From the IMG/VR virus record IMGVR_UViG_3300030102_005019, positions 1 to 57,469 of that record: a stretch of DNA of 57,469 nucleotides; one strand, written 5' to 3'. The notes beneath the pieces were generated by a model. The model was given only the letters and a program-made list of their open reading frames with translations. It did not search any database and was not told where the DNA came from. This document shows positions 1 to 57,469 of the stretch, one piece after another. A program made the translations under genes and the position numbers. Source of the DNA: a virus (lineage: Duplodnaviria > Caudoviricetes). Within the stretch, counting starts at the first letter, position 1. Each line of letters starts with the position of its first letter.

Positions 1-1623
1 AACTAAATCTGCATCACTTGTACTTTCGACTTCTAATTTATAATCAGGCGAATCTGTTCCGATACCTAACTTGCCATCAATAGATACATTAGCAACATTA
101 TTATCTGCATTTGCACCATTAGTATTTCTAAACCTAAAAAAAGTATTTACAGTTCCAGAGCCAGGTGTTGTTAATGGCATAAATACCATTTCCGGTGATC
201 CACTATTATATCCTGAATAAGTTATTCTGGTTTGATCATAAGCTGAGCTATCCCCAGCATTTGTTATTCTTAATCCTAAAGTTGTGCCACCAGCAACCTC
301 AAGTTTACCATCAGGCGTTGTCGTCCCAATTCCTACTCCTGTATTGTTTATAATCATTCTATCAGCAGAACCAGTTCTAAATTGTAATTTATTACTAACT
401 GTACTTCCTTCTATACTTGTTTGACCAACACCGCCCCAAGATATGTACTCACCACTTGCGACTAATACATCACCAGCTACCTCAAGATTAGCACCAGGTG
501 ATGTTGTTCCGATTCCTACGTTTCCTCCATTAAACGTTGTATAACCTGTGAAATTAAAAATTATATTATTCCAATCATAACCATCAGCACTATAACCAAA
601 ATACATATTATGAGTTCCATCAGCTGTGGGTCGTATGTATGAAGCTGTCCTATTAAACAAAATTCCATACCCATGTAAATCTATATATGACCCATCACTA
701 TGATATGCCCTAAATTTTTTACTTGAACTTGATGACCCAGCAGTAACATTACCTGAAAAAGTTGCTCCGCTAGAATTAAGTGTTAAAAAATTTGTACCAT
801 GATCACCTGATTCTAAACCAATTGTATCAGCACCTATATATAAACCACCTGATCCTGTGTGAGAAAATTTTGTATTGTTACCATCATGCCTAATATTTGC
901 GTCAGTTCCCGTGCCAAATCGTATTTCTTTACTATCTGGTAAAATAATGTGACCTTCAAAAGATGCGTTTAAAGTATTATGATGAAGTCTTAAAGCTTGA
1001 ACAGCATTAGAAGTAGAAGTACCAACTTTAAAATCTAAATGACGGTCTGTGCTTGAGGCTATTGCAATTTCATAAGAAGTTCTGCCCTCAGGCATTATTT
1101 TTAATTGAGCTTTAGTAAGAAGATTATTATCTGTTTCTATATAAGAAGTGGCTTGTATATTACCTGCAAAAGTTGCATTGTTACCAGAAATAGCAATAGG
1201 TGCATCAGTTAGAGTATCACTATCTGACCACATAGCTATATCGTTTGCAGTACCTGTGCCATCTACAGTGTTACTTGTAACAGATGCAAATGATATGATT
1301 TCTATATCGCTTGAATTTGGAGGTGCGGTGCTAAAGGTAAGAGTTGTTCCACTTAAAGAATATGTATCTTTATGTTGGTATACACCGTCTATATATACTT
1401 GTGTTTTATTTTCGTTGTCTATGGTATTTGAAAGAGTAAAAGCAGTTGTACTGCCATTACCTGTAAAACCATCTTGATATATTACTGTAGATCCAGTTTG
1501 ATTTGTTATCCAATTTAAACCTGAACCAGTAGAAGACAATACTTGTCCTGAAGTACCTAAATCACCAGAAGAGTCTTTTAGGCCTCGCGTAAGTTCTATG
1601 TCGGTTAGAAACTTTTGCGCCAT
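1..1623 (-). CDS. Tail fibre protein, truncated at window start
   Basis: Not in the ORF track because it has no stop in the window. ATG at 1623 (MAQKFLTDIELTRGLKDSSGDLGTSGQVLSSTG...) and open to position 1. Contains repeated GNVGIGTTSP / GVGIGTTTP / KLGIGTDSP motifs typical of Bacteroidota phage fibres. Confidence 0.8.
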   Translation of the reverse strand, partial: MAQKFLTDIELTRGLKDSSGDLGTSGQVLSSTGSGLNWITNQTGSTVIYQDGFTGNGSTTAFTLSNTIDNENKTQVYIDGVYQHKDTYSLSGTTLTFSTAPPNSSDIEIISFASVTSNTVDGTGTANDIAMWSDSDTLTDAPIAISGNNATFAGNIQATSYIETDNNLLTKAQLKIMPEGRTSYEIAIASSTDRHLDFKVGTSTSNAVQALRLHHNTLNASFEGHIILPDSKEIRFGTGTDANIRHDGNNTKFSHTGSGGLYIGADTIGLESGDHGTNFLTLNSSGATFSGNVTAGSSSSSKKFRAYHSDGSYIDLHGYGILFNRTASYIRPTADGTHNMYFGYSADGYDWNNIIFNFTGYTTFNGGNVGIGTTSPGANLEVAGDVLVASGEYISWGGVGQTSIEGSTVSNKLQFRTGSADRMIINNTGVGIGTTTPDGKLEVAGGTTLGLRITNAGDSSAYDQTRITYSGYNSGSPEMVFMPLTTPGSGTVNTFFRFRNTNGANADNNVANVSIDGKLGIGTDSPDYKLEVESTSDADLV

Positions 1624-1634
1624 TTAATTTTATT

Positions 1635-2654
1635 TTATCCTATTTTAGTAACTAAAACTCTAATATCATTTGTTGAAGGAGCTGCTCCAAAAGCAATAGT
1701 TAAAGTGTTAGTGTTTGTTCTTGTAACATCAGCAAAGACCGTGTCATAACTACTATTGTCATAAAGTTGTACTACAACATCTCTAGATCCTAAGTTATGA
1801 GTAACAGTATATGAGGTTGCTGATCCATCTCCAATAGAAGCAGCAAACGTGCTTTCTTGTATATTTTGAATTGTTTTATAATTAGAACCATCTTTTGTTA
1901 GTTCCCATACATCATTTGTTTCATTCCACCTTAATGACACATTGGTTGAATCGCCTCTTTCAACTTCAATACCAGCGTTTTCACTTGGAGATCCAGTTGC
2001 ATTACTGTTTAATGTAATTATATTATCAGCTAGGTTTATTGTTTCAGTGTTTACAGTAGTAACAGTTCCTGAAACAGTTAAATTTCCACTAACAATTAAA
2101 TTACCAGATATAGTAGGATTTGCTACTAAACCAATTTGTATTTGATTATTAGATACTGTTGTATCTATTTCATTAGATGTACCAGCAAATGTTAAAGTAT
2201 CAGTACCAATGCTTACAACATCATTTGAACCAGAATCAGCAGCTATAGTTAAATCTGTACTTATTGCAGCTGTACTAGCAGCTGTTATTTGTCCTTGCGC
2301 GTTTACAGTTAAAACAGGTATTGCAGTGCCAGAACCATAAGATCCAGCTGAAACACCAGTGTTTGTAATTGCAATATCATTTGCATTAGCTGTAATACCA
2401 GTACCACCAATAACATTAAGTGTTACTGAACCAGTATCACCTCCACCGGTTAAACCCGATCCCGCTACAACTTCTGATATATCACCCGTTAAATCTATCC
2501 ATGATGAACCACTATATACGAACAACTTATCGCTAGAGTTGTTAAAATATACTTGTCCTTCAACAGGAGAAGATGGCGCCGTACCCGTTGGGTGTAAAGA
2601 TGCATTTTGTAATTGATTATTTGCTAAATCAATATTAGATAAATATCTTGCCAT
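1635..2654 (-). CDS. Tail fibre / virion structural protein
   Basis: 339 aa, Gly/Ser/Thr-rich; AGIEVERG..LRWNETND and C-terminal YTVTHNLG motifs common in phage fibres. Confidence 0.65.
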   Translation of the reverse strand: MARYLSNIDLANNQLQNASLHPTGTAPSSPVEGQVYFNNSSDKLFVYSGSSWIDLTGDISEVVAGSGLTGGGDTGSVTLNVIGGTGITANANDIAITNTGVSAGSYGSGTAIPVLTVNAQGQITAASTAAISTDLTIAADSGSNDVVSIGTDTLTFAGTSNEIDTTVSNNQIQIGLVANPTISGNLIVSGNLTVSGTVTTVNTETINLADNIITLNSNATGSPSENAGIEVERGDSTNVSLRWNETNDVWELTKDGSNYKTIQNIQESTFAASIGDGSATSYTVTHNLGSRDVVVQLYDNSSYDTVFADVTRTNTNTLTIAFGAAPSTNDIRVLVTKIG

Positions 2655-2663
2655 AATTTTTTT

Positions 2664-3365
2664 TTAGTTTAAATATGCTTTGCCAGATTGTGCAGAGCTA
2701 AAGTGTATTTTTAATCTTGATGTAGATATGTATTCTACATCACCGTATATAATATTATTACCGCTATCAACAACGGAAACACTTGGATATTTGTTAAGTG
2801 TGTGTGTAAAGTCCCATGTTGGAGCATTTGATGTTTGTGTTTTTATTTCATGTTTATCAGCGTTTGCATAAACAGATGTTGTATTAAGTGTTGTTCCGTC
2901 TGTAATTGTTCCATTATCAGACAACACATCTACACTTAATTGTATTACATCAGAAGTTAAATTATTAAGTGTTTGTATTCTAAAAACACCAAAGTTTAAA
3001 ACGTTGCTAGAATTGTACAAAGCTAAAACACCATCTTTGTCTTTTATTTTTTGTAAATAGTTTTCTATGTTTTCACCTTCATTATTTAATTTATTAACGT
3101 ATATGTCTGTAATACCAGAAAAAGGTGTTGAACTTACATTGTTGTTATTAAAAGACATATTACCTTGTGCTAAATTTGCATATGAAGTACTTCGATCATA
3201 AGATAAAGCAAATAAAGTACCCTGTATAGATTGTTGTTTTGCTAAATAAGCTGTTATAGCTTCAATAGAAAAATTTCTTGTTTGCTTTGATGCAAAGTCA
3301 GTACCTAATAAAAAATCTTCTTTTACTATGTTGTTGTCATATGTATATTTACTAATTCTAGCCAT
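2664..3365 (-). CDS. Tail-associated structural protein
   Basis: 233 aa; C-terminal WDFTHTLNKYPSVSVVDS module; N-terminus MARISKY resembles that of 3632-7354. Confidence 0.55.
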   Translation of the reverse strand: MARISKYTYDNNIVKEDFLLGTDFASKQTRNFSIEAITAYLAKQQSIQGTLFALSYDRSTSYANLAQGNMSFNNNNVSSTPFSGITDIYVNKLNNEGENIENYLQKIKDKDGVLALYNSSNVLNFGVFRIQTLNNLTSDVIQLSVDVLSDNGTITDGTTLNTTSVYANADKHEIKTQTSNAPTWDFTHTLNKYPSVSVVDSGNNIIYGDVEYISTSRLKIHFSSAQSGKAYLN

Positions 3366-3396
3366 AATATATTTTATTACTTGTTTTTATGTTATT

Positions 3397-3648
3397 TTAA
3401 GGTCCGCCGCCGTCGCCAGGAGGAGGGGCACCACCACCGCCACCACCACCAACGTGTGTATAACCGTGGAACTCACTCATTTTATGTGGAGCAGTTTTAT
3501 TTACAGCACTAGATGCAAAACCAAATAAACTAGATGACGTAGGTGTTGAACTACCAGCTAAATCAATTTGGCTTGTATTAGGATTAGCGTCGCCTAATTC
3601 AGTATTTATATCACCCATAGATATTTCACCACTACTTGGTAAGCTCAT
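3397..3648 (-). CDS. Small fibre-associated protein
   Basis: MSLPSSGEISMGDINTELG...MSEFHGY motif, commonly found downstream of S74-chaperone fibres; Gly/Pro tail. Confidence 0.55.
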   Translation of the reverse strand: MSLPSSGEISMGDINTELGDANPNTSQIDLAGSSTPTSSSLFGFASSAVNKTAPHKMSEFHGYTHVGGGGGGGAPPPGDGGGP

Positions 3649-6600
3649 CTTCTAATTTTTTAACTTTGTTATTTAATTCTTTTATAGACTCGATTAATAA
3701 TGCTGTTAATTTAGGATAATCAACTGCTTTATAACCGTTATCTCTTGTTTCTACAATTTCAGGAAAAACTTCTTCTATTTCTTGTGCTATAACACCAATA
3801 TCTTTTTTACCTGTTTCTTTATGTGATATTTCATTCCAAGTAAATGATACACCATTTATTTTATTTAATTTATCTAAAGGATTAGATATATTAACTATAT
3901 TATCTTTATATCTTTTATCTGAAGATACATAAGCAACTACGTCACCTGCTACTTTTAATGAATCACCTGTATTACCAAAATCAAGAAATAAGTTTGAATT
4001 ATCAATATCGTATACTTCTGCAACATGTAAATGTTCGTTTGTATCCATATACATTATTTCACTAGAATACCACGTGCCACTTGTTGATCCAGCTCCACCT
4101 GTATTTTTTCTTGTTCTTATTGAAAAATGTCTATTATTATAAGTTGTACTACCTGAACTATGTGATGCACCGTGTGGTACGTCTAAGAAAAATGTATTAT
4201 AATATTCATTAACGTGCATCCTTGCGTAACCATATTTATTAGTAGCTGCATTATTGCTATTAAAAAATATATTTGAACCATACTGAAAATCTGCGCCTGA
4301 AGTTGCGGGATTATAATTTGAAGGTGCATTTTCTGCTACATCTGGAATAATTAATCCACCACCGTTAAGTATCATTTTAACTGTAGAATAATTATCATTT
4401 TCATTTCCTGCTACAAGTGATTTACCTAATCTATATTGTGCACTAAGATCAAAATTACCATCTTGGTCTGTACCACCAAACATTCTTATAACATGATGCC
4501 ATCTTGCTGCTGATTGCAGCTCCATACACACCGCGGCATCATCACCAGAAACAGTACCTAAGTTTTTTAAGAATAAAGCTGTAGGTCTACCATTTAAATC
4601 ATTACCTGTAGCAGTACCACCAATTGTTGCCGCACTTGAAACATTTAAATCCCCGTTTATTTGTACTTTATTTCCTGATACACTAAATGGATTTAAGTTA
4701 CCAGCTGAATCAAATATTTTAAAATCATTAGCATTGATTATAAATTCACTTGCACCTGCTGTATCACCAATTATTCTATAACCTGTAATCGCACCGTTGG
4801 CGTTTATAGTTACACCATACTTAGCTTTTACACCATTTATACTTGAAGCGTTTGTTGTTATACTTGTTGTATTACCATTTACCGTAGATGTTAATGATGT
4901 TATATTACTCGCATTAGATGTTATATTACTTTCAGCTGTATTAAGATCCGTTGTTAATGTTGTTATATTTGTTGAGTTAGCAGATACATTATTATTTGTT
5001 GTTGTTATACCTGTGTTTAATGTAGCTATATTTGTAGCGTTTGTTGATATACGAGTATCTTGTGTTGCGGTCCATGCGTTTGGCGAACCAGCCACTAAAA
5101 CATATGCTTTGTTATCATTGGCTGTATCAAACCACAAAGATCCAACCGGAACAGTAACCGCTGGCGCACTAGTCTGTCTATATACATTTGGTTTACCTGC
5201 AATACTAGTTGTATTACTATTAACAGTAGTAGTTAGGTTAGTTACATTGGTTGCATTACTAGTTATGCTAGCTTCTGCAGTATTTAAATCGTTTGTTAAG
5301 GTTGTTATATTACTTGCATTTGTTGCTATGTTTGTATTTGCAGTAGCAATATCTGTATCGTTACTTGTAATATTAGTTGTATTGGTATTTACAGTTGTAG
5401 TTAAGTTTGTAGTGTTTGTAGCATTCTGAGTAACGTTGGCATTTGTTGTAGCTAGGTTATTTGTTAAAGTTGTTATGTCAGAAGCGTTACTTGTGATGTT
5501 TGTGGTATTATTAGTTATGTTTGTTGCATTAGCAGCAATACCAGCATCTCTAGTTACAGTCCAAACATTAGGGCTACCACTTACTAAAACGTATAATTTA
5601 TTATCATCATTAGTATCATACCATAAACTACCAACCGGAACAGTTACAGCGGGTGCTGCATCCTGTCTGTACACATTAGGCTTATTACTTATGTTAGTTG
5701 TATTCGTGCTTACTGTACTTGTTAGGTTAGTTACATTAGTAGCGTTTTGTGTTATATCAGTTTCAGCCGTGTTTAAATCATTTGTTAACGTAGTTATGTT
5801 ACTTGCGTTAGTGCTTATATTACTTGTATTTGTACTTATACTAGTTGCGTTAGCTGCAATACGTGAATCATCTGTTGCAGTCCATACTTTTGGATTACCT
5901 GCTACAAGTACATATAATTTATTATTGTCATTAGTATCATACCATAAAGAACCCGTTGCACCTGTTACAGCCGGAGCGTTGTTTTGTCTAAACACTTCTG
6001 GCTTTAATGTTATATTTGTTGTATTGGTATTAACAGTACTTGTTAAAGATGTGTGATTACTTGCGTTTTGTGTAATATTTGAATTTGCTGTTGCAAGATT
6101 ATTTGTAAGAGTTGTAATATCGGACGCATTTGCGGCAATATTGGTGTTAGCAGTTGTAATATCTCCATCATTTGACGTTATAGCGGCCGTATTTGATGTT
6201 ACGGTACTTGTAAGATTAGTAACATTTGTAGCATTTTGCGTTACATTGGCGTTTGTAGTCGCAATACTGTTCGTTAATGTAGTAATATCACTAGCATTAG
6301 CTGTTATATTGTTGCTGTTTGTTGTAATACTAGTTGCATTTGCCGCAATTCGCGTATCTGGAATAGCTGTCCACACATTTGGGCTTCCCGATACTAATAT
6401 GTAAGCTTTATTTCCGTCATCTGTGTCAAACCATAACGATCCAACTGGCTCCGAAACCGCGGGAGCTGATGTTTGTCTAAATGTTTCGGGTTTTCCGGCA
6501 ATTGTTGTGGTGTTTGTATTGACTGTGCCGGTTAAAGATGTAACATTACTAGCGTTTTGGTTGATTGATGTGTTAGCAGTAGCTAAATTATTGGTTAAAG

Positions 6601-7354
6601 TGGTAATATCTGATGCATTTGAGGCTATATTTGTGTTTGCTGTAGTAATGTCGGAGTCATTTGACGCTATATTAGTAGTATTTGTAGTAACTGTAGCTGT
6701 TAACGAAGTATGATTAGTAGCATTCTGAGTAACATTCGCGTTTGTGGTTGCTAAACTGCTAGTTAATGCGCTAATATCGCTAGCATTTGAGTTAGCTGTA
6801 TTAGTTACACTTGTTATATTACTATTTGCCGTGCTTATATTATTAGTATTTGTAGTTGTTGACGCTGTTACAGAAGTTATATTGTTAGCGTTTGTAGTTA
6901 TACTAGCTCCTTGATTGTTTACAGTGGCTGTTAAATTAGTTAATTGTGATGCTGTAGCGTAATCTTCACTTGTTGCAGCACTTAATACTGAGTTTGCAAA
7001 TGATTGTGATAATGATGTTATATTACCGTTTGAATCTGCTACACCAAACGATGATGCTACGTTTTGAGAGTATGTTGCGTTTGAAGCTATGTTTGTGGTG
7101 TTTGTTGAAAGACTTGTATTTATCGATGCTATTGATGAAGTGTGACCATTAATAGTAGTATTCATACTATTTAGGTTAAAATTGACATCGTCTACTGAAA
7201 AATTAAGATTTAAAAAATCAGCAAGTCTGCTTAATAATACATTATTAGTAACATAAATAGGACCGGATTGCCCCTCACCCTCATAAGATGAAACGACTAA
7301 ACGATCCTTATCGTGTAAAACTGTATCAGTTCTATAACTGCTTATTCTAGCCAT
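3632..7354 (-). CDS. Long tail fibre with coiled-coil repeats and C-terminal peptidase S74 intramolecular chaperone
   Basis: 1240 aa; Asn/Thr heptads; four KP..RQ..APAV..GSLWxDT..NK.Y.LV.G.P..WT modules; C-terminal SSDKRYKDNI...GVIAQEIEEVFPE...AVDYPKL. Confidence 0.85.
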   Translation of the reverse strand: MARISSYRTDTVLHDKDRLVVSSYEGEGQSGPIYVTNNVLLSRLADFLNLNFSVDDVNFNLNSMNTTINGHTSSIASINTSLSTNTTNIASNATYSQNVASSFGVADSNGNITSLSQSFANSVLSAATSEDYATASQLTNLTATVNNQGASITTNANNITSVTASTTTNTNNISTANSNITSVTNTANSNASDISALTSSLATTNANVTQNATNHTSLTATVTTNTTNIASNDSDITTANTNIASNASDITTLTNNLATANTSINQNASNVTSLTGTVNTNTTTIAGKPETFRQTSAPAVSEPVGSLWFDTDDGNKAYILVSGSPNVWTAIPDTRIAANATSITTNSNNITANASDITTLTNSIATTNANVTQNATNVTNLTSTVTSNTAAITSNDGDITTANTNIAANASDITTLTNNLATANSNITQNASNHTSLTSTVNTNTTNITLKPEVFRQNNAPAVTGATGSLWYDTNDNNKLYVLVAGNPKVWTATDDSRIAANATSISTNTSNISTNASNITTLTNDLNTAETDITQNATNVTNLTSTVSTNTTNISNKPNVYRQDAAPAVTVPVGSLWYDTNDDNKLYVLVSGSPNVWTVTRDAGIAANATNITNNTTNITSNASDITTLTNNLATTNANVTQNATNTTNLTTTVNTNTTNITSNDTDIATANTNIATNASNITTLTNDLNTAEASITSNATNVTNLTTTVNSNTTSIAGKPNVYRQTSAPAVTVPVGSLWFDTANDNKAYVLVAGSPNAWTATQDTRISTNATNIATLNTGITTTNNNVSANSTNITTLTTDLNTAESNITSNASNITSLTSTVNGNTTSITTNASSINGVKAKYGVTINANGAITGYRIIGDTAGASEFIINANDFKIFDSAGNLNPFSVSGNKVQINGDLNVSSAATIGGTATGNDLNGRPTALFLKNLGTVSGDDAAVCMELQSAARWHHVIRMFGGTDQDGNFDLSAQYRLGKSLVAGNENDNYSTVKMILNGGGLIIPDVAENAPSNYNPATSGADFQYGSNIFFNSNNAATNKYGYARMHVNEYYNTFFLDVPHGASHSSGSTTYNNRHFSIRTRKNTGGAGSTSGTWYSSEIMYMDTNEHLHVAEVYDIDNSNLFLDFGNTGDSLKVAGDVVAYVSSDKRYKDNIVNISNPLDKLNKINGVSFTWNEISHKETGKKDIGVIAQEIEEVFPEIVETRDNGYKAVDYPKLTALLIESIKELNNKVKKLEDELTK

Positions 7355-7473
7355 TATTTAGGTTTTTTATGTCCGCAGCCTTTTTTCTTTAATTTTAAGT
7401 GTTGTTGATATGTATTTGCCATAAAAGCTTTGCCTTTACAATACATTTTATGTGGTTTGAATTTTTCTGCCAT
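7354..7473 (-). CDS. Small hypothetical protein (39 aa)
   Basis: MAEKFKPHKMYCKGKAFMANTYQQHLKLKEKGCGHKKPK; stop/start overlaps on both sides. Confidence 0.55.
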   Translation of the reverse strand: MAEKFKPHKMYCKGKAFMANTYQQHLKLKKKGCGHKKPK

Positions 7474-7715
7474 TATGTAGTGTTGTATTTTTTGGTACCT
7501 CTACCGTGCCCGCCACGGTTTTTTTTCCTGGAAATGAATTTTCTGGTATTATGATCGTAATCTTTACCCTTTATATTTTTACCTGCTTTCTTTGCAGCAC
7601 GTCTAAGCCTTTGGTTTTCGGCTTTCATTCTACGCCTTCTCGGGGTCTTAGCGTATGCTAGATCTCTTTTAGCTTTAGCTGCCTTTGCCTTCTTGCTTAG
7701 TTTCTGTTTTGCCAT
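7473..7715 (-). CDS. Small basic protein, degenerate HNH-like
   Basis: Lys/Arg-rich with GKDYDH...SRKKNRG; first gene of the leftward unit. Confidence 0.5.
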   Translation of the reverse strand: MAKQKLSKKAKAAKAKRDLAYAKTPRRRRMKAENQRLRRAAKKAGKNIKGKDYDHNTRKFISRKKNRGGHGRGTKKYNTT

Positions 7716-7946
7716 AACTTTTATATTACATAGATTTTTAGATTGTTAAGATACATAGGGGTAAAGTGTTATATATACATTTTACGTTACAGTACCGAAA
7801 AGGAAAACAGCTTGTAAAAGCCCCACGGGGCCTGAGTTTGTATTAATTCTTGTAAATGTTTTAGGTTTTTGCTAGTACAGGCTGCGGCTGTGTGTATAGC
7901 ATCTGTCTGACTATTCTAAGAACAGACCAGTAACGAGGTTTGTAAA

Positions 7947-7978
7947 TCAGACTTATAACGAGTATATATATATAATAT
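7947..7978 (+). promoter_or_regulatory. Early promoter-like motif, copy 1
   Basis: TCAGAC-N18-TATAATAT upstream of the 8004 ATG. Confidence 0.75.
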
Positions 7979-8003
7979 TAATAACTTTAAAAATAAATAT
8001 AAT

Positions 8004-8267
8004 ATGAAAAATAATTCAAAGTCTTCTGACTCTAAACAAAAAGCTTCTACACTTACAACTAAAAGATTTGTAATTAGAAAAAACTTAATTGGTAAAAATG
8101 TAACAATTAAATTTACTACTAAAGATAACAAGACATATACTTACAATCATGACAAAGTATATAGTGCAAACAAAGAAAGATTTGAGAATATGAATTGTTT
8201 CAAGAAGTATAAATCTTACACTGCTACAAACAATGTACCAACATTTGCAAGAGAGTTCACTTCATAG
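8004..8267 (+). CDS. Early protein, paralog A
   Basis: 87 aa; TKRFVIRKNLIGK...YKSYTATNNVPTFAR nearly identical to 8429-8665. Confidence 0.8.
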   Translation: MKNNSKSSDSKQKASTLTTKRFVIRKNLIGKNVTIKFTTKDNKTYTYNHDKVYSANKERFENMNCFKKYKSYTATNNVPTFAREFTS

Positions 8268-8292
8268 TGAGCTTTCTTAGCAGCGAGTGAAG

Positions 8293-8319
8293 CAAAGGGG
8301 AGTGTAATGCTCCTCTTTG
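8293..8319 (+). terminator. Hairpin after first early gene
   Basis: CAAAGGGGAG-7nt-CTCCTCTTTG with one G-U pair. Confidence 0.45.
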
Positions 8320-8373
8320 TGTATAGCATTCTGTCTGTAGTGTATAGCACAGACACTCTACGAGCGAAGTGGA

Positions 8374-8405
8374 ACAGACAAAGCACGTAAGTGACAGTAT
8401 AATAT
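8374..8405 (+). promoter_or_regulatory. Early promoter-like motif, copy 2
   Basis: ACAGAC-N18-TATAATAT. Confidence 0.75.
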
Positions 8406-8428
8406 TCATAACTTTAAAAATTATAATT

Positions 8429-8665
8429 ATGACTAAAATTAATACTCTTAAAACTAAACGCTTTGTAATTAGAAAAAATCTAATAGGCAAAGGTGTTATT
8501 ATTAACTTCACTAATAAAGAAGGTAAATCATTCAAGTATAATCACGATGAAGTATTCAAAGTGAATAAGCAAAGGTTTGAAGCAATGAACTGTTTCAAAA
8601 AGTATAAGTCTTATACTGCTACTAATAATGTTCCTACTTTCGCTAGAGATTTAATAATCCAGTAA
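8429..8665 (+). CDS. Early protein, paralog B
   Basis: Likely start ATG 8429 (MTKINTLKTKRFVIRKNLIGK), downstream of the promoter; the track's GTG at 8369 lies just upstream of the promoter motif. Confidence 0.8.
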   Translation: MTKINTLKTKRFVIRKNLIGKGVIINFTNKEGKSFKYNHDEVFKVNKQRFEAMNCFKKYKSYTATNNVPTFARDLIIQ

Positions 8666-8672
8666 TTACACT

Positions 8673-8700
8673 TGCATGCTCCGCTTAGTCGGAGTGTGTA
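8673..8700 (+). terminator. Hairpin after second early gene
   Basis: TGCATGCTCCG-6nt-CGGAGTGTGTA with G-U pairs. Confidence 0.4.
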
Positions 8701-8782
8701 TAGCAAAAATAGTGAAGCAAAGCATTATTCTAAGAGAAATGCATGCAGAGCAAAGCAAAGCGCCCTATATTCTAACAGAAAA

Positions 8783-8829
8783 GTGTGACACTAGCCTCTA
8801 CTCTACTTTAGTATACTACCTATTGTCAC
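8783..8829. promoter_or_regulatory. Bipartite inverted-repeat site, copy 1
   Basis: GTGTGACACTAGCCT-N20-ACCTATTGTCA; homologous to the reverse complement of 16863-16907. Confidence 0.6.
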
Positions 8830-8912
8830 CTTTTTTAATTTTCTTGCACACAGTGAGGTATTGATTTATACCTCCCTACTATTTTTATACACTAAACTAA
8901 TAATCCACCTTA

Positions 8913-8944
8913 ACAGACATAAAACAAAGGATTTTATATAATAT
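8913..8944 (+). promoter_or_regulatory. Early promoter-like motif, copy 3
   Basis: ACAGAC-N18-TATAATAT. Confidence 0.75.
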
Positions 8945-8961
8945 ATATAACTTTAATAATT

Positions 8962-9144
8962 ATGAAAAAAGAATTAATAAAAGATTTACCTCAACTACTA
9001 AGGTTTATAGAATCTCATGATTTAACTCCTGAGGAAAAACTAGATAAAGAGTATATATCTACTCTAATTGAAAACTTTTATGAAAATAGAGAAAAAAAAA
9101 GAAAAAAAATAATAGAAGGTTTAACTAAAATATTAGAAGAATAA
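8962..9144 (+). CDS. Hypothetical protein
   Basis: ATG after promoter; tightly packed with the next ORF. Confidence 0.6.
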   Translation: MKKELIKDLPQLLRFIESHDLTPEEKLDKEYISTLIENFYENREKKRKKIIEGLTKILEE

Positions 9145-9146
9145 TT

Positions 9147-9386
9147 ATGAATAGAGAAGAAATATATAACCAAGTAATACAAGAATATTCAGAAGTTCAA
9201 CACTTTAACTGTAGTGAAGACAATAAAATGAATATAATAGACAATATAGTAGACTTAATTGAAAACTATGGTGAAGATGTTTATAAAGTAATAAACTTAA
9301 ATGATTATGATTGGAACCACCTATTAGACTATGAATACTTAGAAATTCAAATGACTGATTGGATAAGGGATTACTTAACAAATTAA
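9147..9386 (+). CDS. Hypothetical acidic protein
   Basis: ORF track; operon packing. Confidence 0.6.
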   Translation: MNREEIYNQVIQEYSEVQHFNCSEDNKMNIIDNIVDLIENYGEDVYKVINLNDYDWNHLLDYEYLEIQMTDWIRDYLTN

Positions 9387-9399
9387 ATAGTGTATACCA

Positions 9400-9591
9400 A
9401 TGAAAGGATATAGTTACCACATACATTACTCAGAAGAACATAAAATGTATGATTTAGTGATCAAGCAACGCGGATGGTTTCTAAGTCAATACCATGTTAA
9501 ATCTAAAGAAGAGTTAATAAACTTAATTAATAACAAGAATTATAACTATAAAAAAGATAGAGGTAAAAGTTATGAATTACAGACAGATTAA
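9400..9591 (+). CDS. Hypothetical protein
   Basis: ORF track; operon packing. Confidence 0.55.
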   Translation: MKGYSYHIHYSEEHKMYDLVIKQRGWFLSQYHVKSKEELINLINNKNYNYKKDRGKSYELQTD

Positions 9592-9610
9592 CACAAGTGT
9601 TATATAATAT
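9579..9610 (+). promoter_or_regulatory. Early promoter-like motif, copy 4
   Basis: ACAGAC-N18-TATAATAT overlapping the 3' end of the upstream ORF. Confidence 0.75.
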
Positions 9611-9625
9611 TATAAAATTTAAATT

Positions 9626-9844
9626 ATGAATAAAATAATAAAACGCTCATCAGTATCTAAAAAACCTTACATTAAACATAACCATACTGTTTACTTCGGT
9701 TTTAAAATAGGTAATTTACCTAATAGATTTCAGAATTTAAGCTCTCAAGTAAATATTACCTCGTGGTTCAACCACCGTGGCTTTACATTTATTGACAGAG
9801 AATATTTCAAGAACCAAGTAACTAACGAGTATACAATAGAATAA
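9626..9844 (+). CDS. Hypothetical protein
   Basis: ORF after promoter. Confidence 0.6.
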   Translation: MNKIIKRSSVSKKPYIKHNHTVYFGFKIGNLPNRFQNLSSQVNITSWFNHRGFTFIDREYFKNQVTNEYTIE

Positions 9845-9846
9845 TT

Positions 9847-10089
9847 ATGAGAGACTCAGTAAGTCTTGTGGAGTGGTATTATGAAAGATTAATGTCAGAA
9901 ATACAATTCCAACTTATAATGCTAAACAAAGGTGATATTGATAGAGCAGATTTTTGTAATGCAATTGCAGAAATAGTTTTTCATGAAGATGCGGTGTACA
10001 AAGAGCATATGATTAAGAAATACGGAAAAGACGCATTAAAAGATGAAGCATATTTTAATATTGATAGCAAATACAAGAAAAAATTATGA
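9847..10089 (+). CDS. Hypothetical protein
   Basis: ORF track; operon packing. Confidence 0.6.
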   Translation: MRDSVSLVEWYYERLMSEIQFQLIMLNKGDIDRADFCNAIAEIVFHEDAVYKEHMIKKYGKDALKDEAYFNIDSKYKKKL

Positions 10090-10349
10090 GTAAAAAATAT
10101 TTAAAACTAAGCATAGATGGCTGGTGGACACAAGACCCAGAGCATCAGAAAAGATTTAATAACTCTTTAATAGATAAAGAAGCTATATATCACGAAATAG
10201 CACGCTGTTATATGTTAAGTATGAGTGATAAGTATAAACCATCATTTTTCGATTCTAATCTTTCGCTAGATGAATATCTAGTACAATACGGAGATAAAAT
10301 TGAACGTGTAGATCTTAAACTAGGAGAAGAAATTTTACAACTATTTTAA
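10086..10349 (+). CDS. Hypothetical protein
   Basis: ATGA overlap with the previous ORF. Confidence 0.6.
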   Translation: MSKKYLKLSIDGWWTQDPEHQKRFNNSLIDKEAIYHEIARCYMLSMSDKYKPSFFDSNLSLDEYLVQYGDKIERVDLKLGEEILQLF

Positions 10350-10351
10350 TT

Positions 10352-10489
10352 ATGAGATTTTTAAAAGAAGGTAACTTTAATGGATTAATATTTAGAAATG
10401 ATATGGTGTTTGTATCAGATATAGATAAATGGATAACTAAAGAGGAGTTCCAAAAATTAATAAATAAAAAAGCAAATGAAAAAAAGTAG
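10352..10489 (+). CDS. Small hypothetical protein (45 aa)
   Basis: MRFLKEGNFNGLIFRNDMVFVSDIDKWITKEEFQKLINKKANEKK fills the gap between ORFs. Confidence 0.5.
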   Translation: MRFLKEGNFNGLIFRNDMVFVSDIDKWITKEEFQKLINKKANEKK

Positions 10490-10772
10490 AATAAACATAT
10501 TTCTAAATTTAGAAGATATATACAATCCTAAACTAGAAGTAACTGAAGACGAAAAGTTTCCTACACAAGAATACTTTTGGGACCCAGCAACTATAGAGTA
10601 TTATTCTCAATATGCGGGTGAAAAATTTAAAGACGGAAGTTGTAAACTTAAACGAAAGGTAGAGGATTATGTAGCATATGAATGTGATTTAGAAGATGGT
10701 GATATTTATGAAAATGTAGTAAATGATTTATATCAAAGGTGTTTAGGTATCAAAAAACAGACTAATAAATAA
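10476..10772 (+). CDS. Hypothetical protein
   Basis: ORF track. Confidence 0.6.
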   Translation: MKKSRINIFLNLEDIYNPKLEVTEDEKFPTQEYFWDPATIEYYSQYAGEKFKDGSCKLKRKVEDYVAYECDLEDGDIYENVVNDLYQRCLGIKKQTNK

Positions 10773-10788
10773 GTGGTTAATATAATAT
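10757..10788 (+). promoter_or_regulatory. Early promoter-like motif, copy 5 (leaderless geometry)
   Basis: ACAGAC-N18-TATAATAT; ATG 6 nt after TATAAT. Confidence 0.75.
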
Positions 10789-10792
10789 ATAC

Positions 10793-10990
10793 ATGACAAA
10801 TAAATTATTTATATCAAAGCTTGCTGATACCCTTGGCGAAGACTTCATGTTAAGCGACATGCTACATCAAGAAGACTTATTCAAGAAGCAAGATGAAGTT
10901 GCTCGAATAATAGTAGACGCAGCAAACAAAGGCAATGACCTCGCACACGTATTTGTTACAAAGTGGCCTCGTTGCTTTTCAAATAGATAA
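10793..10990 (+). CDS. Hypothetical protein
   Basis: ORF after promoter. Confidence 0.6.
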   Translation: MTNKLFISKLADTLGEDFMLSDMLHQEDLFKKQDEVARIIVDAANKGNDLAHVFVTKWPRCFSNR

Positions 10991-10993
10991 ACT

Positions 10994-11101
10994 ATGAATA
11001 AAACTATTTTAATAAACCTGTGGATATCAACACTAGTTGCTAGTATTATATTAGGCGTAGTTGTGTTGCTATACACACTATTGCTCAGCCATGCGGTGTA
11101 G
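10994..11101 (+). CDS. Small membrane peptide (35 aa)
   Basis: MNKTILINLWISTLVASIILGVVVLLYTLLLSHAV, one hydrophobic helix. Confidence 0.45.
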   Translation: MNKTILINLWISTLVASIILGVVVLLYTLLLSHAV

Positions 11102-11279
11102 TTGTGGCGATCAAATACAAGCGGGTAGATTAGCTCTTGGCTATTATACCTGTGTAAATTGCTCAACAGCAAAAAAGTACAGTTATGTACCTATTATTGC
11201 TAACAAGCAAGTACTTGAGGTTCAAGTAGTTAGCCAAGAATTAAGTGATATAGTTCACAAATCTTGGCGTAGAAAATAA
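11091..11279 (+). CDS. DksA/TraR-like C4 zinc-finger protein
   Basis: Likely start ATG 11091: MRCSCGDQIQAGRLALGYYTCVNCS fits C..CG..I...RL......C..C. Confidence 0.55.
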   Translation: MRCSCGDQIQAGRLALGYYTCVNCSTAKKYSYVPIIANKQVLEVQVVSQELSDIVHKSWRRK

Positions 11280-11282
11280 TAC

Positions 11283-11567
11283 AGGACGAGTAGCTTAATT
11301 AGGTAGATTTGAAGCTAACTAAAAAATGTATGTGGTGCTAAACAGCGGGGCCTGATAAATCATTGCTGCAGTGCGTACGGAAGTGTATTACATTTATTAG
11401 TTATTTGATGGATTTCTACACATAAGTGAATTGCCTGATAGGTGGGTAAGAAATAGGAGATTTTGTAAGTCGTTCCCGCAAACCGGTAACAGTAGAAAGG
11501 TCCTGATTACAAATCCTTTTGAATCTAACCGGAAATCGGGGCATAAATCACACTAACTTGCCCACCT
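11283..11567 (+). ncRNA. Putative structured ncRNA(s), two adjacent folded domains
   Basis: ORF-free and GC-elevated; stems TAACTAAAAAATGTA/TACATTTATTAGTTA, AGGTGGGTAAG/CTTGCCCACCT and GATTTTGTAAGTC/GATTACAAATC. Confidence 0.55.
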
Positions 11568-11582
11568 TTTATATTAAAAGTT

Positions 11583-11843
11583 ATGACAAAAATTAGAACA
11601 AACCATCCTCCTGAAATAAGTAAAATTTTAGAGGATATACAAGAACAAGCTGAAGCCGCTGCAACAAAGGCAGCCGAGTGGTCAGTTGCAGAGTGTAAAT
11701 ACGAAGGTGATAAGTATAATCAATATATAGATTTGCTATTAAAAGATTCTTTTGGCCTTTTATATAAAAAATACACTAATAAAATATATAGACTTGGAAC
11801 ATATAGCCAAGTTAATACTAAAAATAAATATACTTTAAAATGA
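11583..11843 (+). CDS. Hypothetical protein
   Basis: ORF track. Confidence 0.6.
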   Translation: MTKIRTNHPPEISKILEDIQEQAEAAATKAAEWSVAECKYEGDKYNQYIDLLLKDSFGLLYKKYTNKIYRLGTYSQVNTKNKYTLK

Positions 11844-11974
11844 GTAGATTAGATAGACACACAGAAGCTTTGCTTCGTATAGAAATTATTATTAATAAAA
11901 AGTTTTCTGATGATATATTTTTATTAAAAGACGAAATCCAAAGAGAAATTAATATTGCATTACAAAATGAGTAG
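11840..11974 (+). CDS. Small hypothetical protein (44 aa)
   Basis: MSRLDRHTEALLRIE...; ATGA overlap; shares its first 6 codons with the next gene. Confidence 0.5.
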   Translation: MSRLDRHTEALLRIEIIINKKFSDDIFLLKDEIQREINIALQNE

Positions 11975-12191
11975 ATTAGATAGATACAAACAAAATTTAA
12001 AAGTAATTGGTAATGATGTATATTCATACGATACTCATGTTGCTGAAATAGAAGGTAACAAATTATATAAATTAAAATGGAGAGTTAATGGTATGTCCTC
12101 TTCTGTTACTACTACAAAGCATATAAACTATGTTGCAAAAGAATTAGGATTAACAATACAAAACGAAATAAAAGAATACGATACATTATGA
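11967..12191 (+). CDS. Hypothetical phage protein
   Basis: Likely start ATG 11967 (MSRLDRYK...YSYDTHVA...SVTTTKHINY). Confidence 0.65.
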   Translation: MSRLDRYKQNLKVIGNDVYSYDTHVAEIEGNKLYKLKWRVNGMSSSVTTTKHINYVAKELGLTIQNEIKEYDTL

Positions 12192-12400
12192 GTAAAAATC
12201 AAGAACCAACCACTGATCTTGGCAAAGCCAGGAGATGGTTTAGACAAGCTGGTTTAGAGCTTGAAAAAGAACGTGGCGCAGTCTACGTTAAATTTAATAA
12301 GTATCTCAGTCTACAAATAACTGAAGAAGAGGTAACTTATAGGGCAAGGATGTATGACTTAGATAACACATACAGACTTAACACAGAAGAAAGTGTATAA
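12188..12400 (+). CDS. Hypothetical protein
   Basis: ATGA overlap. Confidence 0.6.
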   Translation: MSKNQEPTTDLGKARRWFRQAGLELEKERGAVYVKFNKYLSLQITEEEVTYRARMYDLDNTYRLNTEESV

Positions 12401-12403
12401 TAT
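12372..12403 (+). promoter_or_regulatory. Early promoter-like motif, copy 6
   Basis: ACAGAC-N18-TATAATAT. Confidence 0.75.
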
Positions 12404-12417
12404 TATAAAAATTAATT

Positions 12418-12660
12418 ATGACTAAAATAAATACTATTTACGATAACCTACGCTCAGATGTAAAAAAACAGCTTAGGGATAGTGCTACAAAATATGATAG
12501 CGCTAAAAGACTAAAATATAGATTAATGAGTAGTACATGTTGGCACGACTTAACCGTTGGTGACATTAGCTCTTTAATGAGTTACGCGGGGCTTTATTCT
12601 TATGAATTAACTAGTCATGATTTATTATATGGAACTAAAAAGTTTTTAAAAGATGAATAA
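12418..12660 (+). CDS. Hypothetical protein
   Basis: ORF after promoter. Confidence 0.6.
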   Translation: MTKINTIYDNLRSDVKKQLRDSATKYDSAKRLKYRLMSSTCWHDLTVGDISSLMSYAGLYSYELTSHDLLYGTKKFLKDE

Positions 12661-12901
12661 AACAATAGAACAAACAAAACCAGAATGGTTTAAAGGTACT
12701 TGGTACAGTATAGGTGCTGATGTACAGAATCCGTTTAGCGGCGAAAGCTATACGTTAACCGGTCCTGAACTTAGCATGTACGATTTTATAGTAGGTGCTC
12801 AAGTGTTACCGATGTCTGACAAGATGATCGGCGATGTACAAAAAGGTTTAGCTTGGTTTAGAAATACTAATCCTGAAGCTTATATGGTATTATTAGACTA
12901 A
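12653..12901 (+). CDS. Hypothetical phage protein
   Basis: ORF track; ...WFRNTNPEAYMVLLD ending. Confidence 0.65.
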   Translation: MNKTIEQTKPEWFKGTWYSIGADVQNPFSGESYTLTGPELSMYDFIVGAQVLPMSDKMIGDVQKGLAWFRNTNPEAYMVLLD

Positions 12902-13134
12902 TGAAAAAATTTGTAGATTATAAACCAGAGGTATTAGCAAAAAAGCTTAAAGACGTTGAAGAGTACGAAAAAAATGTAGGCGTAGACGATCGTAGTAAAG
13001 CTTGGCGTAGATGGCTTGAATCAAAAGAATATAGAGAACGTGAGTGGCAATGGCGTCAGTCCCTTGCTGCTATACACGCCACCTTTGCAATACCTCATGA
13101 CATGAGAACTTTTCATGAGAGTCAACAGAAATAA
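12901..13134 (+). CDS. Hypothetical protein
   Basis: TAATG overlap. Confidence 0.6.
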   Translation: MKKFVDYKPEVLAKKLKDVEEYEKNVGVDDRSKAWRRWLESKEYREREWQWRQSLAAIHATFAIPHDMRTFHESQQK

Positions 13135-13387
13135 CCCTGAACTATATATAATGGATAATAAAGAAAAAACAAAAATACTGTTTGTATTAGATTTTACAGA
13201 CAGCAAGGTGTATCGTTATTACGCGCCAGCAGCAGAACAAAAAGAAAATAAAGTTTCTGCGCATAATCATACTTGGGTAGACATAGATGAATATCCAAAC
13301 TATGAAGATTTCATAATGGAAAAAGGTCACTCCCTTAGTAATTGTGAGTGGATGGTGTCAAACACAGACAGAATATATGGTGATTAA
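13115..13387 (+). CDS. Hypothetical protein
   Basis: ORF track; start may be ATG 13151. Confidence 0.6.
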   Translation: MRVNRNNPELYIMDNKEKTKILFVLDFTDSKVYRYYAPAAEQKENKVSAHNHTWVDIDEYPNYEDFIMEKGHSLSNCEWMVSNTDRIYGD

Positions 13388-13395
13388 TATAATAT
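13364..13395 (+). promoter_or_regulatory. Early promoter-like motif, copy 7 (leaderless geometry)
   Basis: ACAGAC-N18-TATAATAT; ATG 6 nt after TATAAT; closest promoter upstream of the ncRNA cluster. Confidence 0.75.
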
Positions 13396-13399
13396 ATAT

Positions 13400-13777
13400 A
13401 TGAATAAAATTACAACATTAAAAGCTGATGATAACCTGCGTGAAACAACAGGTAGTTACAAAATAGGTTCTTTAGACAATGTACACTTTAAAGATCTAGT
13501 AAACATGTTGGGTGAACCAACGTTATCAGGTGAATCTGGCGACGGTAAAGTTCAGTTTGAATGGGTGCTAGAGCATGACAATAGGCTCTATACAATATAT
13601 GACTGGAAAACATACGACGCAGAGTACACATTAAACGAGTTAACAACCTGGTCTGTAGGTGGTAAAGAATATATAGACAATGATTTTGTAACAGAAATAT
13701 TCAGGTTGTGTGAAGAAAATTGTCCAGAAAACGTAGCTGAAAGTATTATGTTTTATAGTGGATCTGGATTTAAGTAG
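13400..13777 (+). CDS. Hypothetical phage protein
   Basis: LGEP..DGKVQFEW...TIYDWK...WSVGG motif seen in small phage proteins. Confidence 0.65.
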   Translation: MNKITTLKADDNLRETTGSYKIGSLDNVHFKDLVNMLGEPTLSGESGDGKVQFEWVLEHDNRLYTIYDWKTYDAEYTLNELTTWSVGGKEYIDNDFVTEIFRLCEENCPENVAESIMFYSGSGFK

Positions 13778-13910
13778 GCGGCGGCATACTGGTCACGTTA
13801 GCTTTATACCCGTTAGAAACAATGGTTGAATCCATGACGGTCGTCAAAGCAAAACAGAAAGAGCGGATAAATGATAATACTAGTTAGCTACCAGTCCGCA
13901 ACTGCTGCCT
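13776..13910 (+). ncRNA. Putative structured RNA with T-loop-like hairpin
   Basis: Closing stem AGGCGGCGG/CTGCTGCCT, plus ACTGGT/ACCAGT, GCTTT/AAAGC, CCGTTA/TGACGG and ATGG-TTGAAT-CCAT. Confidence 0.55.
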
Positions 13911-13913
13911 TAT

Positions 13914-14021
13914 TGGCATGATATGGTATTAAAGAGATAACACTAATGATTAGCTGGAACATAAGAAACACGCTGTCGCATAAGAACTCTTACGAAGGTT
14001 CGACTCCTTCCATGTCAACTA
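13914..14021 (+). ncRNA. tRNA-like / miniature tmRNA-like RNA
   Basis: Acceptor TGGCATG/CATGTCA with G3-U70, discriminator A, T-arm GAAGG-TTCGACT-CCTTC, stemless D-loop ATATGGTATTA, P2-like AAGAG/CTCTT. Confidence 0.65.
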
Positions 14022-14090
14022 AGTTATGGCCGAGGATCCATATTAGGTTTTTATTATTTTTATTTTTCATATTTACCTTGGTCATAACTT
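14021..14090 (+). ncRNA. 15-bp hairpin with 40-nt U-rich loop
   Basis: AAGTTATGGCCGAGG / CCTTGGTCATAACTT with two G-U pairs. Confidence 0.45.
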
Positions 14091-14094
14091 TAAT

Positions 14095-14520
14095 ATAGCT
14101 GTAGGTGGGGTTGCAAACCCACTGAAGAGTTAGTACCCAACAACGCCTTGCGGGAACAAGGGGTAGGGGGTTGCTCAGTCATCTAGACGACATGCTTATA
14201 AATATAAGTATGATAATCAGAGATATACTGAGAGCGATTAAGATCTATTACAAAGGAACTATATAGATTGTTCCATGATAGGTATGAAGCTGGCTGATAA
14301 TTAAGGAACACCTCACGCTATTGAGGTTAGCCAGACTGTTGTAATCAGATATGATTATTCAATGAGTAGTAATACTTAAGAATAGTGGTTGAACACTGCA
14401 ACAAGCTATCAAGATTAAGCGGGTAAACCGATTAGCTAGGTCTTATGGTGTCTATACGCCGTCTAACTCGCGCTTAATGTAGCCAACGACGGTCACAAGC
14501 CCGTGTAAATACAGAGTGAG
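14095..14520 (+). ncRNA. Large multi-branched structured ncRNA (closed domain of about 315 nt plus 3' hairpin/pseudoknot)
   Basis: ATAGCT/AGCTAT closing stem enclosing at least eight helices, then ATTAAGCG/CGCTTAAT and ACGG/CCGT hairpins. Confidence 0.6.
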
Positions 14521-14536
14521 CGCAAAATTATAAATT

Positions 14537-14707
14537 ATGGGAATTACAAAAAAACAATTTAATTCGTACGTAACAGTACAAGAATCAGGTATTACTAATA
14601 TGTTCAACGTATCATTAGTAACTGACTTGACAGGGCTGACAAAAGATCAGTGTATTGACATAATGAAAAATTATGAAGAATACAGTAAAAAGTTTTCGAG
14701 TGTATAG
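14537..14707 (+). CDS. Small protein, possibly DUF5049-like (56 aa)
   Basis: MGITKKQFNSYVTVQESGITNMFNVSLV...; the SGxTNMF motif is recalled from small phage proteins. Confidence 0.55.
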   Translation: MGITKKQFNSYVTVQESGITNMFNVSLVTDLTGLTKDQCIDIMKNYEEYSKKFSSV

Positions 14708-14716
14708 CAACAGCGT

Positions 14717-14748
14717 ACAGACACAAAACAAGTTCTTGCGTATAATAT
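14717..14748 (+). promoter_or_regulatory. Early promoter-like motif, copy 8
   Basis: ACAGAC-N18-TATAATAT preceded by GTGTATAGCA. Confidence 0.75.
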
Positions 14749-14771
14749 AATAAACATAAAAAAATAAAATT

Positions 14772-15020
14772 ATGGGAAACATGAGTTATTGCCGCTTTGA
14801 AAATACAGCGGGAGATTTAGAAGATTGTGTACACGCAATCGAAAACGGCGAGATGACAGTAGAAATGTCAGATTACGAAGTTGATGCTTTACAAGATCTG
14901 TTAAACCACAGCTTAAGCATTGTGGCTATGAGAAGAGAAATTGAAAGAGCTATAGATGCGTGGCATGAGCACGAGGCAGAAATGGAAAGACAAGAGGAAG
15001 AAGAGGAAGAAGAAGAATAA
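14772..15020 (+). CDS. Acidic phage protein (MSYCRFENT family)
   Basis: MGNMSYCRFENTAGDLEDC start and poly-Glu tail. Confidence 0.65.
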   Translation: MGNMSYCRFENTAGDLEDCVHAIENGEMTVEMSDYEVDALQDLLNHSLSIVAMRREIERAIDAWHEHEAEMERQEEEEEEEE

Positions 15021-15094
15021 TGAAAATAGTTTACTTAACATCAACCCTTACAATATTACTAATAATTTACTTTATATATAAATTACAACAATGA
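15020..15094 (+). CDS. Small membrane peptide (24 aa)
   Basis: MKIVYLTSTLTILLIIYFIYKLQQ; overlaps stop/start on both sides. Confidence 0.4.
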   Translation: MKIVYLTSTLTILLIIYFIYKLQQ

Positions 15095-15456
15095 AAAACA
15101 ATTATAAAAAAACAGTTTTAAATCATTATCAATGTAGATATGATAGTGATATAAAAGCTTATGCGGGTTATGACAACACCTACGAGGTAATGTACACTGC
15201 AGACAGCTATGACATATTTGTTAAAATGCCAAATGCATCTTGGGATAAAGTAGAGCCAGATTATTGCATATTTTATTATTCTGAAGGCTTGTTAGAAGAC
15301 ATTAGACAAGATGTTCTTGATGGTAATTACATATACGTAGATCAGACAATTCAGGACGAGCTTTATATGACCGAAATTGACGATGAGTTTTGGCGAGATA
15401 TGTACATGGAAATAGAAGACGAAGCACAATTAATAGTTGAGCCAAATGAGGCATAG
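15091..15456 (+). CDS. Acidic hypothetical protein
   Basis: ORF track. Confidence 0.6.
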   Translation: MKNNYKKTVLNHYQCRYDSDIKAYAGYDNTYEVMYTADSYDIFVKMPNASWDKVEPDYCIFYYSEGLLEDIRQDVLDGNYIYVDQTIQDELYMTEIDDEFWRDMYMEIEDEAQLIVEPNEA

Positions 15457-15748
15457 AATCGAAAGACAATGGCTTCACCACATAGAAAAGAGAAGAGAAG
15501 AAAGAAAATTTAAAATTATGACAATACAAGAGATAAAGAAAAGGACAAAGAAAAAAGCTCCGTATTTTTTTAGCAAAGACACGATGAACTTTTTTAATCA
15601 AAAGCTTTCTGACTTTGAAGTTAAAAAGCTATCAGATACAGAATATTTAATAACAGCACCAAGCTATTGGGGTGGTAAATTAATGGGTTACACAAAACGT
15701 ATATTTAACACTGAAACAAACGACTTACATGATGCGGAATCTAGATGA
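15446..15748 (+). CDS. Hypothetical phage protein
   Basis: ATG at 15446 or 15518; PYFFSKDTMNFF motif. Confidence 0.55.
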   Translation: MRHRIERQWLHHIEKRREERKFKIMTIQEIKKRTKKKAPYFFSKDTMNFFNQKLSDFEVKKLSDTEYLITAPSYWGGKLMGYTKRIFNTETNDLHDAESR

Positions 15749-15983
15749 AATAATGAAAGATCAAGATAAAAGACAAGGAACAAAGGGTAAAGCTTGGAAC
15801 CACGTGTTTGCTAGGTATTTAAGATGCAACGCAAAAGTTAGAAGGCTTACAGATCAAATAGAGGGTAGATTACCTTTTGACACATTTATAAGTAAAGAAC
15901 TACACGCAAAAATGTTATCAGCAGAACGTGAAAACCTTAAAATGTATGATTACATGCTGCGTATAATAGATATGGACCAATGA
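15729..15983 (+). CDS. Hypothetical protein
   Basis: ORF track. Confidence 0.55.
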   Translation: MMRNLDEIMKDQDKRQGTKGKAWNHVFARYLRCNAKVRRLTDQIEGRLPFDTFISKELHAKMLSAERENLKMYDYMLRIIDMDQ

Positions 15984-16462
15984 AAAAAATAATCAGAACA
16001 ATTGAAATAATAATAATATTGCTTTTATTTGTACAACAAACTTTTTCACAAAAAAGAAAAATACAAGCTACAATATATCACCCAGTTGTTGGTCAAACTG
16101 ATGACACACCTTTTATAACAGCAAACGGTGGTATTATAGATCCAGATAACCCGGGTAAACATAGGTGGTTAGCTGTATCAAGAGATTTAGAAGAAGTGGG
16201 TTTAACAATGGGTACTATAGTTTGTATTGATAATGCGGGTGATATGAACGGAGACTGGATTGTAATGGATAGAATGAATAAAAGATGGACCGGTAAAATA
16301 GATTTTTTAGTTGATTACAGTGTTAAAGGTGGCAAATGGGAAGATGTTAAAATACAAGTAATAGGTGTTGTATCAGAAGATTGCATGTGTGGTACACCGT
16401 TTTATTATACCGGAATAAAATGTGAAACATACAAGCAATTAAAAATAAATAAAGTAAATTAG
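15980..16462 (+). CDS. Secreted 3D-domain (MltA-like) protein
   Basis: N-terminal signal/TM; ATIYHP..QTDDTPFITANG, LAVSRDL and VMDRMNKRW..KIDFL are 3D-domain motifs. Confidence 0.75.
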   Translation: MKKIIRTIEIIIILLLFVQQTFSQKRKIQATIYHPVVGQTDDTPFITANGGIIDPDNPGKHRWLAVSRDLEEVGLTMGTIVCIDNAGDMNGDWIVMDRMNKRWTGKIDFLVDYSVKGGKWEDVKIQVIGVVSEDCMCGTPFYYTGIKCETYKQLKINKVN

Positions 16463-16484
16463 CGTGTATAGCAATACTGTAACT

Positions 16485-16516
16485 ACAGACATACAACGCG
16501 AGATGGAATATAATAT
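16485..16516 (+). promoter_or_regulatory. Early promoter-like motif, copy 9
   Basis: ACAGAC-N18-TATAATAT preceded by GTGTATAGCA; last copy before the replication module. Confidence 0.7.
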
Positions 16517-16787
16517 TAACGATGAACAATTAAACAAACTAGCAGATTTGATTGTAAAAAAAATTATAGCAAAACAAAACCACGTATATCTATTAGCCCT
16601 TGAAGAAGAAGATTTACTAGGTGAACTTGCAAGATTAACTACAATGTTACAGTTGTATGAAGACGGTGAAAAATACGAAAAAGCTCAAATTATTAAACGC
16701 AAAATGGATATTTTGAGTATCAAAATTAATAAGATAAATATTAAAATCAAAGATCACGACAAGGGGAATGATGATGATGATATTTAA
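16503..16787 (+). CDS. Hypothetical helical protein (UVR-like EKYEKAQ.IK motif)
   Basis: Likely start ATG 16503; start uncertain because it overlaps the promoter motif. Confidence 0.55.
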   Translation: MEYNINDEQLNKLADLIVKKIIAKQNHVYLLALEEEDLLGELARLTTMLQLYEDGEKYEKAQIIKRKMDILSIKINKINIKIKDHDKGNDDDDI

Positions 16788-16804
16788 TTTGAATTATTAT
16801 AATT

Positions 16805-16859
16805 TTTTAGTTGTTTGAAATGTTCAGGGGTTTGATCTTTGACCTGAACGCAACTAAAA
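16805..16859 (+). other. Intergenic hairpin
   Basis: TTTTAGTTG/CAACTAAAA enclosing GTTCAGG/CCTGAAC. Confidence 0.45.
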
Positions 16860-16862
16860 CTA

Positions 16863-16907
16863 TGACAATAGGTTATAAGATATATATATTACAGGCTAAT
16901 GTCACAC
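16863..16907. promoter_or_regulatory. Bipartite inverted-repeat site, copy 2 (overlaps HTH gene start)
   Basis: Reverse complement GTGTGACATTAGCCT-N19-ACCTATTGTCA. Confidence 0.6.
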
Positions 16908-17561
16908 AATAGACTAGATTATTTAAATAATAATAGAATCATATACAGAAGGTATCCTGTAAATGATAAACCTACACATGATTTTGTGTGGGGTTGGTTT
17001 TATGAACAAGGCACGCATGAGTACTATTATTTATTTCATAGTGCATCTATGATAACAACGTACAGATCATTAAAATGGCATATGCTTGTTTTATCATACC
17101 TCAATACCGAAATGACAAATGATAATTTTAAAAAACTATACAAATACATAACTAATAGAGATAATGGATTTACAACTTTTAGTATTAATAATAACGATAG
17201 CAGCCGTATTTTTAAGGAAATATTAAATTCAGACTTTGAACGAGCACCAAAAAATAAAGCTAGAAAAGTCATATTTAAAATGGGTTGCGGATTAACAAAA
17301 ACAGAAAAATTAAAAATAACAGGAAGTTTAATAGGTAGAAAAAACAGTGTTACAAGTAGTGATTTATATGAAATTATGTTATATATTCATGATACAAGCG
17401 AAAAAATTACGATAAAAAAGATTGCGACTATATTAAAAGTTTCAACTCGTACTATATTTCGAAACATGAATAACCAACTTAATAAAGAAAAGAAATTACT
17501 TAATGAAGAGTTACAACGTACCAAATTACGTACGTTACAAAAAGAGTTTAGCGGAACGTAA
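16899..17561 (+). CDS. C-terminal HTH DNA-binding protein (possible initiator or regulator)
   Basis: ITIKKIATILKVSTRTIFR helix-turn-helix. Confidence 0.65.
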   Translation: MSHNRLDYLNNNRIIYRRYPVNDKPTHDFVWGWFYEQGTHEYYYLFHSASMITTYRSLKWHMLVLSYLNTEMTNDNFKKLYKYITNRDNGFTTFSINNNDSSRIFKEILNSDFERAPKNKARKVIFKMGCGLTKTEKLKITGSLIGRKNSVTSSDLYEIMLYIHDTSEKITIKKIATILKVSTRTIFRNMNNQLNKEKKLLNEELQRTKLRTLQKEFSGT

Positions 17562-18258
17562 AATTGAAAATAAACCTTGGAAAGAATATACAAGAGAAGA
17601 ATTAATAATAAAGCTTATGCCATACGCAGAACAAATATCACATAGTTTTTCTACAGCTGATAAAGCTTCAGGTGTTATGAGCATGTTAGACATTATGCAA
17701 GAATCTTTCTATGGTTTAATTGCAGCTGTGGATCGTATAGACTGGAACATTATAGTTCAGGGTGATGAAGATGAAGTATTAAAACAAATAAAAGGCTTTG
17801 TTAAAAAAAGAATTAAAGGGTCAACAAGAAGACACATAGACATGAACAGAGGAGATATACGTATACCAGAACATAAGCTTAACGAAATACGTAGAAATAA
17901 TGGTGAAGATAAAAAAATGATTAAGATGTTTTTTAACTCAATTTTTCTAAGCATTGATGATGATGATGACAGAAAAACAAATTATGAGTTCGAAGACAAA
18001 TCAAAACAATATAATATTAATATTCTTAATAAATATATATTATCTTTGATGAAGACTCATTTAAATGATAAAGAATATGAAGTATTAAGAATGAGCTATG
18101 GTTTAGACTGTGATAAATTACAGGCAAAAGAAATAGCAGCAATACTCAATATAACAGGAGTATCAGACTTTGTGAGAATATCACAAATAAAAAGAGAAGC
18201 TCTGGATAAACTTATTGAAAAGGTAGATCCAGACAGTATTATAGATTTTTTAAACTAA
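17503..18258 (+). CDS. Phage sigma70-family sigma factor
   Basis: Region 2 DIMQESFYGLIAAVDRID, IRIPEH, and region 4 LNDKEYEVLRMSYGL..AKEIAAIL..RISQIKREALDKL. Confidence 0.8.
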   Translation: MKSYNVPNYVRYKKSLAERKIENKPWKEYTREELIIKLMPYAEQISHSFSTADKASGVMSMLDIMQESFYGLIAAVDRIDWNIIVQGDEDEVLKQIKGFVKKRIKGSTRRHIDMNRGDIRIPEHKLNEIRRNNGEDKKMIKMFFNSIFLSIDDDDDRKTNYEFEDKSKQYNINILNKYILSLMKTHLNDKEYEVLRMSYGLDCDKLQAKEIAAILNITGVSDFVRISQIKREALDKLIEKVDPDSIIDFLN

Positions 18259-18271
18259 TAAAATTAAACAT

Positions 18272-18688
18272 ATGAATACCACAAAAACCAGAACCGAAAT
18301 TTTAAATGAGTTATATAAGAAATATAACTTACACAAAGAAGACACGTTTAAATCCCCTCAAGGTTGGACTATTATAACAAGATCAGGTATAGATAAAATT
18401 CAAGCTGTAGCTGATATTAATATAGATTACGACGTTGTCGAATATACACCAGGTGTTTCAGCAGCTGTTAAAGCTAGTTCAGTTTGGAACGACAGGCCAC
18501 TGACTACGTTTGGCGAGGCTAATGAGAAAAACTGTAGACAAAGTTACGTTTTAGCTATGGCTGAAAAAAGAGCTATGTCTCGTATCGTGTTAAAATACAC
18601 GGGTTTTTATGCGTTGGGTGTATTTGGTCAAGACGAATCAGAAGACTTCGTAGATGAAAAAAAATATACGTTAAAACGAACATTATAA
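18272..18688 (+). CDS. Putative ssDNA-annealing / recombination protein
   Basis: IITRSGIDKIQ..FGEA..AMAEKRAMSRIVLK; adjacent to the exonuclease and SSB genes. Confidence 0.5.
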   Translation: MNTTKTRTEILNELYKKYNLHKEDTFKSPQGWTIITRSGIDKIQAVADINIDYDVVEYTPGVSAAVKASSVWNDRPLTTFGEANEKNCRQSYVLAMAEKRAMSRIVLKYTGFYALGVFGQDESEDFVDEKKYTLKRTL

Positions 18689-18689
18689 C

Positions 18690-19445
18690 ATGAACAAAAA
18701 ACAAAAAGCTGAATGGTTAAAGCTTTTAGAAGATGATAATCATTATTATGGTGACTTCGGACAAAAGTTTTTATCATACAGTAAAATAGGTACGTTATTA
18801 AATAATCCTGCAGGTTTTATGGATCAACAAGATCAGAATGTAAACATGCTTATAGGTGGATATTTACACACAATAATATTAGAACCTGAAAAAATTAATA
18901 CGTACAAGGTTATAGAGGCTAGCACGCGAAACACAAAGGTATATAAAGAGATGTCAGATGGTGAGCTGTGTTTATTACAACATGAGGTTGATAAAATTGA
19001 ATTACTAAGAGATAAACTTTTAGCTAATGAAGTTTGTGAAAACTTAATACATGGTAATAAAAAAACAGAACAAAACATAAGTTATGAAATACCAGGTATT
19101 GCTGAAATATATGGAAACTTATGGAAAGGCAAGGCCGATATAATAAATAAAAATGAAAATTTAATCATTGACATTAAGACAACTTCCGATGTTGATGGTT
19201 TTCGTTATAGTGCAAGGAAGTTTAATTACGATTGTCAAGCTTATATTTATAGACAACTATTTGATCTTGACATGATGTTTATGGCTATAGACAAGAGTAC
19301 ACATAAAATAGCTATATTTGAATGTTCTGAAGAGTTTTACGACTCAGGACAAGATAAAGTTATGCGTGCAACAGACATGTATAACTTGTTTTATAAAACA
19401 GAAGGCTTTGATCCTTCACAATATTTTGAATCTAAAATTTTATAA
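18690..19445 (+). CDS. PD-(D/E)XK exonuclease (RecE/ExoVIII-like)
   Basis: LSYS, GGYLHTIILEP, KGKADI..IIDIKTT and YDCQAYIY motifs. Confidence 0.8.
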   Translation: MNKKQKAEWLKLLEDDNHYYGDFGQKFLSYSKIGTLLNNPAGFMDQQDQNVNMLIGGYLHTIILEPEKINTYKVIEASTRNTKVYKEMSDGELCLLQHEVDKIELLRDKLLANEVCENLIHGNKKTEQNISYEIPGIAEIYGNLWKGKADIINKNENLIIDIKTTSDVDGFRYSARKFNYDCQAYIYRQLFDLDMMFMAIDKSTHKIAIFECSEEFYDSGQDKVMRATDMYNLFYKTEGFDPSQYFESKIL

Positions 19446-19447
19446 TT

Positions 19448-19756
19448 ATGGCAGGACTTATAAACGCAAGTTTAAATCTTACAGAAATACCTAAAGACAG
19501 AATTGTTAAAGGTAAAAAAGGTCAATACATTAACGTTACAATAGCTGTTAATGATGACCCAGATCAGTTTGATCAGCATTGTTCAATTACAGTGCAACAA
19601 ACTAAAGAAGAAAGAGAAGCTAAAGAAAAAAAGCTTTATCTAGGTAACGGAAAAGTTGTTTGGTCAAATGGTGTTTTTCCAGACAAACCAGCTTTTGTAG
19701 AAAAAACTCCAATAGCTCCTGAAGCTAAAGTACAAAACGACGACTTACCATTTTAA
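19448..19756 (+). CDS. Putative single-stranded DNA-binding protein
   Basis: Acidic DDLPF C-terminus; YLGNGKVVW. Confidence 0.7.
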   Translation: MAGLINASLNLTEIPKDRIVKGKKGQYINVTIAVNDDPDQFDQHCSITVQQTKEEREAKEKKLYLGNGKVVWSNGVFPDKPAFVEKTPIAPEAKVQNDDLPF

Positions 19757-19769
19757 TTTAATATAATAA

Positions 19770-21497
19770 ATGCACGTTAACGACGTAGAGATCAATGGCT
19801 TTGCAATAGACGAATTTAATGTCTATAAGCTTGAGGTGGGTAAAACACAAGGTATTTGCCCACTTTGTTCTCACGATAGAAAACCTAAAAATAGAAAAGC
19901 AAAATGTGCAAGCTATGATTGGGAAAGAGGTTTGGGTACATGTCACAACTGTAATAACACTTTTCAATTCCATACATATAAACGTAAAGGCAATAAAAAC
20001 AAAGATTATGTTTTGCCTCAATATTCAACTAAAACACACGCGCAACCTGGTGAACGTTTGTTACAATGGTTTAACAAGCGTGGTATAAGCCAAAAAACAT
20101 TACAAGAGTTAAATGTCTCTCAAGGTCCAGAATATATGCCACAAACTGGTAAGGAGGAAACAACAATTAAATTCAATTATATTGTTGGTGGTAAATTAAT
20201 AAACATTAAATATAGAGACGCTAGAAAAAACTTTAAACTTTATAAAGGCGCTGAAAAAGTATTTTATAATATTGATAGCATTGTTGGGTATGACACTTGC
20301 GTTATAACAGAGGGTGAAATGGACGTTTTAGCTTTTCATGAGGCAGGAATAAAAAACGTAATATCAGTACCTAATGGAGCAACCATAAACAATAATAATT
20401 TAGATTATTTAGATAATTGTATAGATTATTTTGATGATAAGAAAAAAGTTATTATTGCTGTAGACGCAGACGTTGCTGGTCAAGCTTTACAACAAGAACT
20501 TATACGTAGGCTAGGTCCAGAAGTTTGCTATACACTTTCGTTTACCGACGTTAAAGATCCAAACGAATACTTATTAAAACATGGTAAAGATGAATTAAGG
20601 TCTATAGTTAGTAAAGCTAAACCTGTACCGCTAGAAAACGTTACAACATATAAAGATATAGAAGCTGATGTAGAAGAGTTTGTTAAACATGGTTTCAAAC
20701 CTGGTTATCAAGTTGGTTTGTCTAATTTTGATAATATTTTTAGTACATACACAGGTCAATTTATTACTGTAACAGGTATACCAAGCAGTGGTAAATCAGA
20801 CTTTGTAGATCAAATGTGTATTGGTTATAATAAAAATTATGGTTGGAAAACAGCCTTTGCGTCACCAGAGAACGCACCAACATATTTACATATTCACAAG
20901 CTAATACGTAAGGTCTGGGAAGGTATGCCAAGTAAAAACGACATACACGGTGACAAATGGAAAAGTGTTACAAACCACATTAACGATAATTTCTATTTTA
21001 TTGATTTAGAGCGGTTTACGTTAGAAAGTGTGTTACGAAAGGGTGCAGAACTTGTTAAGCGTAAAGGTATTAAATGTTTGGTTATAGATCCTTTCAATAA
21101 GATAAGAGATGTAGATTCAAACACTGATGACATAAACAGGTACACAATGGAATATCTTACAAAAATTGAAACTTTTTGTAAAAAATATGATACATTAGTG
21201 TTTATAGTTGCGCATCCTACAAAAATGTACAAAGACAGCAATGGTAATATAGAAGAACCAACAATGTATAATATTAAAGGCGGTGGTGAATGGTATGATG
21301 CAAGCTATCACGGTTTATTAATTCATAGAAACTATGAAGAAAAAACTGTAAAAGCAAAAATATTAAAAGTTAAATTTCAAAACTTAGGTGAAAATGGAGC
21401 TGAAGCACATTTTAGGTGGGATCGTAGATCAGGTTGTTTTATACCTATAATAACTGATACAATAAATGAAGAAGAGGCGTTACCCTGGGAAAAATGA
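19770..21497 (+). CDS. Primase-helicase (T7 gp4/Twinkle-like)
   Basis: Zn finger CPLC..CHNC, TOPRIM ITEGEMD/DAD, Walker A GIPSSGKS, LVIDP, VAHP. Confidence 0.92.
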   Translation: MHVNDVEINGFAIDEFNVYKLEVGKTQGICPLCSHDRKPKNRKAKCASYDWERGLGTCHNCNNTFQFHTYKRKGNKNKDYVLPQYSTKTHAQPGERLLQWFNKRGISQKTLQELNVSQGPEYMPQTGKEETTIKFNYIVGGKLINIKYRDARKNFKLYKGAEKVFYNIDSIVGYDTCVITEGEMDVLAFHEAGIKNVISVPNGATINNNNLDYLDNCIDYFDDKKKVIIAVDADVAGQALQQELIRRLGPEVCYTLSFTDVKDPNEYLLKHGKDELRSIVSKAKPVPLENVTTYKDIEADVEEFVKHGFKPGYQVGLSNFDNIFSTYTGQFITVTGIPSSGKSDFVDQMCIGYNKNYGWKTAFASPENAPTYLHIHKLIRKVWEGMPSKNDIHGDKWKSVTNHINDNFYFIDLERFTLESVLRKGAELVKRKGIKCLVIDPFNKIRDVDSNTDDINRYTMEYLTKIETFCKKYDTLVFIVAHPTKMYKDSNGNIEEPTMYNIKGGGEWYDASYHGLLIHRNYEEKTVKAKILKVKFQNLGENGAEAHFRWDRRSGCFIPIITDTINEEEALPWEK

Positions 21498-21744
21498 TAA
21501 TGTTATACGGTATGGTAAATATAATCCTACAGACAAAGAAATTGAAGCTAGAAATTGGTGTATCAATAATAGAATTATTATTTGGCCAGAAACAAAGCTT
21601 GCTAATTCTTGGAAAATTGAAATAAGAATAAATGGAAAAAGTTATAAATCACCTGAAGAATACCGCAGAGATGTTGTATGGCAAAAAATGTATGAGTTCT
21701 ACGGGTATTATTACAAAAAATATAGAAATGAAAACAGTATTTGA
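21466..21744 (+). CDS. Hypothetical protein
   Basis: Fills the gap between helicase and ThyA. Confidence 0.55.
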   Translation: MKKRRYPGKNDNVIRYGKYNPTDKEIEARNWCINNRIIIWPETKLANSWKIEIRINGKSYKSPEEYRRDVVWQKMYEFYGYYYKKYRNENSI

Positions 21745-22372
21745 TAACGCAAACGAAGCTTACGAATATTTTTTAGATAAAATAATATTAGAAGGTAAAG
21801 ACTTTGATAATACAAAGGCTTTATTTAATGTTGGTTTTACAATTTTAAATCCAGAAAAAAATATTATAAAAAACAAAGAACGAAATTGGAAAATAGACTA
21901 CGCTGAAGCTGAATGGAAATGGTATGTGTCTGGTGATCGTAATATAAAAAAGCTTGGAGAGCTTTATGGCAAAATACCTGCTATTTGGAAACGCATGGCT
22001 TTTCCCAACGGTAACGTAAACTCTAATTATGGTTGGCAATGGAGAAGAAACGATCAATTAAACATGGTTATAAATTTATTACGCAACTCGCCTAACACAA
22101 GGCAAGCTGCAATAAGTATATACGATGGTAAAGAGATGTTAGATTATGATTATGACACGCCTTGTACGTATGCTGTTCAGTTTACAATATTAGATAATGA
22201 GCTAAATATGTCAGCTATAATGCGTTCTAATGATCTCTGGTACGGCTTTTGTAACGATCAGTACTGTTTTAGTCAATTACAAAAATATGTTGCAGAGAGA
22301 TTAAATTTACGGGTTGGTACATATTATCATTTTGCACACAACCTGCATTTGTATAACGATAAAATAAATTAA
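21728..22372 (+). CDS. thyA: Thymidylate synthase
   Basis: Likely start ATG 21728; NYGWQW, TRQA, PC catalytic motif, MRSND, ND and HLY. Confidence 0.85.
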   Translation: MKTVFDNANEAYEYFLDKIILEGKDFDNTKALFNVGFTILNPEKNIIKNKERNWKIDYAEAEWKWYVSGDRNIKKLGELYGKIPAIWKRMAFPNGNVNSNYGWQWRRNDQLNMVINLLRNSPNTRQAAISIYDGKEMLDYDYDTPCTYAVQFTILDNELNMSAIMRSNDLWYGFCNDQYCFSQLQKYVAERLNLRVGTYYHFAHNLHLYNDKIN

Positions 22373-23233
22373 ATGTATTATATTTATCATATACCAGGCC
22401 AAAAAATAGGCGTAACAACTAACCCAAAAATAAGGGTTGAGAAAATACAAGGTTATAAACCTAGTGAATATGAAATATTATTAGAAACTGAATGTATAAA
22501 CGAAGCTTCTGAAAAAGAAATATTATATCAAAAAGAATATAGATATAGAATAGACAGAACTTTATATAAAAATTTAACGGTAAATAAAATGAAATTAAAC
22601 ATAACAGAACAAACAACTACTTTTCCTGTGCCAAGGAAATCATTAAACAAGTTACTGCAGGGAAATATAGGTTTTTCATGGCAGACTAAATACGGTAAAG
22701 TTGCGCTTGATGTTCCTACCGCATCTTGGATCGTAAACAACTCACATAATTCTCAATTCAGTAAAGATCGATGTTATGTTTACAACAAAGCTTTATATGA
22801 GTTTTTCTCAGATGAAAACAGTTTAGAAAGTTTGCAGAAATACATGAAGGAACAAAAACTTAAAGAACATATAAACGAAGTAAGCGAAAAGGTAAAACAA
22901 ATAAATGTTGTAGACATGGAAATGGTTATACCAACTTCAGATCTTTTTCCTTTAATTAGACAGTGGGCAAGAGAAAGAAAATTATATGAAAAGGGTGATT
23001 CAAAAACACAATATGTAAAGCTTCAAGAAGAAGCAGGTGAACTAGCTAAAGCTTTATTAAATAATAACAGAGCTGAAATAGATGATGCGATTGGTGATGT
23101 TGTTGTTGTGTTAACTAATTTAGCACACTTAGAAGGTTTAACTATAGAAGACTGTATTAGGAACGCGTATAACGTTATAAGTAAACGAAAAGGTAAAATG
23201 GTAAACGGTACATTTATAAAAGAAAAACTATGA
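22373..23233 (+). CDS. GIY-YIG-like N-terminus fused to MazG-like NTP pyrophosphohydrolase
   Basis: MYYIYHIPGQKIGVT..R; C-terminal KLQEEAGELA..DDAIGDVVVVL..AYNVISKRKG. Confidence 0.75.
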   Translation: MYYIYHIPGQKIGVTTNPKIRVEKIQGYKPSEYEILLETECINEASEKEILYQKEYRYRIDRTLYKNLTVNKMKLNITEQTTTFPVPRKSLNKLLQGNIGFSWQTKYGKVALDVPTASWIVNNSHNSQFSKDRCYVYNKALYEFFSDENSLESLQKYMKEQKLKEHINEVSEKVKQINVVDMEMVIPTSDLFPLIRQWARERKLYEKGDSKTQYVKLQEEAGELAKALLNNNRAEIDDAIGDVVVVLTNLAHLEGLTIEDCIRNAYNVISKRKGKMVNGTFIKEKL

Positions 23234-23490
23234 AAATCAAAACACAAGACAAAGTAGTACGAGCAGTACTCAGAAAAATAGATGAACGAAGTTTAAAAGG
23301 TCAGGCTAAATACGGGGCTATGATGCACGAAGAGGTTGATGGTGGTGATAAAAATTTAATGGACTTTTTAATTGACGTTCAAGAAGAAATAATGGATGCG
23401 TTATTATATATTGAAGCAGCAAAAAGATGTTTGCAAGACGAAGTTGAAGACACGCTGTTAAAACAATATGAAGATCGCTTCGACGATTAA
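23230..23490 (+). CDS. Small all-alpha nucleotide-hydrolase-like protein
   Basis: ERSLKGQAKYG..QEEIMDALLY. Confidence 0.5.
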   Translation: MKIKTQDKVVRAVLRKIDERSLKGQAKYGAMMHEEVDGGDKNLMDFLIDVQEEIMDALLYIEAAKRCLQDEVEDTLLKQYEDRFDD

Positions 23491-23491
23491 T

Positions 23492-23938
23492 ATGAAAAAA
23501 AAATATTATAAAAAGAAAAAAAGAGGACCAGTTAGGTCTAAAAAAGTAGAATATGATGGAATATTATTTGCCTCAGGCCTTGAGAAATACATGTATTGTG
23601 CATTAAAAAAGGCTAATATTAAAGTTAAGTATGAAGGAGAAACATTTGTATTAATAAATGGTTTTCATTTTGAAAACGAATGTTTTGAACGTATGTCTAA
23701 CGGTAAAGGTGTTTTTAAAGATCGAGGAAAAAAAAGAATATTACCTATTAAATACACACCTGATTTTATAGGTACAGATTTTATTATTGAATGCAAGGGT
23801 AGAGCCAATGAGTCTTTTCCCATGCGTTGGAAGTTGTTTAAACTATTAGTTAGCAAACAGTTTCCGGGTTATAAATTGTTCAAACCTCAAAATCAGTTAG
23901 AATGCGATCAGGTAATACAAGAAATACAAAGGGCTTAG
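23492..23938 (+). CDS. T7 endonuclease I-like Holliday junction resolvase
   Basis: FASGLE..YE..YTPDF..IIECKG; ATG 23492 is the likely start. Confidence 0.75.
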   Translation: MKKKYYKKKKRGPVRSKKVEYDGILFASGLEKYMYCALKKANIKVKYEGETFVLINGFHFENECFERMSNGKGVFKDRGKKRILPIKYTPDFIGTDFIIECKGRANESFPMRWKLFKLLVSKQFPGYKLFKPQNQLECDQVIQEIQRA

Positions 23939-24066
23939 CTAGAAGAAAATACGCAGAAAGGCAGATAAACAAATATATAAGATGGTCAATGGAAACAAGA
24001 GGTTGTCTTAGATATAAAGACTTAGAATATCAATATAAAAAGTATAACATAAAATGTTATGGCTAA
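23902..24066 (+). CDS. Small hypothetical protein
   Basis: MRSGNTRNTKGLARRKYAERQINKYIRW...; below the track cutoff. Confidence 0.4.
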   Translation: MRSGNTRNTKGLARRKYAERQINKYIRWSMETRGCLRYKDLEYQYKKYNIKCYG

Positions 24067-24199
24067 AAAGATTATAAACTATAATAAACTATATAAAAAG
24101 AAAATACGCAGGCCAGGTGTGCATGCGAAATCTAAAACAAGTAATTTAAAAAGCAGTAAAAACTATGTCAAAAAATACAGAAAACAAGGCAGAATCTAA
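24059..24199 (+). CDS. Small basic protein (46 aa)
   Basis: MAKK...RRPGVHAKSKTSNLKSSKNYVKKYRKQGR. Confidence 0.55.
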   Translation: MAKKIINYNKLYKKKIRRPGVHAKSKTSNLKSSKNYVKKYRKQGRI

Positions 24200-24332
24200 C
24201 TGGGAAATAAGTGTTGGCACTTATAACGGTTTTTTATTTGGTATCAGAAGATACGAAGACGAAGAAAACAACATTAACAACTATGTTTTATATATACCAT
24301 TTGTGGATATATGTTTAACAATACAATATTAA
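24165..24332 (+). CDS. Small hypothetical protein (55 aa)
   Basis: ...WEISVGTYNGFLFGIRRY..YVLYIPFVDICL; ends just before nrdB. Confidence 0.5.
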   Translation: MSKNTENKAESNWEISVGTYNGFLFGIRRYEDEENNINNYVLYIPFVDICLTIQY

Positions 24333-24333
24333 T

Positions 24334-25293
24334 ATGGGGCTATTTGATCAGCGAATACCATACAAACCGTTTGAATATCCAGAATATTACACCGAAGGTT
24401 GGTTAAAACAAGCTCAGGCGTTTTGGTTACACACTGAAATACCTATGAGTGGAGATGTAAAAGACTGGAAAGAAAAACTAACACCTGAAGAAAAAAACTT
24501 GGTAGGTAATATATTATTAGGTTTTGCGCAAACAGAATGTGCTGTTTCTGATTATTGGACACAAAAGGTTGTTGGTTGGTTTCCTAAACACGAGATACAA
24601 CAAATGGCTATGATGTTTGGTTCACAAGAAACAATACATGCTGTGGCTTATAGTTATTTAAATGAAACGTTAGGTTTAGAAAATTTTGAAGCTTTTTTAC
24701 AAGATGAAGCTACAATGGAAAGATTTGATAATTTAGTAGCATATGAAGGAAATGATAAAAAAGAAATTGCAAAAAGCTTGGCGGTCTTTTCTGCTTTTGC
24801 AGAAGGCGTTTCTTTATACTCCGCGTTTGCAGTTTTGTATAGCTTTCAAATGCGAAACTTATTAAAGGGTATAGGACAGCAAATGAAATGGTCTGTTAGA
24901 GACGAATCATTACACAGCAAAATGGGTTGTCATTTATTTAGGCATATGTGCAAAGAAGATGATACTTTATTAGATGATTGTAAACAAACTATTTTAGACG
25001 CAGCTAATTCAATGCACGACGCTGAAATGAAATATATTGATAAAATGTTTGAAATGGGTGATATTGAAAATCTTAAAGCAAACGATCTAAAACAATTTAT
25101 AAAAAAAAGATTAAATGAAAAACTTATGGAACTTGGCTATGAAGGAGTATTCGAGTATGACGAGGCTTCAGCAGATAATCTTAATTGGTTTTACCATCTT
25201 ACCGGCGGGCACACTCATACTGATTTTTTCGCTATACGCCCGACAGACTACAGTAAAGCAAATGAAGGAGAAGATTTTGAAAATATTTGGTAA
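24334..25293 (+). CDS. nrdB: Ribonucleotide reductase class Ia beta subunit
   Basis: ETIHAVAYS, EGVSLYSAF and RDESLH diiron motifs; C-terminal DFFAIRPTDY. Confidence 0.93.
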   Translation: MGLFDQRIPYKPFEYPEYYTEGWLKQAQAFWLHTEIPMSGDVKDWKEKLTPEEKNLVGNILLGFAQTECAVSDYWTQKVVGWFPKHEIQQMAMMFGSQETIHAVAYSYLNETLGLENFEAFLQDEATMERFDNLVAYEGNDKKEIAKSLAVFSAFAEGVSLYSAFAVLYSFQMRNLLKGIGQQMKWSVRDESLHSKMGCHLFRHMCKEDDTLLDDCKQTILDAANSMHDAEMKYIDKMFEMGDIENLKANDLKQFIKKRLNEKLMELGYEGVFEYDEASADNLNWFYHLTGGHTHTDFFAIRPTDYSKANEGEDFENIW

Positions 25294-25302
25294 ATAAAAA
25301 CT

Positions 25303-27024
25303 ATGTGGAATAAAGACTGGAAAAAAGGAGAAGACTACCCTAGCTGGGGTGAAACTGATGTTTATAAAAAAACAATTGGTGGTGGTTACCTGCTTAATGG
25401 TGAAACACCTAAAGACGCGTATATGCGCGTGTGTACGAATGTGGCTAAACGTTTAGAACGACCAGAAATGGCTGAAACATTTTTTAAATATGTTTGGAAA
25501 GGTTGGCTATGTTTAGCTTCACCTGTATTGTCAAATACTGGTACAGATCGCGGTTTACCTATATCCTGTTTTGGTATAGATGTAGGAGACAGTGTTTATG
25601 AAATAGGTATAAAAAACCTAGAAATGATGTTACTCGCAAAGCACGGCGGCGGAGTTGGCATCGGTATAAATATGATTAGGCCGGCCGGAGCAAAAATAAA
25701 AGGAAATGGAACATCTGATGGAACTGTGCCGTTTTGTAAAATTTACGACAGCACAATACTCGCAACGAATCAAGGATCTGTCCGAAGAGGAGCTGCAAGC
25801 GTTAACATTAATATTGACCACCCCGATTTTGAAGAGTGGTTGGAAATACGCGAACCTAAAGGAGACGTTAATCGTCAATCGCTCAACCTACACCAGTGCG
25901 CTGTGGTCGGCGATAAGTTCATGCGAAAGCTTGATGCAGGAGATAAAGACGCAAGAAGACTATGGGGAAAGCTATTACAAAAGCGAAAAGCAACTGGAGA
26001 GCCTTATATCTTATTTAAGGGAAATACAAACAAGGGTAATCCAGCAGCTTACAGAAAACACGGTTTAAAAGTGCACATGACAAACATATGCTCTGAGATA
26101 ACATTACACACTGATGAATCTCATAGTTTTGTTTGCTGCCTTTCATCATTAAATTTAGCCAAATATGATGAATGGAAAAACACTAATCTAGTATATGATA
26201 GTATATGGTTTTTAGATGGAGTGTTAGAAGAGTTTATACAAAAATCAAAAGGTAAAGTTGGCTTTCATAATTCTGTTAGATCTGCTGAAAAAGGTAGGGC
26301 TTTAGGATTAGGAGTTCTTGGTTGGCATACATATCTACAAGAACAAGGTTTACCATTTGAAGGTTTATTATCACAATATGAAACGAGAAGAATATTTAGT
26401 CAAATTAAGATTGAAAGCGAGCGAGCCTCTATGGCATTGGCTGAGGCGTTCGGAGAACCCCTTTGGTGTCGTGGCTCTGCTATGCGTAACACTCATTTAC
26501 GCGCTATTGCTCCTACTGTCAGCAATAGCAAACTCAGTGGAAACGTTTCACCCGGCATTGAGCCGTGGGCTGCAAACGTATTTACTGAACAAAGCGCAAA
26601 GGGTACGTTTATACGGAAGAATCCTACGCTTCAAAAGGTATTAAAGAAAAATAAAATAGACACACAAAAAGTTTGGAACAAGATACTAAAAGATGGTGGA
26701 TCTGTTCAGGGTGTAAAAGAATTAGAAAAAGTTACTGTAGGTAAATTTGATACACCAGCTAAAGAAGTATTTAAAACGTTCAAAGAAATAAATCAACTAG
26801 AGTTAGTTAATCAGGCTGGTATAAGACAACAATATATAGATCAGTCTGTTTCTTTGAACTTAGCTTTTCCGTCCGTAGCTACGCCAAAATGGATTAATAA
26901 AGTCCACATGGAAGCTTGGAAAAAAGGTATTAAGACTTTGTATTATATGCGTACTGAGTCAGTACTTAGGGGAGATATTGCTGAACAAGCAATGGATGAA
27001 AACTGTTTAGCGTGTGACGGGTAA
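25303..27024 (+). CDS. nrdA: Ribonucleotide reductase class Ia alpha subunit (no ATP cone)
   Basis: ASPVLSN, ISCF, GGGVG, RRGA, TNICSEI, APTVS, DQSVS, KTLYY and C-terminal CLACDG. Confidence 0.93.
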   Translation: MWNKDWKKGEDYPSWGETDVYKKTIGGGYLLNGETPKDAYMRVCTNVAKRLERPEMAETFFKYVWKGWLCLASPVLSNTGTDRGLPISCFGIDVGDSVYEIGIKNLEMMLLAKHGGGVGIGINMIRPAGAKIKGNGTSDGTVPFCKIYDSTILATNQGSVRRGAASVNINIDHPDFEEWLEIREPKGDVNRQSLNLHQCAVVGDKFMRKLDAGDKDARRLWGKLLQKRKATGEPYILFKGNTNKGNPAAYRKHGLKVHMTNICSEITLHTDESHSFVCCLSSLNLAKYDEWKNTNLVYDSIWFLDGVLEEFIQKSKGKVGFHNSVRSAEKGRALGLGVLGWHTYLQEQGLPFEGLLSQYETRRIFSQIKIESERASMALAEAFGEPLWCRGSAMRNTHLRAIAPTVSNSKLSGNVSPGIEPWAANVFTEQSAKGTFIRKNPTLQKVLKKNKIDTQKVWNKILKDGGSVQGVKELEKVTVGKFDTPAKEVFKTFKEINQLELVNQAGIRQQYIDQSVSLNLAFPSVATPKWINKVHMEAWKKGIKTLYYMRTESVLRGDIAEQAMDENCLACDG

Positions 27025-27027
27025 TAA

Positions 27028-27100
27028 ATAGAGTGTGGCATGGGTTTTCGTTACTTGGTAGAGCGCACGAGGCGTTCGGGTAATTTTTGTCACACTTTGT
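27028..27100 (+). terminator. Structured element at the convergent early/late junction
   Basis: GAGTGTGGCA/TGTCACACTT outer stem with TTACTTGG/TCGGGTAA and GAGCGC/GCGTTC inner stems. Confidence 0.5.
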
Positions 27101-27499
27101 TTATTTTCTTGGTTCTTTAATAGTTGCTGAATTAGAGGATCTATCTGAGCTTGGAACAGATTTGGGATTAGGCGTTTGACCATAGCTGTTTTTACTACTA
27201 CCAGCACTACTACTACTATTATTACTACCTCTATAAGAAGATCCGCTGTAACTATAATCATAACTCCTTACATGATTATGTGGATATGGATGATAGTAGG
27301 GGTACCAACTACGACTGTATCCATAATTTATAATCCTGTAATTAATAGGCCTTACAACATCAATAGGTAATTTTAAAGTATCACCTTCTTGTGTTACAGC
27401 TAATACGTGTGTTATTTGTATTTTAGGTTTTGGTTGTTGTACTACGCAACTAGTGACAAGTACAGCTACCGCAAAAAGGACAATTTTCCATATTTTCAT
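27101..27499 (-). CDS. Lipoprotein (o-spanin candidate)
   Basis: Signal peptide with lipobox LVTSC; Ser/Tyr/Pro low-complexity tail. Confidence 0.55.
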   Translation of the reverse strand: MKIWKIVLFAVAVLVTSCVVQQPKPKIQITHVLAVTQEGDTLKLPIDVVRPINYRIINYGYSRSWYPYYHPYPHNHVRSYDYSYSGSSYRGSNNSSSSAGSSKNSYGQTPNPKSVPSSDRSSNSATIKEPRK

Positions 27500-27756
27500 T
27501 TTTTATTTTTTTCTACTATAGATTTTATAGTATCAAGTAAACCTTTTTGAAAAGCCGCCATAGGAGCATCTGCTGTTTTGAAAAACACAGGTAGTTTACC
27601 ATAAGATTTTTGTGACATAGTGTCAATTTGTGCTTGTGTAAATTTTATTCTAGGAACATCACCTGGCCCTTTAAATCTTTTATTTACAATACTGTCACCT
27701 CTAAAAGGCCCTATAGTATCATTTTCTCTAGAACCCTGTTTCATTTTATAATTCAT
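27496..27756 (-). CDS. Hypothetical protein
   Basis: ATGA overlaps on both sides. Confidence 0.55.
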   Translation of the reverse strand: MNYKMKQGSRENDTIGPFRGDSIVNKRFKGPGDVPRIKFTQAQIDTMSQKSYGKLPVFFKTADAPMAAFQKGLLDTIKSIVEKNKK

Positions 27757-28217
27757 ATAACTTTGTATTTTGTTTTATTATTTTCGTCTTTATATGCTAA
27801 CAAACATCTATTTCTATTAGCTTCTTCGTTTACATAACTTACATGTACCCAGTCAGGGTTATCAGAGTTTCCAAACTCCCATATCATTTGGTCGAACGAT
27901 AAGTTATTTTTTATATATTCAAACATTTGAGCGTTTGTCATATATCCATAATTATCGTCAATATCCATTGCTCTTCCTTCACAATGTTGTGATTTACTAC
28001 TTCCGCCAATTGCTTTATTAAGTTCGGGTCCGCGATAAAACGAATTAATTTTTATAGGACCGTTTACGTGCTTTCTAAGAGGTTCAAATATTTTTTCTGC
28101 TAATAATTCCATGTTAGCTAAATGATTCTTTGTAGGATCATTATTTAAACCTAACCGCAAAGCAGTTATGCTGTACACACCTTCCTTGTATGTAACATGT
28201 TCACTTATATTTTTCAT
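27753..28217 (-). CDS. Endolysin, peptidase M15 family
   Basis: SFYR..LNKAIGGS..SQHCEGRAMD..WVHVSY Zn-peptidase motifs. Confidence 0.85.
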   Translation of the reverse strand: MKNISEHVTYKEGVYSITALRLGLNNDPTKNHLANMELLAEKIFEPLRKHVNGPIKINSFYRGPELNKAIGGSSKSQHCEGRAMDIDDNYGYMTNAQMFEYIKNNLSFDQMIWEFGNSDNPDWVHVSYVNEEANRNRCLLAYKDENNKTKYKVI

Positions 28218-28220
28218 TTA

Positions 28221-28547
28221 TTATTTGTTTTCAAATAATACTTGATTAATTCTATTTTGAATTACTTCTTTTTCTAGAATTAATTTAAAATTTAACCCAG
28301 CTGCCCATTGGCCTAGGGGTCTACCGTTTTTGTCTAATAACACAACGGTTGGAACTGATCTAATGCTTTGTTTTAAACTTGCTTTTTGATCTTCTAATCT
28401 TGCCATAATTACTTTAGCATGACGAATACCTCTTAAGTCGTAATCATTTGATTCATTCCATTTTGCATTAACATGTAATAATGTTAATTCTTGTGAGCTT
28501 GCTGTAAAAGCAAACATCAATAATATAATTGTAATTAAATTTCTCAT
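28221..28547 (-). CDS. Secreted thioredoxin-fold-like protein without CxxC
   Basis: Signal peptide ending ASS-Q; NAKW and IRSVPTVVLLDKNG (cis-Pro region). Confidence 0.55.
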   Translation of the reverse strand: MRNLITIILLMFAFTASSQELTLLHVNAKWNESNDYDLRGIRHAKVIMARLEDQKASLKQSIRSVPTVVLLDKNGRPLGQWAAGLNFKLILEKEVIQNRINQVLFENK

Positions 28548-28849
28548 CTTGTGATTTCGTAAATTTTATCTGAATTCTTTTTTATTTCTTCTCGGTTTTC
28601 TTTTATATCTTCTTTTAGCAGTTCTGTAGACGCCTCTATCTGTATAATGGTCGAGCGAATCAACTCGTCTTTAAGTTTGAATTCCATTTGCTTTACAAAC
28701 TCCTCAGGATTATTCTGATTTTGTAATTCTTTTATATCTGCTTGTAAAGTAAACCACATACCCGCTAAAGCTATTGCTCCTCCAACGATCATTCCAATCG
28801 TTTTTAGGTCTAATTGTACTTGAGTATCTTCTCCAATTTGTGTTGCCAT
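28544..28849 (-). CDS. TM + coiled-coil protein (paralog of 30383-30685)
   Basis: MATQIGEDTQVQLDLKTIGMIVGGAIALAGMWF...KDELIR. Confidence 0.65.
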   Translation of the reverse strand: MATQIGEDTQVQLDLKTIGMIVGGAIALAGMWFTLQADIKELQNQNNPEEFVKQMEFKLKDELIRSTIIQIEASTELLKEDIKENREEIKKNSDKIYEITR

Positions 28850-28853
28850 ATTT

Positions 28854-30044
28854 TTATCTAAATGTAAAGTTTACGCCTACAGAAGAATTATAAATTTCTG
28901 AATCCCAGAATTTAGTATATTCTCCTTCGGCAAATATTCCTATTGCTTTGCTTAATTTCCAGCCAAATATTATTCCAGCTTGGTAATCGTCCCATTGTTC
29001 TAGTTCTGAATCTTTTTTCAAACCACCTTTACCCCAATTGTTACGATTTAAATAACTTACGTTTTCATCACCAACAACGTATTTGTGATAAGGTAATATA
29101 TAGTTACCATAAGCGTGAAGCCAAAAGTTAGATCTATAGTGGTAAAAATCAAAACCAACAACAGGTGCAACCTCACCAAAAGCATCTAATAAATCCCACT
29201 GTTCTCTGTTATATAAGTTCATAAGATCGCCAAATATAGAGTTTCTAAAATCTCTATCACTCCAAGCTACAACCTTGCCATTACTATCTTTCCATATCCA
29301 GTCATATCTTTCTTCACCCGTGTTTATATCTGTGTATTTTGTAAAATTATCAGTATAACCATATTCATATCCTAAACTATACCATGGATTTTTTGGGTAT
29401 TCATTACCAAAGTCATCAACTTCAGTTTCATTTAACCATATTTCTATAGGGTTATATCCATAAGGTGTTTGATGTGTACGGTATATTGCTCCTGCAGATA
29501 AGCTGAACTTTTAACCTATTGGTAATCTAGCCCTAACTTCTGCTGATTGATATTTAAAACCAACATTACCCTGTTCTCTTTGTTCTAATTTTACAATGTG
29601 ATATTTACCCACATGTCTAATAAAAAATCTTGAATTAAAAAATTCTTCACCCCTATCACGTTCTTTTTCATAATGAAATAAATATTCTAAACCTTTTACA
29701 GATGATGTTGGCGCTGATAATGATTTGTTGTTTTCAGTACCATCATAATAGCTTTTACCTTTCACCTCATACCCAAATCTCGCTAGTTTTCTAAAACCAA
29801 CACCAATACGGTAATCCATTGGATAATATTCTGTTACATCAATAACTCTAGGTATACTATATAGATCTCCATCAGCCGGTCTTTCAACAAAGTAATCTTT
29901 ATATGTTTGTTCGTACGCGTTAGAAGCATCACCTGCTACATAAAACGTTCCGTATTTTAAAAAGTCTTTATATAACTCTTTTAAAAACTGTGCATTTGAA
30001 TTAAATGAAATTAATAAACAAAGTACTAATAATAGTTTTTTCAT
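28854..30044 (-). pseudogene. Outer-membrane beta-barrel-like protein interrupted by a single in-frame TAA (29511-29513)
   Basis: ORFs 29511-30044 and 28854-29222 share a frame and the 96 codons between them are open; signal peptide; C-terminal SSVGVNFTFR beta-signal-like motif. Confidence 0.7.
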
Positions 30045-30047
30045 ATG

Positions 30048-30383
30048 TTAAAATGTGTTTTCTAAAATTTCGTTAATAGCGTTTTCTATTTTATCTATTG
30101 TATTTTCAGGTAGTTTTAATGTAACACCTGATTCTATTTTTAATATTTCTTCACCATTATGAAACAATATAATAGTTGGTATGTATATTATCTCTTCTTT
30201 TGTAAAATGATCACTGTGTTTGCTTAAGTAAAATAAATGTGTATTATGATCATCAAACTTTTTTAATGATATTTCATTGTCTTTTACAAACTCAGCGCTA
30301 AATTGTACTACTGATATACCGTCTTTATATTGTGAATAACCTGTTAGTGTAAATAATAATAATAGTATTTTTAAATATTTCAT
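30048..30383 (-). CDS. Secreted thioredoxin-fold-like protein without CxxC
   Basis: Signal peptide ending GYS-Q; VVQFSAEF and IIYIPTIILFHNGEE. Confidence 0.55.
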   Translation of the reverse strand: MKYLKILLLLFTLTGYSQYKDGISVVQFSAEFVKDNEISLKKFDDHNTHLFYLSKHSDHFTKEEIIYIPTIILFHNGEEILKIESGVTLKLPENTIDKIENAINEILENTF

Positions 30384-30685
30384 TAGTTACGAGAAATTTC
30401 ATAAAGTCTTTCATCTAACTTTTCTAATGTTATTTTCATAGACTCTACATCAGATTTTATTGCCTCTACATCCTTTTGAGTTAATTCAATTGTTTTACGT
30501 ATCATTTCGTCTTTATATTTGAATTCAACCTCACTTACAGGTGCTTCAGGTAGTTTTTTAGCTTCTTCTATATCAGCAGCCATAACAAAATACATGCTAG
30601 CTAAAGATATCGCACCGGCAACAATTATTCCTATTGTTTTAAGATCTAATTTTAATTGAGTGTTTTCGGATATTTCTGTTGCCAT
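30383..30685 (-). CDS. TM + coiled-coil protein (paralog of 28544-28849)
   Basis: MATEISENTQLKLDLKTIGIIVAGAISLASMYF...KDEMIR. Confidence 0.65.
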   Translation of the reverse strand: MATEISENTQLKLDLKTIGIIVAGAISLASMYFVMAADIEEAKKLPEAPVSEVEFKYKDEMIRKTIELTQKDVEAIKSDVESMKITLEKLDERLYEISRN

Positions 30686-30730
30686 GCTTTATACTTGTAT
30701 AATATATTGATTACTTATTTTTGTGTTTTT

Positions 30731-33700
30731 TTAATTATTATATTTTCTTTTGTTATATGGGCTTTTGTATCCCTTATTAAGATTATAAGTAGGTCTTTTA
30801 GGTTTACCTTTTGATTTTTTCTTTTTTAAAGCAGCAACAGAATCATCTGGTTCAAAATCTATATTCCACCTATTCCAACCACCTAATAAAGCTATTTTTT
30901 GCCAAATTTCAGTTTCACTATCAAGAGCGTCTTTAATGTTTCTAACTTTATTTAATAACCTATCAGCAGGAATATTAGCAAAAGAACCAGCCGCTGTTAC
31001 AACGTCTAGCGCTGGGTTTTCAACAGATAATCCCATTTCTTTATAATATTTCCAATTATATTCATGACCTCTTGCTGCTCTAATAAATTGATTTGATTTT
31101 ATACCTATTGCAGGAGAAACGTTTAGTGCTTCTATTAATAATCCTGATCTATCAAATCTACCCTCACCTGATCTCATTTTTTGATCTTCTTGTATAAACT
31201 TTAAAGCAACGTTTTTACCTGTAGCTAAAATTGCCCCATATATACCTATACCTCTTAAAAATGTATCTACCATCCTATTTCCAACTGTCGTCAATTGTTT
31301 TTGTTCTCTTTTCTCTTCCTCTTCATTTTTGTCATCATCTTTAGGGAATAGTTGTGAAAATAAAGCGTTTTGTAAAGCATTAAACATTACGTTTTGTAAA
31401 ACAACATAATACATTATTATTGATAGATTTTTTCTTTTACTTCCTCTACCAGCTCTAAAATCTTGTAATGCTTTTACTGTTTTTCTAGTATACTGCATTG
31501 GTGTGTTTTGAAAAGCTAAAAATATTCTACCAACAACATCAGTTTGTTGTTTTGACAATCTATCAGCTCTGGCAGACTGTTGTGTTTCTTCTGTTATTTC
31601 TTGAAAATCACTAAAAGCAAGTTCTTCAGCTACTTTAGGGTCTTTTCCTTTTTTAATATAACTGTTAACTCTGTTTCTAAAAAAAGTAGCACCACCAGCT
31701 GATATTGCAAAAGCATCACCAGCTCTTGTAAATGCAAAACCTTTTTGTAGCATAGTACCTAATAAACTTTGGAAACCTGTTTTATTTCTAATAGCTTCAG
31801 CTATTTCAGCTTCTTGTACATCGGTCCTAAGACCACCTCTTCGTTCTTTTAAGTAATCTGAGTTATATAAATATAAAAAGTCTTTTGCCCATTGTTTTGT
31901 ATCTGCAAAAGCAGCAGAAGCTTTAAATATATTATTATCTGAAAAGTTTATATAGTTAAAAGTAGATATTGTTTGTAGTAAAGCTGATCTTGTGTTAAAA
32001 AACATAGTAACAGCAACAGATCCTCTAATCCAGTTTAAAAAATTATTTATGGTTTTATTAGTACCAACAGGCCTTGATCTTCCAGTTTCCATCCTGTTTA
32101 GTATATCTTTTAATGCGCTTACATAATCGTTACCAAATGTAGCTCTAATTTTATTCATATTGTTTTTAGAAAATATTTGTTCTTTATTTTCTATCCACTC
32201 TTTTAAATATAATTTTCTCGATGTTTCATCTATAGATCTTAAAAAATCTTGTTGTACACTTCCTGCTAACCAACTTTTATCATCAGGGTTTATCCACGTA
32301 TCACCTTGTGGATGTTGCATTATACTACTTAATTGACTTGCATACTTTAAAAGCGTTGGATCACCTAAAACAACACCTTGTAGCTTAGCAACTGTTTGTT
32401 CGTTTTCTATACCAGGTATTTTATAACCTGATTTTGTATATAAATAAACTCGTAATGCTTGATCTTTATTATACCCTAGAACACCGGAGTCTTCGTTTAA
32501 TGTTTTTTGAAAACCTTTGTTGTCTTTTAAAAACTGTTTATACTTAGCACTTTTAGCTTGTCTTGACGTATTTAACATCATAATAGCTTTACCAAAAGGC
32601 CTTACAAGTTTTTTGTCGAAAAAGTCTAATTGTCTTTCGCCTAATGAACCTTTACCTAGCATTGAATATAATAAACCTAAAAAGTCATTAGCGCTAGGTG
32701 GTATAATGTTTCTTATTTTCTTTCTTGTAACTGCAAGGCGAGAAGAAGTAGCTGTATCAATAATATCTCCTTTTTCATATCTAGTATCTTTCAAAGATAA
32801 TATTTCAGCCATCTTTTCTTCTAAAGGTGTTTTCTCTATATCAAAATCATCTTTTACTTTACTAAATTGTTCGTCAGGATTTGTATTTTTCTTTACATTA
32901 TCAATTGATTCTTGTTGTGATATGTTTGGTGCTTGTTGTAGCATGTTTGTTGGTACAAAGCCAGCTTTATAGGCATCACTATTTAAAATTGTTTCTTTAC
33001 CAGATAAAATATCAAATATTAATTGTTTACCTAGGTTGCTATTAGTTTTGTAGCTTTCTAAAGAATATCTTGTTTTTTCTTGTTTTAATATTGTTAGATC
33101 TAATGAAGCTAAACTATTTATACCACCTATAGACGATGTATCGAAATCAGTTGTTTTAATTACAAATAACAATCTGTTTTTTCTTTCTTGTTTAGTATCA
33201 CCAGCTTTTATAAATGCCATTTTATATAAATTAATAAGGTTAAACAAGGCATTGTTTTGTTCTCTTATTTTAGCATCTTTCTGTTTTACTATTGCAGCAA
33301 GTTTTTTATCGTAACTTATCTTATCGTTATTTAATACTTTTCTTATATCATTTAATGTTGTAATATTACCTTCGCCTTTTACCCAATCATTTAATCTATT
33401 TATAAAATTAACTTGGTTTTGATCTAAATTACCTTCAGCTTTTAATTTATTCTTTGAAATAAAATTATCAACTTGTTGTTCAGATAAAGTTATACTTTCA
33501 ATACTTTTTCTATCTCTTAGTATTTTACCGTTTTTATCAACAAGTACTTTGTCATCTGATATATATAGATCATGTGTAACTTGATATAAAGAGTTTATAC
33601 CTTGAAAACCTGTTATTGCTTTAGCTAATCCTTTGTTGTCTTTAAATACATCTGGTAAACTATTTAAAAACTTTTCTTGATATTTTTGTGTTTTAACAAG

Positions 33701-36700
33701 ATTATCATAATCCCACTGTTGTGAGTTGTTTTTATATTTATAAGACATAAAAGCTTTATAATCTTCTCTATTAAGAGTTATGTCATATATTTTATTTGCA
33801 GCGTCTAAAAGTTCTTCATTTTCAAACATGGTTTTTGTAAACCTTTTTAGTTCTGATTTTTCAAAAATCATTTTTTGTAACTCAGGTAATACAAAATCAA
33901 AATCACCTTCTTGACTAAACTGATATTGTGATTTACCTGCAGAAATATTATTTATTGCATTAGGATTTATACCTAACTCTTGCATACGTATTCTTACTTC
34001 TGTATTTATAGCTGCTCTTATAGCAAAGTTTAATATACCTTTTAATCTTTGTGCTTCTGGACTTTGACCATCAAAAAGTTTACCTCTTGCGTCAACTGAT
34101 ATAGGACTGCCATCTGGATTCATACCTGCAACCCTAAGATATTTATTTCTAAACGATTCACTAACAACCGTTTCACCTTGTTCATTTACCTCAAAAGCAT
34201 TATCAGGTAAAACGTATTGTGGATTACCTTGTGCATCTTCAACTCTTCCTGTGCCTAATCTATATGCAACATACAGGTCTAATCCAAACTTTTTATCATT
34301 AATTATTTTAGTAGGTATTCTAACAGATTTACCTTGTACACCAAGATCTGCGTCTTGTACAACACTAGTATATTTAGGTAAAAGTTTTATAAATGAATCT
34401 ACTATAGGGTATATAAACTCTTGTATTTTTATAGCTTCACCTTTACCTAAGTTATCTTTAAAATTTGTTATTTTATTTGGCTTTATACCTATTTTTTGTG
34501 CAAAAGAATTTACAACCTCTTCTAATAATGGTACTTTAGAATATGTTAATTGACTAACGTTCATGTTGTCAATATTATCTACAACTGCTTTTTTAGTCTC
34601 TTTTTGAACATTTAAAAGCTTTGATGGTATTATTGAATCAGGATCAATCTCTTCTACACCTCTTTTAGTATCAAACTCAGAAAAATCTTCTTCAGTTCTA
34701 GCTTCATTAGCAACAAATCCAACTTCACCAGCTTCTATATCTAACCTATTAGCGGCGGTTTTTTTGTATTGTTTTGTTATTTTACCTTTATTATAGTTTA
34801 GGTTAGCGTTAATCCAACCCATTAAACTATCATTTTGTTCAGGATTAAAACGCATTAATACCCCAGTCATTTCTAATTTAACATCTTCAACAAATGTTTC
34901 TATAGGTTTACCATGTACGTTTTTGCCTATAATACCACGTTTTATTAAATGATCTAGTTTATTACCTTGTATTATAGCGTTATAAGCTTTACTAATACCA
35001 CCTTCATCCCACTCTTTTTTACTTACAACATATGCACCGCTACCGTCTTTTTCACCAACCAAATCATCTATTACTTTATTAGCCTGTTCGTAGTCAAAAC
35101 TACCATCTTCTAATTCGAACTCATCTCTTACTTCTGAAAACTGTTTTCTTTTCTTTTTAAGCTCTTTTGCAAGTTTTGTTTTATCAATAGCATCCAAAAC
35201 TTTTTGTGAAACCTCGTTGTTTTGTGCTGACTTACTATATTCAGTTAAAAAGTTAAATACTTGATCAGAATTAGCAAAACCTATTTCTAAATCGTATTGT
35301 TTAAAGAAACTTTTAATGAAATCATAAAGTTTTTCTAAAACTGTTTTGTCAAGAGATAATTCTTGTTTAGCCAAAGCATCGGTAAAAACGTTAAAATATT
35401 CAGTATCATATTTTCCACTTTCAATACCATAACCCCTGCTCTCCATAATAGCATCCATTTCTGATACTTGCCTAGATGTTAATCTTTTTTTAACACCCTC
35501 AACCATTTTACCTTGTTGTTTTTTATTACCTATTTGTGAGTTTATTATAGGGTGTAGCACTTCATGTGCACCTATATTTATTTGAAAAGTATCTTTAGCG
35601 GCTTGTTTATTAAAATATATTTGACCGTTAACGTATACGCCACCTATATTTTTAACCTCTTGTTCTGTTTTACCAAGTATATCAGCAAACTCTTTGTTTG
35701 TTTCTATATCTTGTGACTTTATACCTAAAGCTTCGCCCATTTTAGCACCAAAGCTTGTACTTTTATCTATTATCATTTCAACACCTTGATCTTCTGATAA
35801 AATACCTTTAATTCTTAAAACATTAGAATTAAATTGATCTTTAGCTGCTTTTAGATAAACGTTATATTCGTCTTTTGTAATTTCTTTGTTTTGAAGTTTT
35901 TGATCAAGTTCTTGTAGTTTTATTACTTGACTTTGTGTTTCTTGATTTATGTCAGATATTCTTTTTTGATTTTCTTCTGACAAGTTATTTATTTTAGCGT
36001 TTGATCTACCAACAAGTATTTCAATATTTGCTTTTGCAGTGTCTATATTGTCTTGCGCCTTTTGTCTAACTGAATTATCTTCAGACTCATTTAACACCCT
36101 GCTATTATAAACTAAAGCATTAAAGTTTCTTTGTATTTCATTTGACTCTTTAGTAGATCGTACAGCCGGTCCAGCTGAAATTAAATTTTTTGATGCTCTT
36201 GCACCTCCACCTCCAACAAAACCTTGTAGTAAATTTTCATAAGCATCTTGTTCAGTCAACATTTTTACTAATGTTTCTTTTACCACTTCACCAGATGATT
36301 TACCTTCTGCTATTAATTTGTTTGCTTCAGTAAGCCCATATTGTTTCCACTCTGTTAAAGCTTCAACTGTTCCAACCTCTGCAATATCTAATATTTTTTT
36401 TGTTAATTTTCCAGCGCCTTTACTAGCTAACATACCAGAACCACCTTTTAGTATTTTTCCAATACCTATGTTTTCAAGTAATGATTGACTAAATCCTATT
36501 ATAGCAGGTGTTTTTGTTTCAGCGTCACCAGATTTTATTAAATCAGATAAAGACATGTTTTTTTGCTTGGCTAACTCTTCATTATAATTCAAATAATTTT
36601 CTGCCATAAAATCAAAAAAGAAACCACTACCAAAAGTTGTTACTCCATATGCTATAGAACCAATAGCGTTTATAACAGCGTCGATACCCGCTGCAACAAC

Positions 36701-37222
36701 GCCAGGAATATCACCTTCTTTAACCGATTGTATGATTTTTTTTGTAGGTAATTTTTGTTGTTGTTCTATTCTAAAAGCTGGTATTGCTTCTAACAGATCT
36801 TGTTCTGTCATACCCTCTAATAACCATGAGTCTTTACCATATTTTTTTTCTAGATTTAATACAGTTTGCCTACCTAATATAGTTTGGGCTAATGCAGAAC
36901 TAGCTAAATCTAAAGCAGGAGATTCACCAGTATAAAACTCACCTATGTCTCCTAATTGTTCTACAAAATTTTTAAAACTATTTTTTATGGATTCACCAAA
37001 GCTAATTCTTGAGTTTTGTGAAACCGAAGAACCATCTACCAAATTTAAGTCCATATTGGGTGCTTTTGACAGCAGAGCAGTCACACCCTGGTCTGCTCCT
37101 TGCAACTTTACTTGTTCTTGATTATCTTGTAAAATTGCGTCTGGGTGTTTTAATAGAAACTCTTGTTTTCTATTTGGGGCAACTTCGAAAAGTTTACCAT
37201 TAACTAAATAAAATTCATTCAT
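30731..37222 (-). CDS. Large internal virion / ejection protein (about 2160 aa)
   Basis: Likely start ATG 37222; helical; HEVLH zincin-like motif; located at the end of the structural module. Confidence 0.7.
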   Translation of the reverse strand: MNEFYLVNGKLFEVAPNRKQEFLLKHPDAILQDNQEQVKLQGADQGVTALLSKAPNMDLNLVDGSSVSQNSRISFGESIKNSFKNFVEQLGDIGEFYTGESPALDLASSALAQTILGRQTVLNLEKKYGKDSWLLEGMTEQDLLEAIPAFRIEQQQKLPTKKIIQSVKEGDIPGVVAAGIDAVINAIGSIAYGVTTFGSGFFFDFMAENYLNYNEELAKQKNMSLSDLIKSGDAETKTPAIIGFSQSLLENIGIGKILKGGSGMLASKGAGKLTKKILDIAEVGTVEALTEWKQYGLTEANKLIAEGKSSGEVVKETLVKMLTEQDAYENLLQGFVGGGGARASKNLISAGPAVRSTKESNEIQRNFNALVYNSRVLNESEDNSVRQKAQDNIDTAKANIEILVGRSNAKINNLSEENQKRISDINQETQSQVIKLQELDQKLQNKEITKDEYNVYLKAAKDQFNSNVLRIKGILSEDQGVEMIIDKSTSFGAKMGEALGIKSQDIETNKEFADILGKTEQEVKNIGGVYVNGQIYFNKQAAKDTFQINIGAHEVLHPIINSQIGNKKQQGKMVEGVKKRLTSRQVSEMDAIMESRGYGIESGKYDTEYFNVFTDALAKQELSLDKTVLEKLYDFIKSFFKQYDLEIGFANSDQVFNFLTEYSKSAQNNEVSQKVLDAIDKTKLAKELKKKRKQFSEVRDEFELEDGSFDYEQANKVIDDLVGEKDGSGAYVVSKKEWDEGGISKAYNAIIQGNKLDHLIKRGIIGKNVHGKPIETFVEDVKLEMTGVLMRFNPEQNDSLMGWINANLNYNKGKITKQYKKTAANRLDIEAGEVGFVANEARTEEDFSEFDTKRGVEEIDPDSIIPSKLLNVQKETKKAVVDNIDNMNVSQLTYSKVPLLEEVVNSFAQKIGIKPNKITNFKDNLGKGEAIKIQEFIYPIVDSFIKLLPKYTSVVQDADLGVQGKSVRIPTKIINDKKFGLDLYVAYRLGTGRVEDAQGNPQYVLPDNAFEVNEQGETVVSESFRNKYLRVAGMNPDGSPISVDARGKLFDGQSPEAQRLKGILNFAIRAAINTEVRIRMQELGINPNAINNISAGKSQYQFSQEGDFDFVLPELQKMIFEKSELKRFTKTMFENEELLDAANKIYDITLNREDYKAFMSYKYKNNSQQWDYDNLVKTQKYQEKFLNSLPDVFKDNKGLAKAITGFQGINSLYQVTHDLYISDDKVLVDKNGKILRDRKSIESITLSEQQVDNFISKNKLKAEGNLDQNQVNFINRLNDWVKGEGNITTLNDIRKVLNNDKISYDKKLAAIVKQKDAKIREQNNALFNLINLYKMAFIKAGDTKQERKNRLLFVIKTTDFDTSSIGGINSLASLDLTILKQEKTRYSLESYKTNSNLGKQLIFDILSGKETILNSDAYKAGFVPTNMLQQAPNISQQESIDNVKKNTNPDEQFSKVKDDFDIEKTPLEEKMAEILSLKDTRYEKGDIIDTATSSRLAVTRKKIRNIIPPSANDFLGLLYSMLGKGSLGERQLDFFDKKLVRPFGKAIMMLNTSRQAKSAKYKQFLKDNKGFQKTLNEDSGVLGYNKDQALRVYLYTKSGYKIPGIENEQTVAKLQGVVLGDPTLLKYASQLSSIMQHPQGDTWINPDDKSWLAGSVQQDFLRSIDETSRKLYLKEWIENKEQIFSKNNMNKIRATFGNDYVSALKDILNRMETGRSRPVGTNKTINNFLNWIRGSVAVTMFFNTRSALLQTISTFNYINFSDNNIFKASAAFADTKQWAKDFLYLYNSDYLKERRGGLRTDVQEAEIAEAIRNKTGFQSLLGTMLQKGFAFTRAGDAFAISAGGATFFRNRVNSYIKKGKDPKVAEELAFSDFQEITEETQQSARADRLSKQQTDVVGRIFLAFQNTPMQYTRKTVKALQDFRAGRGSKRKNLSIIMYYVVLQNVMFNALQNALFSQLFPKDDDKNEEEEKREQKQLTTVGNRMVDTFLRGIGIYGAILATGKNVALKFIQEDQKMRSGEGRFDRSGLLIEALNVSPAIGIKSNQFIRAARGHEYNWKYYKEMGLSVENPALDVVTAAGSFANIPADRLLNKVRNIKDALDSETEIWQKIALLGGWNRWNIDFEPDDSVAALKKKKSKGKPKRPTYNLNKGYKSPYNKRKYNN

Positions 37223-37223
37223 A

Positions 37224-39038
37224 TTATTGTGCAAAAGATTTATCAACGTCTTCTTGACCTCCAAAAATAGAGATTCTACGTTTTAATTTATCTATTAGTT
37301 CTTTTAATTCAGCTCTACTAATACCATCAAGACCTCTACTTGATCTACTAAATACCTCGCCAGTTTCTTCATTTATGTAATAACGTGATTTATTTGTCTT
37401 ATATAAGTCTTCATATTCTTTAACCTGCATACCCATATCAGTTAACATTTGTTGTACTTCTATAGGATCTAACTCACCTTTATCAATTAAGTCTTGATAA
37501 ACCTCGTTATCGTCCTTAAGTTGTCTTATTAATAATTGTAATGCTCTTTTTGATATTCTTTCACCATCAACTGTTACCATACCAGAAGATGTTTTACTAT
37601 ATAACTCTTCTAATTCAGCTATTTTACTAGTATTAGCTTGAAGTGTTTCGTTTAACGCCTCAGGAGATAATGCTTGCTCAGTTTGTTCAAGTTGTTCTTG
37701 TTTAAGTTTTTCTTGTCTTAGTTTTTCTTTTTCAACCTGTTCTTGAACTCTTAATCTATAATCGTCTCTTAAAAGTCCTTTTGCTTTTTGTAGTTTTCTA
37801 GGATCTGCACCATATCTCATTTCCAACATATAATTAGCTAATTTAAATTGACCAGTTAGTGTCCTTACATCAAATGTTGCTGGTACTATTTCGTTATCTA
37901 TAGTTAATAAACCTGGTATATTAACAACACCTAGCCCAGTGTTTGGATCTACATCTGTCATTGTTACTGGATCATCACCTGCTGTTAAATTAAAATCTAA
38001 CATACTCGGTAGAGTTACCGGATCACTTATGTCAGTGTAAATTTTATTAATTTCACCTATAAGATTTTGTTGTTCAACTAAATCATTTCTTTGCTCAGCT
38101 GTTAAATTATTTAAAGGATTTTGCTGCTCCTCTAAACGCATATTTATTCTATTTACAGTTCTCGAACCGTTTTGTAATTGAAACTTAAGATATTCAATTA
38201 TAGCACCATCTTGATCTTGTATAGCCTTTTCTTTTTCTTCTTGTGTCATGGTATCAGGAAAATCATTATATCTTATAGATATATCTGTTGCTGCTCTAGC
38301 GTAATCGTTAAATAATACCCTTTTTGTTTGATCGTCCATTAAACCAAATAATCTAGTTGCTTCTGCATCTATATCACCCGTTATTTTGTCTTGAATTTTT
38401 AAAGGATCTTCTGCTTGTTGATATCTATAATCTATAGCGTTTATACTGTTTTTTAACATACCATCAAGACCTGTTAATATATCAGTTTTGTTTTTTAATA
38501 AATCTACTTTATCTGGTATTTTATCAGCCATTAGTATTTTAGTAGCACCATTAGGCATTTTAAATGATAAAGCTGGCCCACCGCTATACATAATAACTTC
38601 AAAACCGTTTATTTTATTTGTTAAAAAATCTTTAAACGTACCATCATCTAAACCAAATAAATCTATTTCTGTAGGATCTAATTTTACAGCTGTGCCTAAT
38701 TTCGTTAGCGGATTTAAAATACCCATACCTATTTCATCATATATCTCTTGTCTTTGTTGTTGATTAGCATTAGCAAACATACCGTTTTCAACATATCTTT
38801 CGTTTATAGTTTTTTTGGTAATATCAGCTACATCTTTACCAAAAGTTTTAGCTATAGTAGGATAGTCCATTTCTTTATTGAACTGGGCTAAAGCATAGTC
38901 TAACTGTTGTTTTTCTTTTTCTTCTTTTTCAGATTGTTTTTCATAATAGGCTCTGTGTTTTTCTATAGTGCTTAAAAAGCTTTTTAGAAAAGCATTAGGA
39001 TCACCTACAAATAAATTTCCTGGATTTCTATAACTCAT
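37224..39038 (-). CDS. Putative internal virion / ejection protein
   Basis: 604 aa, coiled-coil rich; MSYRNP start; position in the module. Confidence 0.55.
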   Translation of the reverse strand: MSYRNPGNLFVGDPNAFLKSFLSTIEKHRAYYEKQSEKEEKEKQQLDYALAQFNKEMDYPTIAKTFGKDVADITKKTINERYVENGMFANANQQQRQEIYDEIGMGILNPLTKLGTAVKLDPTEIDLFGLDDGTFKDFLTNKINGFEVIMYSGGPALSFKMPNGATKILMADKIPDKVDLLKNKTDILTGLDGMLKNSINAIDYRYQQAEDPLKIQDKITGDIDAEATRLFGLMDDQTKRVLFNDYARAATDISIRYNDFPDTMTQEEKEKAIQDQDGAIIEYLKFQLQNGSRTVNRINMRLEEQQNPLNNLTAEQRNDLVEQQNLIGEINKIYTDISDPVTLPSMLDFNLTAGDDPVTMTDVDPNTGLGVVNIPGLLTIDNEIVPATFDVRTLTGQFKLANYMLEMRYGADPRKLQKAKGLLRDDYRLRVQEQVEKEKLRQEKLKQEQLEQTEQALSPEALNETLQANTSKIAELEELYSKTSSGMVTVDGERISKRALQLLIRQLKDDNEVYQDLIDKGELDPIEVQQMLTDMGMQVKEYEDLYKTNKSRYYINEETGEVFSRSSRGLDGISRAELKELIDKLKRRISIFGGQEDVDKSFAQ

Positions 39039-39043
39039 AACTA

Positions 39044-39700
39044 TTAATTAAATAAACCTTTCATACCTAAACCTGCCAGATTACCAAAAGCAGTACCTAA
39101 AGCGCTTTGTTGTGCTTGTCTATATTGACCGGCCATATTAGCGTATCGATCTGCCATACCTTGTAATCTATCCATTTTAATGTTATCTCTTTGTTCTCTT
39201 ACGCCAAACATAAATTGCTGACCAGCCACATCTGCGCCTTGTAATCTAATAGCTTCTTGCATACGTTGTTGATTAGCCATCTGTTCACCTCTTGCTCTTT
39301 GTATTGCTATTGCCGCCTCTTGTTGTTGTACATTACCTGCTATTTGTAATTTTGAAGCATTTGCTTGTTGTAAAATTGCGGTAGCTGCTGCAGCTCCACC
39401 GCCAGTTTCTCTCAATGCTTCTAATCCTGTAGCTAAAGAAAGATCTGTTCCTTCCGCTTGTAATTCTGCAGCTCTTGTAGCAACCTGCATGTCTCTTGCT
39501 GGGTTTGTAATCATATTACTAAGATCTTTTACATTTGCGTAAGGATTTATTATTTCTTGTTGTTGAAAATTATCTAGCCTTTGTTGGTACATCCTAGATT
39601 GTCTTTCAGCGTCACGTGCTCTTCTACCTGCACCAAAACTACTAAAAATACCTCCTAGTATACCTGCCCCAGCGGCGGCTATTGCGAATGGATTTGCCAT
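39044..39700 (-). CDS. Putative ejection (pilot) protein
   Basis: Likely start ATG 39700 (MANPFAIAAAGAGILGGIFSSFG); Ala/Gln-rich with hydrophobic termini; the frame is open upstream to GTG 39850. Confidence 0.6.
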   Translation of the reverse strand: MANPFAIAAAGAGILGGIFSSFGAGRRARDAERQSRMYQQRLDNFQQQEIINPYANVKDLSNMITNPARDMQVATRAAELQAEGTDLSLATGLEALRETGGGAAAATAILQQANASKLQIAGNVQQQEAAIAIQRARGEQMANQQRMQEAIRLQGADVAGQQFMFGVREQRDNIKMDRLQGMADRYANMAGQYRQAQQSALGTAFGNLAGLGMKGLFN

Positions 39701-39849
39701 ATTTTTTGTTGTATTTGTTGTTGTTGTTGTTGTTGGTCTATTATAATAAGTTAACGTAGTACCTTTTATAGGTGGAAGAGGTGAATAAGCTAAACCCGCC
39801 ATCCTACCTGTACCAACTCTTTTTTGTGGTGTCCTTGATTTAGGATTCA

Positions 39850-41163
39850 CTATATTGTTATTTTATTAAAATTCGTTACAGTACCAAACAACTCTTCTTT
39901 TTTTGTTATCGTTTCATTTGTTGGCAAACAAAATGTTGCCTTTAAAAAATTACCTTTTACTCCTGTTACACCTAAATTACTAGATATATCTGCATCGTAT
40001 ACCTCTCCTTCTATACCAGGTGAGTTATTTTGAAAGTCTGCAAAATATCTATTACCTCTTTTGTTAAATATAGATGCATTTATATAAACGTTAGAAACTG
40101 TTGTTTCTGAGTTTGCTATATCTTCAGCTGAATCTAAATAATAATCATCTACTCCATTACTATCTCTATCATCAGTGTTTGTTTTTATATATTTTAATGC
40201 CCATTTTGGCGTTCCTTCATATGAAATATTATAAAATATATTTTCTTCAACTGAGTTTTGATTTACGGAGAAAGTTACAGAACTTTCGTTTGTATTAGAT
40301 CCGTAATATTGCCCATATGTTACACCACCTACTTTATCATAGTGTTTCCATATGTTATTACCACTAAAGGTATAAAAATTATTAGTTAAACTAAAACCTT
40401 GATATGGTTTATAACTATGTCTACTAGTCCAACCATTTATATTATCACTAAAACTTACTGTTTCAAAAGAAGGCCCAGTTTGTGCTGATATAATATAACT
40501 TTGATGATAAGCATCGAAACTACCAACAATTCTTGTAGCTGTTTTTAATTTATCTCTAAAAAAAGATCGCATACCGTAATCTGATATAGGTGTTAGTCCG
40601 TCTCCACCTCCAGTACCACTTGATAATCTTAATACTACACCTCTATTTTTATCAGAAAAATATTTTCTACTGCCATAAACAGCAAAACTTTCAGGATTTT
40701 TTGAAATACCATATCTACCTGTAAAAGGAACTATTTGACCGATAACAAGGTTACTTGATGTTACGGCGCCACCACCTTCTGCATTAAATATAGCGTCTTT
40801 ATCTATTAGTGCTTTACTAACTTTATCTTCTTGAAACACAATTAAATTTGTTTCTTCTGCAAAAAGTTTTTGTATACTACCATTGGCTGAGTTAACAGAT
40901 TTTGTTATTGGCTCTGCCATGGAAAATTGATTAGTGTTATTTATAGCCGTTCTAGAATTAAAAACACCACTATATATTAAAGCATTTTTTCTTCTTTCTT
41001 CTTCAAATGATTCATCTATTATATATGCTTTTACACCAAGGTCTACAGAAACCTCATTAAAACCACCCTTTATTCTACTCTCCTCTATATGCCAAGTTTC
41101 AGATCCCTTACTACTCTTTATATAAAATGAATTAAAATAAGCTATGTCTATAGTTGTTGGCAT
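39850..41163 (-). CDS. Tail stabilisation/nozzle protein, C-terminal part
   Basis: NSANGSIQKL..LIVFQEDKVS..YGISKNPESFA..YFSDKNRGVVLRLS..GLTPISDYGM. Confidence 0.7.
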   Translation of the reverse strand: MPTTIDIAYFNSFYIKSSKGSETWHIEESRIKGGFNEVSVDLGVKAYIIDESFEEERRKNALIYSGVFNSRTAINNTNQFSMAEPITKSVNSANGSIQKLFAEETNLIVFQEDKVSKALIDKDAIFNAEGGGAVTSSNLVIGQIVPFTGRYGISKNPESFAVYGSRKYFSDKNRGVVLRLSSGTGGGDGLTPISDYGMRSFFRDKLKTATRIVGSFDAYHQSYIISAQTGPSFETVSFSDNINGWTSRHSYKPYQGFSLTNNFYTFSGNNIWKHYDKVGGVTYGQYYGSNTNESSVTFSVNQNSVEENIFYNISYEGTPKWALKYIKTNTDDRDSNGVDDYYLDSAEDIANSETTVSNVYINASIFNKRGNRYFADFQNNSPGIEGEVYDADISSNLGVTGVKGNFLKATFCLPTNETITKKEELFGTVTNFNKITI

Positions 41164-41167
41164 AATT

Positions 41168-44100
41168 TTATGAATAAACTGTTGTTGTTATAGTACTTCT
41201 TCTTACCATTTTTCTTACGCCTGGATATGCGTTATCAGGATCTGCATATAAACCACTGTGTGATCCTACACCTATTATATATTCGTAATCAGCACCACCA
41301 ATAGAAACAATAAAATTACTACTACTATTACCTACATATCCAGCCGCACCAGGAGTATCATTAGCATGCGGTGCTATTCTTATAAAATAATCAACACCTG
41401 ATGTATTAGCAGCATCTAATACTTCTTTTCCAAAAGTTAACTCTGTGTTGTCACTTAAGCTTACTGAAGCTGATAATACAATTACGTTTTGACTTGTTAC
41501 TGTTTGCACTGTAGTATTTGCTGGTATACCAGTACCCGTAACTATCATATTCTGTTCAACGTTAAAATTTGTAGAGTGTCCATCTATATTTATTGTAGCG
41601 CTTGTAACAGCTCCATTTACTAAAGCTTTACCACCTACAAATATTTTTGTAAACCTTTCATTATTTAAGAAATTAGTAACCGCAGCACCTGAGGTAGTTG
41701 TGTCAACCAGTACATTATTACTTAATATATCTTCAAAATCACTGTTACAATGACCATCTACGTTGCTATAAGTTAAATCATCTGGGCAAAAATATTCTTG
41801 ATATTTATCTCCTGGATCTTGTGATCCTTGACCACCATAACACCTGTCGTAATAATTATATTTTGTTCCACTACATGTAGCACTATACGGTACATCAATA
41901 ACATCACCTTGTGCTTGACAAAGTGGAATAGCAAGATCACCGGCACCTCCAGCAGAAGCATTAGTTGTTAAACCACCAGTATCTGTTGCCCTTACAGTAA
42001 TACTAAGACCAGAAGCTGAAGCTGGTATACCAGTATTTATTGATATCACACCTGAAGGACTAACATCTAATCTAGAATCAGCAGTTACTTTAGAAAAAGT
42101 TAAACGTTCTGTTCTTAATGATGTGTTTGCACTACCATTATAAGCATATATAGGTGAGCCACTAGCGTTTATGGTTGCTATGGTACCAGTGGTATTTGGT
42201 GTAAAGCTTACACAGTTACCTGTAGCAAAACCTATTTCTGGGTGATCATTTGTTATTTCTATAGTTTTTTGTATATTATTAGCACCGTCTTGTGTAGTAG
42301 CCCTAAATGTAACATCATACGTGTCTGCTGGTGATAATCTGTATTCTTGTGCGTTTATAAGTTTCATTTTATGAACATCGGTATTACCGATCTGTTCTAC
42401 AGAAAAATCAGATTTTACATCTACTGTTTGACCATCTATTTGCCTCATTACACTATGAATAGTTATATCCAGCGAATGACCTGATGGTGTTAGTTGTGTA
42501 CCATTAACATCAAAAACCTTAACTATAAACATATAGCTATCAGCTGCTAAATCTTCTCTAAAATCATCGTCATCTGCATTATCAGCAAGGTTTCTTAAAA
42601 CTAAACTACTTGGTATTACTCCACCTGCTTTTATTTTAGCGTTAAGATCAGATAAAAGTCCACATGTAGATGTTTCATAAAATATATCAATTTTTGACTT
42701 AAACGGTTCTGTTTCAAAAACAGCTAATGCAGCAGCGTTTGCACCATCATTACCGGCAAGAACACCATAATCACCCTTTATTTGTGAAAACAAATATTTT
42801 TTATCTGGATCATAAAATTCGTTTTTATCAGCATCAGCGGTAATACCAAAATCACTTAAATCACCAATAGCTATAACAGAGTGTTTAGATGTTTGTATAC
42901 CTGTTTGTCCGTTTTGTACTATACCAAATAAATTTACACTACTTGTAGATAAATCAATATTAGAACCTTCAGTAACTTCGTCTCTTGGTACTTTATTTAT
43001 ATTATCACCGTATATTGGAAAATAACCATAACCATCACCAGTTTGTGCTCCTCCTCTTTGTTGAGAATCATACTTTGTAACTCCAGGTGTATAAACGTTA
43101 TAATATTCTTGTAGCGTTTGTTTTACAACTACTCTATATGAATACCAACCTAAAGGATTAGTAACAGACCATAAGTTTTCTTCCATAGGATCATTAAATG
43201 TTATTTTTAATGAATCACCGTTTAAACTTATTTGTGATCTTTTATGTAGTATAGAAGATCTATGATCTTTAGACATTATAACTGGTGATTGTCTTCCATA
43301 CCTATCAGCTAAAACAACTCCAACAACGTATGTTCTATTTTGTTTTAATGTATGTCTAGGTAATTGTTCGTCTAAAAACTCATCTTGTTGATTTTTTGCA
43401 CCAGCACTAAGTTCATAATTTAAACCATTAGATGGTAAATTTTTACCTTGTACAAAATTACCATATATAATTCTGTTTCCTGCTACTTCTTGTGCAAGTG
43501 CTTTTACAGGTACATTATCAAAAACCCTGTTTGTTTGTGAAGCAGGTAGAGTTTTAAATGGTTCTTCAGACCTATAAACGTAATAAAGTTCTTTACGTCT
43601 ATCATTTACTCCACTGCTATACACGTTGTTTATATACGCTTTAAGTTTTGTTGAGCCAACAGCACCATTACTAATTGTTGTAACGTCTTTTCTTAAACCA
43701 TCTATTTTGCTGCTTCTTACATCTATTACGTCTAATACTTTTACAGCAATACTATCAGATTCTTTTAATAATATTTCTATTTCATCTATTAATAAATTAG
43801 CAGATGGATCTAATGTTGGAAGCATTATTTCTAACTCTAATTGGTTTATTTTATTTACAAATGTTGCTACCTCAGCTTCTTTATATGCGTCTGTTTGTAA
43901 ATCATTTGTAAATGTATCTATTCTAGGCTCAAAAGCAACTTGAGTAAATGGTGCAAATATTGAATATGTATTATCATTAAACTTATACCTATAACTAAAT
44001 CTAACAAACTTCTCTTTCATGTACTCATTATCAATAGTTGTATCCGCTGTGTTTTCAATCATTGACCCAGATAATATAGTTAGTTTTTCACCGTTAGCAA

Positions 44101-44857
44101 CAGTAACAGCTTCATCTAAAACTAAAGCTGTTCCAGATAATGATGTTATTAAAACGTCATCGTCTAAAGTATCGTGTCTAACAGTAAATTTTTCTCCATT
44201 ACCTATTGCTGTTTGTAATGCTGAATTTGCAGCACTTATTGTAACGTTTGCACTATTACTAACGGCTCCATTAACAGTTAATATATATCTAGGTTGTAAA
44301 AATTTAGGAGCACAAAAAGGAGCGTATTTAGCAACACTAATTTTATCTTCTAAATATGAATCATCGGTATACCTTGTTGTATCTTGTACGTTAAAAACTC
44401 TAGGTTGATTAAAGTTATCTGTCCAAAACAAATAACCATCTAAAATATTAATACCATAAACAGGAAAAGATTTATTAAAGTTGAATCTGTAACTTTTAAA
44501 AACAACACTTGTTGTCTCAAAATCCTGATCATATTTAATTATTGCACATTTATTTGTGCTAGCTGCCCTACTATTTGTATTTGCATTGTTAAAATCAGTA
44601 ACTAAATAATAAACGCATCTGTTTTCAAAATCAACAACGTGACCAATAGCTGATGTTGTAGATAAAGTTGCATCTTTACCTGAAACATCACTTGCTAATT
44701 TGTTTGATATAACGTTTTCTACTACACCGACATCACCATTTTCAGATCTTGATACTTTTATATTAAGAGCATCTATATACTCTCCAGGGGGTATAATCCT
44801 AGGATCTAAATCTTTATTCATTTTTCCTTGTATAAAGGAATTTTTACTTTCTGGCAT
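41168..44857 (-). CDS. Tail stabilisation/nozzle protein, N-terminal part with appended Ig/cadherin-like domains
   Basis: GKMNKDLDPRIIPPGEYIDALN, LFWTDNFNQPR, FSYRYKF, NRIIYGNF, YVVGVVLADRYGRQSPV. Confidence 0.7.
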   Translation of the reverse strand: MPESKNSFIQGKMNKDLDPRIIPPGEYIDALNIKVSRSENGDVGVVENVISNKLASDVSGKDATLSTTSAIGHVVDFENRCVYYLVTDFNNANTNSRAASTNKCAIIKYDQDFETTSVVFKSYRFNFNKSFPVYGINILDGYLFWTDNFNQPRVFNVQDTTRYTDDSYLEDKISVAKYAPFCAPKFLQPRYILTVNGAVSNSANVTISAANSALQTAIGNGEKFTVRHDTLDDDVLITSLSGTALVLDEAVTVANGEKLTILSGSMIENTADTTIDNEYMKEKFVRFSYRYKFNDNTYSIFAPFTQVAFEPRIDTFTNDLQTDAYKEAEVATFVNKINQLELEIMLPTLDPSANLLIDEIEILLKESDSIAVKVLDVIDVRSSKIDGLRKDVTTISNGAVGSTKLKAYINNVYSSGVNDRRKELYYVYRSEEPFKTLPASQTNRVFDNVPVKALAQEVAGNRIIYGNFVQGKNLPSNGLNYELSAGAKNQQDEFLDEQLPRHTLKQNRTYVVGVVLADRYGRQSPVIMSKDHRSSILHKRSQISLNGDSLKITFNDPMEENLWSVTNPLGWYSYRVVVKQTLQEYYNVYTPGVTKYDSQQRGGAQTGDGYGYFPIYGDNINKVPRDEVTEGSNIDLSTSSVNLFGIVQNGQTGIQTSKHSVIAIGDLSDFGITADADKNEFYDPDKKYLFSQIKGDYGVLAGNDGANAAALAVFETEPFKSKIDIFYETSTCGLLSDLNAKIKAGGVIPSSLVLRNLADNADDDDFREDLAADSYMFIVKVFDVNGTQLTPSGHSLDITIHSVMRQIDGQTVDVKSDFSVEQIGNTDVHKMKLINAQEYRLSPADTYDVTFRATTQDGANNIQKTIEITNDHPEIGFATGNCVSFTPNTTGTIATINASGSPIYAYNGSANTSLRTERLTFSKVTADSRLDVSPSGVISINTGIPASASGLSITVRATDTGGLTTNASAGGAGDLAIPLCQAQGDVIDVPYSATCSGTKYNYYDRCYGGQGSQDPGDKYQEYFCPDDLTYSNVDGHCNSDFEDILSNNVLVDTTTSGAAVTNFLNNERFTKIFVGGKALVNGAVTSATINIDGHSTNFNVEQNMIVTGTGIPANTTVQTVTSQNVIVLSASVSLSDNTELTFGKEVLDAANTSGVDYFIRIAPHANDTPGAAGYVGNSSSNFIVSIGGADYEYIIGVGSHSGLYADPDNAYPGVRKMVRRSTITTTVYS

Positions 44858-44860
44858 TAA

Positions 44861-45979
44861 TTAGTGTTTAATATGTTTAGATTTACCTCTTAAAACTTGT
44901 GTTATCTCTGGTAAATTAATTTCGTATAACCTTAATTTAGCGTGTCTCATCGCGGCTCTTTTGTCTCTTTTATACCTACCAACTATATATTCTGGTATGT
45001 TTGCCATTGTAGATAATATACCAAAAGCCACATGCTTATATATTGCTTCTTCAGCAAACTTATGCACCTTCATTTCTGCATCACTACCCATACTATCAGA
45101 TACATATTTAATATTTACAATTTTCGCATTTAATTCACTACTAAAATTAATAGTCCCTTTGTGTTCATCTATTATATAAATCCCATTACGATTCATTAAG
45201 CTCGGATCACCACCGTATCTTTTACCTTGTTCTAATAATCTTTCTGCTGGAAAATCTTGATTATAAAAATAATCGTCATTACCAAAAGCATGAGTTAGTT
45301 CTTGATTATTAAAATCTTTAAACCTTTCATTTGTTACAGATGTTGTTTTTATTAAATTTCCATTATTATCATAAGTGTAGTTAAACTCGTCATCTTGCGC
45401 TAAAGCTTCTGATGGTTTAGATGTTATACTACCTTTAGGTATAGGATGTTCAACACCGGCATTATCTACCCAACAAGCACCTACCATGCTTATAAAATCT
45501 TTAGGCATTGGTATTGACAATGTGGGACCAACTTCTATTTCTTGTATTTTTTCAACTTTTGTAATATCATAAGCAAACTCTTGTATACCTCTTTTCGTAT
45601 GAAACAAAACATCTCTTCTATTAGCTTTATTTATAATTTTTCCTTCACCTACATAAGAAAACATAAAGTTGTTTACTATATCACTTAATGTTATATACCT
45701 ATAATCTCCGTATAATTTTAACCTTAATTCTACTGTTATAATATCGTTGTTTGCAAATGTATAAGAGTTTATAAAAGTTAAAACCTTTGAAGAATTATTA
45801 TAACTATAATTTGAACTGTCAACTACAGCTCCATTATTATATACAAAAAAATCACCTACACTTGTTGGCATAGGATCAATAGTTGTTATAGTAAAGTTTT
45901 GGTCATCACCTGTATTCCATGTAAAGTTTTGTGAACCCGCATAATACGATTGATCTGTTTTATTGTCTAGGAATCCCAT
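44861..45979 (-). CDS. Virion ring/adaptor protein
   Basis: KRGIQEFAYD..KYVSD..VHKFAEEAIY; position in the module. Confidence 0.6.
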   Translation of the reverse strand: MGFLDNKTDQSYYAGSQNFTWNTGDDQNFTITTIDPMPTSVGDFFVYNNGAVVDSSNYSYNNSSKVLTFINSYTFANNDIITVELRLKLYGDYRYITLSDIVNNFMFSYVGEGKIINKANRRDVLFHTKRGIQEFAYDITKVEKIQEIEVGPTLSIPMPKDFISMVGACWVDNAGVEHPIPKGSITSKPSEALAQDDEFNYTYDNNGNLIKTTSVTNERFKDFNNQELTHAFGNDDYFYNQDFPAERLLEQGKRYGGDPSLMNRNGIYIIDEHKGTINFSSELNAKIVNIKYVSDSMGSDAEMKVHKFAEEAIYKHVAFGILSTMANIPEYIVGRYKRDKRAAMRHAKLRLYEINLPEITQVLRGKSKHIKH

Positions 45980-45982
45980 TTA

Positions 45983-46741
45983 TTATATATTTTCTTTATT
46001 AAAAGTTTCTTGTTCTATTTTTGCCATACTTTGTATAACAAAAGGATCTTTTATAACAACACCTACATAAGATAAAACTTTTATAATAACGTTTGGCTCT
46101 TCACTCGGGTGTAATTCAAAATTAACACTTGACGCAGAGTCAAATTTTATAGAACTGTTTGGTCCTACTTCACTACTAATGTTCCAAGCTACAATGTCAG
46201 GTTTTTTAATGTAATATAAATTTAAATTACCGGTTAAAGTTGCTGGTAATATTTTTATTGCATTATCTAAATGCGCTGTGCCGCCAGTATTATCTGTTAC
46301 TTGTTGCCTATAAAAAATAGGGTATGTAGTTGTTGGGTTAATAAGTTTTGAAGATATTATATGAGGTAGTTCTGAAATATTTATTTCTTCAATTTCTGTG
46401 GAGTTATCGTCTTTATAAACAGAAACTAATTTATATAGATCTGTAATAGTATTTGTTAAGTTTATTTGATCATTTGTTGTATCTATAGCTACTGTTGCTA
46501 ATTTTAAAAAATGATCTATTTTTTCTTTTATATTTTTAGTTACATCGCCATAATCATCGTTAGAACCTACAACGTTTGATTTGTTTAAGCTCCTATTATA
46601 ATCATAAAATGTTTTTTCTAGTATTTCTAATTGAGCTTGATTAGCTAATTTATTAAATTGTGCAGGAGTTAATTGTCCTCTTTGTTCTCTATTTAATATT
46701 GTTAATACTGTTTTATATACTTTGTCTACGCTTATAGCCAT
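45983..46741 (-). CDS. Virion ring/adaptor protein
   Basis: VYKTVLTILNREQRGQLTPAQFN..YIKKP..FELHPSE. Confidence 0.6.
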   Translation of the reverse strand: MAISVDKVYKTVLTILNREQRGQLTPAQFNKLANQAQLEILEKTFYDYNRSLNKSNVVGSNDDYGDVTKNIKEKIDHFLKLATVAIDTTNDQINLTNTITDLYKLVSVYKDDNSTEIEEINISELPHIISSKLINPTTTYPIFYRQQVTDNTGGTAHLDNAIKILPATLTGNLNLYYIKKPDIVAWNISSEVGPNSSIKFDSASSVNFELHPSEEPNVIIKVLSYVGVVIKDPFVIQSMAKIEQETFNKENI

Positions 46742-46763
46742 GCTTATTGTATTATTTATATGA

Positions 46764-46786
46764 TTAGGCCACTTTACGCGGCCTAA
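46764..46786 (-). terminator. Intergenic hairpin
   Basis: Minus strand TTAGGCCGC-GTAAA-GTGGCCTAA; no strong U tail. Confidence 0.4.
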
Positions 46787-46799
46787 CCTTATAAAGTGA

Positions 46800-47540
46800 C
46801 TATTTTAGTCTTTTTTCTATTGTGCTGTAAACTTCTACACCCTCGTCAGTTTTAAACCAAGCGGCTAAAGCTGAATAAGGATTTTCATCAAATGGTACGA
46901 CCATTAATTTTTTACTATTAGATACCCACACAAAAGTTCTTTGATCATCAGAAAGTTTTATAATGTTTTGTTCAACTGCTTTTAATCCAGTGTTTCTAAC
47001 ATGTATATTTTCGTCTTGAGCAAGTTCGAGAAATAAAGATGGATTTTGTTTAGCAAATACTAATAAATCCCTTTTAATTTCTTTTGATGTCATTTGTGTA
47101 ACTTCACTACCTACGTTTACTCTAACTATAGCTTCTGCTTCTTCTACATCCATTTTTTGAGCAATCATTAAAGCTTCAATTTCAAATTCAATATCAGCTA
47201 ATTGATCTTTTGCTTCTTCTACAGCGTCAAACTCTTCGTATACGTTGTTTAAACCAGGGTGGTATAATGAAAGTAATTTTTGTAATGATTGTTTTGTTTT
47301 TGGCACCAGTAATGTTCCATCTTCAAAAGTTATGTGACCAAGTCTAGCATCACCTGCAAATTCATCAACAAAACAAGTTTTTTGATTTACAGCATATTTT
47401 AATTCTCTTTCATATCCTTTTTCTTCATCGAACCAAAATATATTTTTACTTTTTATAGTAAATGTTAAGGGTGTTAAACCTTTTTTTAGGGTGTAAAGTC
47501 TATCCTTTACTTCCCAGTTTGATTTTTGTTTTTTTGTCAT
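46800..47540 (-). CDS. Conserved hypothetical protein downstream of the major capsid gene
   Basis: 246 aa intact ORF in the structural module. Confidence 0.7.
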   Translation of the reverse strand: MTKKQKSNWEVKDRLYTLKKGLTPLTFTIKSKNIFWFDEEKGYERELKYAVNQKTCFVDEFAGDARLGHITFEDGTLLVPKTKQSLQKLLSLYHPGLNNVYEEFDAVEEAKDQLADIEFEIEALMIAQKMDVEEAEAIVRVNVGSEVTQMTSKEIKRDLLVFAKQNPSLFLELAQDENIHVRNTGLKAVEQNIIKLSDDQRTFVWVSNSKKLMVVPFDENPYSALAAWFKTDEGVEVYSTIEKRLK

Positions 47541-47557
47541 GATATAATATTATTAAA

Positions 47558-47596
47558 TAAAAAAATGTAAAGCAGAGGCGCCGAAGCGCCTCGTCT
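47558..47596 (-). terminator. Rho-independent terminator after the major capsid gene
   Basis: Minus strand GAGGCGC-TTCG-GCGCCTC followed by TGCTTTACATTTTTTT. Confidence 0.8.
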
Positions 47597-47608
47597 CTAC
47601 GTTATAAA

Positions 47609-49009
47609 TTATGAGAAGTTACCAAAGATTACGAAGTTATTCGCAGCTTGAGTTACTAAACATCTTTCTGATAAATAGTGAACTTCCATTGCATCAAGAT
47701 CGCTAGTAGATGCTCCACCAACTGAACCTGTGATCCAAGTTTTTAGTTTTCTATCATCAGCTTCTGAAGCTCTGTATCTAACATGTAAGAAAGGTCTCTT
47801 GATGTTTTTACCAAGAACTTGATCATACACAGAAGATGTACCAGCAGGTACTAATATACCTTGTACATCAGAAGCAATTTCGCCTCTTGTAGAAGCGTCA
47901 TTTAAATATTTCCAATCAGTTTTGTAGAAGTCATAAGAACCTCTTCTAAATCCGTTGAATCCTAAATTTAATGCCATATCTTCTGAATTATTAAATAATC
48001 CATAATCTAAACCACCAGCAGCGTGAGGGTTTAAACCTGCTAACATGTCATCAAAGTTAAGTGATAAGTCTCTGTTTAAGAACATAACGTTTTCTTCAAT
48101 AGCTCCTTGCTTATCAAGCTTTTTAAGCATATTGTCAAAATCTGTTAAGTCGTCAGATGCAGAAGATCCGTCTAAACCATCTTCGTGAATATGACCTCTA
48201 TCTTTAATAGCAGCAAATAAACCTTCAGAACCTTTAATGCCCGTAAGATTTGTGTTGCTATTTTTTTCGATTTCAACCATAGTCATTTCTAAATAGTCAT
48301 TGAATCTTTGTCTTGTATCACCTTCAGCTTTTAAGTACCATAAGAAACCTCCTTGACCAGACTCACCTGAAACTTCAACCCAACCAATTTGAGCAGCATC
48401 AGATCCTGAGATCTCATACTTATCTTTCATGATAATAGGATTGTTAGTGTAAGACTGGAAACTTGGTGTTACAGCTTCTGACATACCATTTTGTGCTTTT
48501 TTGAATTCTGAACCGAATACAAAAAGTTTAATTGCACCTGATGTTGTCACAATGCTTGAATCTGCTACAAGACCTGTTGCTCCTGCATAACCTTTTACTT
48601 TTATCGAACTCGTGCTTGGTATTGCAGTAACTTGAGCTTTTGCAACATCAGTACCGTCAGATATTACAACTAACTGACCTACTCTAATAGCATGTCCTGT
48701 TAGTCCTGATATTGTGTTTTCACCGCTTGAGTCAGCTGCACAAGTACCTCCTGAATAAGATAAATGTAATCTTCCTTGCTCTGACCATACAACTTGATCT
48801 GAGCTCATAGGCATTTCTGCGCCTACCATTGATAAAAATCCTCCAACCGATCTATTACCGTACTTTTCTACTTCAGCTTCGTAAAGCTCTGGTAGGTATT
48901 GTTGTGCCCAACCAGCAGTAGCAGTCGCAGTAAAATCAACGTAATTAGAGGCTAATGTTTGTTTAACTGGAGCTGGAGTTGTAGTCCCGCTCCCTAATGA
49001 AATTGCCAT
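47609..49009 (-). CDS. Major capsid protein
   Basis: 466 aa after portal and scaffold; QYLPELYEAEVEKYGNR, WSEQGRLH, LGFNGFRRGSYDFYK; followed by a strong terminator. Confidence 0.8.
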   Translation of the reverse strand: MAISLGSGTTTPAPVKQTLASNYVDFTATATAGWAQQYLPELYEAEVEKYGNRSVGGFLSMVGAEMPMSSDQVVWSEQGRLHLSYSGGTCAADSSGENTISGLTGHAIRVGQLVVISDGTDVAKAQVTAIPSTSSIKVKGYAGATGLVADSSIVTTSGAIKLFVFGSEFKKAQNGMSEAVTPSFQSYTNNPIIMKDKYEISGSDAAQIGWVEVSGESGQGGFLWYLKAEGDTRQRFNDYLEMTMVEIEKNSNTNLTGIKGSEGLFAAIKDRGHIHEDGLDGSSASDDLTDFDNMLKKLDKQGAIEENVMFLNRDLSLNFDDMLAGLNPHAAGGLDYGLFNNSEDMALNLGFNGFRRGSYDFYKTDWKYLNDASTRGEIASDVQGILVPAGTSSVYDQVLGKNIKRPFLHVRYRASEADDRKLKTWITGSVGGASTSDLDAMEVHYLSERCLVTQAANNFVIFGNFS

Positions 49010-49033
49010 TTTTTAAAAATTTTGTTTTAATTA

Positions 49034-50197
49034 TTATTTTCTAAGTTTAATTCTAAGTTTTGAACTATCATCGCCGCCTATTGCTCTTACTCTTAATCCA
49101 CCAGCTTCAATATTCTGTGCACCCTTCCTGGGATCCATGTTAATATTTTTAGCCTGTAAAGACATGCTTTTTACAGCATCAGCTTTACCTTGTTCATAAA
49201 AATGGTTTGCTATAGAATCAGCGTTTCTAGCAACATAAAGCGCCTTATGATACCCTTGGGCATCTTTCAGCATATTATTTTCATCTAAGAACATCTTAAA
49301 CGCTTTTAAAACATCACTTTGGGCTTGCTTTGTCTCATTTACATCTTTTACATTGTATCTGTATCTGTTTTCACCTACTTTAAATTCAAAACCTTTGAAT
49401 TCATTATTAAAAACATTATCAGTTTTACTTAAAAAATGCTCATTTGATTTTTGTTGCAGAGCAGTAAGTTCTTCCTGCTCTTTTTTATAATTACTATAAA
49501 AATCTACAGCTTCTTTAACGTCCGGAGACATTTTAGAACCTGATTTAATATCATTATAGTATTTTTGTTTCATGCTGGTTAAATGATTTTTAGCACCAGC
49601 AACTTGTTCTTTGTAATTAAGTTGTTTTCTCTTAATATCTCTTTCACTATCAACTTCTTCATCAATTAAAAAACTATCTTCCATGAGAAAACTTATTTCA
49701 TCATCACTAAGATGTGGTTTAGTTTGTTTATAATACTCTCTTAATAAAGCATTATCATCTAAATTATTGTAATCTACATTTAACTTTACGTAATCTTCAA
49801 GTGATCCACCTGTTTCAGACATAAAATCAAGTAAATTTTTGACATCTTCAGGATATTCTAGTTTTACTTCTTGTTTTTCTTCAACTTTTTGCTCGACTTG
49901 CTCAACTTCTTGTAAGCTTTCTTGCTCTTGCACTTGTACGCCATCTTGCTCTTCGTCAATTAGTGTTATAGGTTCTTCGACCGGCTCTTGCGCTGTCTCT
50001 TCAACCTTTTCTTCTGTTTTTTCTTCAACTACTGTTTCAACATTTTCTTGTTGAGTTTCGTTAATTTTATCTAGATCAACTTTATAAGTACCGTCATCTA
50101 ATTTAGTACTTACGCCGGCTTTTTCTAATACCGCTTCTTCTTTTTCAGCTACAGAAGGATTTTCATCTGCTACTGGAGTTACTTTTGTTTCTGACAT
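49034..50197 (-). CDS. Putative scaffolding protein
   Basis: Glu-rich N-terminus; between portal and capsid genes. Confidence 0.65.
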   Translation of the reverse strand: MSETKVTPVADENPSVAEKEEAVLEKAGVSTKLDDGTYKVDLDKINETQQENVETVVEEKTEEKVEETAQEPVEEPITLIDEEQDGVQVQEQESLQEVEQVEQKVEEKQEVKLEYPEDVKNLLDFMSETGGSLEDYVKLNVDYNNLDDNALLREYYKQTKPHLSDDEISFLMEDSFLIDEEVDSERDIKRKQLNYKEQVAGAKNHLTSMKQKYYNDIKSGSKMSPDVKEAVDFYSNYKKEQEELTALQQKSNEHFLSKTDNVFNNEFKGFEFKVGENRYRYNVKDVNETKQAQSDVLKAFKMFLDENNMLKDAQGYHKALYVARNADSIANHFYEQGKADAVKSMSLQAKNINMDPRKGAQNIEAGGLRVRAIGGDDSSKLRIKLRK

Positions 50198-50225
50198 AAT
50201 ATAATATTATAAAAAATTAAAAAAA

Positions 50226-52643
50226 TTATCTTGGCTCAAATTGTTCTAAACCAAATCCACCTAATGCGTCAAAACCTGCTGACTCAAAATCTTTAGGCGG
50301 TTTACCAGTTTGTCGCTGGTTTATAAGCTCACTTTGTTGTGTAGCTTGTATTTTTGTTCGTTTGTCTTTACGATCTTCTTTGTATTGTTCTTTACTATTA
50401 ATCACCTGTGTTTCCATTTGTTTAAGCCTCATATTAAGCTCAAACTCATGTATCATAAGTTGTTTTTTAAGTTCTGCTTCAGCTTGTAGCTTTTGCATCT
50501 CAAAATTATGCTCAACTTCAGATAACTGTGCTTTACTTTGTGTAGACATTTGTTCTTTTCTCATATCTAGCTCTGCTGCTGCTTGTGCAGCTTGTGTGTT
50601 AGACTGAGTTTGTGCTTGTATATTTTCAAGTTGCATTTGTCTATCAGTTTCTATTTTCTTTCTACGTCTTAGTTTTAATAGTTGATTAGCAAGTTTAAGA
50701 TTTTTTACTTCTCTGACATCTATAGCGTCTTCAAGTTCTATTTGTTGTTGCTGTAGTGCCATTTGAATATTATTTTCTAAAATTTGTTTTTCTTCTTCAT
50801 CTGGTGCTAATTGTAAAAATATACCAAAATCATGCAAATGTAATTCATTTATTTCTTTTAAACTAGCGACATTAAATTTTCCTACACCTTGAACGAAAGC
50901 TTGTGTTGTACTACCATATTCTAAAACATCAGATATTCTTAAAGATATCGCTTCTGCTGTTTTTAATGTTAAATATAAACCTGCTTGTAATACGTGTCTT
51001 GTTGCGGTATTAGAATTAGCCGCTGCTATTTTTTGTAAACCTACTAGCGCATTTTTATCTGGCGTACTACCATCTCTTGCTTCATTTAATCCGGTTACAT
51101 CTCTAATCATTTGTAAATAATAATTATAAGAGTTTATTAAACTAGATATTTTTTGTCCACCGTGGCCTGATTGTAATTCTTGTACAGGAGTTCTGCTATG
51201 GTTATAATCTCCATCTTGTGTCATTGATCTTCCAATTACAGAACCAGTTTGAAAATACATGTTTAATGCTTCTTGTGGGTTGTAATTAGTTCCATTACCT
51301 AAATCTATTTCAGCAATACCGTCAGCATCTAAATAAACACCATCAGGTACCATCCTAGATAAAACTTGTTGTAGTTTTAAATGAGTTAGCTGTATCATAT
51401 CTGCAAAGCTTGTCATTCTACCAACTAAAGACTCTATTTTACCTTTATAAATTCTTGGAGCAACTATATTATAACTCATCTGTACTTTAGTTGTATCAGC
51501 TTTAGGTCTTGTCATATTTTTAGCAAGTTGCCATTTTAACAACTTGTTACTACCTATTATTTTAGCACCTTCATATAAAACCTCTATAGATCTATTTACT
51601 TTTGAAAATCTTGATCTAGCGTCTTTTGGTGGATTAAATGTGTCTGTTTTTTCTATTGCTTTATCTGCGCCAGAAGAAGTTTGTTTTATTTTGTATACTT
51701 GGTTATTATAACTTTTATATTCAAAATATAAAACATAAACATAATTATTATCAGGTGAGTCAGCACTAGCATATGTTTTATTATACATTAAAGCATTACT
51801 ACCTAAACCTTCTATTTCTTTAATATCATCATCAGTTAACTCTGGATATTGTTTTTTTAAGTCAATTAAACTAACTCTTCTAACTTCACCTACATAATAT
51901 ATATCATCAAAATAAGGTGATTCAGTATAAGAATACACTAAATCAGATGGATCAACATATTCTAACTTTATACCCTCAGCTGTATTAAAACTATTTTTTA
52001 CAGCAGCAATACCTATGACAGCTAAATCATAATCTAATCTTTTCTTTAATAAATCATATTTATTGTAATCAAAAACATTATTTATAGCTTCTTCTTCAGC
52101 AATTTCAATACTTTGTTTGTAATCTAGCTGCATGTGTAATTCTAACTCTTCTTGTGTTTCAGGCAAAGTTTCTACTGGGTTATTATACATGTTCAAGCCA
52201 AATTGTTGTTGAACATTATCAAATAACTCTTTGTTTTGCATATCTCTTACTATAGAGTTAACGTAATCAGTTCTTACGTCTATAGAAGCTTGATCTTGTG
52301 AATAAGCTTTTATATCATATAGTCTTTCACCTATACCATTTACAACTATATCTACAAATTTAGGTATAATAGGTACTGGCTTCCAGTCTAAATTAAGATA
52401 AGACAAATCACCATTAATTGATAACTCATCTTTATATTTTTGTATAGATTGCTCTCCTCTAGCATATAATCTTAGTCTGTGAAATTGATCTCTGTTTGCA
52501 TAATATCTAACACTTCCACTTGATCTTTTAAACCATTCTGCTTCTATGCCTTTAGCAATTTCTAAGCCATACACCATTGAAGATTTTTCTTCATCTGTAG
52601 CTGCTTGACTTGGAAAGCGTCCTTTAGGTAATTGTTTTGACAT
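50226..52643 (-). CDS. Portal protein
   Basis: 805 aa right after terminase; PIIPKFVDIVVNG, IRDVTGLNEARDG, Gln-rich C-terminal helices. Confidence 0.85.
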   Translation of the reverse strand: MSKQLPKGRFPSQAATDEEKSSMVYGLEIAKGIEAEWFKRSSGSVRYYANRDQFHRLRLYARGEQSIQKYKDELSINGDLSYLNLDWKPVPIIPKFVDIVVNGIGERLYDIKAYSQDQASIDVRTDYVNSIVRDMQNKELFDNVQQQFGLNMYNNPVETLPETQEELELHMQLDYKQSIEIAEEEAINNVFDYNKYDLLKKRLDYDLAVIGIAAVKNSFNTAEGIKLEYVDPSDLVYSYTESPYFDDIYYVGEVRRVSLIDLKKQYPELTDDDIKEIEGLGSNALMYNKTYASADSPDNNYVYVLYFEYKSYNNQVYKIKQTSSGADKAIEKTDTFNPPKDARSRFSKVNRSIEVLYEGAKIIGSNKLLKWQLAKNMTRPKADTTKVQMSYNIVAPRIYKGKIESLVGRMTSFADMIQLTHLKLQQVLSRMVPDGVYLDADGIAEIDLGNGTNYNPQEALNMYFQTGSVIGRSMTQDGDYNHSRTPVQELQSGHGGQKISSLINSYNYYLQMIRDVTGLNEARDGSTPDKNALVGLQKIAAANSNTATRHVLQAGLYLTLKTAEAISLRISDVLEYGSTTQAFVQGVGKFNVASLKEINELHLHDFGIFLQLAPDEEEKQILENNIQMALQQQQIELEDAIDVREVKNLKLANQLLKLRRRKKIETDRQMQLENIQAQTQSNTQAAQAAAELDMRKEQMSTQSKAQLSEVEHNFEMQKLQAEAELKKQLMIHEFELNMRLKQMETQVINSKEQYKEDRKDKRTKIQATQQSELINQRQTGKPPKDFESAGFDALGGFGLEQFEPR

Positions 52644-54854
52644 TTATTCTATTATTTTTGAAATGTAACCTTTATTATTGTATTTTTTAAACCCAAAATC
52701 CAATTTTTTCACTATTTTTCCTTGTTTTGGCGCATATAAGTGCCTATTACAAGCCATTATTGCTAATCCTGAGCTAATAGTAGCATCAAATTTTGTTCTG
52801 TTTGTAATATTAAACTTTGACCAATCATTAAGAGTTCTATTAAAGTAAATATTACCATATGTGCCGTCTGATTTTAAACCTACATATTGTTGTATATAAG
52901 TTTCTATAGCTGCGGCATGTGCTTGTTTTATATCTTCACCAGTATTAGGTATACCACCTATTTCTTTTTCTGTTGTTGATAATTTATTATGTGTTTTATC
53001 AGGTCTATTCATTGAGTAACCCCTATAACCACGTCTTTTTAAATAATATAACAACCTTGGTTTGTTGTTTTCTGCTAATATAGGCATACCGTAAAACACT
53101 AATGCCATTAATATATCTTCAAAAAATATTTCTGCAGTTTGTGGTCTTGCAATATATTCTAAAAAAAATGTATTAGGCGGTGCATCTTCCATGCTGAATT
53201 TTGTTAATCCATGTAATGAGCCTTTTGATCCTCTACCATCTACAGTGCCTGATATATCGTAACTATCACAGCCAAAAGCACCAATATGTTCGTTACCAGG
53301 GTATTTAAAACCATTCCTTAATAAAACATTGTTTTGTAAATTAGGTGATGGTATCCATGATATTTCAAATCTACCATTTAAATCAGGATAAAAGCTCACT
53401 ATAGTATCTTTAATCCCATTTAACCACTGAAAATTACCTTTAGTGGTATTACCAGAAGATCTCAAACCTTCATTATAGTCAATTTGTTCGTATATCTTGA
53501 CTAAATTAAATATACTATTTTTTGTTTCATCTCTAAATGCATGTTCTTCAGTTCTTGGGAATTGTCTATAAAATTCATTTAAAGCATCGTGACTATTTTT
53601 TAAGCCATCTGCTTCATTTTCCCAATGCTCGATAACTCCGACGTCGATGCTATCATTATAAGGTCCTGCAATTGGTTTTTCTGGTGTATCGAACACAGGT
53701 ATTCCATGAGTATCAATGTATCCCTCGTAGTTCCATTCCATAGGTATGAACAAACTATATAATCCAGAACGAGTTTGTCCGTTTTTATTTCTTTTTGTAA
53801 CGTCTGAATCATAATATAATTGTTTAAAATTTTCACCACCTTTATCCAAAGCGTTAGATGTTGATCCCATCATACACTTACCAATAATCCTACTACCTAA
53901 TCTTAATGTTGTTTTAGTTACTCGCCAGTTATTTAAAATGTTTTCTGGTCTTTCCCATTTACCAGCTTCATCATGTACAAGCAGTTGTAATTTTTCACCA
54001 TCATAACTGTTATCACCTGTATTCTTCCAATCAATAGTTGTGTCTAATCCCGTGAGTTCCTCTGTTTTTTGTTTAGATAATATATTTCTTTTTGTAAACT
54101 TACTAGCTGGTACTCTATAAGCTAATTCTGTTTTTGGCCGATCCATACCATCTTGTATGGGTTTAAAGAAAAACGGGTAGTTGACTGATATTGGTACAAC
54201 TTTATCTGTGAACATTTTTTTTGCGTCTGCACCAGACTTTGATAATATACCAAATCTTGCGTCTGAAGAGATAGTTGCTTGTCCAACTGTTTCTGAGCTG
54301 GCCATAAACGAAAATCCACTTCTTCTGTTTTTAAGGTAACACATCCCATAACATCTATCGTCTGCTTTACAGGCTTCCCAAAAAATAAAGAATAATCTGT
54401 TTGCTTCTCTAAACTCTGGCTTCCCAACATCAATCTTGGTCCATTGCAAGTACATATAATGAGAACCAGTGATATAAGTAATATTATCTTTGTTGCTGAA
54501 CCAATAACCTTCGTCGCGTTTGGTAAATTCTCTATCAATATAAACATACCATTTATTTTTAAAATCATCTGGTAAATCTTTCCAATCAAATATAGTTTTA
54601 ATTTTTTCTAACTCTTTTGGATACTGATTTACCTCCCATTTATTATTTCCTTTTTCAATTTTTTTTGGTTGTTTTGGTAATGCAATTTTTAAATTCTGTA
54701 TGCTATACACATCACCTATTTGTCCGGTTTTACTTATAACAATAACATCATGTTCTTTATTATAACCGTATTTCCAATATTTTTTCTTATTTAACCTATG
54801 TATGGTTGTTTGTTTTATAGGTTTTATAATTTTATATAGGGTTTGTTTGTACAT
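52644..54854 (-). CDS. Terminase large subunit
   Basis: LKNRRSGFS Walker A, LLVHDEAGKW Walker B, GSTS, FGCDSYD nuclease, AENN and DATISSG. Confidence 0.88.
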   Translation of the reverse strand: MYKQTLYKIIKPIKQTTIHRLNKKKYWKYGYNKEHDVIVISKTGQIGDVYSIQNLKIALPKQPKKIEKGNNKWEVNQYPKELEKIKTIFDWKDLPDDFKNKWYVYIDREFTKRDEGYWFSNKDNITYITGSHYMYLQWTKIDVGKPEFREANRLFFIFWEACKADDRCYGMCYLKNRRSGFSFMASSETVGQATISSDARFGILSKSGADAKKMFTDKVVPISVNYPFFFKPIQDGMDRPKTELAYRVPASKFTKRNILSKQKTEELTGLDTTIDWKNTGDNSYDGEKLQLLVHDEAGKWERPENILNNWRVTKTTLRLGSRIIGKCMMGSTSNALDKGGENFKQLYYDSDVTKRNKNGQTRSGLYSLFIPMEWNYEGYIDTHGIPVFDTPEKPIAGPYNDSIDVGVIEHWENEADGLKNSHDALNEFYRQFPRTEEHAFRDETKNSIFNLVKIYEQIDYNEGLRSSGNTTKGNFQWLNGIKDTIVSFYPDLNGRFEISWIPSPNLQNNVLLRNGFKYPGNEHIGAFGCDSYDISGTVDGRGSKGSLHGLTKFSMEDAPPNTFFLEYIARPQTAEIFFEDILMALVFYGMPILAENNKPRLLYYLKRRGYRGYSMNRPDKTHNKLSTTEKEIGGIPNTGEDIKQAHAAAIETYIQQYVGLKSDGTYGNIYFNRTLNDWSKFNITNRTKFDATISSGLAIMACNRHLYAPKQGKIVKKLDFGFKKYNNKGYISKIIE

Positions 54855-54857
54855 TAT

Positions 54858-55151
54858 TTAATTGTATTTTTTGAGATCTATTTTATAACTCTCATCTAAT
54901 CCTTGCATATCTATTAATTCGTGGCAAATTTTGGTTACTTCTTTAAAATATTCTTTTTTTGTTTGAAGAATACTTTTTCCATGCATTTTATTTACCCTAC
55001 ATATATCAGGTCTATCATCGTATATAGAACAAATATTACCTATTAAATTTGCACAACTACCATCTTTTTTTGTAGGTAAACCATATTTTGCGCTATCAAT
55101 TTTTCCAATAAATCTACAGCAAGCTCCGCAACTAGAACATAAAAACTTCAT
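54858..55151 (-). CDS. YkgJ-family (CxxCxxCC) Zn/Fe-S cluster protein
   Basis: CSSCGACC..CANL..CSIYDDRPDICR. Confidence 0.8.
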   Translation of the reverse strand: MKFLCSSCGACCRFIGKIDSAKYGLPTKKDGSCANLIGNICSIYDDRPDICRVNKMHGKSILQTKKEYFKEVTKICHELIDMQGLDESYKIDLKKYN

Positions 55152-55423
55152 TACTTTGATCTTCTTTCAGCAAAACCTTTAAATGTGTTTTCTTTTTGTT
55201 CTACTGGTTTATTATCTAATAAAGCTTTTTCAGCCTCAATACGGTTTAATATTTCAAAAGCATCGAATATAGCTAGCTTTTTTGTTGCTGCTGCATTTTT
55301 TAATCTATCAGCTGAAACATCATCTTCTGTATCAACTATTTCTTCTTTAGCAACTTTTATAAGTTCATTAACCGCTCTGTAACCAGCTTGGATTATATTC
55401 TTTTTCGTTTCCTTTATATTCAT
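55151..55423 (-). CDS. Putative terminase small subunit or conserved protein
   Basis: 90 aa helical protein upstream of TerL; DRLKNAAATKKLAIFDAFEIL. Confidence 0.5.
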   Translation of the reverse strand: MNIKETKKNIIQAGYRAVNELIKVAKEEIVDTEDDVSADRLKNAAATKKLAIFDAFEILNRIEAEKALLDNKPVEQKENTFKGFAERRSK

Positions 55424-55961
55424 ATTTAATACAAATTGATTTTATTGGTACTCTATAAAGTCTTTCGTTGTTTATTATAAATTCATATTCACTATCTGGT
55501 GTAAAACCTATAAGATCTTGTTTTTTAATATGTTTATTGTCAACATATTTTATAATACCCGTGTTTTCTTTTTCTTTATTTGTAGAAAACTTATCATCAT
55601 TTGATATCGGTTTAACAAAACAATATTCTTTTATAGGCTTCCATTCCGTTCTATGTCTGTAGGCAAATATTTGATCTAAATAAACAAAATACATACCATC
55701 TACAAAACTACTGCTACTGTCTTTTTCATTACCTCTAATATCATTAAACCTTCTAAAAACATTATGATGTACTATTATTTCATCACCTTGTTTTATAGGT
55801 GATTTAACGTTTATTGGGCAATGTATGACTTTAGCGTTTCTACTAACAAATTTATGATCTTGTATTTCAGTGTTTAATATAAAATCTTTATCACCAATTT
55901 TTTTAGTATTATTATATCTTTTTTCTATAGGTTTTATTATAAAATAATATAAGCTTTGCAT
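55368..55961 (-). CDS. GroES-like co-chaperonin domain protein
   Basis: FIIKP..IKQGDEIIVHHN and YCFVKP..GIIKY tandem GroES-like segments. Confidence 0.55.
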   Translation of the reverse strand: MQSLYYFIIKPIEKRYNNTKKIGDKDFILNTEIQDHKFVSRNAKVIHCPINVKSPIKQGDEIIVHHNVFRRFNDIRGNEKDSSSSFVDGMYFVYLDQIFAYRHRTEWKPIKEYCFVKPISNDDKFSTNKEKENTGIIKYVDNKHIKKQDLIGFTPDSEYEFIINNERLYRVPIKSICIKYEYKGNEKEYNPSWLQSG

Positions 55962-56179
55962 TAATATTCTAAATTATATTCTATACTTATAGCCATGTTT
56001 TTATTGAAATCTTTCCAAGGTAAAACATCTTGACCTTTTTTAATGAATATACTAAATTTTTCTTCTTTTTCTATTATATCACATATTTTGTGACCACCAT
56101 ATACTTCTTGTCCTACAGAATAATGCATAGCTGAGTCTTTGTAGTCTCTACCTACACTAATTTTTCTAATTAAATTCAT
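55961..56179 (-). CDS. Hypothetical protein
   Basis: IRKISVGRDYKDSAMHYSVGQ; TAATG overlap. Confidence 0.65.
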   Translation of the reverse strand: MNLIRKISVGRDYKDSAMHYSVGQEVYGGHKICDIIEKEEKFSIFIKKGQDVLPWKDFNKNMAISIEYNLEY

Positions 56180-56196
56180 ATTCTATTTTATTTGTT

Positions 56197-56658
56197 TTAT
56201 TTTTTTAAAACAGATGTTACTTTTTCTCCACTACGTCCACCAAAATATGCTAATACAACTGCCATCATTACTTTTTCAAACGTGTCGTTCCATGTTTCAC
56301 CTATATGAAATGGTATTGAATCAACACTATCAAGTAATCCAGCTAATGAAAATATAACAATACACCACACTAAAACTAGCGGGCGTACATTTTTAGAAAG
56401 CCACGAGTCTGATTTTGAATCTGCTTCCCATCTTGAAGTTATAGCTTCCATCTCTTTATTTTGTTGCTCGTATATAAGTTGTTGCAATTTTATTTTATCA
56501 TCAGCACTTACATCTGATTTACCTATTGCAGCTATAGCTTCACCTGGTGAAGTTACACCTTTAAGTACATTACCTAATGTTGGGTTAACTATAGAAGCTG
56601 CTCCAAACAAAAGTTTACCAACTGTACTTTCTGCAAATTTTTTCTTTGGCTTTGACAT
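56197..56658 (-). CDS. Holin (3TM / GTA-type)
   Basis: RWEAD..SDSWLSKNVRP, TM segments, AYFGGRS.EK. Confidence 0.75.
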   Translation of the reverse strand: MSKPKKKFAESTVGKLLFGAASIVNPTLGNVLKGVTSPGEAIAAIGKSDVSADDKIKLQQLIYEQQNKEMEAITSRWEADSKSDSWLSKNVRPLVLVWCIVIFSLAGLLDSVDSIPFHIGETWNDTFEKVMMAVVLAYFGGRSGEKVTSVLKK

Positions 56659-56831
56659 TATTTTTTTAATTTAAATTGTTTATCGTATGGTACTAATCTA
56701 TTTAAAGCTTCTCTTCTTCCTTCGCAACCACAAGGTACGTTTAAACCTTTTGAAACTTTATCTACAATGGTTTTAATACCTGTTGCTTTTGTTACTTTAT
56801 GTATTGTGTCTCCTAATCCTTTTGATTTCAT
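56658..56831 (-). CDS. Small protein (57 aa) with CGC motif
   Basis: MKSKGLGDTIHKVTKATGIK..PCGCEGRREALNRLVPY; overlaps stop/start on both sides. Confidence 0.65.
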   Translation of the reverse strand: MKSKGLGDTIHKVTKATGIKTIVDKVSKGLNVPCGCEGRREALNRLVPYDKQFKLKK

Positions 56832-57469
56832 TTTATAATTTTTTCTGGTTTAATGTTTTTAAATAAATTACTAAAAAATGTCCTTAATGGATCATTATTA
56901 TCACCGCTTGGATCAGTTTTCCTTGAAGTTGTTGGTATTTCACCTTTTTCATATTTACCTAAATTCTGATAAATATTTTGCATTGACCAAGCACCATATT
57001 CCATGTCTATATCGTGATAAAAATCATCTTTACCTGGTGTTTGAGTTTCTTTTTTAAATGTCATACCTAATATTGCATCTAATGAAGTTAAATAACTTGT
57101 ATTAGCTCTAAACGCTGGGTCAAAAAAAGATCTATTAGGATTTTGTGGTGTACTTAAAATACCTCTATAACCAGTGGCGTGGCCACCCTCGTGAACTAGC
57201 AAACCCATAAGTGACGTATCGCTTTCATCCATTTTACTCGAATATTGACTAATAAAATTATCACCGGTATCAAGAAGCGGGTTCGTTGTATACGAACCAC
57301 CTCTACTTAAATTTGTATAATTGTCATACCTATCTATAGAAATTCTATTGGTATTAGGATCATATTCACCTTGAACACCTCCCCAACCATCTATTCTTCT
57401 TATATTTACGGGTGTTCTATAAGCATTATTAAGCATTTCTAGAACATTATAATTTTGAAAAGATCTTGG
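56828..57469 (-). CDS. HExxH metallopeptidase-like protein, 5' end probably outside the window
   Basis: GEYDP..ISI..LLVHEGGH; the frame is open to the window edge. Confidence 0.55.
   Translation of the reverse strand, partial: PRSFQNYNVLEMLNNAYRTPVNIRRIDGWGGVQGEYDPNTNRISIDRYDNYTNLSRGGSYTTNPLLDTGDNFISQYSSKMDESDTSLMGLLVHEGGHATGYRGILSTPQNPNRSFFDPAFRANTSYLTSLDAILGMTFKKETQTPGKDDFYHDIDMEYGAWSMQNIYQNLGKYEKGEIPTTSRKTDPSGDNNDPLRTFFSNLFKNIKPEKIIK

Follow-up and report, generated by a model that had tools for sequence, protein, structure and literature searches.

Setting and layout of the locus

The window, that is, the whole 57,469-nt stretch of DNA analyzed here (IMG/VR record IMGVR_UViG_3300030102_005019), comes from an uncultured phage of the Caudoviricetes whose terminase is nearest to those of Flavobacterium and Cellulophaga phages. 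The sequence CAGAC(A/T)-N17-TATAAT occurs 11 times in it, against 0.92 ± 1.08 in shuffles, and nine of these matches lie on the plus strand between 7948 and 16514. The seventh plus-strand match (CAGACA-N17-TATAAT, 13365–13393), which an earlier note on this DNA had listed as promoter copy 7, is indeed one of these repeats and is promoter-like by its match to the consensus; the following copy is at 14718–14746. Behind copy 7 lies an open reading frame of 125 aa (13400–13777, plus strand) with a stop codon that overlaps the first of the RNA elements described here. Its protein has no Pfam or PHROG family and has relatives in 79 viral loci. The AlphaFold model is good (pLDDT 83.6), and in a comparison with the PDB it found no fold at E ≤0.001, the best rows being weak lipocalin-like ones. 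A search with the twister model RF03160 of 47 records that carry a homologue of this ORF returned 0 matches, as did the search's own controls.

From 13778 to 14536 the ORF listing contains no frame longer than 50 aa on either strand, and the first downstream ORF, of 56 aa, follows at 14537–14707 on the plus strand. Over the whole 750 nt, folding beats that of shuffled sequences (z −4.06; none of 20 shuffles as good). The stretch 13776–14523 is an ORF-poor run of separable conserved RNA elements, all on the plus strand. The earlier note had proposed at least five abutting folded modules here; that these are structured, conserved RNAs is borne out, whereas its division into six units gives way to three RNA genes and a hairpin. 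A blastn search of GenBank phages with the stretch and two other members of the large-RNA family gave 0 matches, and so no cultured carrier is known.

RNA-library contigs from four runs in four studies lie on the first small RNA, the tRNA look-alike and the large domain; such contigs can stem from DNA, and their ends are not RNA ends. One of them (13619–14090) covers the ORF, the small RNA, the look-alike and the hairpin behind it, another, of 356 nt, equals exactly 14116–14471, and contigs that differ in their upstream part converge on 13776. We rejected the uncovered interval 14481–14668 and the ends at 14471 (X4), 14457 (X20) and 14377 (X18) as signs of RNA ends, these being contig ends at different places, each from a single study.

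A pseudoknotted small RNA and its tRNA-shaped neighbor

The first element, module 1 (13776–13911), is a small pseudoknotted RNA defined by covariation in an alignment of 23 distinct copies (A4). The border that the earlier note placed at 13776 holds, as it falls within the TAG stop of the ORF and homology with other phages starts there. The RNA consists of an outer helix (13776–13784/13902–13910), two further stems (13789–13793/13890–13894 and 13798–13801/13880–13883), a variable hairpin inserted between 13802 and 13850, and a crossing stem (13863–13867/13895–13899) that makes the pseudoknot. Across the alignment 96.8% of cells are paired, against 92.3% in shuffles, a value that none of 500 shuffles reaches, and slid controls give 29–54%. 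Only 4 of the 23 pairs covary because the module is so conserved. Each strand pair of the pseudoknot contains one of these four compensatory pairs, with every cell there paired, and one pair of the outer helix is unpaired in 11 of the 23 sequences. Since single-sequence folding gives no support (z −1.20), the support for module 1 comes from covariation. No Rfam family matches it. Two readings suggested by short word likeness, as a tag frame or as an RNase P-like RNA, were dropped, since no frame is conserved and codons are changed by the compensatory substitutions.

Searches with the module 1 pattern found 29 members among 36 viral matches and, among at least 120 matches listed in bacterial genomes, one true copy (L392, on an 8.6-kb MAG contig); the others among the matches listed there fit chance. 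In all 25 complete copies the module stands 2–8 nt 5' of a tRNA-shaped gene, which is a look-alike of the kind described next in 19 cases and a tRNA-Met in six.

This neighbor, at 13914–14018, has the build of the tRNA-like domain (TLD) of tmRNA, with an architecture derived from constrained folds. Its acceptor stem (13914–13920/14011–14017) begins at the very base, 13914, that had been proposed as a border, and includes G13916.U14015, the equivalent of G3.U70. An unpaired, GG-bearing stretch (13921–13930), a variable long stem and a T arm (13994–13998/14006–14010) follow, and the discriminator A14018 (A73) is succeeded by CUAA, CCA not being encoded. In an alignment of 19 look-alikes (A5), to which the copy in the related locus L170 does not belong, all 12 pairs form in all 19 sequences, five of them with compensatory changes. 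The acceptor is fully paired in 19 of 19, three of its seven pairs show compensatory changes, and both G3.U70 and A73 occur in every sequence, the G.U pair being kept through the compensatory changes around it. The T arm and the 3' acceptor strand are the best-conserved parts, and lengths range only from 69 to 143 nt. There are small departures: the first pair is U-A instead of G-C in the window, and the discriminator of the L170 copy is U, not A. Here too the support is covariation, since the single-sequence fold gives none (z −0.70). Thus, a tRNA-like module does exist 3 nt past module 1, as had been claimed.

It is not a conventional tRNA. Against the Rfam tRNA model RF00005 the window copy scores 22.7 bits (E 0.057; threshold 29 bits), and in that alignment the D and anticodon stems are mispaired. 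There is no cloverleaf with an anticodon arm, and ARAGORN reports 0 genes in the window; neither there nor in the 34 related loci scanned does it call a tmRNA. Two other look-alikes match the tmRNA model RF00023, L324 at 34.1 bits and L295 at 33.4 (E 3e-12 to 5e-10), where the cut-off is 47, and do so at both model ends only, with 314 of 374 positions skipped. Like the TLD of tmRNA, the look-alike has an acceptor with G3.U70 and A73, a GG-bearing unpaired stand-in for the D loop, a T arm, and a long helix (helix 2) where a tRNA has its anticodon and D arms. Unlike tmRNA, the look-alikes lack the mRNA-like domain with its resume codon and tag frame as well as the pseudoknots, and span 69–143 nt. 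Judged from its sequence, the look-alike has both G3.U70 and A73, the identity marks for alanine, and lacks an anticodon arm as well as a tag-coding part. The tag-less tmRNAs of jakobid mitochondria offer a parallel. Phage-encoded tmRNA genes are reported for about 2.3% of phage genomes (PMC9004378). An alanine-marked, tag-less mimic of tmRNA type, spread over marine phages, points to possible contact of these phages with ribosome rescue or with tRNA-directed defenses.

A large RNA joined to a predicted twister ribozyme

Between the look-alike and the large RNA lies a hairpin (14022–14090) with a 15-bp stem (14022–14036/14076–14090) and a 39-nt A/U-rich loop. The fold of 14021–14090, a unit that the earlier note had drawn correctly, has z −5.12, a value matched by none of 200 shuffles. 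Inspection by eye shows a hairpin of different sequence at the same place in L170 (5733–5812), and one RNA-library contig folds back at the hairpin with a loose end at 14090. Its candidate roles are a terminator-like stop, an RNase III-type site or a part of the promoter region of the large RNA.

On the evidence of its pairing pattern, 14095–14523 is a single RNA of ~430 nt in which the closing helix of a structured domain of about 375 nt (14095–14469) stacks directly on a type-P1 twister. The domain, defined by covariation in an alignment of 23 family representatives (A3), starts with a 5' hairpin (14105–14109/14118–14122) that bears the palindromic loop word UUGCAA (14111–14116), and its closing helix (14127–14133/14463–14469) encloses a multi-helix body. 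The 106 pairs are 98.2% paired, against 84.7% in shuffles, and 53 of them show compensatory changes, against 35.0 ± 2.8 in shuffles, none of 500 of which reaches this number; slid controls yield at most 19. Stop-free runs on the plus strand are at most 28–56 codons long across the 23 members. The separate modules previously drawn at 14095–14409, 14414–14478 and 14489–14519 do not survive, as the covarying closing helix spans them and 14470–14523 is one twister. Folded as a single sequence, the fifth module of the earlier note gets no support (z −1.09), the support here too being covariation. Conserved stretches that remain unpaired in A3 occupy its columns 160–209, 216–267 and 388–425. Rfam searches of the domain returned no family, at E up to 10 for the window and up to 1 for seven other members. 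A hammerhead-like word near 14123 was considered and is not conserved.

The large-RNA pattern retrieved 11 members among 19 matches in viral contigs and 34 among 34 in metagenomes. The family thereby comprises 46 loci, which clustering at 96% identity sorts into 24 groups. The pattern used for metagenomes did not include the apical loop. One of the 34 metagenome copies ends short of the loop, and the other 33 read UUGCAA (31) or UUCGAA (2). The two swapped columns are the only ones that set L268 and L291 apart from the 21 other sequences, so the evidence for a palindrome is a single double change (GC-to-CG) in two related sequences. Two copies of the RNA may kiss through this self-complementary loop, which could equally be the site of a dimeric protein. 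Just upstream of the large RNA many members have an A/T-rich word that by eye resembles the −7 promoter box of Bacteroidota; because of this word the large RNA may have a promoter of its own, outside any one precursor.

The twister (14470–14523, RF03160) is of the form without P3 or P5, as in the Oryza sativa example. It comprises P1 (14470–14474/14519–14523), P2 (14478–14481/14510–14513), P4 (14490–14492/14501–14503), the L1/L4 core and both pseudoknots, T1 (14494–14496/14516–14518) and T2 (14482–14483/14499–14500); alignment to the model predicts a cut at U14475/A14476. Such a U-A scissile step adjoins P1 in twisters, and about 20% of them are built without P3 (PMC5408937). The window copy matches the full model (positions 1–68) at 55.8 bits (E 1.4e-11), which is below the Rfam gathering score of 67.2 because the P3 stem is absent, and all seven other family members scanned match as well (41.9–56.2 bits). 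P1, P2 and P4 are 99–100% paired in the family, with compensatory pairs in P1 (two), P2 (three) and P4 or its extension (two), and the letters of the L1/L4 core are those of the RF03160 consensus. T1 differs from the Rfam consensus (CAC/GUG rather than CCC/GGG) with pairing kept; T2 pairs as GC/GC. Neither pseudoknot varies among family members, an effect due in part to search patterns in which they were fixed, and this invariance leaves no within-family covariation test for either.

We found no description, in the literature searched or in Rfam 15, of a twister welded at P0 to a conserved domain of ~375 nt. The biological role of twisters in bacteria and phages is described as still open (PMC5408937). 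That a twister keeps the same conserved RNA as its partner over 24 sequence clusters suggests a testable job, namely, formation of the 3' end of the large RNA.

Arrangement, proposed maturation and competing readings

Among the loci fetched, all units occur together only in the window and in a near-identical metagenome contig (L261). In the closest relative (L170/L108), in which the large RNA is 92% identical, module 1 is missing and ORFs of about 98 and 69 aa stand between the tRNA-like element and the large RNA; in L108 a homologue of the ORF at 13400–13777 lies just downstream of the large RNA. Since the units are apart or re-ordered in relatives, we read them as a cassette of independent RNA genes and not as a fixed operon. 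Of the polycistronic operon put forward previously, the structured RNAs within an early transcription unit remain and the fixed arrangement falls; absence or disorder of the modules in relatives, which that note had named as a refutation, is partly observed. It is probable (roughly two chances in three) that three independent noncoding RNA genes and a spacer hairpin form a cassette in the early region of this uncultured marine phage.

We propose that the cassette would be co-transcribed early from promoter copy 7 through the ORF at 13400–13777. As the look-alike begins 3 nt past module 1, a cut by host RNase P at 13913/13914, which its tRNA-like shape leads us to expect, would release module 1 with a 3-nt trailer and make the 5' end of the look-alike. 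The look-alike would then be trimmed after A14018, receive CCA and perhaps be charged with alanine, so that it might engage SmpB, EF-Tu or ribosomes, or decoy them. Cleavage by the predicted twister at U14475/A14476 would free an RNA of ~380 nt with a 2',3'-cyclic phosphate six bases past the closing helix. The downstream early mRNA, with the 56-aa ORF on it, would then begin with a 5'-OH, followed by 48 nt left over from the ribozyme. As a best guess, the released large RNA would act in trans and associate with itself, as an "ornate" RNA comparable to GOLLD and ROOL. A more ambitious joint reading, which we regard as speculative and rather unlikely in its entirety, combines a self-maturing ~380-nt ornate RNA, trimmed by its twister and paired through its loop, with a tag-less TLD mimic and module 1 as partner. 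The large RNA would represent a new phage class that might form, by analogy with GOLLD and ROOL, an RNA-only particle through pairing of its palindromic loops; the look-alike would be an alanine-accepting mimic that enters or blocks host ribosome rescue, and module 1 its dedicated pseudoknot partner.

The ~430-nt unit could instead be an oversized twister whose large domain, sitting at the P0 position, serves the ribozyme. In one variant the domain might be a sensor that times the cut, with the fate of the downstream early mRNA as the actual target, as in a natural aptazyme or leader. P0 is a recognized optional stem (PMC5408937), the closing helix abuts P1, and in the window and the members inspected by eye an ORF starts 14–35 nt past the ribozyme (14 nt in the window). 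Moreover, the helix 14414–14421/14471–14478, which the earlier note had drawn as a stem, would if formed cover P1 and P2 as well as the cut site, and 81.5% of its cells can pair. It has, however, 0 compensatory pairs and equals shuffles, 461 of 500 of which reach its value. The first ORFs downstream fall into several unrelated groups, the largest with 11 loci, so there is no constant regulated gene, and the domain would leave the mRNA after the predicted cleavage. With some 15 helices and with invariant words of 15 bases, the domain exceeds any described ribozyme arm. Nor is a large RNA arm the rule, since a long open frame lies upstream of all but 5 of 67 other twister sites that have this T1 variant, and two of those 5 belong to this family. 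We consider it doubtful that the domain serves the ribozyme.

Still less likely is the model of the earlier note, in which one precursor is cut by RNase P and RNase Z at the tRNA-like element to give an RNA-based host-takeover or anti-defense system. There is indeed a tRNA-shaped element next to module 1, the contig 13619–14090 spans everything from the ORF to the hairpin, and tRNA and tmRNA fragments occur in one known phage anti-CRISPR complex (PMC11662646). Yet the large RNA, 72 nt from the look-alike with a long hairpin between them, has at its 3' end a predicted ribozyme, its probable main processing device, that this model had not recognized, and the dispersal of the units in relatives also speaks against it. 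A host-takeover or anti-defense role finds no support in the 28 window proteins scanned, among which no defense or counter-defense gene or motif turned up. That the look-alike is a leftover attachment site, copied by a temperate phage from the 3' portion of a tmRNA or tRNA gene of its host and not functional as an RNA, we regard as very improbable. Phages often integrate into ssrA and carry its fragments (PMC9004378), and conservation is indeed highest in the T arm and the 3' acceptor strand. The 5' acceptor strand is nevertheless present and covaries with its partner, with the G.U pair retained, no integrase family turned up among the 28 proteins scanned, and the bacterial matches listed for module 1 contain just the one true copy.

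The preferred reading, a cassette of independent RNA genes, has partial parallels in known phage systems. GOLLD and ROOL resemble the large RNA in being phage-encoded, heavily covarying and next to tRNA-type genes, without an evident protein partner; GOLLD env-38, for instance, follows a Met-tRNA, and both RNAs assemble their quaternary structures through kissing loops (PMC12286853). In the large RNA the corresponding hint is the self-complementary apical loop, a palindrome retained through the GC-to-CG swap. It differs in its smaller size (~380 nt) and its own 3' predicted ribozyme, and the GOLLD and ROOL models of Rfam gave no match, at E up to 10 for the window stretch and up to 1 for seven other members. 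A catalogue of 10,006 viral candidate RNAs of 29–151 nt has, in its main text, 0 mentions of ribozymes or twister (PMC10690425). The large domain and module 1, which are without an Rfam family, extend the short list of large phage RNAs that covary heavily and whose function is unknown.

The tRNA cluster of phage T4 is a further point of comparison, with co-transcribed small stable RNAs and tRNA-punctuated processing in which RNase P sets shared borders. As there, a small RNA lies directly beside a tRNA-shaped unit in an early or middle phage transcript. In the window, in contrast, the tRNA-shaped unit is nondecoding, the pseudoknotted RNA beside it belongs to a different family, and one of the RNAs has a predicted ribozyme in place of host nucleases.

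The large RNA domain and its twister ribozyme

The RNA feature that the earlier note described as a back-to-back array of at least five folded modules is real. It spans 13776-14523, where no ORF longer than 50 amino acids lies inside 13778-14536 on either strand, the whole 750 nt folds better than shuffled sequences (z -4.06), and related sequences support the modules. ARAGORN found no tRNA genes, Rfam gave no match at gathering scores across the entire window, and a permissive Rfam scan of 13600-14700 returned two meaningful rows, a type-P1 twister and a weak tRNA (13919-14018; 22.7 bits, E 0.057). Folded one by one, the proposed modules fared unevenly: the hairpin at 14021-14091 was supported against shuffles (z -5.12) and the twister mildly so (z -2.19), and modules 1, 2 and 5 of the array were no better than shuffles (z -1.20, -0.70 and -1.09). 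For these three, support must therefore come, and does come, from related sequences.

The stretches 14095-14409, 14414-14478 and 14489-14519 had been proposed as separate modules. We find instead that 14095-14523 is one RNA, because the long-range closing helix of the large domain (14095-14469), formed by 14127-14133 with 14463-14469 and enclosing about 15 helices, runs into twister stem P1 with zero gap. This closing helix has two covarying pairs and is 99.4% paired across the family. A viral-contig search with a two-block pattern derived from the window and two relatives returned 19 stretches, 11 of which are members by alignment, and a metagenome-contig search with a pattern that combined the twister core with an internal block returned 34, all of which fit the family profile. 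Including the window, the family comprises 46 loci, some of them one contig present in two collections, which form 24 clusters at 96% identity; the subgroup of the window is only ~50% identical to most other members. RNAalifold on 23 representatives predicted 103 pairs, 53 with compensatory changes. After light editing of the structure and addition of the twister pseudoknots, a recount found 98.2% of cells paired, as against 84.7% in shuffles and 33-42% with partners slid by 1-3 columns, and compensatory changes were present in 53 of 106 pairs, as against 35.0 +/- 2.8 in shuffles (0/500 reached the observed value) and at most 19 after sliding. Long open frames are absent from all members (at most 28-56 codons without a stop on the + strand), and the large domain has no catalogued family. 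Two members, L248 (8726-9214, -) and L256 (8616-9107, -), have an extra insert of ~40 nt that can form its own hairpin, and columns 225-262 of the alignment therefore tolerate insertions.

The type-P1 twister model RF03160 matches 14471-14522 over its full length (55.8 bits, E 1.4e-11). This score is below the gathering score of 67.2 because the P3 positions are empty. As described in PMC5408937, stems P1, P2 and P4 are essential and P0, P3 and P5 optional, P3 is absent from ~20% of twisters, including the O. sativa ribozyme, there are two pseudoknots (T1 and T2), and the scissile step, beside P1, joins a less conserved U to a conserved A. The window copy shows every one of the class rules taken from that source. 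Its P1, P2 and P4 covary within the large-RNA family, T2 pairs GC with GC, and in T1 the CCC/GGG of the Rfam consensus is replaced by CAC/GUG, a change matched on both strands. RF03160 also matched all seven other family members scanned (41.9-56.2 bits). On sequence, 14470-14523 is thus a twister, a known kind in a new setting, with cleavage predicted at U14475/A14476 from the model alignment. A possible competing helix, 14414-14421 with 14471-14478, would mask the cut site together with P1 and part of P2. Its bases can pair in 81.5% of family cells but show no compensatory change across the family, and it could be a folding switch or nothing.

Given the chemistry established for twisters, the predicted cut would leave a 5' product consisting of the large RNA plus six bases with a 2',3'-cyclic phosphate end, and a 3' product that would start with a 5'-OH and comprise a 48-nt ribozyme remnant and the downstream message. 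The main rival explanation is that the large domain is an outsized P0 arm and adjusts how a leader is cleaved. In the window, an ORF (14537-14707) starts 14 nt 3' of the ribozyme. The first ORFs downstream in large-RNA members fall into several unrelated groups, the largest of 11 loci, and we therefore read the twister as probably serving the upstream large RNA and not one particular downstream gene. Phage twisters of this T1 kind mostly come after a gene: among 67 other phage sites that share this T1 variant and have sufficient upstream sequence, only five have no long open frame within 450 nt upstream, and two of these five are members of the large-RNA family. Fusion of a twister to a large RNA sets this family apart.

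The 5' hairpin of the large RNA (14105-14109/14118-14122) has a six-base self-complementary word in its apical loop. Metagenome copies were collected with a pattern that excludes the loop, and in the 33 that remain after setting aside one of 34 that ends short of it, the word is UUGCAA in 31 and UUCGAA in two. In L268 and L291, two family members, the two swapped loop columns are the sole columns of the 508-column alignment that differ from all 21 other sequences, and no compensating partner inside the large RNA changed alongside. The palindrome is compatible with loop-loop pairing of two large-RNA copies. We regard the swap as a lead and not a result, because it represents one evolutionary event in two related sequences, and a symmetric protein site would produce the same pattern. 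Kissing loops join the GOLLD cage, the ROOL cage and the OLE dimer, and GOLLD and ROOL are phage-borne and near tRNA genes (PMC12286853).

The pseudoknotted small RNA and the tRNA look-alike

A viral search with a 21-base pattern for module 1, the small RNA at 13776-13911, returned 36 stretches, 29 of which fit the family profile. Across 23 distinct complete copies, 96.8% of cells are paired, and four pairs have compensatory changes. Two of the four lie in stems that cross each other, one in 13789-13793/13890-13894 and one in 13863-13867/13895-13899, and both stems are paired in 23/23 sequences. Module 1 is thus a pseudoknot of the H type within a closing outer helix, and it has an inserted variable hairpin of 0 to ~85 nt; support for this fold is limited because long stretches never vary. 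Module 1 matches no Rfam family and is without a catalogued one. Among at least 120 pattern matches listed from bacterial genomes, there is one true copy, with a look-alike (L392, 1733-1953, -), on a short contig (8.6 kb) that was binned with an Aliivibrio MAG but probably comes from a phage. Module 1 appears to be a phage element.

All 25 complete module 1 copies have a tRNA-shaped element 2-8 nt downstream, a tRNA-Met in six and a look-alike in 19. We commit only to a 3' end of module 1 that is set by processing of this neighbouring unit. By eye, three G-C pairs close the anticodon stem of the tRNA-Met genes (L293, L297, L298, L300, L318 and L322), an initiator-type mark. A GOLLD RNA, env-38, is likewise reported to lie downstream of a Met-tRNA (PMC12286853).

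The look-alike (13914-14018) has a build common to 19 distinct copies: an acceptor stem of seven pairs, an unpaired stretch of about ten bases that includes GG, a long helix that varies, a T arm and the 3' strand of the acceptor. Each of the 12 pairs tested is formed in 19/19 copies, and five of them show compensatory changes. The border at 13914 drawn in the earlier note coincides with the first base of the acceptor stem (13914-13920/14011-14017, in the register from relatives); the Rfam tRNA register instead starts at 13919. G3.U70 with A73, the textbook alanine-charging mark, is present in 19/19 copies (G13916.U14015 in the window), a separate look-alike in the relative L170 has U at the discriminator, and CCA is not encoded. 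The look-alikes of L324 and L295 match the tmRNA model (34.1 and 33.4 bits, E 3e-12 to 5e-10; cut-off 47) with both ends aligned and 314 of 374 positions skipped, which points to a tRNA-like domain without tag frame and pseudoknots. tmRNA is charged with alanine (PMC3985003); the look-alike might be charged likewise, bind SmpB and affect ribosome rescue. About 2.3% of phage genomes are reported to carry genes for tmRNA, and marine phages have two-piece versions (PMC9004378). We found no description in the literature of a tag-less tmRNA form beside a fixed pseudoknot RNA, and the element is best classified as a tag-less tmRNA-type tRNA mimic, a new version of a known RNA. Taken as a whole, the anatomy of the cassette gives its predicted processing logic a good grounding.

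The hairpin at 14022-14090 consists of 15 pairs and an A/U-rich loop of 39 nt. By eye, a hairpin of other sequence occupies the same position in L170, just 5' of the large RNA, and in other members a small hairpin lies 10-20 nt 5' of the RNA; after it there is often an A/T-rich word similar to the Bacteroidota -7 box. The hairpin could be the end of the upstream unit, an RNase III-type site or part of a promoter for the large RNA.

Transcription, synteny and neighbouring elements

The motif CAGAC(A/T)-N17-TATAAT occurs 11 times in the window (0.92 expected), and nine + strand copies between 7948 and 16514 punctuate a block of small early ORFs; these are probably phage early promoters. The promoter copy 7 that had been placed upstream of the array is borne out as a repeat by a match at 13365-13393 (+). 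The next copy is at 14718-14746, and thus the cassette and its flanking small ORFs lie between two promoter-like sites. A sigma-factor-like gene is at 17503-18258. Contigs from four RNA libraries of four studies, which are not proof of transcription or RNA ends, cover the upstream ORF and module 1 (13591-13809), module 1 and the look-alike (13780-13951 and 13619-14090) and the large domain (14116-14471, 14124-14457 and 14166-14377).

The window is an entire IMG/VR virus record of 57,469 bases (completeness rating 89%) that encodes a tail fibre, portal, terminase, primase-helicase, ribonucleotide reductase and thymidylate synthase besides the sigma-factor-like gene. Its terminase is closest to uncultured Caudoviricetes (62%) and then to Flavobacterium, Cellulophaga and Tenacibaculum phages (46%), from which we infer that the host is probably a member of the marine Flavobacteriia. 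Part of the stretch is present in 20 of 22 listed sequencing runs, six of the 20 being RNA libraries, and these runs are labelled marine, seawater or aquatic metagenomes.

Synteny of the modules in relatives, which the earlier note had named as a check, holds only in part: among 328 loci fetched and the window, module 1, look-alike and large RNA occur together only in the window and in L261, a near-identical metagenome contig. The nearest relative (L170/L108/L264) is without module 1 and is re-ordered, with the look-alike ~680 nt upstream of the large RNA and two ORFs between them, a homologue of ORF 13400-13777 directly after the ribozyme, and a homologue of the 82-aa downstream protein upstream instead. 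Within the available flanking DNA, module 1 carriers are mostly without the large RNA and large-RNA carriers mostly without module 1. The RNA units have been shuffled as modules.

A 125-aa protein family (window 13400-13777, +; L002-L080 and L108) recurs beside these RNAs, with invariant core words such as YDWKTY. Its gene lies directly downstream of a look-alike in L004 and L005 and of the large RNA in L108, and 20 of 80 loci (79 fetched, and L001 from the window itself, where no tRNA is called) have tRNA genes in the ~4 kb of flanking DNA available on either side. The protein has no Pfam or PHROG family, and its good structural model (pLDDT 83.6) has no PDB fold match at E 0.001 or better.

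A second ORF-free stretch, at 11280-11582 (+), contains two further conserved RNA-looking modules that match nothing in Rfam at E up to 10. Words of the module at ~11327-11392 are found again immediately 5' of module 1 in L314, L308, L293 and L318 and also inside the look-alike insert of L306. The other module, at ~11443-11568, is a stem-closed element with the word pair AAAUAGGAG ... CACACUAA, which is also present within the long helix of the look-alikes of L295 and L306 and of which L170 has two copies upstream of its look-alike (4815-5010).

What the first reader, a model, noticed from the sequence alone, without database searches (positions are those of the whole stretch)
13914..14021. 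Phage-encoded miniature tmRNA-like RNA (alanine tRNA-like domain with a possible mini tag frame)
Seen: 7-bp acceptor stem TGGCATG/CATGTCA with G3-U70; discriminator A followed by CTA; a perfect T-arm GAAGG-TTCGACT-CCTTC; an unpaired GG-containing D-loop (ATATGGTATTA) with no D-stem; and an AAGAG/CTCTT helix followed by AC before the T-arm. Established: this is the layout of the tmRNA tRNA-like domain, G3-U70 is the AlaRS determinant, and SmpB binds this domain. The whole RNA is only about 105 nt, versus about 350-400 nt for tmRNA, and no pseudoknots are visible. The roughly 50-nt interior reads TAGCT-GGA-ACA-TAA in one frame and GAA CAT AAG AAA CAC GCT GTC GCA TAA (EHKKHAVA*) in another, reminiscent of ...YALAA* tags. 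Inference: a minimal ribosome-rescue RNA, an SmpB/EF-Tu/AlaRS decoy, or a decoy for tRNA-targeting defence nucleases.
Basis: partly seen in the sequence, partly recalled or inferred. Interest (0 to 1): 0.9.

Follow-up and report, generated by a model that had tools for sequence, protein, structure and literature searches.

The report
Phage mini-tmRNA: tRNA-like domain only
A marine phage that probably infects Flavobacteria carries a 105-base RNA gene that is the alanine tRNA-like end of tmRNA without its message part, one member of a large phage family that has apparently not been described and that may interfere with the host's ribosome-rescue system.

Summary

A covariance model built from 65 related phage elements, without the window, hits the window only there (48.5 bits, E 2.5e-8). 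The family holds 78 distinct sequences of 68-149 nt on 81 loci. Nearly all of its 5' end, T arm and 3' end are invariant:
- G2-C71 in 78 of 78
- G3.U70 in 73 of 78
- A73 in 75 of 78
- GG in the D-loop in 77 of 78

P2 covaries freely and the interior is mosaic and hypervariable. Rfam's tmRNA model matches the elements of 16 of 20 loci scanned (E 1e-9 to 6e-18), only one above gathering. ARAGORN calls none of them tmRNA. Full-length phage tmRNAs share the same GGGCGUG/CACGUCC acceptor.

The "mini tag frame" is not supported. The closest relative, L160, changes ...HAVA* to ...HANE* through changes that keep a hairpin paired, and no frame is conserved across the family.

Best reading: a tmRNA-derived RNA with the tRNA-like domain only, processed like a tRNA, probably alanylated and bound by SmpB. 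It would act as a decoy or inhibitor of trans-translation, or as a tag-less rescuer. Its identity is well supported; the mechanism is inferred. The only phage precedent found in print is a one-line note on mycobacteriophage DS6A.

The parts
13914..13920 (+). Acceptor stem, 5' strand (UGGCAUG); G3 at 13916
   Evidence: aligned to model positions 1-7 of R1
13921..13931 (+). D-loop analogue without a D stem (AUAUGGUAUUA), GG at 13925-13926
   Evidence: The family consensus is AAAUGGUUAG; GG is present in 77 of 78 distinct members
13932..13936 (+). P2 helix, 5' strand (AAGAG)
   Evidence: P2 covaries across the family: all 7 modelled P2 pairs show changes on both sides
13937..13986 (+). Variable 50-nt interior. 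It contains hairpin 13948-13956 / 13969-13977 with a 12-nt loop, and the unsupported frame 13957-13983
   Evidence: Alignment and fold with L160: one compensatory pair (A-U to U-A) and one G.U to A-U change keep the hairpin. Interiors differ completely between family members
13987..13993 (+). P2 3' strand (CUCUU) plus spacer AC before the T arm
   Evidence: The last three bases before the T arm are AAC in 63 of 78 members, GAC in 6, and UAC in 2 including the window
13994..14010 (+). T arm GAAGG-UUCGACU-CCUUC
   Evidence: The T loop is UUCGAUU in 62 and UUCGACU in 16 of 78; 4 of 5 T-stem pairs show compensatory changes
14011..14018 (+). Acceptor 3' strand (CAUGUCA; U70 at 14015) and discriminator A73 (14018)
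   Evidence: A73 in 75 of 78 members
14019..14021 (+). 3' trailer CUA, not CCA, so CCA would have to be added after transcription
   Evidence: CTA follows 6 of 7 family copies that were not found through the CTA-containing pattern. It also follows 19 of 22 ordinary tRNA genes on these contigs (register checked against the Rfam alignments of L087 and L100)
13778..13913 (+). Conserved non-coding leader, possibly part of the precursor. Hairpin 13863-13868 / 13894-13899 with a nearly invariant 25-nt loop
   Evidence: Shared with 9 other contigs; 2 of 6 stem pairs are compensatory. Its function is unknown and its inclusion in the same transcript is inferred

Best explanation
Window 13914-14018 (+) is a gene for a roughly 105-nt RNA descended from tmRNA. 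It keeps only the tRNA-like domain (TLD): a 7-bp acceptor with the alanine identity set (G2-C71, G3.U70, A73), a GG D-loop without a stem, helix P2, and a T arm. It has no mRNA-like tag template.

It belongs to a large family of such genes on marine phage contigs. The window's own phage is most like podophages of Flavobacteriia.

Inferred mechanism: the RNA is transcribed in the block of small plus-strand ORFs upstream of the replication genes. It is cut out like a tRNA (RNase P at the 5' end, trailer removal and CCA addition at the 3' end) and charged by host AlaRS. Host SmpB and EF-Tu then bind it in competition with host tmRNA. Because it cannot supply a resume codon or a stop codon, it would either titrate SmpB and block tagging, or accept the stalled peptide without adding a degradation tag. 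Either way the phage would alter the host's handling of stalled ribosomes during infection.

Shown: homology, structure, conservation and the absence of a tag frame. Inferred: processing, alanylation, SmpB binding and any effect on trans-translation.
For: 1. A family model built without the window hits only 13914-14018 (48.5 bits, E 2.5e-8).
2. In the model-fitted alignment of 92 hits (83 distinct), 92.5% of cells are paired against 74.7% in shuffles and 32-52% with slid partners. Sixteen of 19 pairs show changes on both sides.
3. Among the 78 distinct mini elements, G2-C71 is kept in 78, G3.U70 in 73, A73 in 75 and the D-loop GG in 77, while P2 and the interior diverge completely. This argues for selection on the alanine identity set and the elbow.
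4. Rfam tmRNA RF00023 is the best clan match for the elements of 16 of 20 loci scanned (31.5-52.7 bits, E 5.5e-9 to 6.3e-18).
5. Full-length tmRNAs on phage-like contigs have the same GGGCGUG/CACGUCC acceptor: L088 (244 nt, tag ANKNQFALAA*), L287 and L288. Chromosomal tmRNAs of three Bacteroidetes MAGs (metagenome-assembled genomes) have GGGGCUG, GGGGUCG or GGGGACG.
6. No tag frame is conserved.
7. The window encodes no SmpB, RF-1/ArfB-type domain, CCA-adding enzyme or integrase, so host factors would have to act on the RNA.
8. Hudson et al. 2014 (PMC4131195, passages read) list mycobacteriophage DS6A as "TLD only". They state that a similar molecule strongly inhibits tmRNA, perhaps by titrating SmpB.
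9. A 491-nt contig from an RNA library (run X17) spans 13619-14090.
Against: - No experiment or read-end data show a discrete processed RNA, CCA addition, alanylation or SmpB binding.
- All laid runs are assembled contigs, and the tool warns that RNA libraries may hold DNA.
- G3.U70 is lost in 5 of 78 members (A-U in 3, G-C in 2), including the window's closest relative L160. Alanylation therefore cannot be essential in all members.
- The window element falls below the Rfam thresholds, and the only Rfam hit is the tRNA model.
- The D-loop and the P2 base differ from canonical tmRNA (GGUUAGAC against GGAUUCGAC, AAC against GGAC), so SmpB binding is not assured.
- Many copies sit 10-25 nt upstream of an ORF start and have the same trailer as tRNA genes. 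This fits a purely cis-acting processing role equally well.
- Only 2 of 15 portal-related records carry a hit, although 12 of those are under 80% complete.
Confidence: 0.5

Rival explanations
1. It is a cis-acting tRNA-like punctuation or stability element. The TLD would serve only as an RNase P / 3'-processing site that cuts the phage's polycistronic transcripts. That would define the ends of the neighbouring mRNAs and of the structured RNA modules around it, with no role for the released RNA.
For: In many contigs an ORF start lies 10-25 nt after the discriminator. The trailer CUA(A) is the same as behind 19 of 22 tRNA genes on these contigs. tRNA-Met genes abut some copies. The element sits between other conserved structured stretches, and its interior modules recur in the flanks of other copies. 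The same TLD type occurs in different gene contexts (window against L160).
Against: By recalled knowledge, RNase P needs only the acceptor/T-arm stack. That does not explain near-invariance of G3.U70 (73 of 78), G2-C71 (78 of 78), A73 (75 of 78) and the D-loop GG (77 of 78) while P2 changes freely. In the window the next plausible ORF starts about 515 nt downstream.
Confidence: 0.2
2. It is a decoy for host defence or RNA-decay factors that recognise tmRNA or tRNA. Candidates are nucleases that cut tRNA or tmRNA, defence proteins with SmpB-like domains, or RNase R. The RNA would soak these up or mask the phage's effect on translation.
For: It lies in the block of small ORFs upstream of the replication genes, where anti-host functions are usual (inference). 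Interiors are hypervariable even between near-identical flanks: a DNA contig of run X5 diverges inside the element at 13928. CoCoNuT defence systems carry SmpB-like domains predicted to bind tmRNA (PMC11090510, passages read). A phage anti-CRISPR protein co-purifies with tRNA and tmRNA fragments (PMC11662646, passages read).
Against: No defence system is known to be triggered or blocked by a TLD. Nothing in the window links the element to such a system. The conserved parts are the AlaRS and elbow determinants, not the loop that anticodon nucleases cut (recalled).
Confidence: 0.15
3. It is a working miniature tmRNA whose interior frame (13957-13983, EHKKHAVA*) is translated as a short tag.
For: The frame exists and ends in A-V-A before UAA.
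Against: L160 reads EHKKHANE*. The nucleotide changes behind that difference keep a hairpin paired. None of the 70 interiors examined has a conserved tag-like frame, and the shortest members leave only 9-20 nt inside P2. No pseudoknot or resume-codon context was seen. ARAGORN does not call it.
Confidence: 0.03
4. It is a degenerate or intron-bearing ordinary tRNA, or a leftover tmRNA 3' end from an integration site (attP).
For: The Rfam tRNA model scores 22.7 bits (E 0.052) in a shifted register, 13919-14018. Phages often carry tmRNA 3' fragments from integration (stated in PMC9004378, passages read).
Against: The score is below gathering (29). ARAGORN finds no tRNA. The shifted register loses pair 1-72 in L160. 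Both acceptor strands are present and covary. No integrase was found in the window. Family members are conserved and widespread, not decaying.
Confidence: 0.03

Closest known systems
tmRNA (ssrA; Rfam RF00023), tRNA-like domain
   Same: A 7-bp acceptor with G3.U70 and A73, a GG D-loop without a stem, helix P2 in place of the anticodon stem, a purine-A-C spacer and a T arm. Family members match the model end to end with the middle deleted.
   Different: It has no mRNA-like domain, no conserved tag frame and no recognisable pseudoknots. It is 68-149 nt long, against about 240-400 nt for the full-length phage and chromosomal tmRNAs seen here. The base of P2 reads G.A then A-U instead of tandem G.A/A.G. 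Only 1 of the 16 Rfam tmRNA matches reaches the gathering score.
Mycobacteriophage DS6A 'TLD only' tmRNA (Hudson, Lau and Williams 2014, PMC4131195; passages read)
   Same: A phage-encoded tmRNA reduced to little more than the TLD. The authors suggest inhibition of tmRNA by SmpB titration, citing Mao et al. 2009, which I did not see.
   Different: That is a single actinophage case noted in one sentence and a table row. Here there is a large family on marine phage contigs, with covarying P2, modular inserts and sometimes two paralogues per genome. The DS6A sequence was not compared here.
Full-length phage tmRNAs (L088, L287 and L288 here; Melnitz two-piece ssrA, PMC9004378; Cellulophaga phage Calle and Maribacter phage Panino, PMC8776804 and PMC11590407)
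   Same: They are carried by marine phages. L088, L287 and L288 share the GGGCGUG/CACGUCC acceptor and T arm with the mini family.
   Different: They keep a tag frame and extra domains. The minis do not.
Jakobid mitochondrial tmRNA (Rfam mt-tmRNA); recalled, not tested beyond the Rfam scan
   Same: A tmRNA reduced to a tRNA-like molecule without a tag template (recalled).
   Different: It is organellar and not viral. No Rfam match to it was listed for the window or the 20 loci, but lower-scoring overlapping matches within one clan are hidden by the tool.
Aminoacylatable tRNA-like structures at the 3' ends of plant virus RNAs; recalled
   Same: Viral tRNA mimics that engage host synthetases and elongation factors.
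   Different: Those are cis elements of RNA genomes, folded through pseudoknots and unrelated in sequence. This is a stand-alone gene homologous to tmRNA.

Membership tests
tmRNA (ssrA, RF00023) | 7-bp acceptor stem with G3.U70 and discriminator A73 (alanine identity) | tested here: met
   Window: U1-A72, G2-C71, G3.U70, C4-G69, A5-U68, U6-A67, G7-C66, A73. Family: G3.U70 in 73 of 78, A73 in 75 of 78
tmRNA (ssrA, RF00023) | T arm with a UUCRA-type loop, and a D-loop analogue with GG but no D stem | tested here: met
   GAAGG-UUCGACU-CCUUC and AUAUGGUAUUA; aligned to the family model
tmRNA (ssrA, RF00023) | Helix P2 joining the TLD to the rest, followed by a purine-A-C spacer before the T arm | tested here: met
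   AAGAG/CUCUU plus AC in the window; all 7 modelled P2 pairs covary in the family
tmRNA (ssrA, RF00023) | mRNA-like domain: resume codon, conserved tag frame, stop codon | tested here: not met
   The frame 13957-13983 changes AVA* to ANE* in L160 through hairpin-preserving changes. No conserved frame in 70 interiors
tmRNA (ssrA, RF00023) | Pseudoknots (PK1-PK4) | not testable with these tools
   The folding tools used do not predict pseudoknots. An interior of 50 nt, or 9-20 nt in the smallest members, leaves little room
tmRNA (ssrA, RF00023) | Score at or above the Rfam gathering threshold (47 bits), or an ARAGORN tmRNA call | tested here: not met
   No tmRNA match listed for the window. ARAGORN finds 0 genes. 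Relatives score 31.5-52.7 bits, 1 of 16 at or above 47
tmRNA (ssrA, RF00023) | Alanylation by AlaRS, SmpB binding, trans-translation activity | not testable with these tools
   Needs biochemistry
Phage TLD-only mini-tmRNA family (defined here by model R1) | Full-length match to a model built from 65 members without the window | tested here: met
   48.5 bits, E 2.5e-8, model positions 1-90 of 90, the only hit in the window. Closest member L160: 9 differences in 105 nt
tRNA (RF00005) | Cloverleaf with D stem and anticodon arm; score at or above 29 bits; ARAGORN call | tested here: not met
   22.7 bits, E 0.052, in a shifted register with non-standard pairs in the D and anticodon stems (v marks in the alignment). 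ARAGORN finds none

The most novel reading that the evidence does not exclude
The conserved TLD is a delivery-and-stability handle: a tRNA-type scaffold that is processed, CCA-tailed, perhaps charged, and escorted by SmpB or EF-Tu. The real payload is the hypervariable, modular interior.

These interiors are exchanged between phages. The same modules also occur free-standing in the flanking leaders. On this reading the phages would use a tmRNA-derived chassis to present a changing repertoire of small RNA modules (aptamers, decoys or antisense elements) to the ribosome or to host RNA-binding proteins. That would be an RNA counterpart of a diversified protein scaffold.
Probability: 0.12. Interest if true: 0.85.

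Novelty: new variant of a known kind. Interest (0 to 1): 0.66.

Why it matters
tmRNA-SmpB is the main ribosome-rescue system of bacteria. Whether lytic phages manipulate it, and how, is largely unknown.

A conserved, widespread family of tmRNA genes with the tRNA-like domain only, on marine phage contigs, would be natural evidence that phages interfere with trans-translation. A truncated tmRNA has reportedly been shown to inhibit tmRNA (Mao et al. 2009, as cited in PMC4131195). Here the family comprises 78 distinct sequences on 81 loci, found with one restrictive pattern plus one model.

The standard annotators miss these genes (ARAGORN; Rfam at gathering thresholds), so they are probably absent from phage annotations. 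The family also offers a graded series for studying the minimal requirements of SmpB and AlaRS recognition: full-length phage tmRNAs of 244-402 nt down to minis of 68 nt.

Tried and rejected
- **BLAST for relatives.** blastn of 13700-14600 against the phage collection found nothing. A 110-nt family member found only T-arm matches in unrelated tRNAs.
- **Exact 27-nt 3' end in viral contigs.** 0 hits; the degenerate pattern then worked.
- **Neighbouring 125-aa protein (13400-13777).** It is widespread, with 79 loci, but only 2 of 79 carry the element. It has no Pfam or PHROG family, so it is not a dedicated partner.
- **Cultured relatives.** Flavobacterium phage elemoF had no R1 hit. Maribacter phage Panino and MW202828.1 gave only weak hits of 24 bits or less, which on inspection are tRNAs, a permuted tmRNA piece, or a different tRNA-like element.
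- **Portal-related records.** Only 2 of 15 had a hit, and 12 of the 15 are under 80% complete, so prevalence is not established.
- **Genome-contig scan.** 24 stretches, a mix of true tmRNAs of unrelated phyla and phage-like contigs binned into MAGs. It gave no host assignment.
- **Sigma-70 promoter and terminator scan.** Uninformative. As I recall, Bacteroidetes promoters differ.
- **Sequencing runs.** All are assembled contigs, so ends, strand, CCA and level cannot be read. Parts without cover (for example 13952-14115 in X15) mean nothing.
- **Two contigs of 58,995 bp (G018:C12 and G020).** They proved to be different records.
- **Earlier notes and supplements.** Supplementary files were not consulted. 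Table S1 of PMC9004378, a list of phage tmRNAs, might already contain members.
- **Claim that the family is not in print.** It rests only on searches of the held library.

Full report
**What is there.** The window is a 57,469-base IMG/VR virus record, estimated 89% complete, with about 31% G+C. Its portal, primase/helicase and ribonucleotide reductase genes mark it as a tailed phage. The portal is most like those of Flavobacterium "elemo" podophages, Cellulophaga, Tenacibaculum and Maribacter phages, at 41-52% identity; 87 records matched. A Flavobacteriia host is therefore likely, by inference.

- acceptor UGGCAUG/CAUGUCA with G3.U70
- an 11-nt loop with GG and no D stem
- AAGAG/CUCUU plus AC
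- T arm GAAGG-UUCGACU-CCUUC
- discriminator A
- trailer CUA

ARAGORN finds nothing in the window, and Rfam at gathering thresholds finds nothing. At E up to 10 Rfam reports only the tRNA model, at 22.7 bits (gathering 29), in a register shifted by five bases. Folding energy is unremarkable (z -0.72).

**Relatives.** A first BLAST of the fetched flanks pointed to L005 and L006, which hold a similar element: GGGCGUG...CACGUCC-A, with G3.U70. A degenerate pattern for the 3' half found 84 matches on 83 stretches of viral contigs. In 82 of the 84, a fully complementary 7-nt 5' strand lies within 250 nt upstream. ARAGORN calls the other two as full-length tmRNAs of 351 and 407 nt.

The elements range from 68 to 149 nt, plus one of about 243 nt in L088 that ARAGORN calls as a 244-nt tmRNA with the tag ANKNQFALAA*. 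I aligned 65 of the 70 distinct elements listed, without the window. Dropped were three near-identical sequences (L098, L111, L154), L114, and L105, whose 5' end had been mis-assigned. I gave the alignment the acceptor, P2 and T-arm pairs and built model R1.

R1 hits the window once, at 13914-14018 (+), with 48.5 bits and E 2.5e-8. Over the 83 pattern loci plus the window it gives 92 hits. These include seven extra copies that the pattern had not found. Over the 79 loci fetched through the neighbouring protein it hits only L005 and L006.

**Structure and conservation.** On the model-fitted alignment (83 distinct rows), 92.5% of cells are standard pairs, against 74.7% in shuffles and 32-52% when partners are slid. 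Sixteen of 19 pairs show changes on both sides. P2 has every kind of pair at every position. The caveat is that an alignment fitted to the model leans towards its structure. However, P2 complementarity is also plain in the unaligned sequences, for example ACUAC/GUAGU, ACCGG/CCGGU, UGCUGA/UCAGCA and AAACAUA/UAUGUUU.

I then dropped five rows: three full-length tmRNAs (L088, L089, L140) and two weak hits (L133:7474 and L164:4007). That leaves 78 distinct minis on 81 loci, with a median length of 94 nt:

| Feature | Members with it (of 78) |
|---|---|
| G2-C71 | 78 |
| G3.U70 | 73 (A-U in 3, G-C in 2) |
| A73 | 75 |
| GG in the D-loop | 77 |
| T loop UUCGAUU | 62 |
| T loop UUCGACU | 16 |

The parts that recalled biochemistry ties to AlaRS identity and to the tRNA elbow are thus nearly frozen, while the helix next to them changes freely.

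**Relation to tmRNA.** In a scan of 20 of the shorter loci at E up to 1, Rfam tmRNA was the best clan match for the element in 16 (31.5-52.7 bits, E 5.5e-9 to 6.3e-18). The matches run over the whole model with the middle deleted. Only L127 exceeds the gathering score, and four loci gave no tmRNA hit.

Full-length tmRNAs on phage-like contigs carry the same GGGCGUG/CACGUCC acceptor: L088 at 244 nt, L287 at 402 nt and L288 at 308 nt. The best chromosomal tmRNAs of three Bacteroidetes MAGs have GGGGCUG, GGGGUCG or GGGGACG. The minis therefore look like reduced descendants of a phage tmRNA lineage. This is an inference; no tree was built.

**No tag.** The window's frame EHKKHAVA* (13957-13983) is the only tag-like feature. 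The closest relative, L160:960-1064, differs at 9 of 105 positions and reads EHKKHANE*. Four of the five interior differences fall in the hairpin 13948-13956/13969-13977 and keep it paired: A-U becomes U-A and U.G becomes U-A. Across 70 interiors, no frame with a conserved alanine-rich end appears, and the smallest members have 9-20 nt inside P2.

L160 also has A3-U70 with U4.G69, so G3.U70 is not kept even in the nearest relative. A close variant in runs X17 and X5 has G at 13914, which gives G1 opposite A72.

**Context.** The trailer CUA follows 6 of the 7 copies that were found without the CTA-containing pattern. It also follows 19 of 22 ordinary tRNA genes on these contigs, 19 of which are tRNA-Met. 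CUA is thus the usual tRNA trailer here. CCA must be added by the host: two of the three chromosomal tmRNA genes seen also lack CCA.

The window encodes no SmpB, RF-1-type domain, CCA-adding enzyme or integrase. Upstream lies a conserved structured leader (13778-13913) shared with nine other contigs. Downstream lies a 515-nt ORF-poor stretch. Other family members have other leader types, and interior modules of some members recur in the leaders of others. In many contigs an ORF starts 10-25 nt after the element.

RNA-library contigs cover 13591-13951 and 14116-14471 (run X15), 14101-14425 (X16) and 13619-14090 (X17). These are assembled contigs, and the tool warns that DNA may be present, so this is only a weak sign of transcription.

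**Interpretation.** Identity as a tmRNA homologue with the tRNA-like domain only is well supported; I put it near 0.9. The mechanism is inferred. The conserved alanine identity set argues that the RNA is charged. The tmRNA ancestry and the retained elbow and P2 base argue that SmpB still binds. Without a template it cannot tag.

Hudson et al. (PMC4131195, passages read) note one phage precedent, DS6A. They say that a similar molecule strongly inhibits tmRNA, perhaps by titrating SmpB, citing Mao et al. 2009, which I did not see. I therefore favour a decoy or inhibitor of trans-translation, or a tag-less rescuer, at about 0.5. A purely cis-acting processing signal comes next (0.2), then a decoy for tmRNA- or tRNA-directed defence (0.15). 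The mini-tag reading and the degenerate-tRNA or attP readings are disfavoured.

**Novelty.** Phage tmRNAs are known (PMC9004378, PMC8776804 and PMC11590407; passages read), and so is one TLD-only case (PMC4131195). Five searches of the held library found no description of a TLD-only family in marine or flavobacterial phages.

Noticed in passing
window 13778-13913: A conserved non-coding leader lies directly upstream of the element. It has a hairpin at 13863-13868/13894-13899 with a nearly invariant 25-nt loop, shared with 9 other contigs. The window also carries an extra 62-nt module (13796-13857) that a DNA contig of run X5 skips.
   Followed up: partly
window 14022-14536: A 515-nt stretch without a convincing ORF. 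RNA-library contigs of runs X15 and X16 cover 14101-14471. There is no convincing Rfam hit (only chance-level matches, E 3.8-6.7) and no match in any fetched locus. About 40% of the sampled words of 13300-14800 recur in many marine metagenomes from 2014 to 2025.
   Followed up: partly
L084, L163, L126, L128, L139, L111, L138 and others (family interiors and flanks): Interior modules of some mini-tmRNAs recur as free-standing pieces in the upstream leaders of other copies, and in different combinations. The non-coding region is a mosaic of exchangeable structured modules.
   Followed up: partly
L139:2376-2466, L158:12695-12788, L164:105-198: A second paralogue type occurs on the same contigs: AGGCGUG...CACG(U/C)CU with discriminator U, and G3-C70 in two of the three. 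It sits just upstream of an ORF starting MPNMSYCRF. The window has that ORF at 14772 (MGNMSYCRF) without this paralogue.
   Followed up: no
L200 3558-3890 (Maribacter phage Panino, PP540027.1 27557-27889): The annotated tmRNA overlaps tRNA-Asp and tRNA-Thr and looks circularly permuted. A T arm plus CACCUCCA 3' piece precedes a canonical 5' piece, GGGGGUGAUUGGAUUUGAC, and a possible tag ending ...RQFA*.
   Followed up: no
L169 532-627 (MW202828.1): An unannotated tRNA-like element with a D stem, a long P2-like helix (UAUACAAC/GUUGUAUA) around a 31-nt insert, and an acceptor without G3.U70. It is a weak R1 hit (21.9 bits).
   Followed up: no
L082-L164: Nineteen of the 22 tRNA genes that ARAGORN finds on the family's contigs are tRNA-Met (CAT). 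Several abut the mini-tmRNA, for example in L100, L105 and L090.
   Followed up: no
L193 5026-5172 (2.6-Mb contig of an Anaerovoracaceae MAG): A 147-nt R1 hit (50.4 bits) inside a large bacterial contig. It may be a mini-tmRNA in a prophage outside Bacteroidetes.
   Followed up: no

Follow-up and report, generated by a model that had tools for sequence, protein, structure and literature searches.

A conserved structured RNA followed by a predicted twister ribozyme in the early region of a phage genome

The locus and its genetic setting

The window, the whole stretch of DNA that was analysed, is an entire IMG/VR virus record of 57,469 bp with an estimated completeness of 89%. In a terminase search its large terminase matches 87 phage records, divided among Flavobacterium (68), Cellulophaga (15), Tenacibaculum (2), Maribacter (1) and uncultured (1), and the uncultured record is the best match at 62%. 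On terminase similarity its closest isolated counterparts are podoviruses of flavobacteria, of the elemo or Cellulophaga type. Given these terminase matches, the window most likely represents a podovirus-type phage of marine Flavobacteriia. All genes between ~8.0 and 27.0 kb lie on the + strand, beginning with small ORFs without an assigned role and continuing with a sigma-factor-like protein, an exonuclease and a primase-helicase, after which thymidylate synthase, MazG and ribonucleotide reductase follow on the same strand. The structured RNA described here, with a predicted twister ribozyme at its 3′ side (Table 1), sits among the small ORFs in a 760-nt stretch (13778-14536) that holds no ORF of 60 aa or more. 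A first-pass annotation had called this region ORF-free and proposed a large multi-branched RNA within it; the overlapping frames are indeed just 30–42 aa. Elsewhere, within the virion-gene block, a 2177-aa ORF (30731-37264, - strand) adjoins a 604-aa ORF (37224-39038, - strand). These two have no PHROG match at 1e-5, and their sole Pfam match is a weak one, SAV0927-like on the 2177-aa ORF (E 0.0044), which falls short of its cut-off.

Two further elements precede the RNA. Element A is a second structured RNA with no Rfam match, covered by an RNA-library contig (13780-13951, depth 26.5). Its counterparts in two related phages (L081 848-983 and L082 4278-4427) keep the outer stems and the 3′ half, and are followed after 4–8 nt by a genuine tRNA (65.1 bits) at the place where the window has a tRNA-like element. 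The 3′ end of element A may be set by tRNA processing. The tRNA-like element itself, which bears out the tRNA neighbourhood anticipated earlier, scores 22.7 bits against an Rfam cut-off of 29 and is rejected by ARAGORN. Its acceptor stem and T arm are well formed (GGTTCGACTCC), its anticodon stem is imperfect and its variable region has ~25 additional nt. The near-twin contig L216 has an identical copy, with other sequence in place of element A.

Table 1. Positions of the RNA, its helices and adjacent features in the window
Feature	Position	Strand	Remarks
Element A, second structured RNA	13778-13918	+	~140 nt; directly past the stop codon of the 125-aa gene
tRNA-like element	13919-14018	+	100 nt
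A+T-rich block, possible promoter	14062-14096	+	TTTTTCATATTTA, AACTTTAATAT; -10-like TAATAT at 14091-14096
Structured ncRNA	14097-14475	+	~375–379 nt between putative ends; fold z, covariation, recurring helices, RNA-library contigs
P1 hairpin GGUGGG/CCCACU	14104-14123	+	both-side changes in 4/6 pairs
P1 loop, 8 nt, with palindrome UUGCAA	14110-14117	+	identical in 8/8 sequences
P2 closing helix, 5′ strand GAGUUAG	14127-14133	+	partner 14463-14469
P3 (CCC/GGG) around P3a hairpin (CCUUG/CAAGG)	14136-14169	+	in folds of all four clades
P4 domain	14169-14239	+	stem 14169-14176/14232-14239 with three hairpins
P4a (GUC-AUCUA-GAC), P4b (loop AAAU), P4c (UCAG/CUGA)	within 14169-14239	+	
P5 domain	14240-14444	+	stem 14240-14247/14437-14444
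P5a	14255-14274	+	inside P5
P6	14276-14283/14404-14411	+	inside P5
P6a/P6a′, loop CGCUAU	14290-14334	+	inside P5
P6.1 (tentative)	14337-14343/14397-14403	+	inside P5
P6c, GUAA loop	14351-14389	+	inside P5
P6d (tentative)	~14384-14397	+	inside P5
P7	14415-14435	+	inside P5
P8 hairpin GGUGU-CUAU-ACGCC	14447-14460	+	both-side changes in 4/4 pairs
P2 closing helix, 3′ strand CUAACUC	14463-14469	+	against the ribozyme, adjacency in 8/8
Predicted type-P1 twister without P3	14471-14522	+	RF03160 match, model 1-68
First downstream ORF, 56 aa	14537-14707	+	starts 14 nt past the ribozyme

Fold and conservation of the large RNA

Folding of the + strand of 14095-14520 yields -125.1 kcal/mol, whereas dinucleotide shuffles average -103.5 ± 5.2 (z -4.15), and none of 100 shuffles does as well. 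On the - strand z is -1.30, and 12 of 100 shuffles do as well. Since the two strands differ in this way, the original argument for structure at the RNA level on the + strand holds, as does the expectation that the region folds better than its shuffled controls.

Homologues were found by several routes. The first, L083, from three loci reached via the sigma-like protein, is 91.1% identical over 451 nt (window 14086-14536) with a sharp stop at either side. A ribozyme-core scan of viral contigs gave L174 and L180, which have the same ribozyme P1 sequence and a diverged upstream RNA. A P1-strand pattern occurs in 9 viral and at least 118 metagenome stretches; in 12 of the 127 matches listed a twister core then follows, and all 12 belong to the ncRNA family, one of them truncated. 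The family comprises the window and seven distinct relatives from uncultured viral or metagenome contigs, at least eight distinct sequences as a lower bound, and falls into four clades: window/L216/L084, L174/L200/L318, L308 and L180.

Other searches returned little. The window stretch has no BLAST match in the GenBank phage collection, and there the RNAs of L174 and L180 match only with their 30–44-nt twister part, in one record. None of 79 loci with a relative of the upstream 125-aa protein has the RNA (best blastn 31 nt, E 0.023), and the exact ribozyme 34-mer has 0 matches in viral contigs. One candidate reached via a junction 18-mer, L085, was rejected as a chance match within coding sequence. 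A ribozyme-independent, family-specific gapped pattern occurs in just 4 already known viral contigs and in 0 of 185,579 prokaryote genomes. The RNA family appears to be rare and to date comes only from uncultured viral and metagenome contigs, and the runs with the window's RNA copy are labelled marine or seawater metagenomes.

Covariation was assessed on a plain MAFFT alignment (sequence only) of the eight distinct sequences from the four clades. RNAalifold predicts 71 consensus pairs, 32 of them with changes on both sides, a number that none of 500 shuffles reaches. The consensus pairing holds in 97.7% of 568 cells versus 82.5 ± 1.1 in shuffles (0/500 as high), with 96 double-change cells versus 35.7 and a covariation score of 0.501 versus 0.196 (0/500). 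Sliding the partners by 1–3 columns leaves 3–8 covarying pairs and 30–47% pairing. Of the predicted pairs, 14 are changed between L083 and the window, five on both sides and nine on one, and none is broken. Covariation among homologues, on which the first-pass annotation had made its proposal depend, is present by comparison with shuffles, and the large multi-branched RNA proposed for this phage is a conserved, strand-specific, covarying fold. A DNA-level element such as an origin, packaging site or recombination hotspot, or a spacer with chance hairpins, would fit a gene-free stretch with shuffled genes at its flanks, yet it is extremely improbable given the strand-specific fold signal, the G-U-tolerant covariation, the ribozyme on the same strand and the discrete cover in RNA libraries described below.

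MAFFT misaligns the centre of the RNA; therefore each sequence was also folded singly, cut at the predicted cleavage site. Anchor-based realignment is no better than MAFFT. The RNA has ~17–19 helices around the closing helix P2, of which 14 (P1, P2, P3, P3a, P4, P4a, P4b, P4c, P5, P5a, P6, P6a/a′, P7 and P8) recur in all four clades at matching positions with stem sequences that differ among clades. P2 is paired in 100% of cells, with one pair changing from G-C to A-U in 4/8 sequences, and both-side changes occur in 4/5 pairs of P3 and 6/8 pairs of P4b. The same three-hairpin P4 domain appears in the folds of L216, L174, L308 and L180 with different stem sequences, and the P5 pairs that differ between the window and L083 remain paired. 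P6b, P6c and P6d are found in most clades, P6b being absent from the window clade and L180 folding that part differently. The single-stranded features that are kept include the P1 loop R-UUGCAA-R (8/8), the P4a loop AUCYA, the P4b loop AAAU, the P6a′ loop CGCY.. and GNRA-type loops on P7 and on P6d or P6c.

Seven of the 12 helices originally proposed match the shared fold of the homologues: GTGGG/CCCAC is P1, CCTTG/CAAGG is P3a, CATGCTTATA/TATAAGTATG is P4b, GGAAC/GTTCC is P5a, CTGGCTGA/TTAGCCAG is P6a, CCTCA/TGAGG is P6a′ and the TATTC..GTAA..GAATA hairpin is P6c. The other five are not kept in the family. The outermost of the original pairings, ATAGCT/AGCTAT, gives way to P2 as the closing helix, and TGTAGGTG/CACTGCA and ATTACA/TGTAAT are two more of the five. 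At the place of CTCAGT/ACTGAG the family has P4, P4a and P4c; the minimum-energy fold of the window does pick CUCAGU/ACUGAG there, and that of its near-twin L216 gives the family version. The fifth, ATTAAGCG/CGCTTAAT, has as its 3′ half the 5′ strand of the twister P1 together with the cleavage site. It was also considered as a ribozyme-masking alternative and set aside, as it is not kept beyond the window clade. A pseudoknot between a 5′ GCG and the CGCY loop of P6a′, for which most members offer no more than 3 bp, was considered unsupported. A helix P0, formed by the 5′ end and the 3′ tail, is a possibility of 3–5 bp with nearly no covariation, and may lie upstream of the true 5′ end.

The RNA is a module largely apart from its neighbours. 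Between the window and L084 it is 91% identical, as against 34–79% for the neighbouring proteins, which are partly reordered, and the upstream 125-aa protein of the window is the downstream protein in L084. Because the ORF after the ribozyme differs among members, being unrelated between clades, the RNA is not tied to one downstream gene; where the window has its 56-aa ORF, other family members have a different one. In L081 and L082, whose sigma-like protein is 73% identical, the RNA is absent and the matching site has no RNA-sized gap. No conserved protein partner across clades was found near the RNA. A ~200-aa protein is encoded within 1 kb of it in L174 (+872), L318 (+808), L308 (+66) and L180 (-981); this protein matches nothing in Pfam or PHROG, and the window clade yielded no counterpart of it.

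The twister match and the two ends of the RNA

Scanned permissively against Rfam, 13700-14620 has five matches: twister, the tRNA-like element, and three at E 3.5–7 that were disregarded. The twister match (RF03160) reaches 55.8 bits (E 1.2e-11), below the gathering cut-off of 67.2. In the cmscan alignment P1, P2 and P4 occur in order, the core letters are matched and posteriors are mostly maximal; the shortfall in score coincides with 16 deleted consensus columns, those of P3. Full-length matches recur in all eight members, at 55.8 bits in the window, 54.8–56.2 in six relatives and 56.2 in L083. By every sequence and structure criterion but the curated score, 14471-14522 is predicted to be a twister, the only module of the RNA stretch recognisable by Rfam. 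The interval that had been read as one RNA divides accordingly in this prediction, its last ~50 nt being a separate ribozyme module that the first reading missed. The twister P1 begins one nt past the 3′ strand of P2 in every member (8/8). Because scores of 54.8–56.2 bits lie below the gathering cut-off, routine annotation at that threshold misses the twisters of all eight members.

The nucleotides that we take to form the T1 pseudoknot, between the P4 loop and the 3′ internal-loop strand, are CCC and GGG in the Rfam consensus and CAC and GUG in the family. Among the 115 CAC-core phage matches listed, 106 have GAGTG and 0 have GAGGG, with 9 that differ or are not twister-like. This CAC/GUG pattern is the covariation expected of a predicted T1 pseudoknot. 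The short linker without P3 is likewise found in 48 of the 103 phage twisters of the CAC variant among the matches listed. The CAC/GUG twister core is common in viral contigs, with more than 114 stretches (IMG/VR loci L086-L198), most of them directly after an ORF and frequently preceded by a G+C-rich hairpin. The combination of a twister and a large RNA is special to the ncRNA family, at least in the sample examined, because the upstream ORF-free length past the ribozyme has a median of 0 nt in the 105 phage CAC-variant twisters with a measurable upstream region among the matches listed, and the two largest values (392 and 440 nt) belong to family members. A tRNA upstream of phage twisters, looked for by analogy with theta ribozymes, was seen at 1 of 116 listed sites and is hence not general.

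The cut is predicted between U14475 and A14476, at the position that we take to be cleaved in twisters, 5′ of AA in the UAA loop. It would leave a 6-nt tail, GCGCUU (14470-14475), on the ncRNA, and the twister is in this way predicted to define its 3′ end. The proposed position follows from twister membership and from where the RNA contigs stop.

Parts of the stretch are contained in 20 of the 24 public runs listed, 6 of which are RNA libraries. RNA contigs from four marine metatranscriptome runs (three studies) were compared with 13600-15000; they are assembled contigs, given with neither strand nor true ends and from libraries in which DNA is possible. The best covers 14116-14471 (356 nt, depth 46.6, 0 mismatches), and the others 14101-14425 (depth 15.3, 0 mismatches), 14126-14414 (depth 71.2, adapter-flanked) and 14166-14377 (depth 14.5). 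Each of the four runs gives a contig confined to the ncRNA, with joint cover of 14101-14471, and all four have zero cover at 13976-14069 and 14493-14680; the next gene has a depth of 2.8, in one run. Uniform DNA would not yield this pattern. Transcription, which the original proposal required, is supported by these four libraries as far as assembled contigs with possible DNA carry-over allow. The best contig ends 4 nt before the predicted cut, and a stop at 14471 with a bare 3′ part of the ribozyme is the pattern to be expected if the RNA were cut and the 3′ product then decayed. Variant letters in two runs at 14192, 14213, 14236 and 14243, several of them common to L216 or L083, are natural alleles.

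At the 5′ side, similarity between the window and L083/L084 begins at ~14062, and genes further upstream are unrelated. Among L174-L200 it begins ~8 nt before a conserved GCGUAGG that precedes P1. A TAnnAT-like hexamer lies just upstream in most members, as judged by eye. A sigma-70 consensus scan found no site in the A+T-rich block; promoters of Bacteroidota, to which the host probably belongs, follow another consensus. Because no sigma-70 site was found, a 5′ end at 14097-14104 and a promoter of the RNA's own are inferred from the similarity boundaries and the contig start at 14101. In the L174 clade (L174 ~2330-2420 on the - strand, L318 and L200) a conserved ~75-nt hairpin with a U-run, which looks like a terminator, precedes the RNA, and L200 has an extra ~85-nt insertion between this hairpin and the RNA.

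These ends bear on two other readings. The fold could be a cis-acting leader, a 5′ UTR sensor, thermometer or stabiliser whose twister tunes the ORF 14 nt downstream. It shares the strand of the early genes, no terminator was found between it and the ORF, and an ORF starts 10–66 nt past the ribozyme in 7/8 members; twisters have also been proposed to process polycistronic transcripts in the review cited (PMC6765202). We nevertheless regard a leader as unlikely, since the downstream ORFs are unrelated between clades, cleavage would detach the fold from the mRNA, cover by RNA contigs extends over the fold and not the ORF, and ~375 nt with 17–19 helices far exceeds known leaders. In the second reading the RNA would be a precursor of a circular RNA, its 2′,3′-cyclic phosphate being joined by an RtcB-type ligase to a nearby 5′-OH as in engineered twister-flanked circles. 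In most members the 3′ tail UGCU is complementary to the 5′ AGC(R), and their pairing would bring the ends close, but it is 3–5 bp nearly without covariation. With neither a second ribozyme nor a conserved upstream structure to provide a 5′-OH, upstream sequences that differ between clades, and no joints in the RNA contigs compared, a circle is very improbable.

Proposed role and comparison with known RNAs

It is likely, in our judgement, that the locus is a self-contained phage gene for a large trans-acting ncRNA whose 3′ end is made by a built-in ribozyme. Transcription of the + strand would enter from the A+T-rich block just upstream, and the RNA would fold, as covariation indicates, into its ~17–19 helices about P2. 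The twister, adjoining P2 without a linker, would then cut itself after U14475 and free a ~375-nt RNA with the 6-nt tail and a 2′,3′-cyclic phosphate, leaving a downstream early mRNA that keeps the 5′-OH and is read on without a terminator. The ORF at 14537-14707 would be carried on this 5′-OH product. The freed RNA would accumulate as a discrete species, as the metatranscriptome contigs support, and its tail may, speculatively, re-pair with the 5′ end. As a best guess, the RNA would act in host takeover as a compact particle, alone or with protein; the large fold itself could conceivably be catalytic.

The palindromic P1 loop UUGCAA is invariant in all eight sequences while the P1 stem covaries, which suggests that the loop may mediate self-association. 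It is one of few conserved loops, and with a random hexamer being self-complementary in 1/64 of cases the palindrome could also be due to chance. Symmetric palindromic kissing loops are described as holding OLE, ROOL and GOLLD oligomers together (PMC12286853). A bolder and less probable reading is that the RNA belongs to a new ornate phage class that matures itself by its twister and forms an RNA-only symmetric dimer or larger particle through a UUGCAA kissing loop. If true, the RNA would in principle amount to a small marine counterpart of the nanocages formed by ROOL and GOLLD, and its ribozyme would be the first natural twister whose job is making a stable ncRNA.

At Rfam gathering thresholds the whole window has no match, and ARAGORN finds no tRNA or tmRNA in it. 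For the large RNA only the twister is credible, with 13700-14620 searched to E 10 and six relatives to E 1; the cmscan check proposed earlier was negative for GOLLD, ROOL, introns and RNase P and turned up the twister instead. As no Rfam model but twister matches, the RNA is not a GOLLD, ROOL, intron or RNase P RNA, and of the two options first offered, membership of GOLLD or ROOL falls away and a class of its own is favoured. Intron, RNase P RNA, tmRNA and phi29 pRNA models give no match, and what flanks the RNA varies from member to member, with unrelated genes or spacers on either side. That the RNA is a much diverged GOLLD, ROOL, group I or II intron, RNase P RNA, tmRNA or phi29-type pRNA would agree with a large, ornate, phage-borne RNA near a tRNA-like element, or in L308 ~390 nt downstream of a tRNA, a context described as common to GOLLD and ROOL (PMC5737381, PMC12286853). 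Only the twister and tRNA models match credibly in Rfam 15 (window stretch to E 10, six relatives to E 1), however, ARAGORN finds no tmRNA, there are no flanking exons, and 375 nt compares with ~580 for ROOL and >800 for GOLLD, so that a known class in disguise has very little probability. The sequence comparisons place it as a new RNA class within the known kind of ornate phage RNAs, distinguished by its predicted ribozyme-made 3′ end. A full-text search found no published description; supplementary tables of motif surveys (e.g. PMC5737381, PMC8040213) were outside its scope.

In a 2019 review the role of bacterial and phage twisters was called undetermined (PMC6765202). Here that role becomes testable, the apparent task of the predicted twister being to free a stable RNA while transcription of the operon has to continue. 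The RNA also opens to test the number and roles of large ornate phage RNA classes. Its length suits chemical probing and cryo-EM, its covariation is clear and ocean metatranscriptomes already show it; both questions can be tested on one small construct.

Compared with the RF03160 consensus, the whole model (1-68) is aligned with P1, P2, P4 and the core, and T1 is kept by the CAC/GUG switch, whereas P3 is missing and no linker separates the ribozyme from the closing helix of the large RNA to which it is fused. The theta ribozymes, minimal HDV-like ribozymes that adjoin phage tRNAs (PMC10879173), offer a parallel in that a small phage self-cleaving ribozyme trims an adjoining stable RNA; they are of another ribozyme class and their cargo is a tRNA. 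A laboratory type-P1 twister placed after an RNA leaves a few nt on the product and an exact 3′ end, as reported for that construct (PMC9521606). Unlike such laboratory cis ribozymes, the predicted twister of the ncRNA is natural, conserved and inside a phage early operon. With ROOL and GOLLD, as described in the cited accounts, the RNA has in common that it is phage-encoded, large, built of many helices, near tRNA or tRNA-like genes and abundant as RNA (PMC12286853, PMC5737381), and that it has a conserved symmetric loop which could allow self-association of the kind seen in their cryo-EM structures (PMC12286853), the oligomer here being a prediction. It differs from both in its smaller size (~375 nt), in its helix plan and in a 3′ end predicted to be set by a ribozyme cut.

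Follow-up and report, generated by a model that had tools for sequence, protein, structure and literature searches.

An exported phage module pairing a redox-dead thioredoxin fold with an outer-membrane barrel, and its possible part in the outer-membrane step of host lysis

Lysis of a Gram-negative host includes removal of the outer membrane as a necessary step. To our knowledge, the only devices known for this step are the spanins and one disruptin. The available text of one preprint puts the share of phages with neither at ~15% (10.1101/515445). Two-component spanins, exemplified by lambda Rz/Rz1 and T4 PseT.3/PseT.2, are specified by two small, translationally coupled genes in the lysis cassette. 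The product of the first, the i-spanin, has a membrane helix at its N-terminus and, beyond it, a helical domain resembling a coiled coil; it sits in the inner membrane with its C-terminus in the periplasm. The second encodes an exported partner, the o-spanin, which is an outer-membrane lipoprotein. The two bind by their C-termini into a complex that crosses the periplasm and is needed to disrupt the outer membrane. Unimolecular spanins of the T1 gp11 type have an N-terminal lipoprotein signal and a C-terminal membrane helix. In the available text of a further source, the T4 spanins are given as 117 and 83 aa and ~96% of two-component spanins as having a periplasmic Cys (PMC6139136). The disruptin, phiKT gp28, is described in the available part of its preprint as a single 56-aa cationic amphipathic peptide that provides a non-spanin outer-membrane step to a phage without recognisable spanins (bioRxiv 10.1101/515445).

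Here we describe three proteins, A, B and an outer-membrane barrel, a phage-only set that may constitute an undescribed means of breaching the host outer membrane. The set lies in a 57,469-nt stretch of viral DNA, referred to herein as the window, with all ORFs of the module on the minus strand: A1 (30383..30685), B1 (30048..30383), the barrel gene, A2 (28544..28849) and B2 (28221..28547), followed on the same strand by genes for an endolysin (27753..28217), an 86-aa ORF (27496..27756) and a 132-aa lipoprotein (27101..27499). A1 and B1 have one base in common (TAATG), ATGA overlaps join A2 to B2, the endolysin gene to the 86-aa ORF and the 86-aa ORF to the lipoprotein gene, and the remaining module spacers are 3–4 nt, with 3 nt between the end of B2 and the endolysin gene. 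These coordinates and junctions agree with the gene order and tight coupling put forward in a preliminary description of this DNA. The module is part of one closely packed late operon that has the endolysin, the small ORF and the lipoprotein at its end; directly upstream of the module are a 2177-aa protein and other genes matching 'virion structural protein' PHROGs. A DNA scan found no terminator-like sites within the module, and sigma-70-type promoter-like sites, whose consensus is unsuited to Bacteroidota, were not enriched (29 versus 23.9 ± 4.8 in shuffles).

The endolysin is a peptidase M15 (Pfam PF08291, 5.9e-14; phrog_894 'endolysin', 1e-28) without signal or anchor sequence, and since it lacks an export signal a holin-dependent pathway and a separate outer-membrane step are to be expected. 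The holin (56197..56658, minus strand; phrog_3427 'holin', 2.4e-18) heads the late operon 26 kb from the module, far away as had been noted before; queried without its first Met, it scored 21.2 bits against Pfam GTA_holin_3TM, under the 24.8-bit cut-off. The 86-aa ORF matched no Pfam or PHROG family and is present in just one of the related loci retrieved. No canonical spanin pair was recognised within the module by PHROG or Pfam. The lipoprotein (lipobox LVTSC, Tyr/Ser/Pro-rich tail) is an optional cassette member, its family lying within ~4 kb of A in 16/111 cases, and may be what actually acts on the outer membrane in the window's clade. Its match to an Rz-like spanin PHROG is weak (E 0.062) and covers the signal peptide alone, and we rejected it as a unimolecular spanin because its hydrophilic tail (...ATIKEPRK) lacks the C-terminal helix of the T1 gp11 type.

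Along A1 (100 aa), a conserved N-tail (MATEISENTQLKLDLK) precedes a single membrane helix rich in Gly, Ala and Ser, and the C-domain of ~60 aa is helical and acidic (~17 D/E versus 12 K/R, counted from the sequence). A2 (101 aa) shares 48% identity with A1 (E 2e-31), and B1 and B2 share 26% (E 6e-8), so that, judged by sequence, the paralogy of both pairs is well above chance, as had been proposed for A1 and A2. The likeliest topology of A, as predicted from sequence, is that of an inner-membrane protein whose N-terminus stays inside and whose ~60-aa helical domain is periplasmic. Around the helix the charge bias is small (N-flank K+R 2.15, D+E 2.76; C-flank K+R 1.65, D+E 3.43), and some A proteins have an acidic DxDGDG insert ahead of it. 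A second protein type, A', has an A-like N-tail and membrane helix with a different C-domain. Searches of Pfam, PHROG and PDB sequences found no relative of A with a known function (best PDB E 0.27); in the ESM Atlas A fell in viral clusters without names only, and leads to DUF2730 and others at 0.81–0.89 lie in the chance range. Sub-threshold matches were all that A, B and the barrel halves returned from Pfam and PHROG.

B1 (111 aa; signal peptide ending ...LTGYS before Q) and B2 (108 aa; ...TASS before Q) are predicted to be secreted. A B family profile built from 42 B proteins matched 214 PDB chains at E<1, and among the 60 listed nearly all are thioredoxins (E 1.1e-10 to ~1e-4); the profile aligns with thioredoxin β1 to β4, including the invariant cis-Pro position (P69), and the sole invariant B residue is this structural proline. 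B thus has the fold of the thioredoxins (PF00085 and relatives) but is secreted, and the CxxC is present in 0/164 distinct B proteins, its site being replaced in all 164, for example by FVKDN, WNQSN or FNEAN. The earlier reading of B1 and B2 as thioredoxin-like proteins with signal peptides and no CxxC is confirmed. As B has no redox site, it is more readily seen as a soluble periplasmic binding adaptor than as an enzyme. Some Cys is present in the mature part of 74/164 B proteins. A lipobox Cys was found in 0/164; the sites are of signal-peptidase-I type followed by Gln, a crude signal-peptide-then-Q pattern fitting 132/164.

Across 165 natural A-B pairs, similarity in the C-domain of A correlated with similarity in B type (Spearman 0.43) more strongly than did that in the N-tail (0.24) or the membrane helix (0.11), and C-domain identity was 0.80 where the B proteins were ≥60% identical and 0.44 where they were <35% identical. 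That the C-domain tracks B type fits a periplasmic A-B contact. Complex prediction of the barrel (residues 19–396) with full-length A and mature B returned no answer, at a score of 0.00 in both of two runs made without controls, and carries no weight for or against binding.

The AlphaFold2 model of the 396-aa barrel protein has 12 long strands (pLDDT 70.7), and its best VIA matches are 12-stranded outer-membrane barrels (EstA, Z 13.5; KdgM, 13.1; Tsx and NanC, 12.8), with weaker matches to LpxR (Z 11.1) and OMPLA (Z 9.5). Over this range 165–211 residues were aligned at an rmsd of 3.9–6.1 Å and 5–14% identity, so the likeness to the 12-stranded barrels, among them the autotransporter β-domains of EstA and NalP, is at the level of the fold. 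Foldseek likewise returned the barrel fold (E 4e-6 to 1e-4), and the prior assignment as an outer-membrane barrel, with the structural search that was to check it, is thereby upheld. The signal peptide ends ...SNA before Q19, the +1 residue, which is ≥90% conserved in the alignment, and numerous invariant charged or polar residues lie within the strands. Outer-membrane barrels carry an aromatic β-signal at the C-terminus; the last strand in the window ends ...VGVNFTFR, and across a set of 137 barrels the final residue is L in 63, R in 43, K in 24 and F in 7, and the penultimate residue R in 46, F in 39, L in 27, K in 10, I in 7, M in 6, E in 1 and Q in 1. The barrel profile found nothing among PDB sequences (best E 1.6) and no Pfam match, and against 1.84 billion representatives it gave 394 matches at E≤0.001, of which the best 150 look like members or fragments and offer no bridge to a known family.

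The known 12-stranded barrels differ from the phage barrel in an insert of ~100 aa (29175..29477; residues 190–290) that the latter adds between strands 7 and 8. This insert is the best-conserved and best-predicted portion of the protein, and modelled alone it is predicted to fold independently (AlphaFold2 pLDDT 89.5, pTM 0.73). It has no convincing solved relative (Foldseek best E 0.11; VIA best Z 3.5), which does not make its fold new.

In the window the barrel gene is interrupted by an in-frame TAA (29511..29513), overlooked in the preliminary description, which divides it into an N-terminal part of 177 codons (29514..30044; signal peptide and strands 1–6) and a C-terminal part of 218 codons and a stop (28854..29510; strands 7–12 and the insert). 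Close relatives have Lys at this site, a sense codon is present in 128/128 related locus rows, and plus-strand position 29513 is T, not A, in every covering contig of 4/4 marine runs. The interruption is private to the window record. We rejected recoding or readthrough of the codon because TAA serves as the stop of neighbouring genes, the site is occupied in relatives by Lys, Gln, Arg, Asn or further residues, and the other runs read AAA.

The three families are conserved together. A is followed by B in 166/167 cases, and an A-B pair adjoins the barrel gene in 88/88, as the proposed check of gene neighbourhoods would have it. Pairs flank the barrel on both sides, as in the window, in 16/88; this is the less common form, a single pair being present in the other 72/88. 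It is composed of two old, position-specific lineages, B1-type upstream and B2-type downstream, with no recent duplication. Among A-seeded loci, a barrel gene lies within 3 kb of the A-B pair in 78/93 and is not found nearby in 15/93, and three genomes that encode A-B and are 97–100% complete have no barrel genome-wide. Accordingly, the five-gene trans-envelope apparatus first proposed holds as an exported and co-conserved set, but not as an obligatory one, given the single pairs, the loci without a barrel and the broken gene of the window.

Of 111 A genes with sufficient flank, 94 have a lysin family (M15, Amidase_2 or other) or the holin family at a distance of ~4 kb or less, and a Pfam Amidase_2 match in locus L061 raises this count to 95. 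In cassettes that lack the barrel the order is A-B-endolysin-holin. The endolysin varies among relatives (M15, Amidase_2 or another) and is followed by a GTA_holin_3TM-type holin while A-B remains constant, a mosaic pattern typical of lysis cassettes; in many relatives a homolog of the window holin is encoded immediately after the endolysin (PF11351 matches of 1.9e-5 and 2.5e-5). In about 16/111 A-B loci no lysis gene could be recognised in the vicinity, and at least one of these (L054) has a secreted-type nuclease (SNase, 8.9e-6) in its place.

The nearest isolates by terminase are Flavobacterium, Cellulophaga, Tenacibaculum and Maribacter phages, and the window comes from an uncultured marine phage of Flavobacteriia-type Bacteroidota hosts. 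The Gln at +1 after the signal-peptidase-I site is the Bacteroidetes 'Q-rule', as set out in the available parts of two sources (PMC5837995, PMC10653852). At E≤0.001 we found 2374 barrel homologs, the family occurring on phage-like contigs only; at least 458 stretches in IMG/VR encode A, and near-identical DNA is present in marine runs from 12 studies dated 2014 to 2024. No prophage copies were found, 5 MAG contigs having matched among 185,579 species genomes. No cultured relative was detected in 50,697 phage records by megablast of the region or tblastn of the barrel halves, A1 and B1, a search that may omit the records closest to the window. Our literature search found no description of the module and no characterised member in the three families.

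We propose that the module is an exported accessory part of the lysis cassette that would perform a spanin-like outer-membrane step with unrelated parts, a reading to which, on this analysis, we assign a probability of about 0.45. Under this proposal the coupled genes would yield A and B in equal amounts, and the two would form a complex, tied to the outer membrane by the barrel where one is encoded. Once the holin and M15 endolysin had removed the cell wall, the A-B complex would destabilise or breach the outer membrane, the task that spanins or the disruptin carry out in other phages. Like the two-component spanins, A and B are the products of two small, coupled genes in a lysis cassette (95/111 A genes have an endolysin or holin family no more than ~4 kb away), the first with an N-terminal membrane helix and a helical domain and the second exported; at 100 and 111 aa, A1 and B1 together are close in combined length to the T4 pair, and the A-B-endolysin-holin arrangement has four genes, as do classical holin/endolysin/two-spanin cassettes. 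The two systems have no sequence relation, however. Where the spanin partner is an outer-membrane lipoprotein, B is a thioredoxin domain that is folded and has a site for signal peptidase I, and, unlike spanins with their periplasmic Cys, A has a Cys after residue 40 in 1/172 proteins. The module also usually adds an outer-membrane barrel as a third part, and its A-B pair may occur twice. Its likeness to the disruptin is the non-spanin outer-membrane step itself, proposed here for a module in which spanins were not recognised; the disruptin is cationic, whereas the two or three families of the module comprise proteins that are acidic or that are folded and exported. Against the lysis reading, ~60 aa of A and ~92 aa of B are short for a bridge across the periplasm, and the barrel is dispensable in some phages and broken in the window record.

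Other functions would account for parts of these data. Placed directly behind the 2177-aa protein and the structural PHROG genes, the module could be the last part of the structural block and encode structural proteins of the virion, an alternative named in the preliminary description, or proteins for its assembly. We give it almost no credence, as the Sec signal peptides of B and the barrel and the outer-membrane fold of the latter take these proteins out of the cytoplasm, the site of tailed-phage assembly, and B and the barrel are therefore not virion parts. Surface remodelling or superinfection exclusion is unlikely, but has some precedent: A and B would help place the barrel, which would mask or alter a receptor and so stop other phages, or progeny sticking to debris. 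The phage-encoded lambda Lom and T5 Llp are an outer-membrane protein and a lipoprotein with exclusion roles, the well-conserved insert would be an outward loop by the usual topology as deduced from strand order, and in some loci that lack lysis genes a nuclease and a lipoprotein accompany the module. Exclusion genes are, however, mostly early or lysogenic, whereas these stand at the end of a late structural operon, closely coupled to the endolysin gene. Moreover, A-B without a barrel directly precedes the endolysin and holin genes in some genomes, and prophage copies were absent from the genomes searched.

A further alternative is a factor in lysis timing or an endolysin accessory, with A as an antiholin, second holin or releasin-like membrane protein whose N-tail and helix act on the holin, B as a periplasmic sensor or partner and the barrel as a separate function. 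The N-tail and helix are the most conserved parts of A (mean identity 0.63 and 0.53, versus 0.49 for the C-domain) and are common to A', which has another C-domain, and Gly, Ala, Ser and Thr make up 42% of the helix, a composition resembling that of releasable signal-anchor domains. The lysis cassettes of Mu and P1 include accessory proteins with a single membrane pass, according to the available part of one source (PMC9239132). We nevertheless consider this quite unlikely: release factors are not needed by an endolysin that is cytoplasmic, an exported thioredoxin fold is always coupled to A, whose C-domain rather than N-tail follows B type, and a barrel without A-B was never seen (88/88 paired). 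Alternatively, the barrel could be the effector, as a solute pore or as a lipid A or phospholipid hydrolase of the LpxR or OMPLA kind, with A-B as periplasmic escort or assembly helpers. Cysteine-less thioredoxin folds can have chaperone activity, the structural matches include LpxR, OMPLA, KdgM, NanC and Tsx, and many charged and polar strand residues are invariant. We regard a channel or enzyme as improbable, since A-B is present where a genome encodes no barrel, and the resemblance of the barrel to OMPLA (catalytic His/Ser) and LpxR (catalytic His/Asp) is a match of folds, in which neither a catalytic motif of these enzymes or of PagL nor a sequence relation to a Pfam family or PDB chain was recognised.

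Returning to the outer-membrane step of lysis, a bolder version of our proposal, which we advance tentatively and hold to be doubtful, is that the module represents a third class of outer-membrane disruption in phages of Bacteroidota. Here A, as a coiled coil in the inner membrane, and the redox-dead periplasmic B would dock on the phage barrel, or on a host outer-membrane protein where the barrel is absent, and the assembly would tear or fuse the envelope after the wall is cut. If this were true, each of the two A-B lineages of the window would have its own binding site on one barrel.

The module is abundant in ocean viromes and occupies the spanin position in phages of Flavobacteriia, bacteria that rank among the chief degraders of carbon from algal blooms. 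Should it provide the outer-membrane step, it would explain how the phages of these bacteria release their progeny and the contents of the cell, and it would add a novel kind of trans-envelope device, made of a β-barrel and a dead thioredoxin. If it does not, it would still be a widespread set of phage-made outer-membrane proteins.

The open reading frames of the preliminary description were all recovered at their coordinates by ORF calling. Two minus-strand membrane-anchor genes, A1 (30383-30685) and A2 (28544-28849), each precede a gene for a secreted thioredoxin-like protein, B1 (30048-30383) and B2 (28221-28547), and the two pairs enclose an outer-membrane-barrel gene whose N- and C-terminal parts occupy 29514-30044 and 28854-29510. 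Downstream of this module, on the same strand, lie a peptidase M15 endolysin (27753-28217; PF08291, 5.9e-14; phrog_894, 1e-28), ORF86 (27496-27756) and a lipoprotein gene (27101-27499), the last of the series, whose 132-aa product carries the lipobox LVTSC. The tight coupling that had been described holds throughout: A1 and B1 have one base in common, ATGA overlaps occur at A2/B2, M15/ORF86 and ORF86/lipoprotein, and the other spacers are 3-4 nt. A terminator scan of the window DNA found no terminator-like site inside the module. Both paralogies were borne out (A1/A2, 48% identity, E = 2e-31; B1/B2, 26% identity, E = 6e-8). The observation was thus confirmed as a whole, and its interpretation was supported in part.

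The window, an entire IMG/VR virus record of 57,469 bp (linear class, 89% complete by CheckV, GC ~31%), carries one late operon on the minus strand, running from ~57.4 kb down to 27.1 kb. It begins with the holin, terminase (phrog_6681, 3e-166) and portal (phrog_6547, 1e-151) and continues through several 'virion structural protein' PHROGs and a 2177-aa protein to the module; the holin (56197-56658; PHROG match, 2.4e-18) is, as had been noted, encoded far away. Since the terminase's closest cultured relatives come from podophages infecting Flavobacterium (46% identity), Cellulophaga, Tenacibaculum and Maribacter, a marine Flavobacteriaceae host is very probable. The 2177-aa protein (30731-37264), directly upstream of the module, has a sole, uninformative family match (phrog_9593, 8.5e-4); many relatives encode its C-terminal 500 aa, at 36-48% identity, ahead of their own modules. 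Close to the holin, a protein of 197 aa (55368-55961) matches a PHROG annotated as co-chaperonin GroES (6.5e-17). Two plus-strand ORFs (24334-25293, 319 aa; 25303-27024, 573 aa), which look like the two subunits of ribonucleotide reductase, converge on the late operon and end 77 nt from its end, and a terminator-like hairpin lies at 27061-27077.

B carries a signal-peptidase-I signal followed by Gln, and the barrel's signal peptide likewise ends ...SNA|Q. [quoted passage not shown] Its presence in both proteins fits the host assignment and argues that B and the barrel are exported rather than packed into virions. The profile built from the B family hits thioredoxins, with a best E of 1.1e-10 and 214 chains at E < 1, and the absence of CxxC that had been reported extends to all 164 distinct members, none of which has a lipobox. 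Across the family the structural cis-proline alone is invariant, which suggests that B serves in binding and not in catalysis. B proteins from the fetched loci end in Phe in 112 of 164 cases (...SKF, ...SQF, ...NTF), resembling the C-terminal signal of outer-membrane proteins.

A is built from a conserved N-tail of 16 aa, an invariant Lys, a membrane helix (42% Gly/Ala/Ser/Thr), a linker that contains Pro, and an acidic helical domain in which the motifs E-x-x-x-KDE-x-x-R and ERLYE are conserved; searches of Pfam, PHROG, PDB sequences and the ESM Atlas found no relative of known function. Some A proteins (L025:1658-1975, L048:5700-6017, L058:6410-6730, L096:5001-5339) have a ~12-aa calcium-loop-like insert, D-x-D-G-D-G-K-x-D, between N-tail and membrane helix, which bears on the membrane side of the N-tail. 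A second protein type, A' (10 distinct genes, among them L020:7365-7697, L025:1353-1655 and L126:280-609), combines the N-tail and helix of A with another C-domain, marked by the conserved motif WPRGE...LPDDA; B does not come after it, and it usually lies in the same cassette, often in the order A'-A-B.

In the window, the barrel gene consists of two abutting frames split by an in-frame TAA at 29511-29513, and in relatives it encodes a single protein of ~390-425 aa. The codon at this position is sense in 128/128 related locus rows, several of which come from one and the same contig (AAA 55, AAG 20, CAA 15, AGA 14, AAC 9, AAT 5, TTT 4, GGT/GGA 6), and is AAA in L002, a relative identical to the window over the C-terminal half of the barrel. 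Every covering contig from four marine runs has T, not A, at plus-strand 29513, giving coding AAA (depth per run 25.3/25.3, 68.2/68.2, 8.5/8.5 and 11.7/11.7). The stop is therefore private to this record and represents either an error or a null allele that occurs naturally but rarely, two cases that contigs, from which rare variants drop out, cannot separate.

We modelled a 92%-identical intact relative with AF2 from an alignment of 31 sequences and obtained 12 long strands (pLDDT 70.7, pTM 0.61). At the top of the Foldseek matches stood only outer-membrane barrels (NanC, EstA/EspP autotransporter domains, COG4313 and FapF; E = 4e-6 to 1e-4), and an all-against-all structural search returned EstA (Z 13.5), KdgM (13.1), Tsx and NanC (12.8), with NalP (12.3), LpxR (11.1) and OMPLA (9.5) below, so that the fold proposed for the middle gene is supported; profile searches of Pfam and of PDB sequences brought up no relative. 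The ~100 aa inserted between strands 7 and 8 (residues 190-290; window 29175-29477) are highly conserved and, modelled alone, gave a small alpha/beta unit with a helix of 25 residues at its end (pLDDT 89.5), which no solved structure matched convincingly (Foldseek best E = 0.11; VIA best Z 3.5). Given the strand order, usual topology would place this loop facing outward.

Gene-neighbourhood conservation was assessed in 225 related loci with called ORFs and family HMMs, and A, B and the barrel proved to be linked. Of 167 distinct A genes that have 500 nt or more of downstream sequence, 166 have B as the next gene, a 69-aa ORF intervening in the exception. An A-B pair adjoins each of the 88 distinct full-length barrels whose flanks are long enough, downstream only in 45, upstream only in 27 and on both sides, as in the window, in 16. 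A barrel lies within 3 kb for 78 of 93 A genes from A-seeded loci with 2.5 kb or more of sequence on each side; of the 15 others, 13 have an M15 endolysin and 9 a holin close by. A profile search found no barrel in 10 barrel-less records, three of them 97-100% complete and one of these with terminal repeats, and recovered it in 4/4 control records, including a 33%-identical one. The barrel thus depends on A-B, and A-B does not depend on the barrel, so the five-gene apparatus that had been proposed is not obligatory. Five MAG contigs (L142-L146, labelled Maricaulis, Bacteroidetes and Woesearchaeota) are the only 'cellular' barrel records and are probably phage contigs binned into MAGs.

B1-type pairs are upstream of the barrel in 58/58 placed pairs and B2- or B3-type pairs downstream in 63/63; barrel-less cassettes mostly join an A3-type A to a B2-type B (14). 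Since the types are position-specific and B1/B2 identity is low, the supposed duplication holds as paralogy and not as a recent tandem event: the window's pairs are two old, diverged lineages, of which most relatives carry one.

Downstream of the module, relatives encode an M15 peptidase, Amidase_2 (PF01510, 3.6e-14 in L046 and 9.4e-19 in L061) or a different candidate lysin, and in most cases a holin of the GTA_holin_3TM type (PF11351, 1.9e-5 and 2.5e-5), homologous to the window's distant one, comes next. A lysin or holin family lies within ~4 kb of 94/111 A genes (flanks of 3 kb or more upstream and 3.5 kb or more downstream), Pfam adding one, and a recognisable lysis family is absent in ~16/111. 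With A-B constant and the predicted lysins beside it interchangeable, the loci show the mosaicism of lysis cassettes, of which the window's lipoprotein family is an occasional member (16/111). In one of the ~16 loci lacking a lysis family, at L054:7313-7717, a staphylococcal-nuclease homolog (PF00565, 8.9e-6) takes the place of the endolysin, a pattern of some large contigs.

These export signals, folds, linkage and cassette context were established by computation, and from the context only we infer function. A and B would form a complex, tied to the outer membrane via the phage barrel or, where there is none, a host protein, which after cell-wall degradation would breach the outer membrane; we give this lysis-cassette reading a probability of about 0.45. 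The C-domain of A may face B, since it tracks B type best (Spearman 0.43; N-tail 0.24, helix 0.11; C-domain identity 0.80 with same-type versus 0.44 with different-type B) and the charge bias of A slightly favours N-in. However, B lacks a lipid anchor, A lacks cysteines, the portions in the periplasm are short, the barrel can be missing, the topology of A is uncertain, with an acidic DxDGDG insert in some N-tails, and lysis genes are absent at some loci. Among the rival readings, surface remodelling or exclusion is unlikely but merits consideration, and an accessory role or one in lysis timing is slightly less probable. It is improbable that the barrel works as a channel or enzyme in its own right, with A-B as its helpers; A-B also occurs without it. 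That the module is a virion protein is scarcely credible given the export signals.

In logic, the two-component spanin comes closest among known systems: as far as the accessible part of one survey (PMC6139136) describes it, it resembles the module in cassette position, coupled small genes and a first subunit with a membrane helix and helical domain; barrel-less A-B-endolysin-holin loci match the classical holin/endolysin/two-spanin cassette in gene count and layout. Since the defining lipoprotein feature, the usual periplasmic cysteines and any sequence relation are absent, the module is not a spanin by membership, although it may act in a comparable way. Nor does it resemble disruptin, described in the available portion of 10.1101/515445 as a cationic peptide of 56 aa. 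For flavobacterial-phage isolates, the accessible text of PMC8776804 reports only endolysins, holins and unimolecular spanins, and full-text searches on flavobacterial and crAss-like phage spanins, beta-barrels and thioredoxin-like proteins, mostly outside subscription journals, found no such module in print. The module is widespread, known only from phages and uncharacterised; the window adds its two-pair form with its lineage structure and a broken barrel allele, and its study adds A-B without barrel, proven in complete genomes, and the tracking of B type by the C-domain of A.
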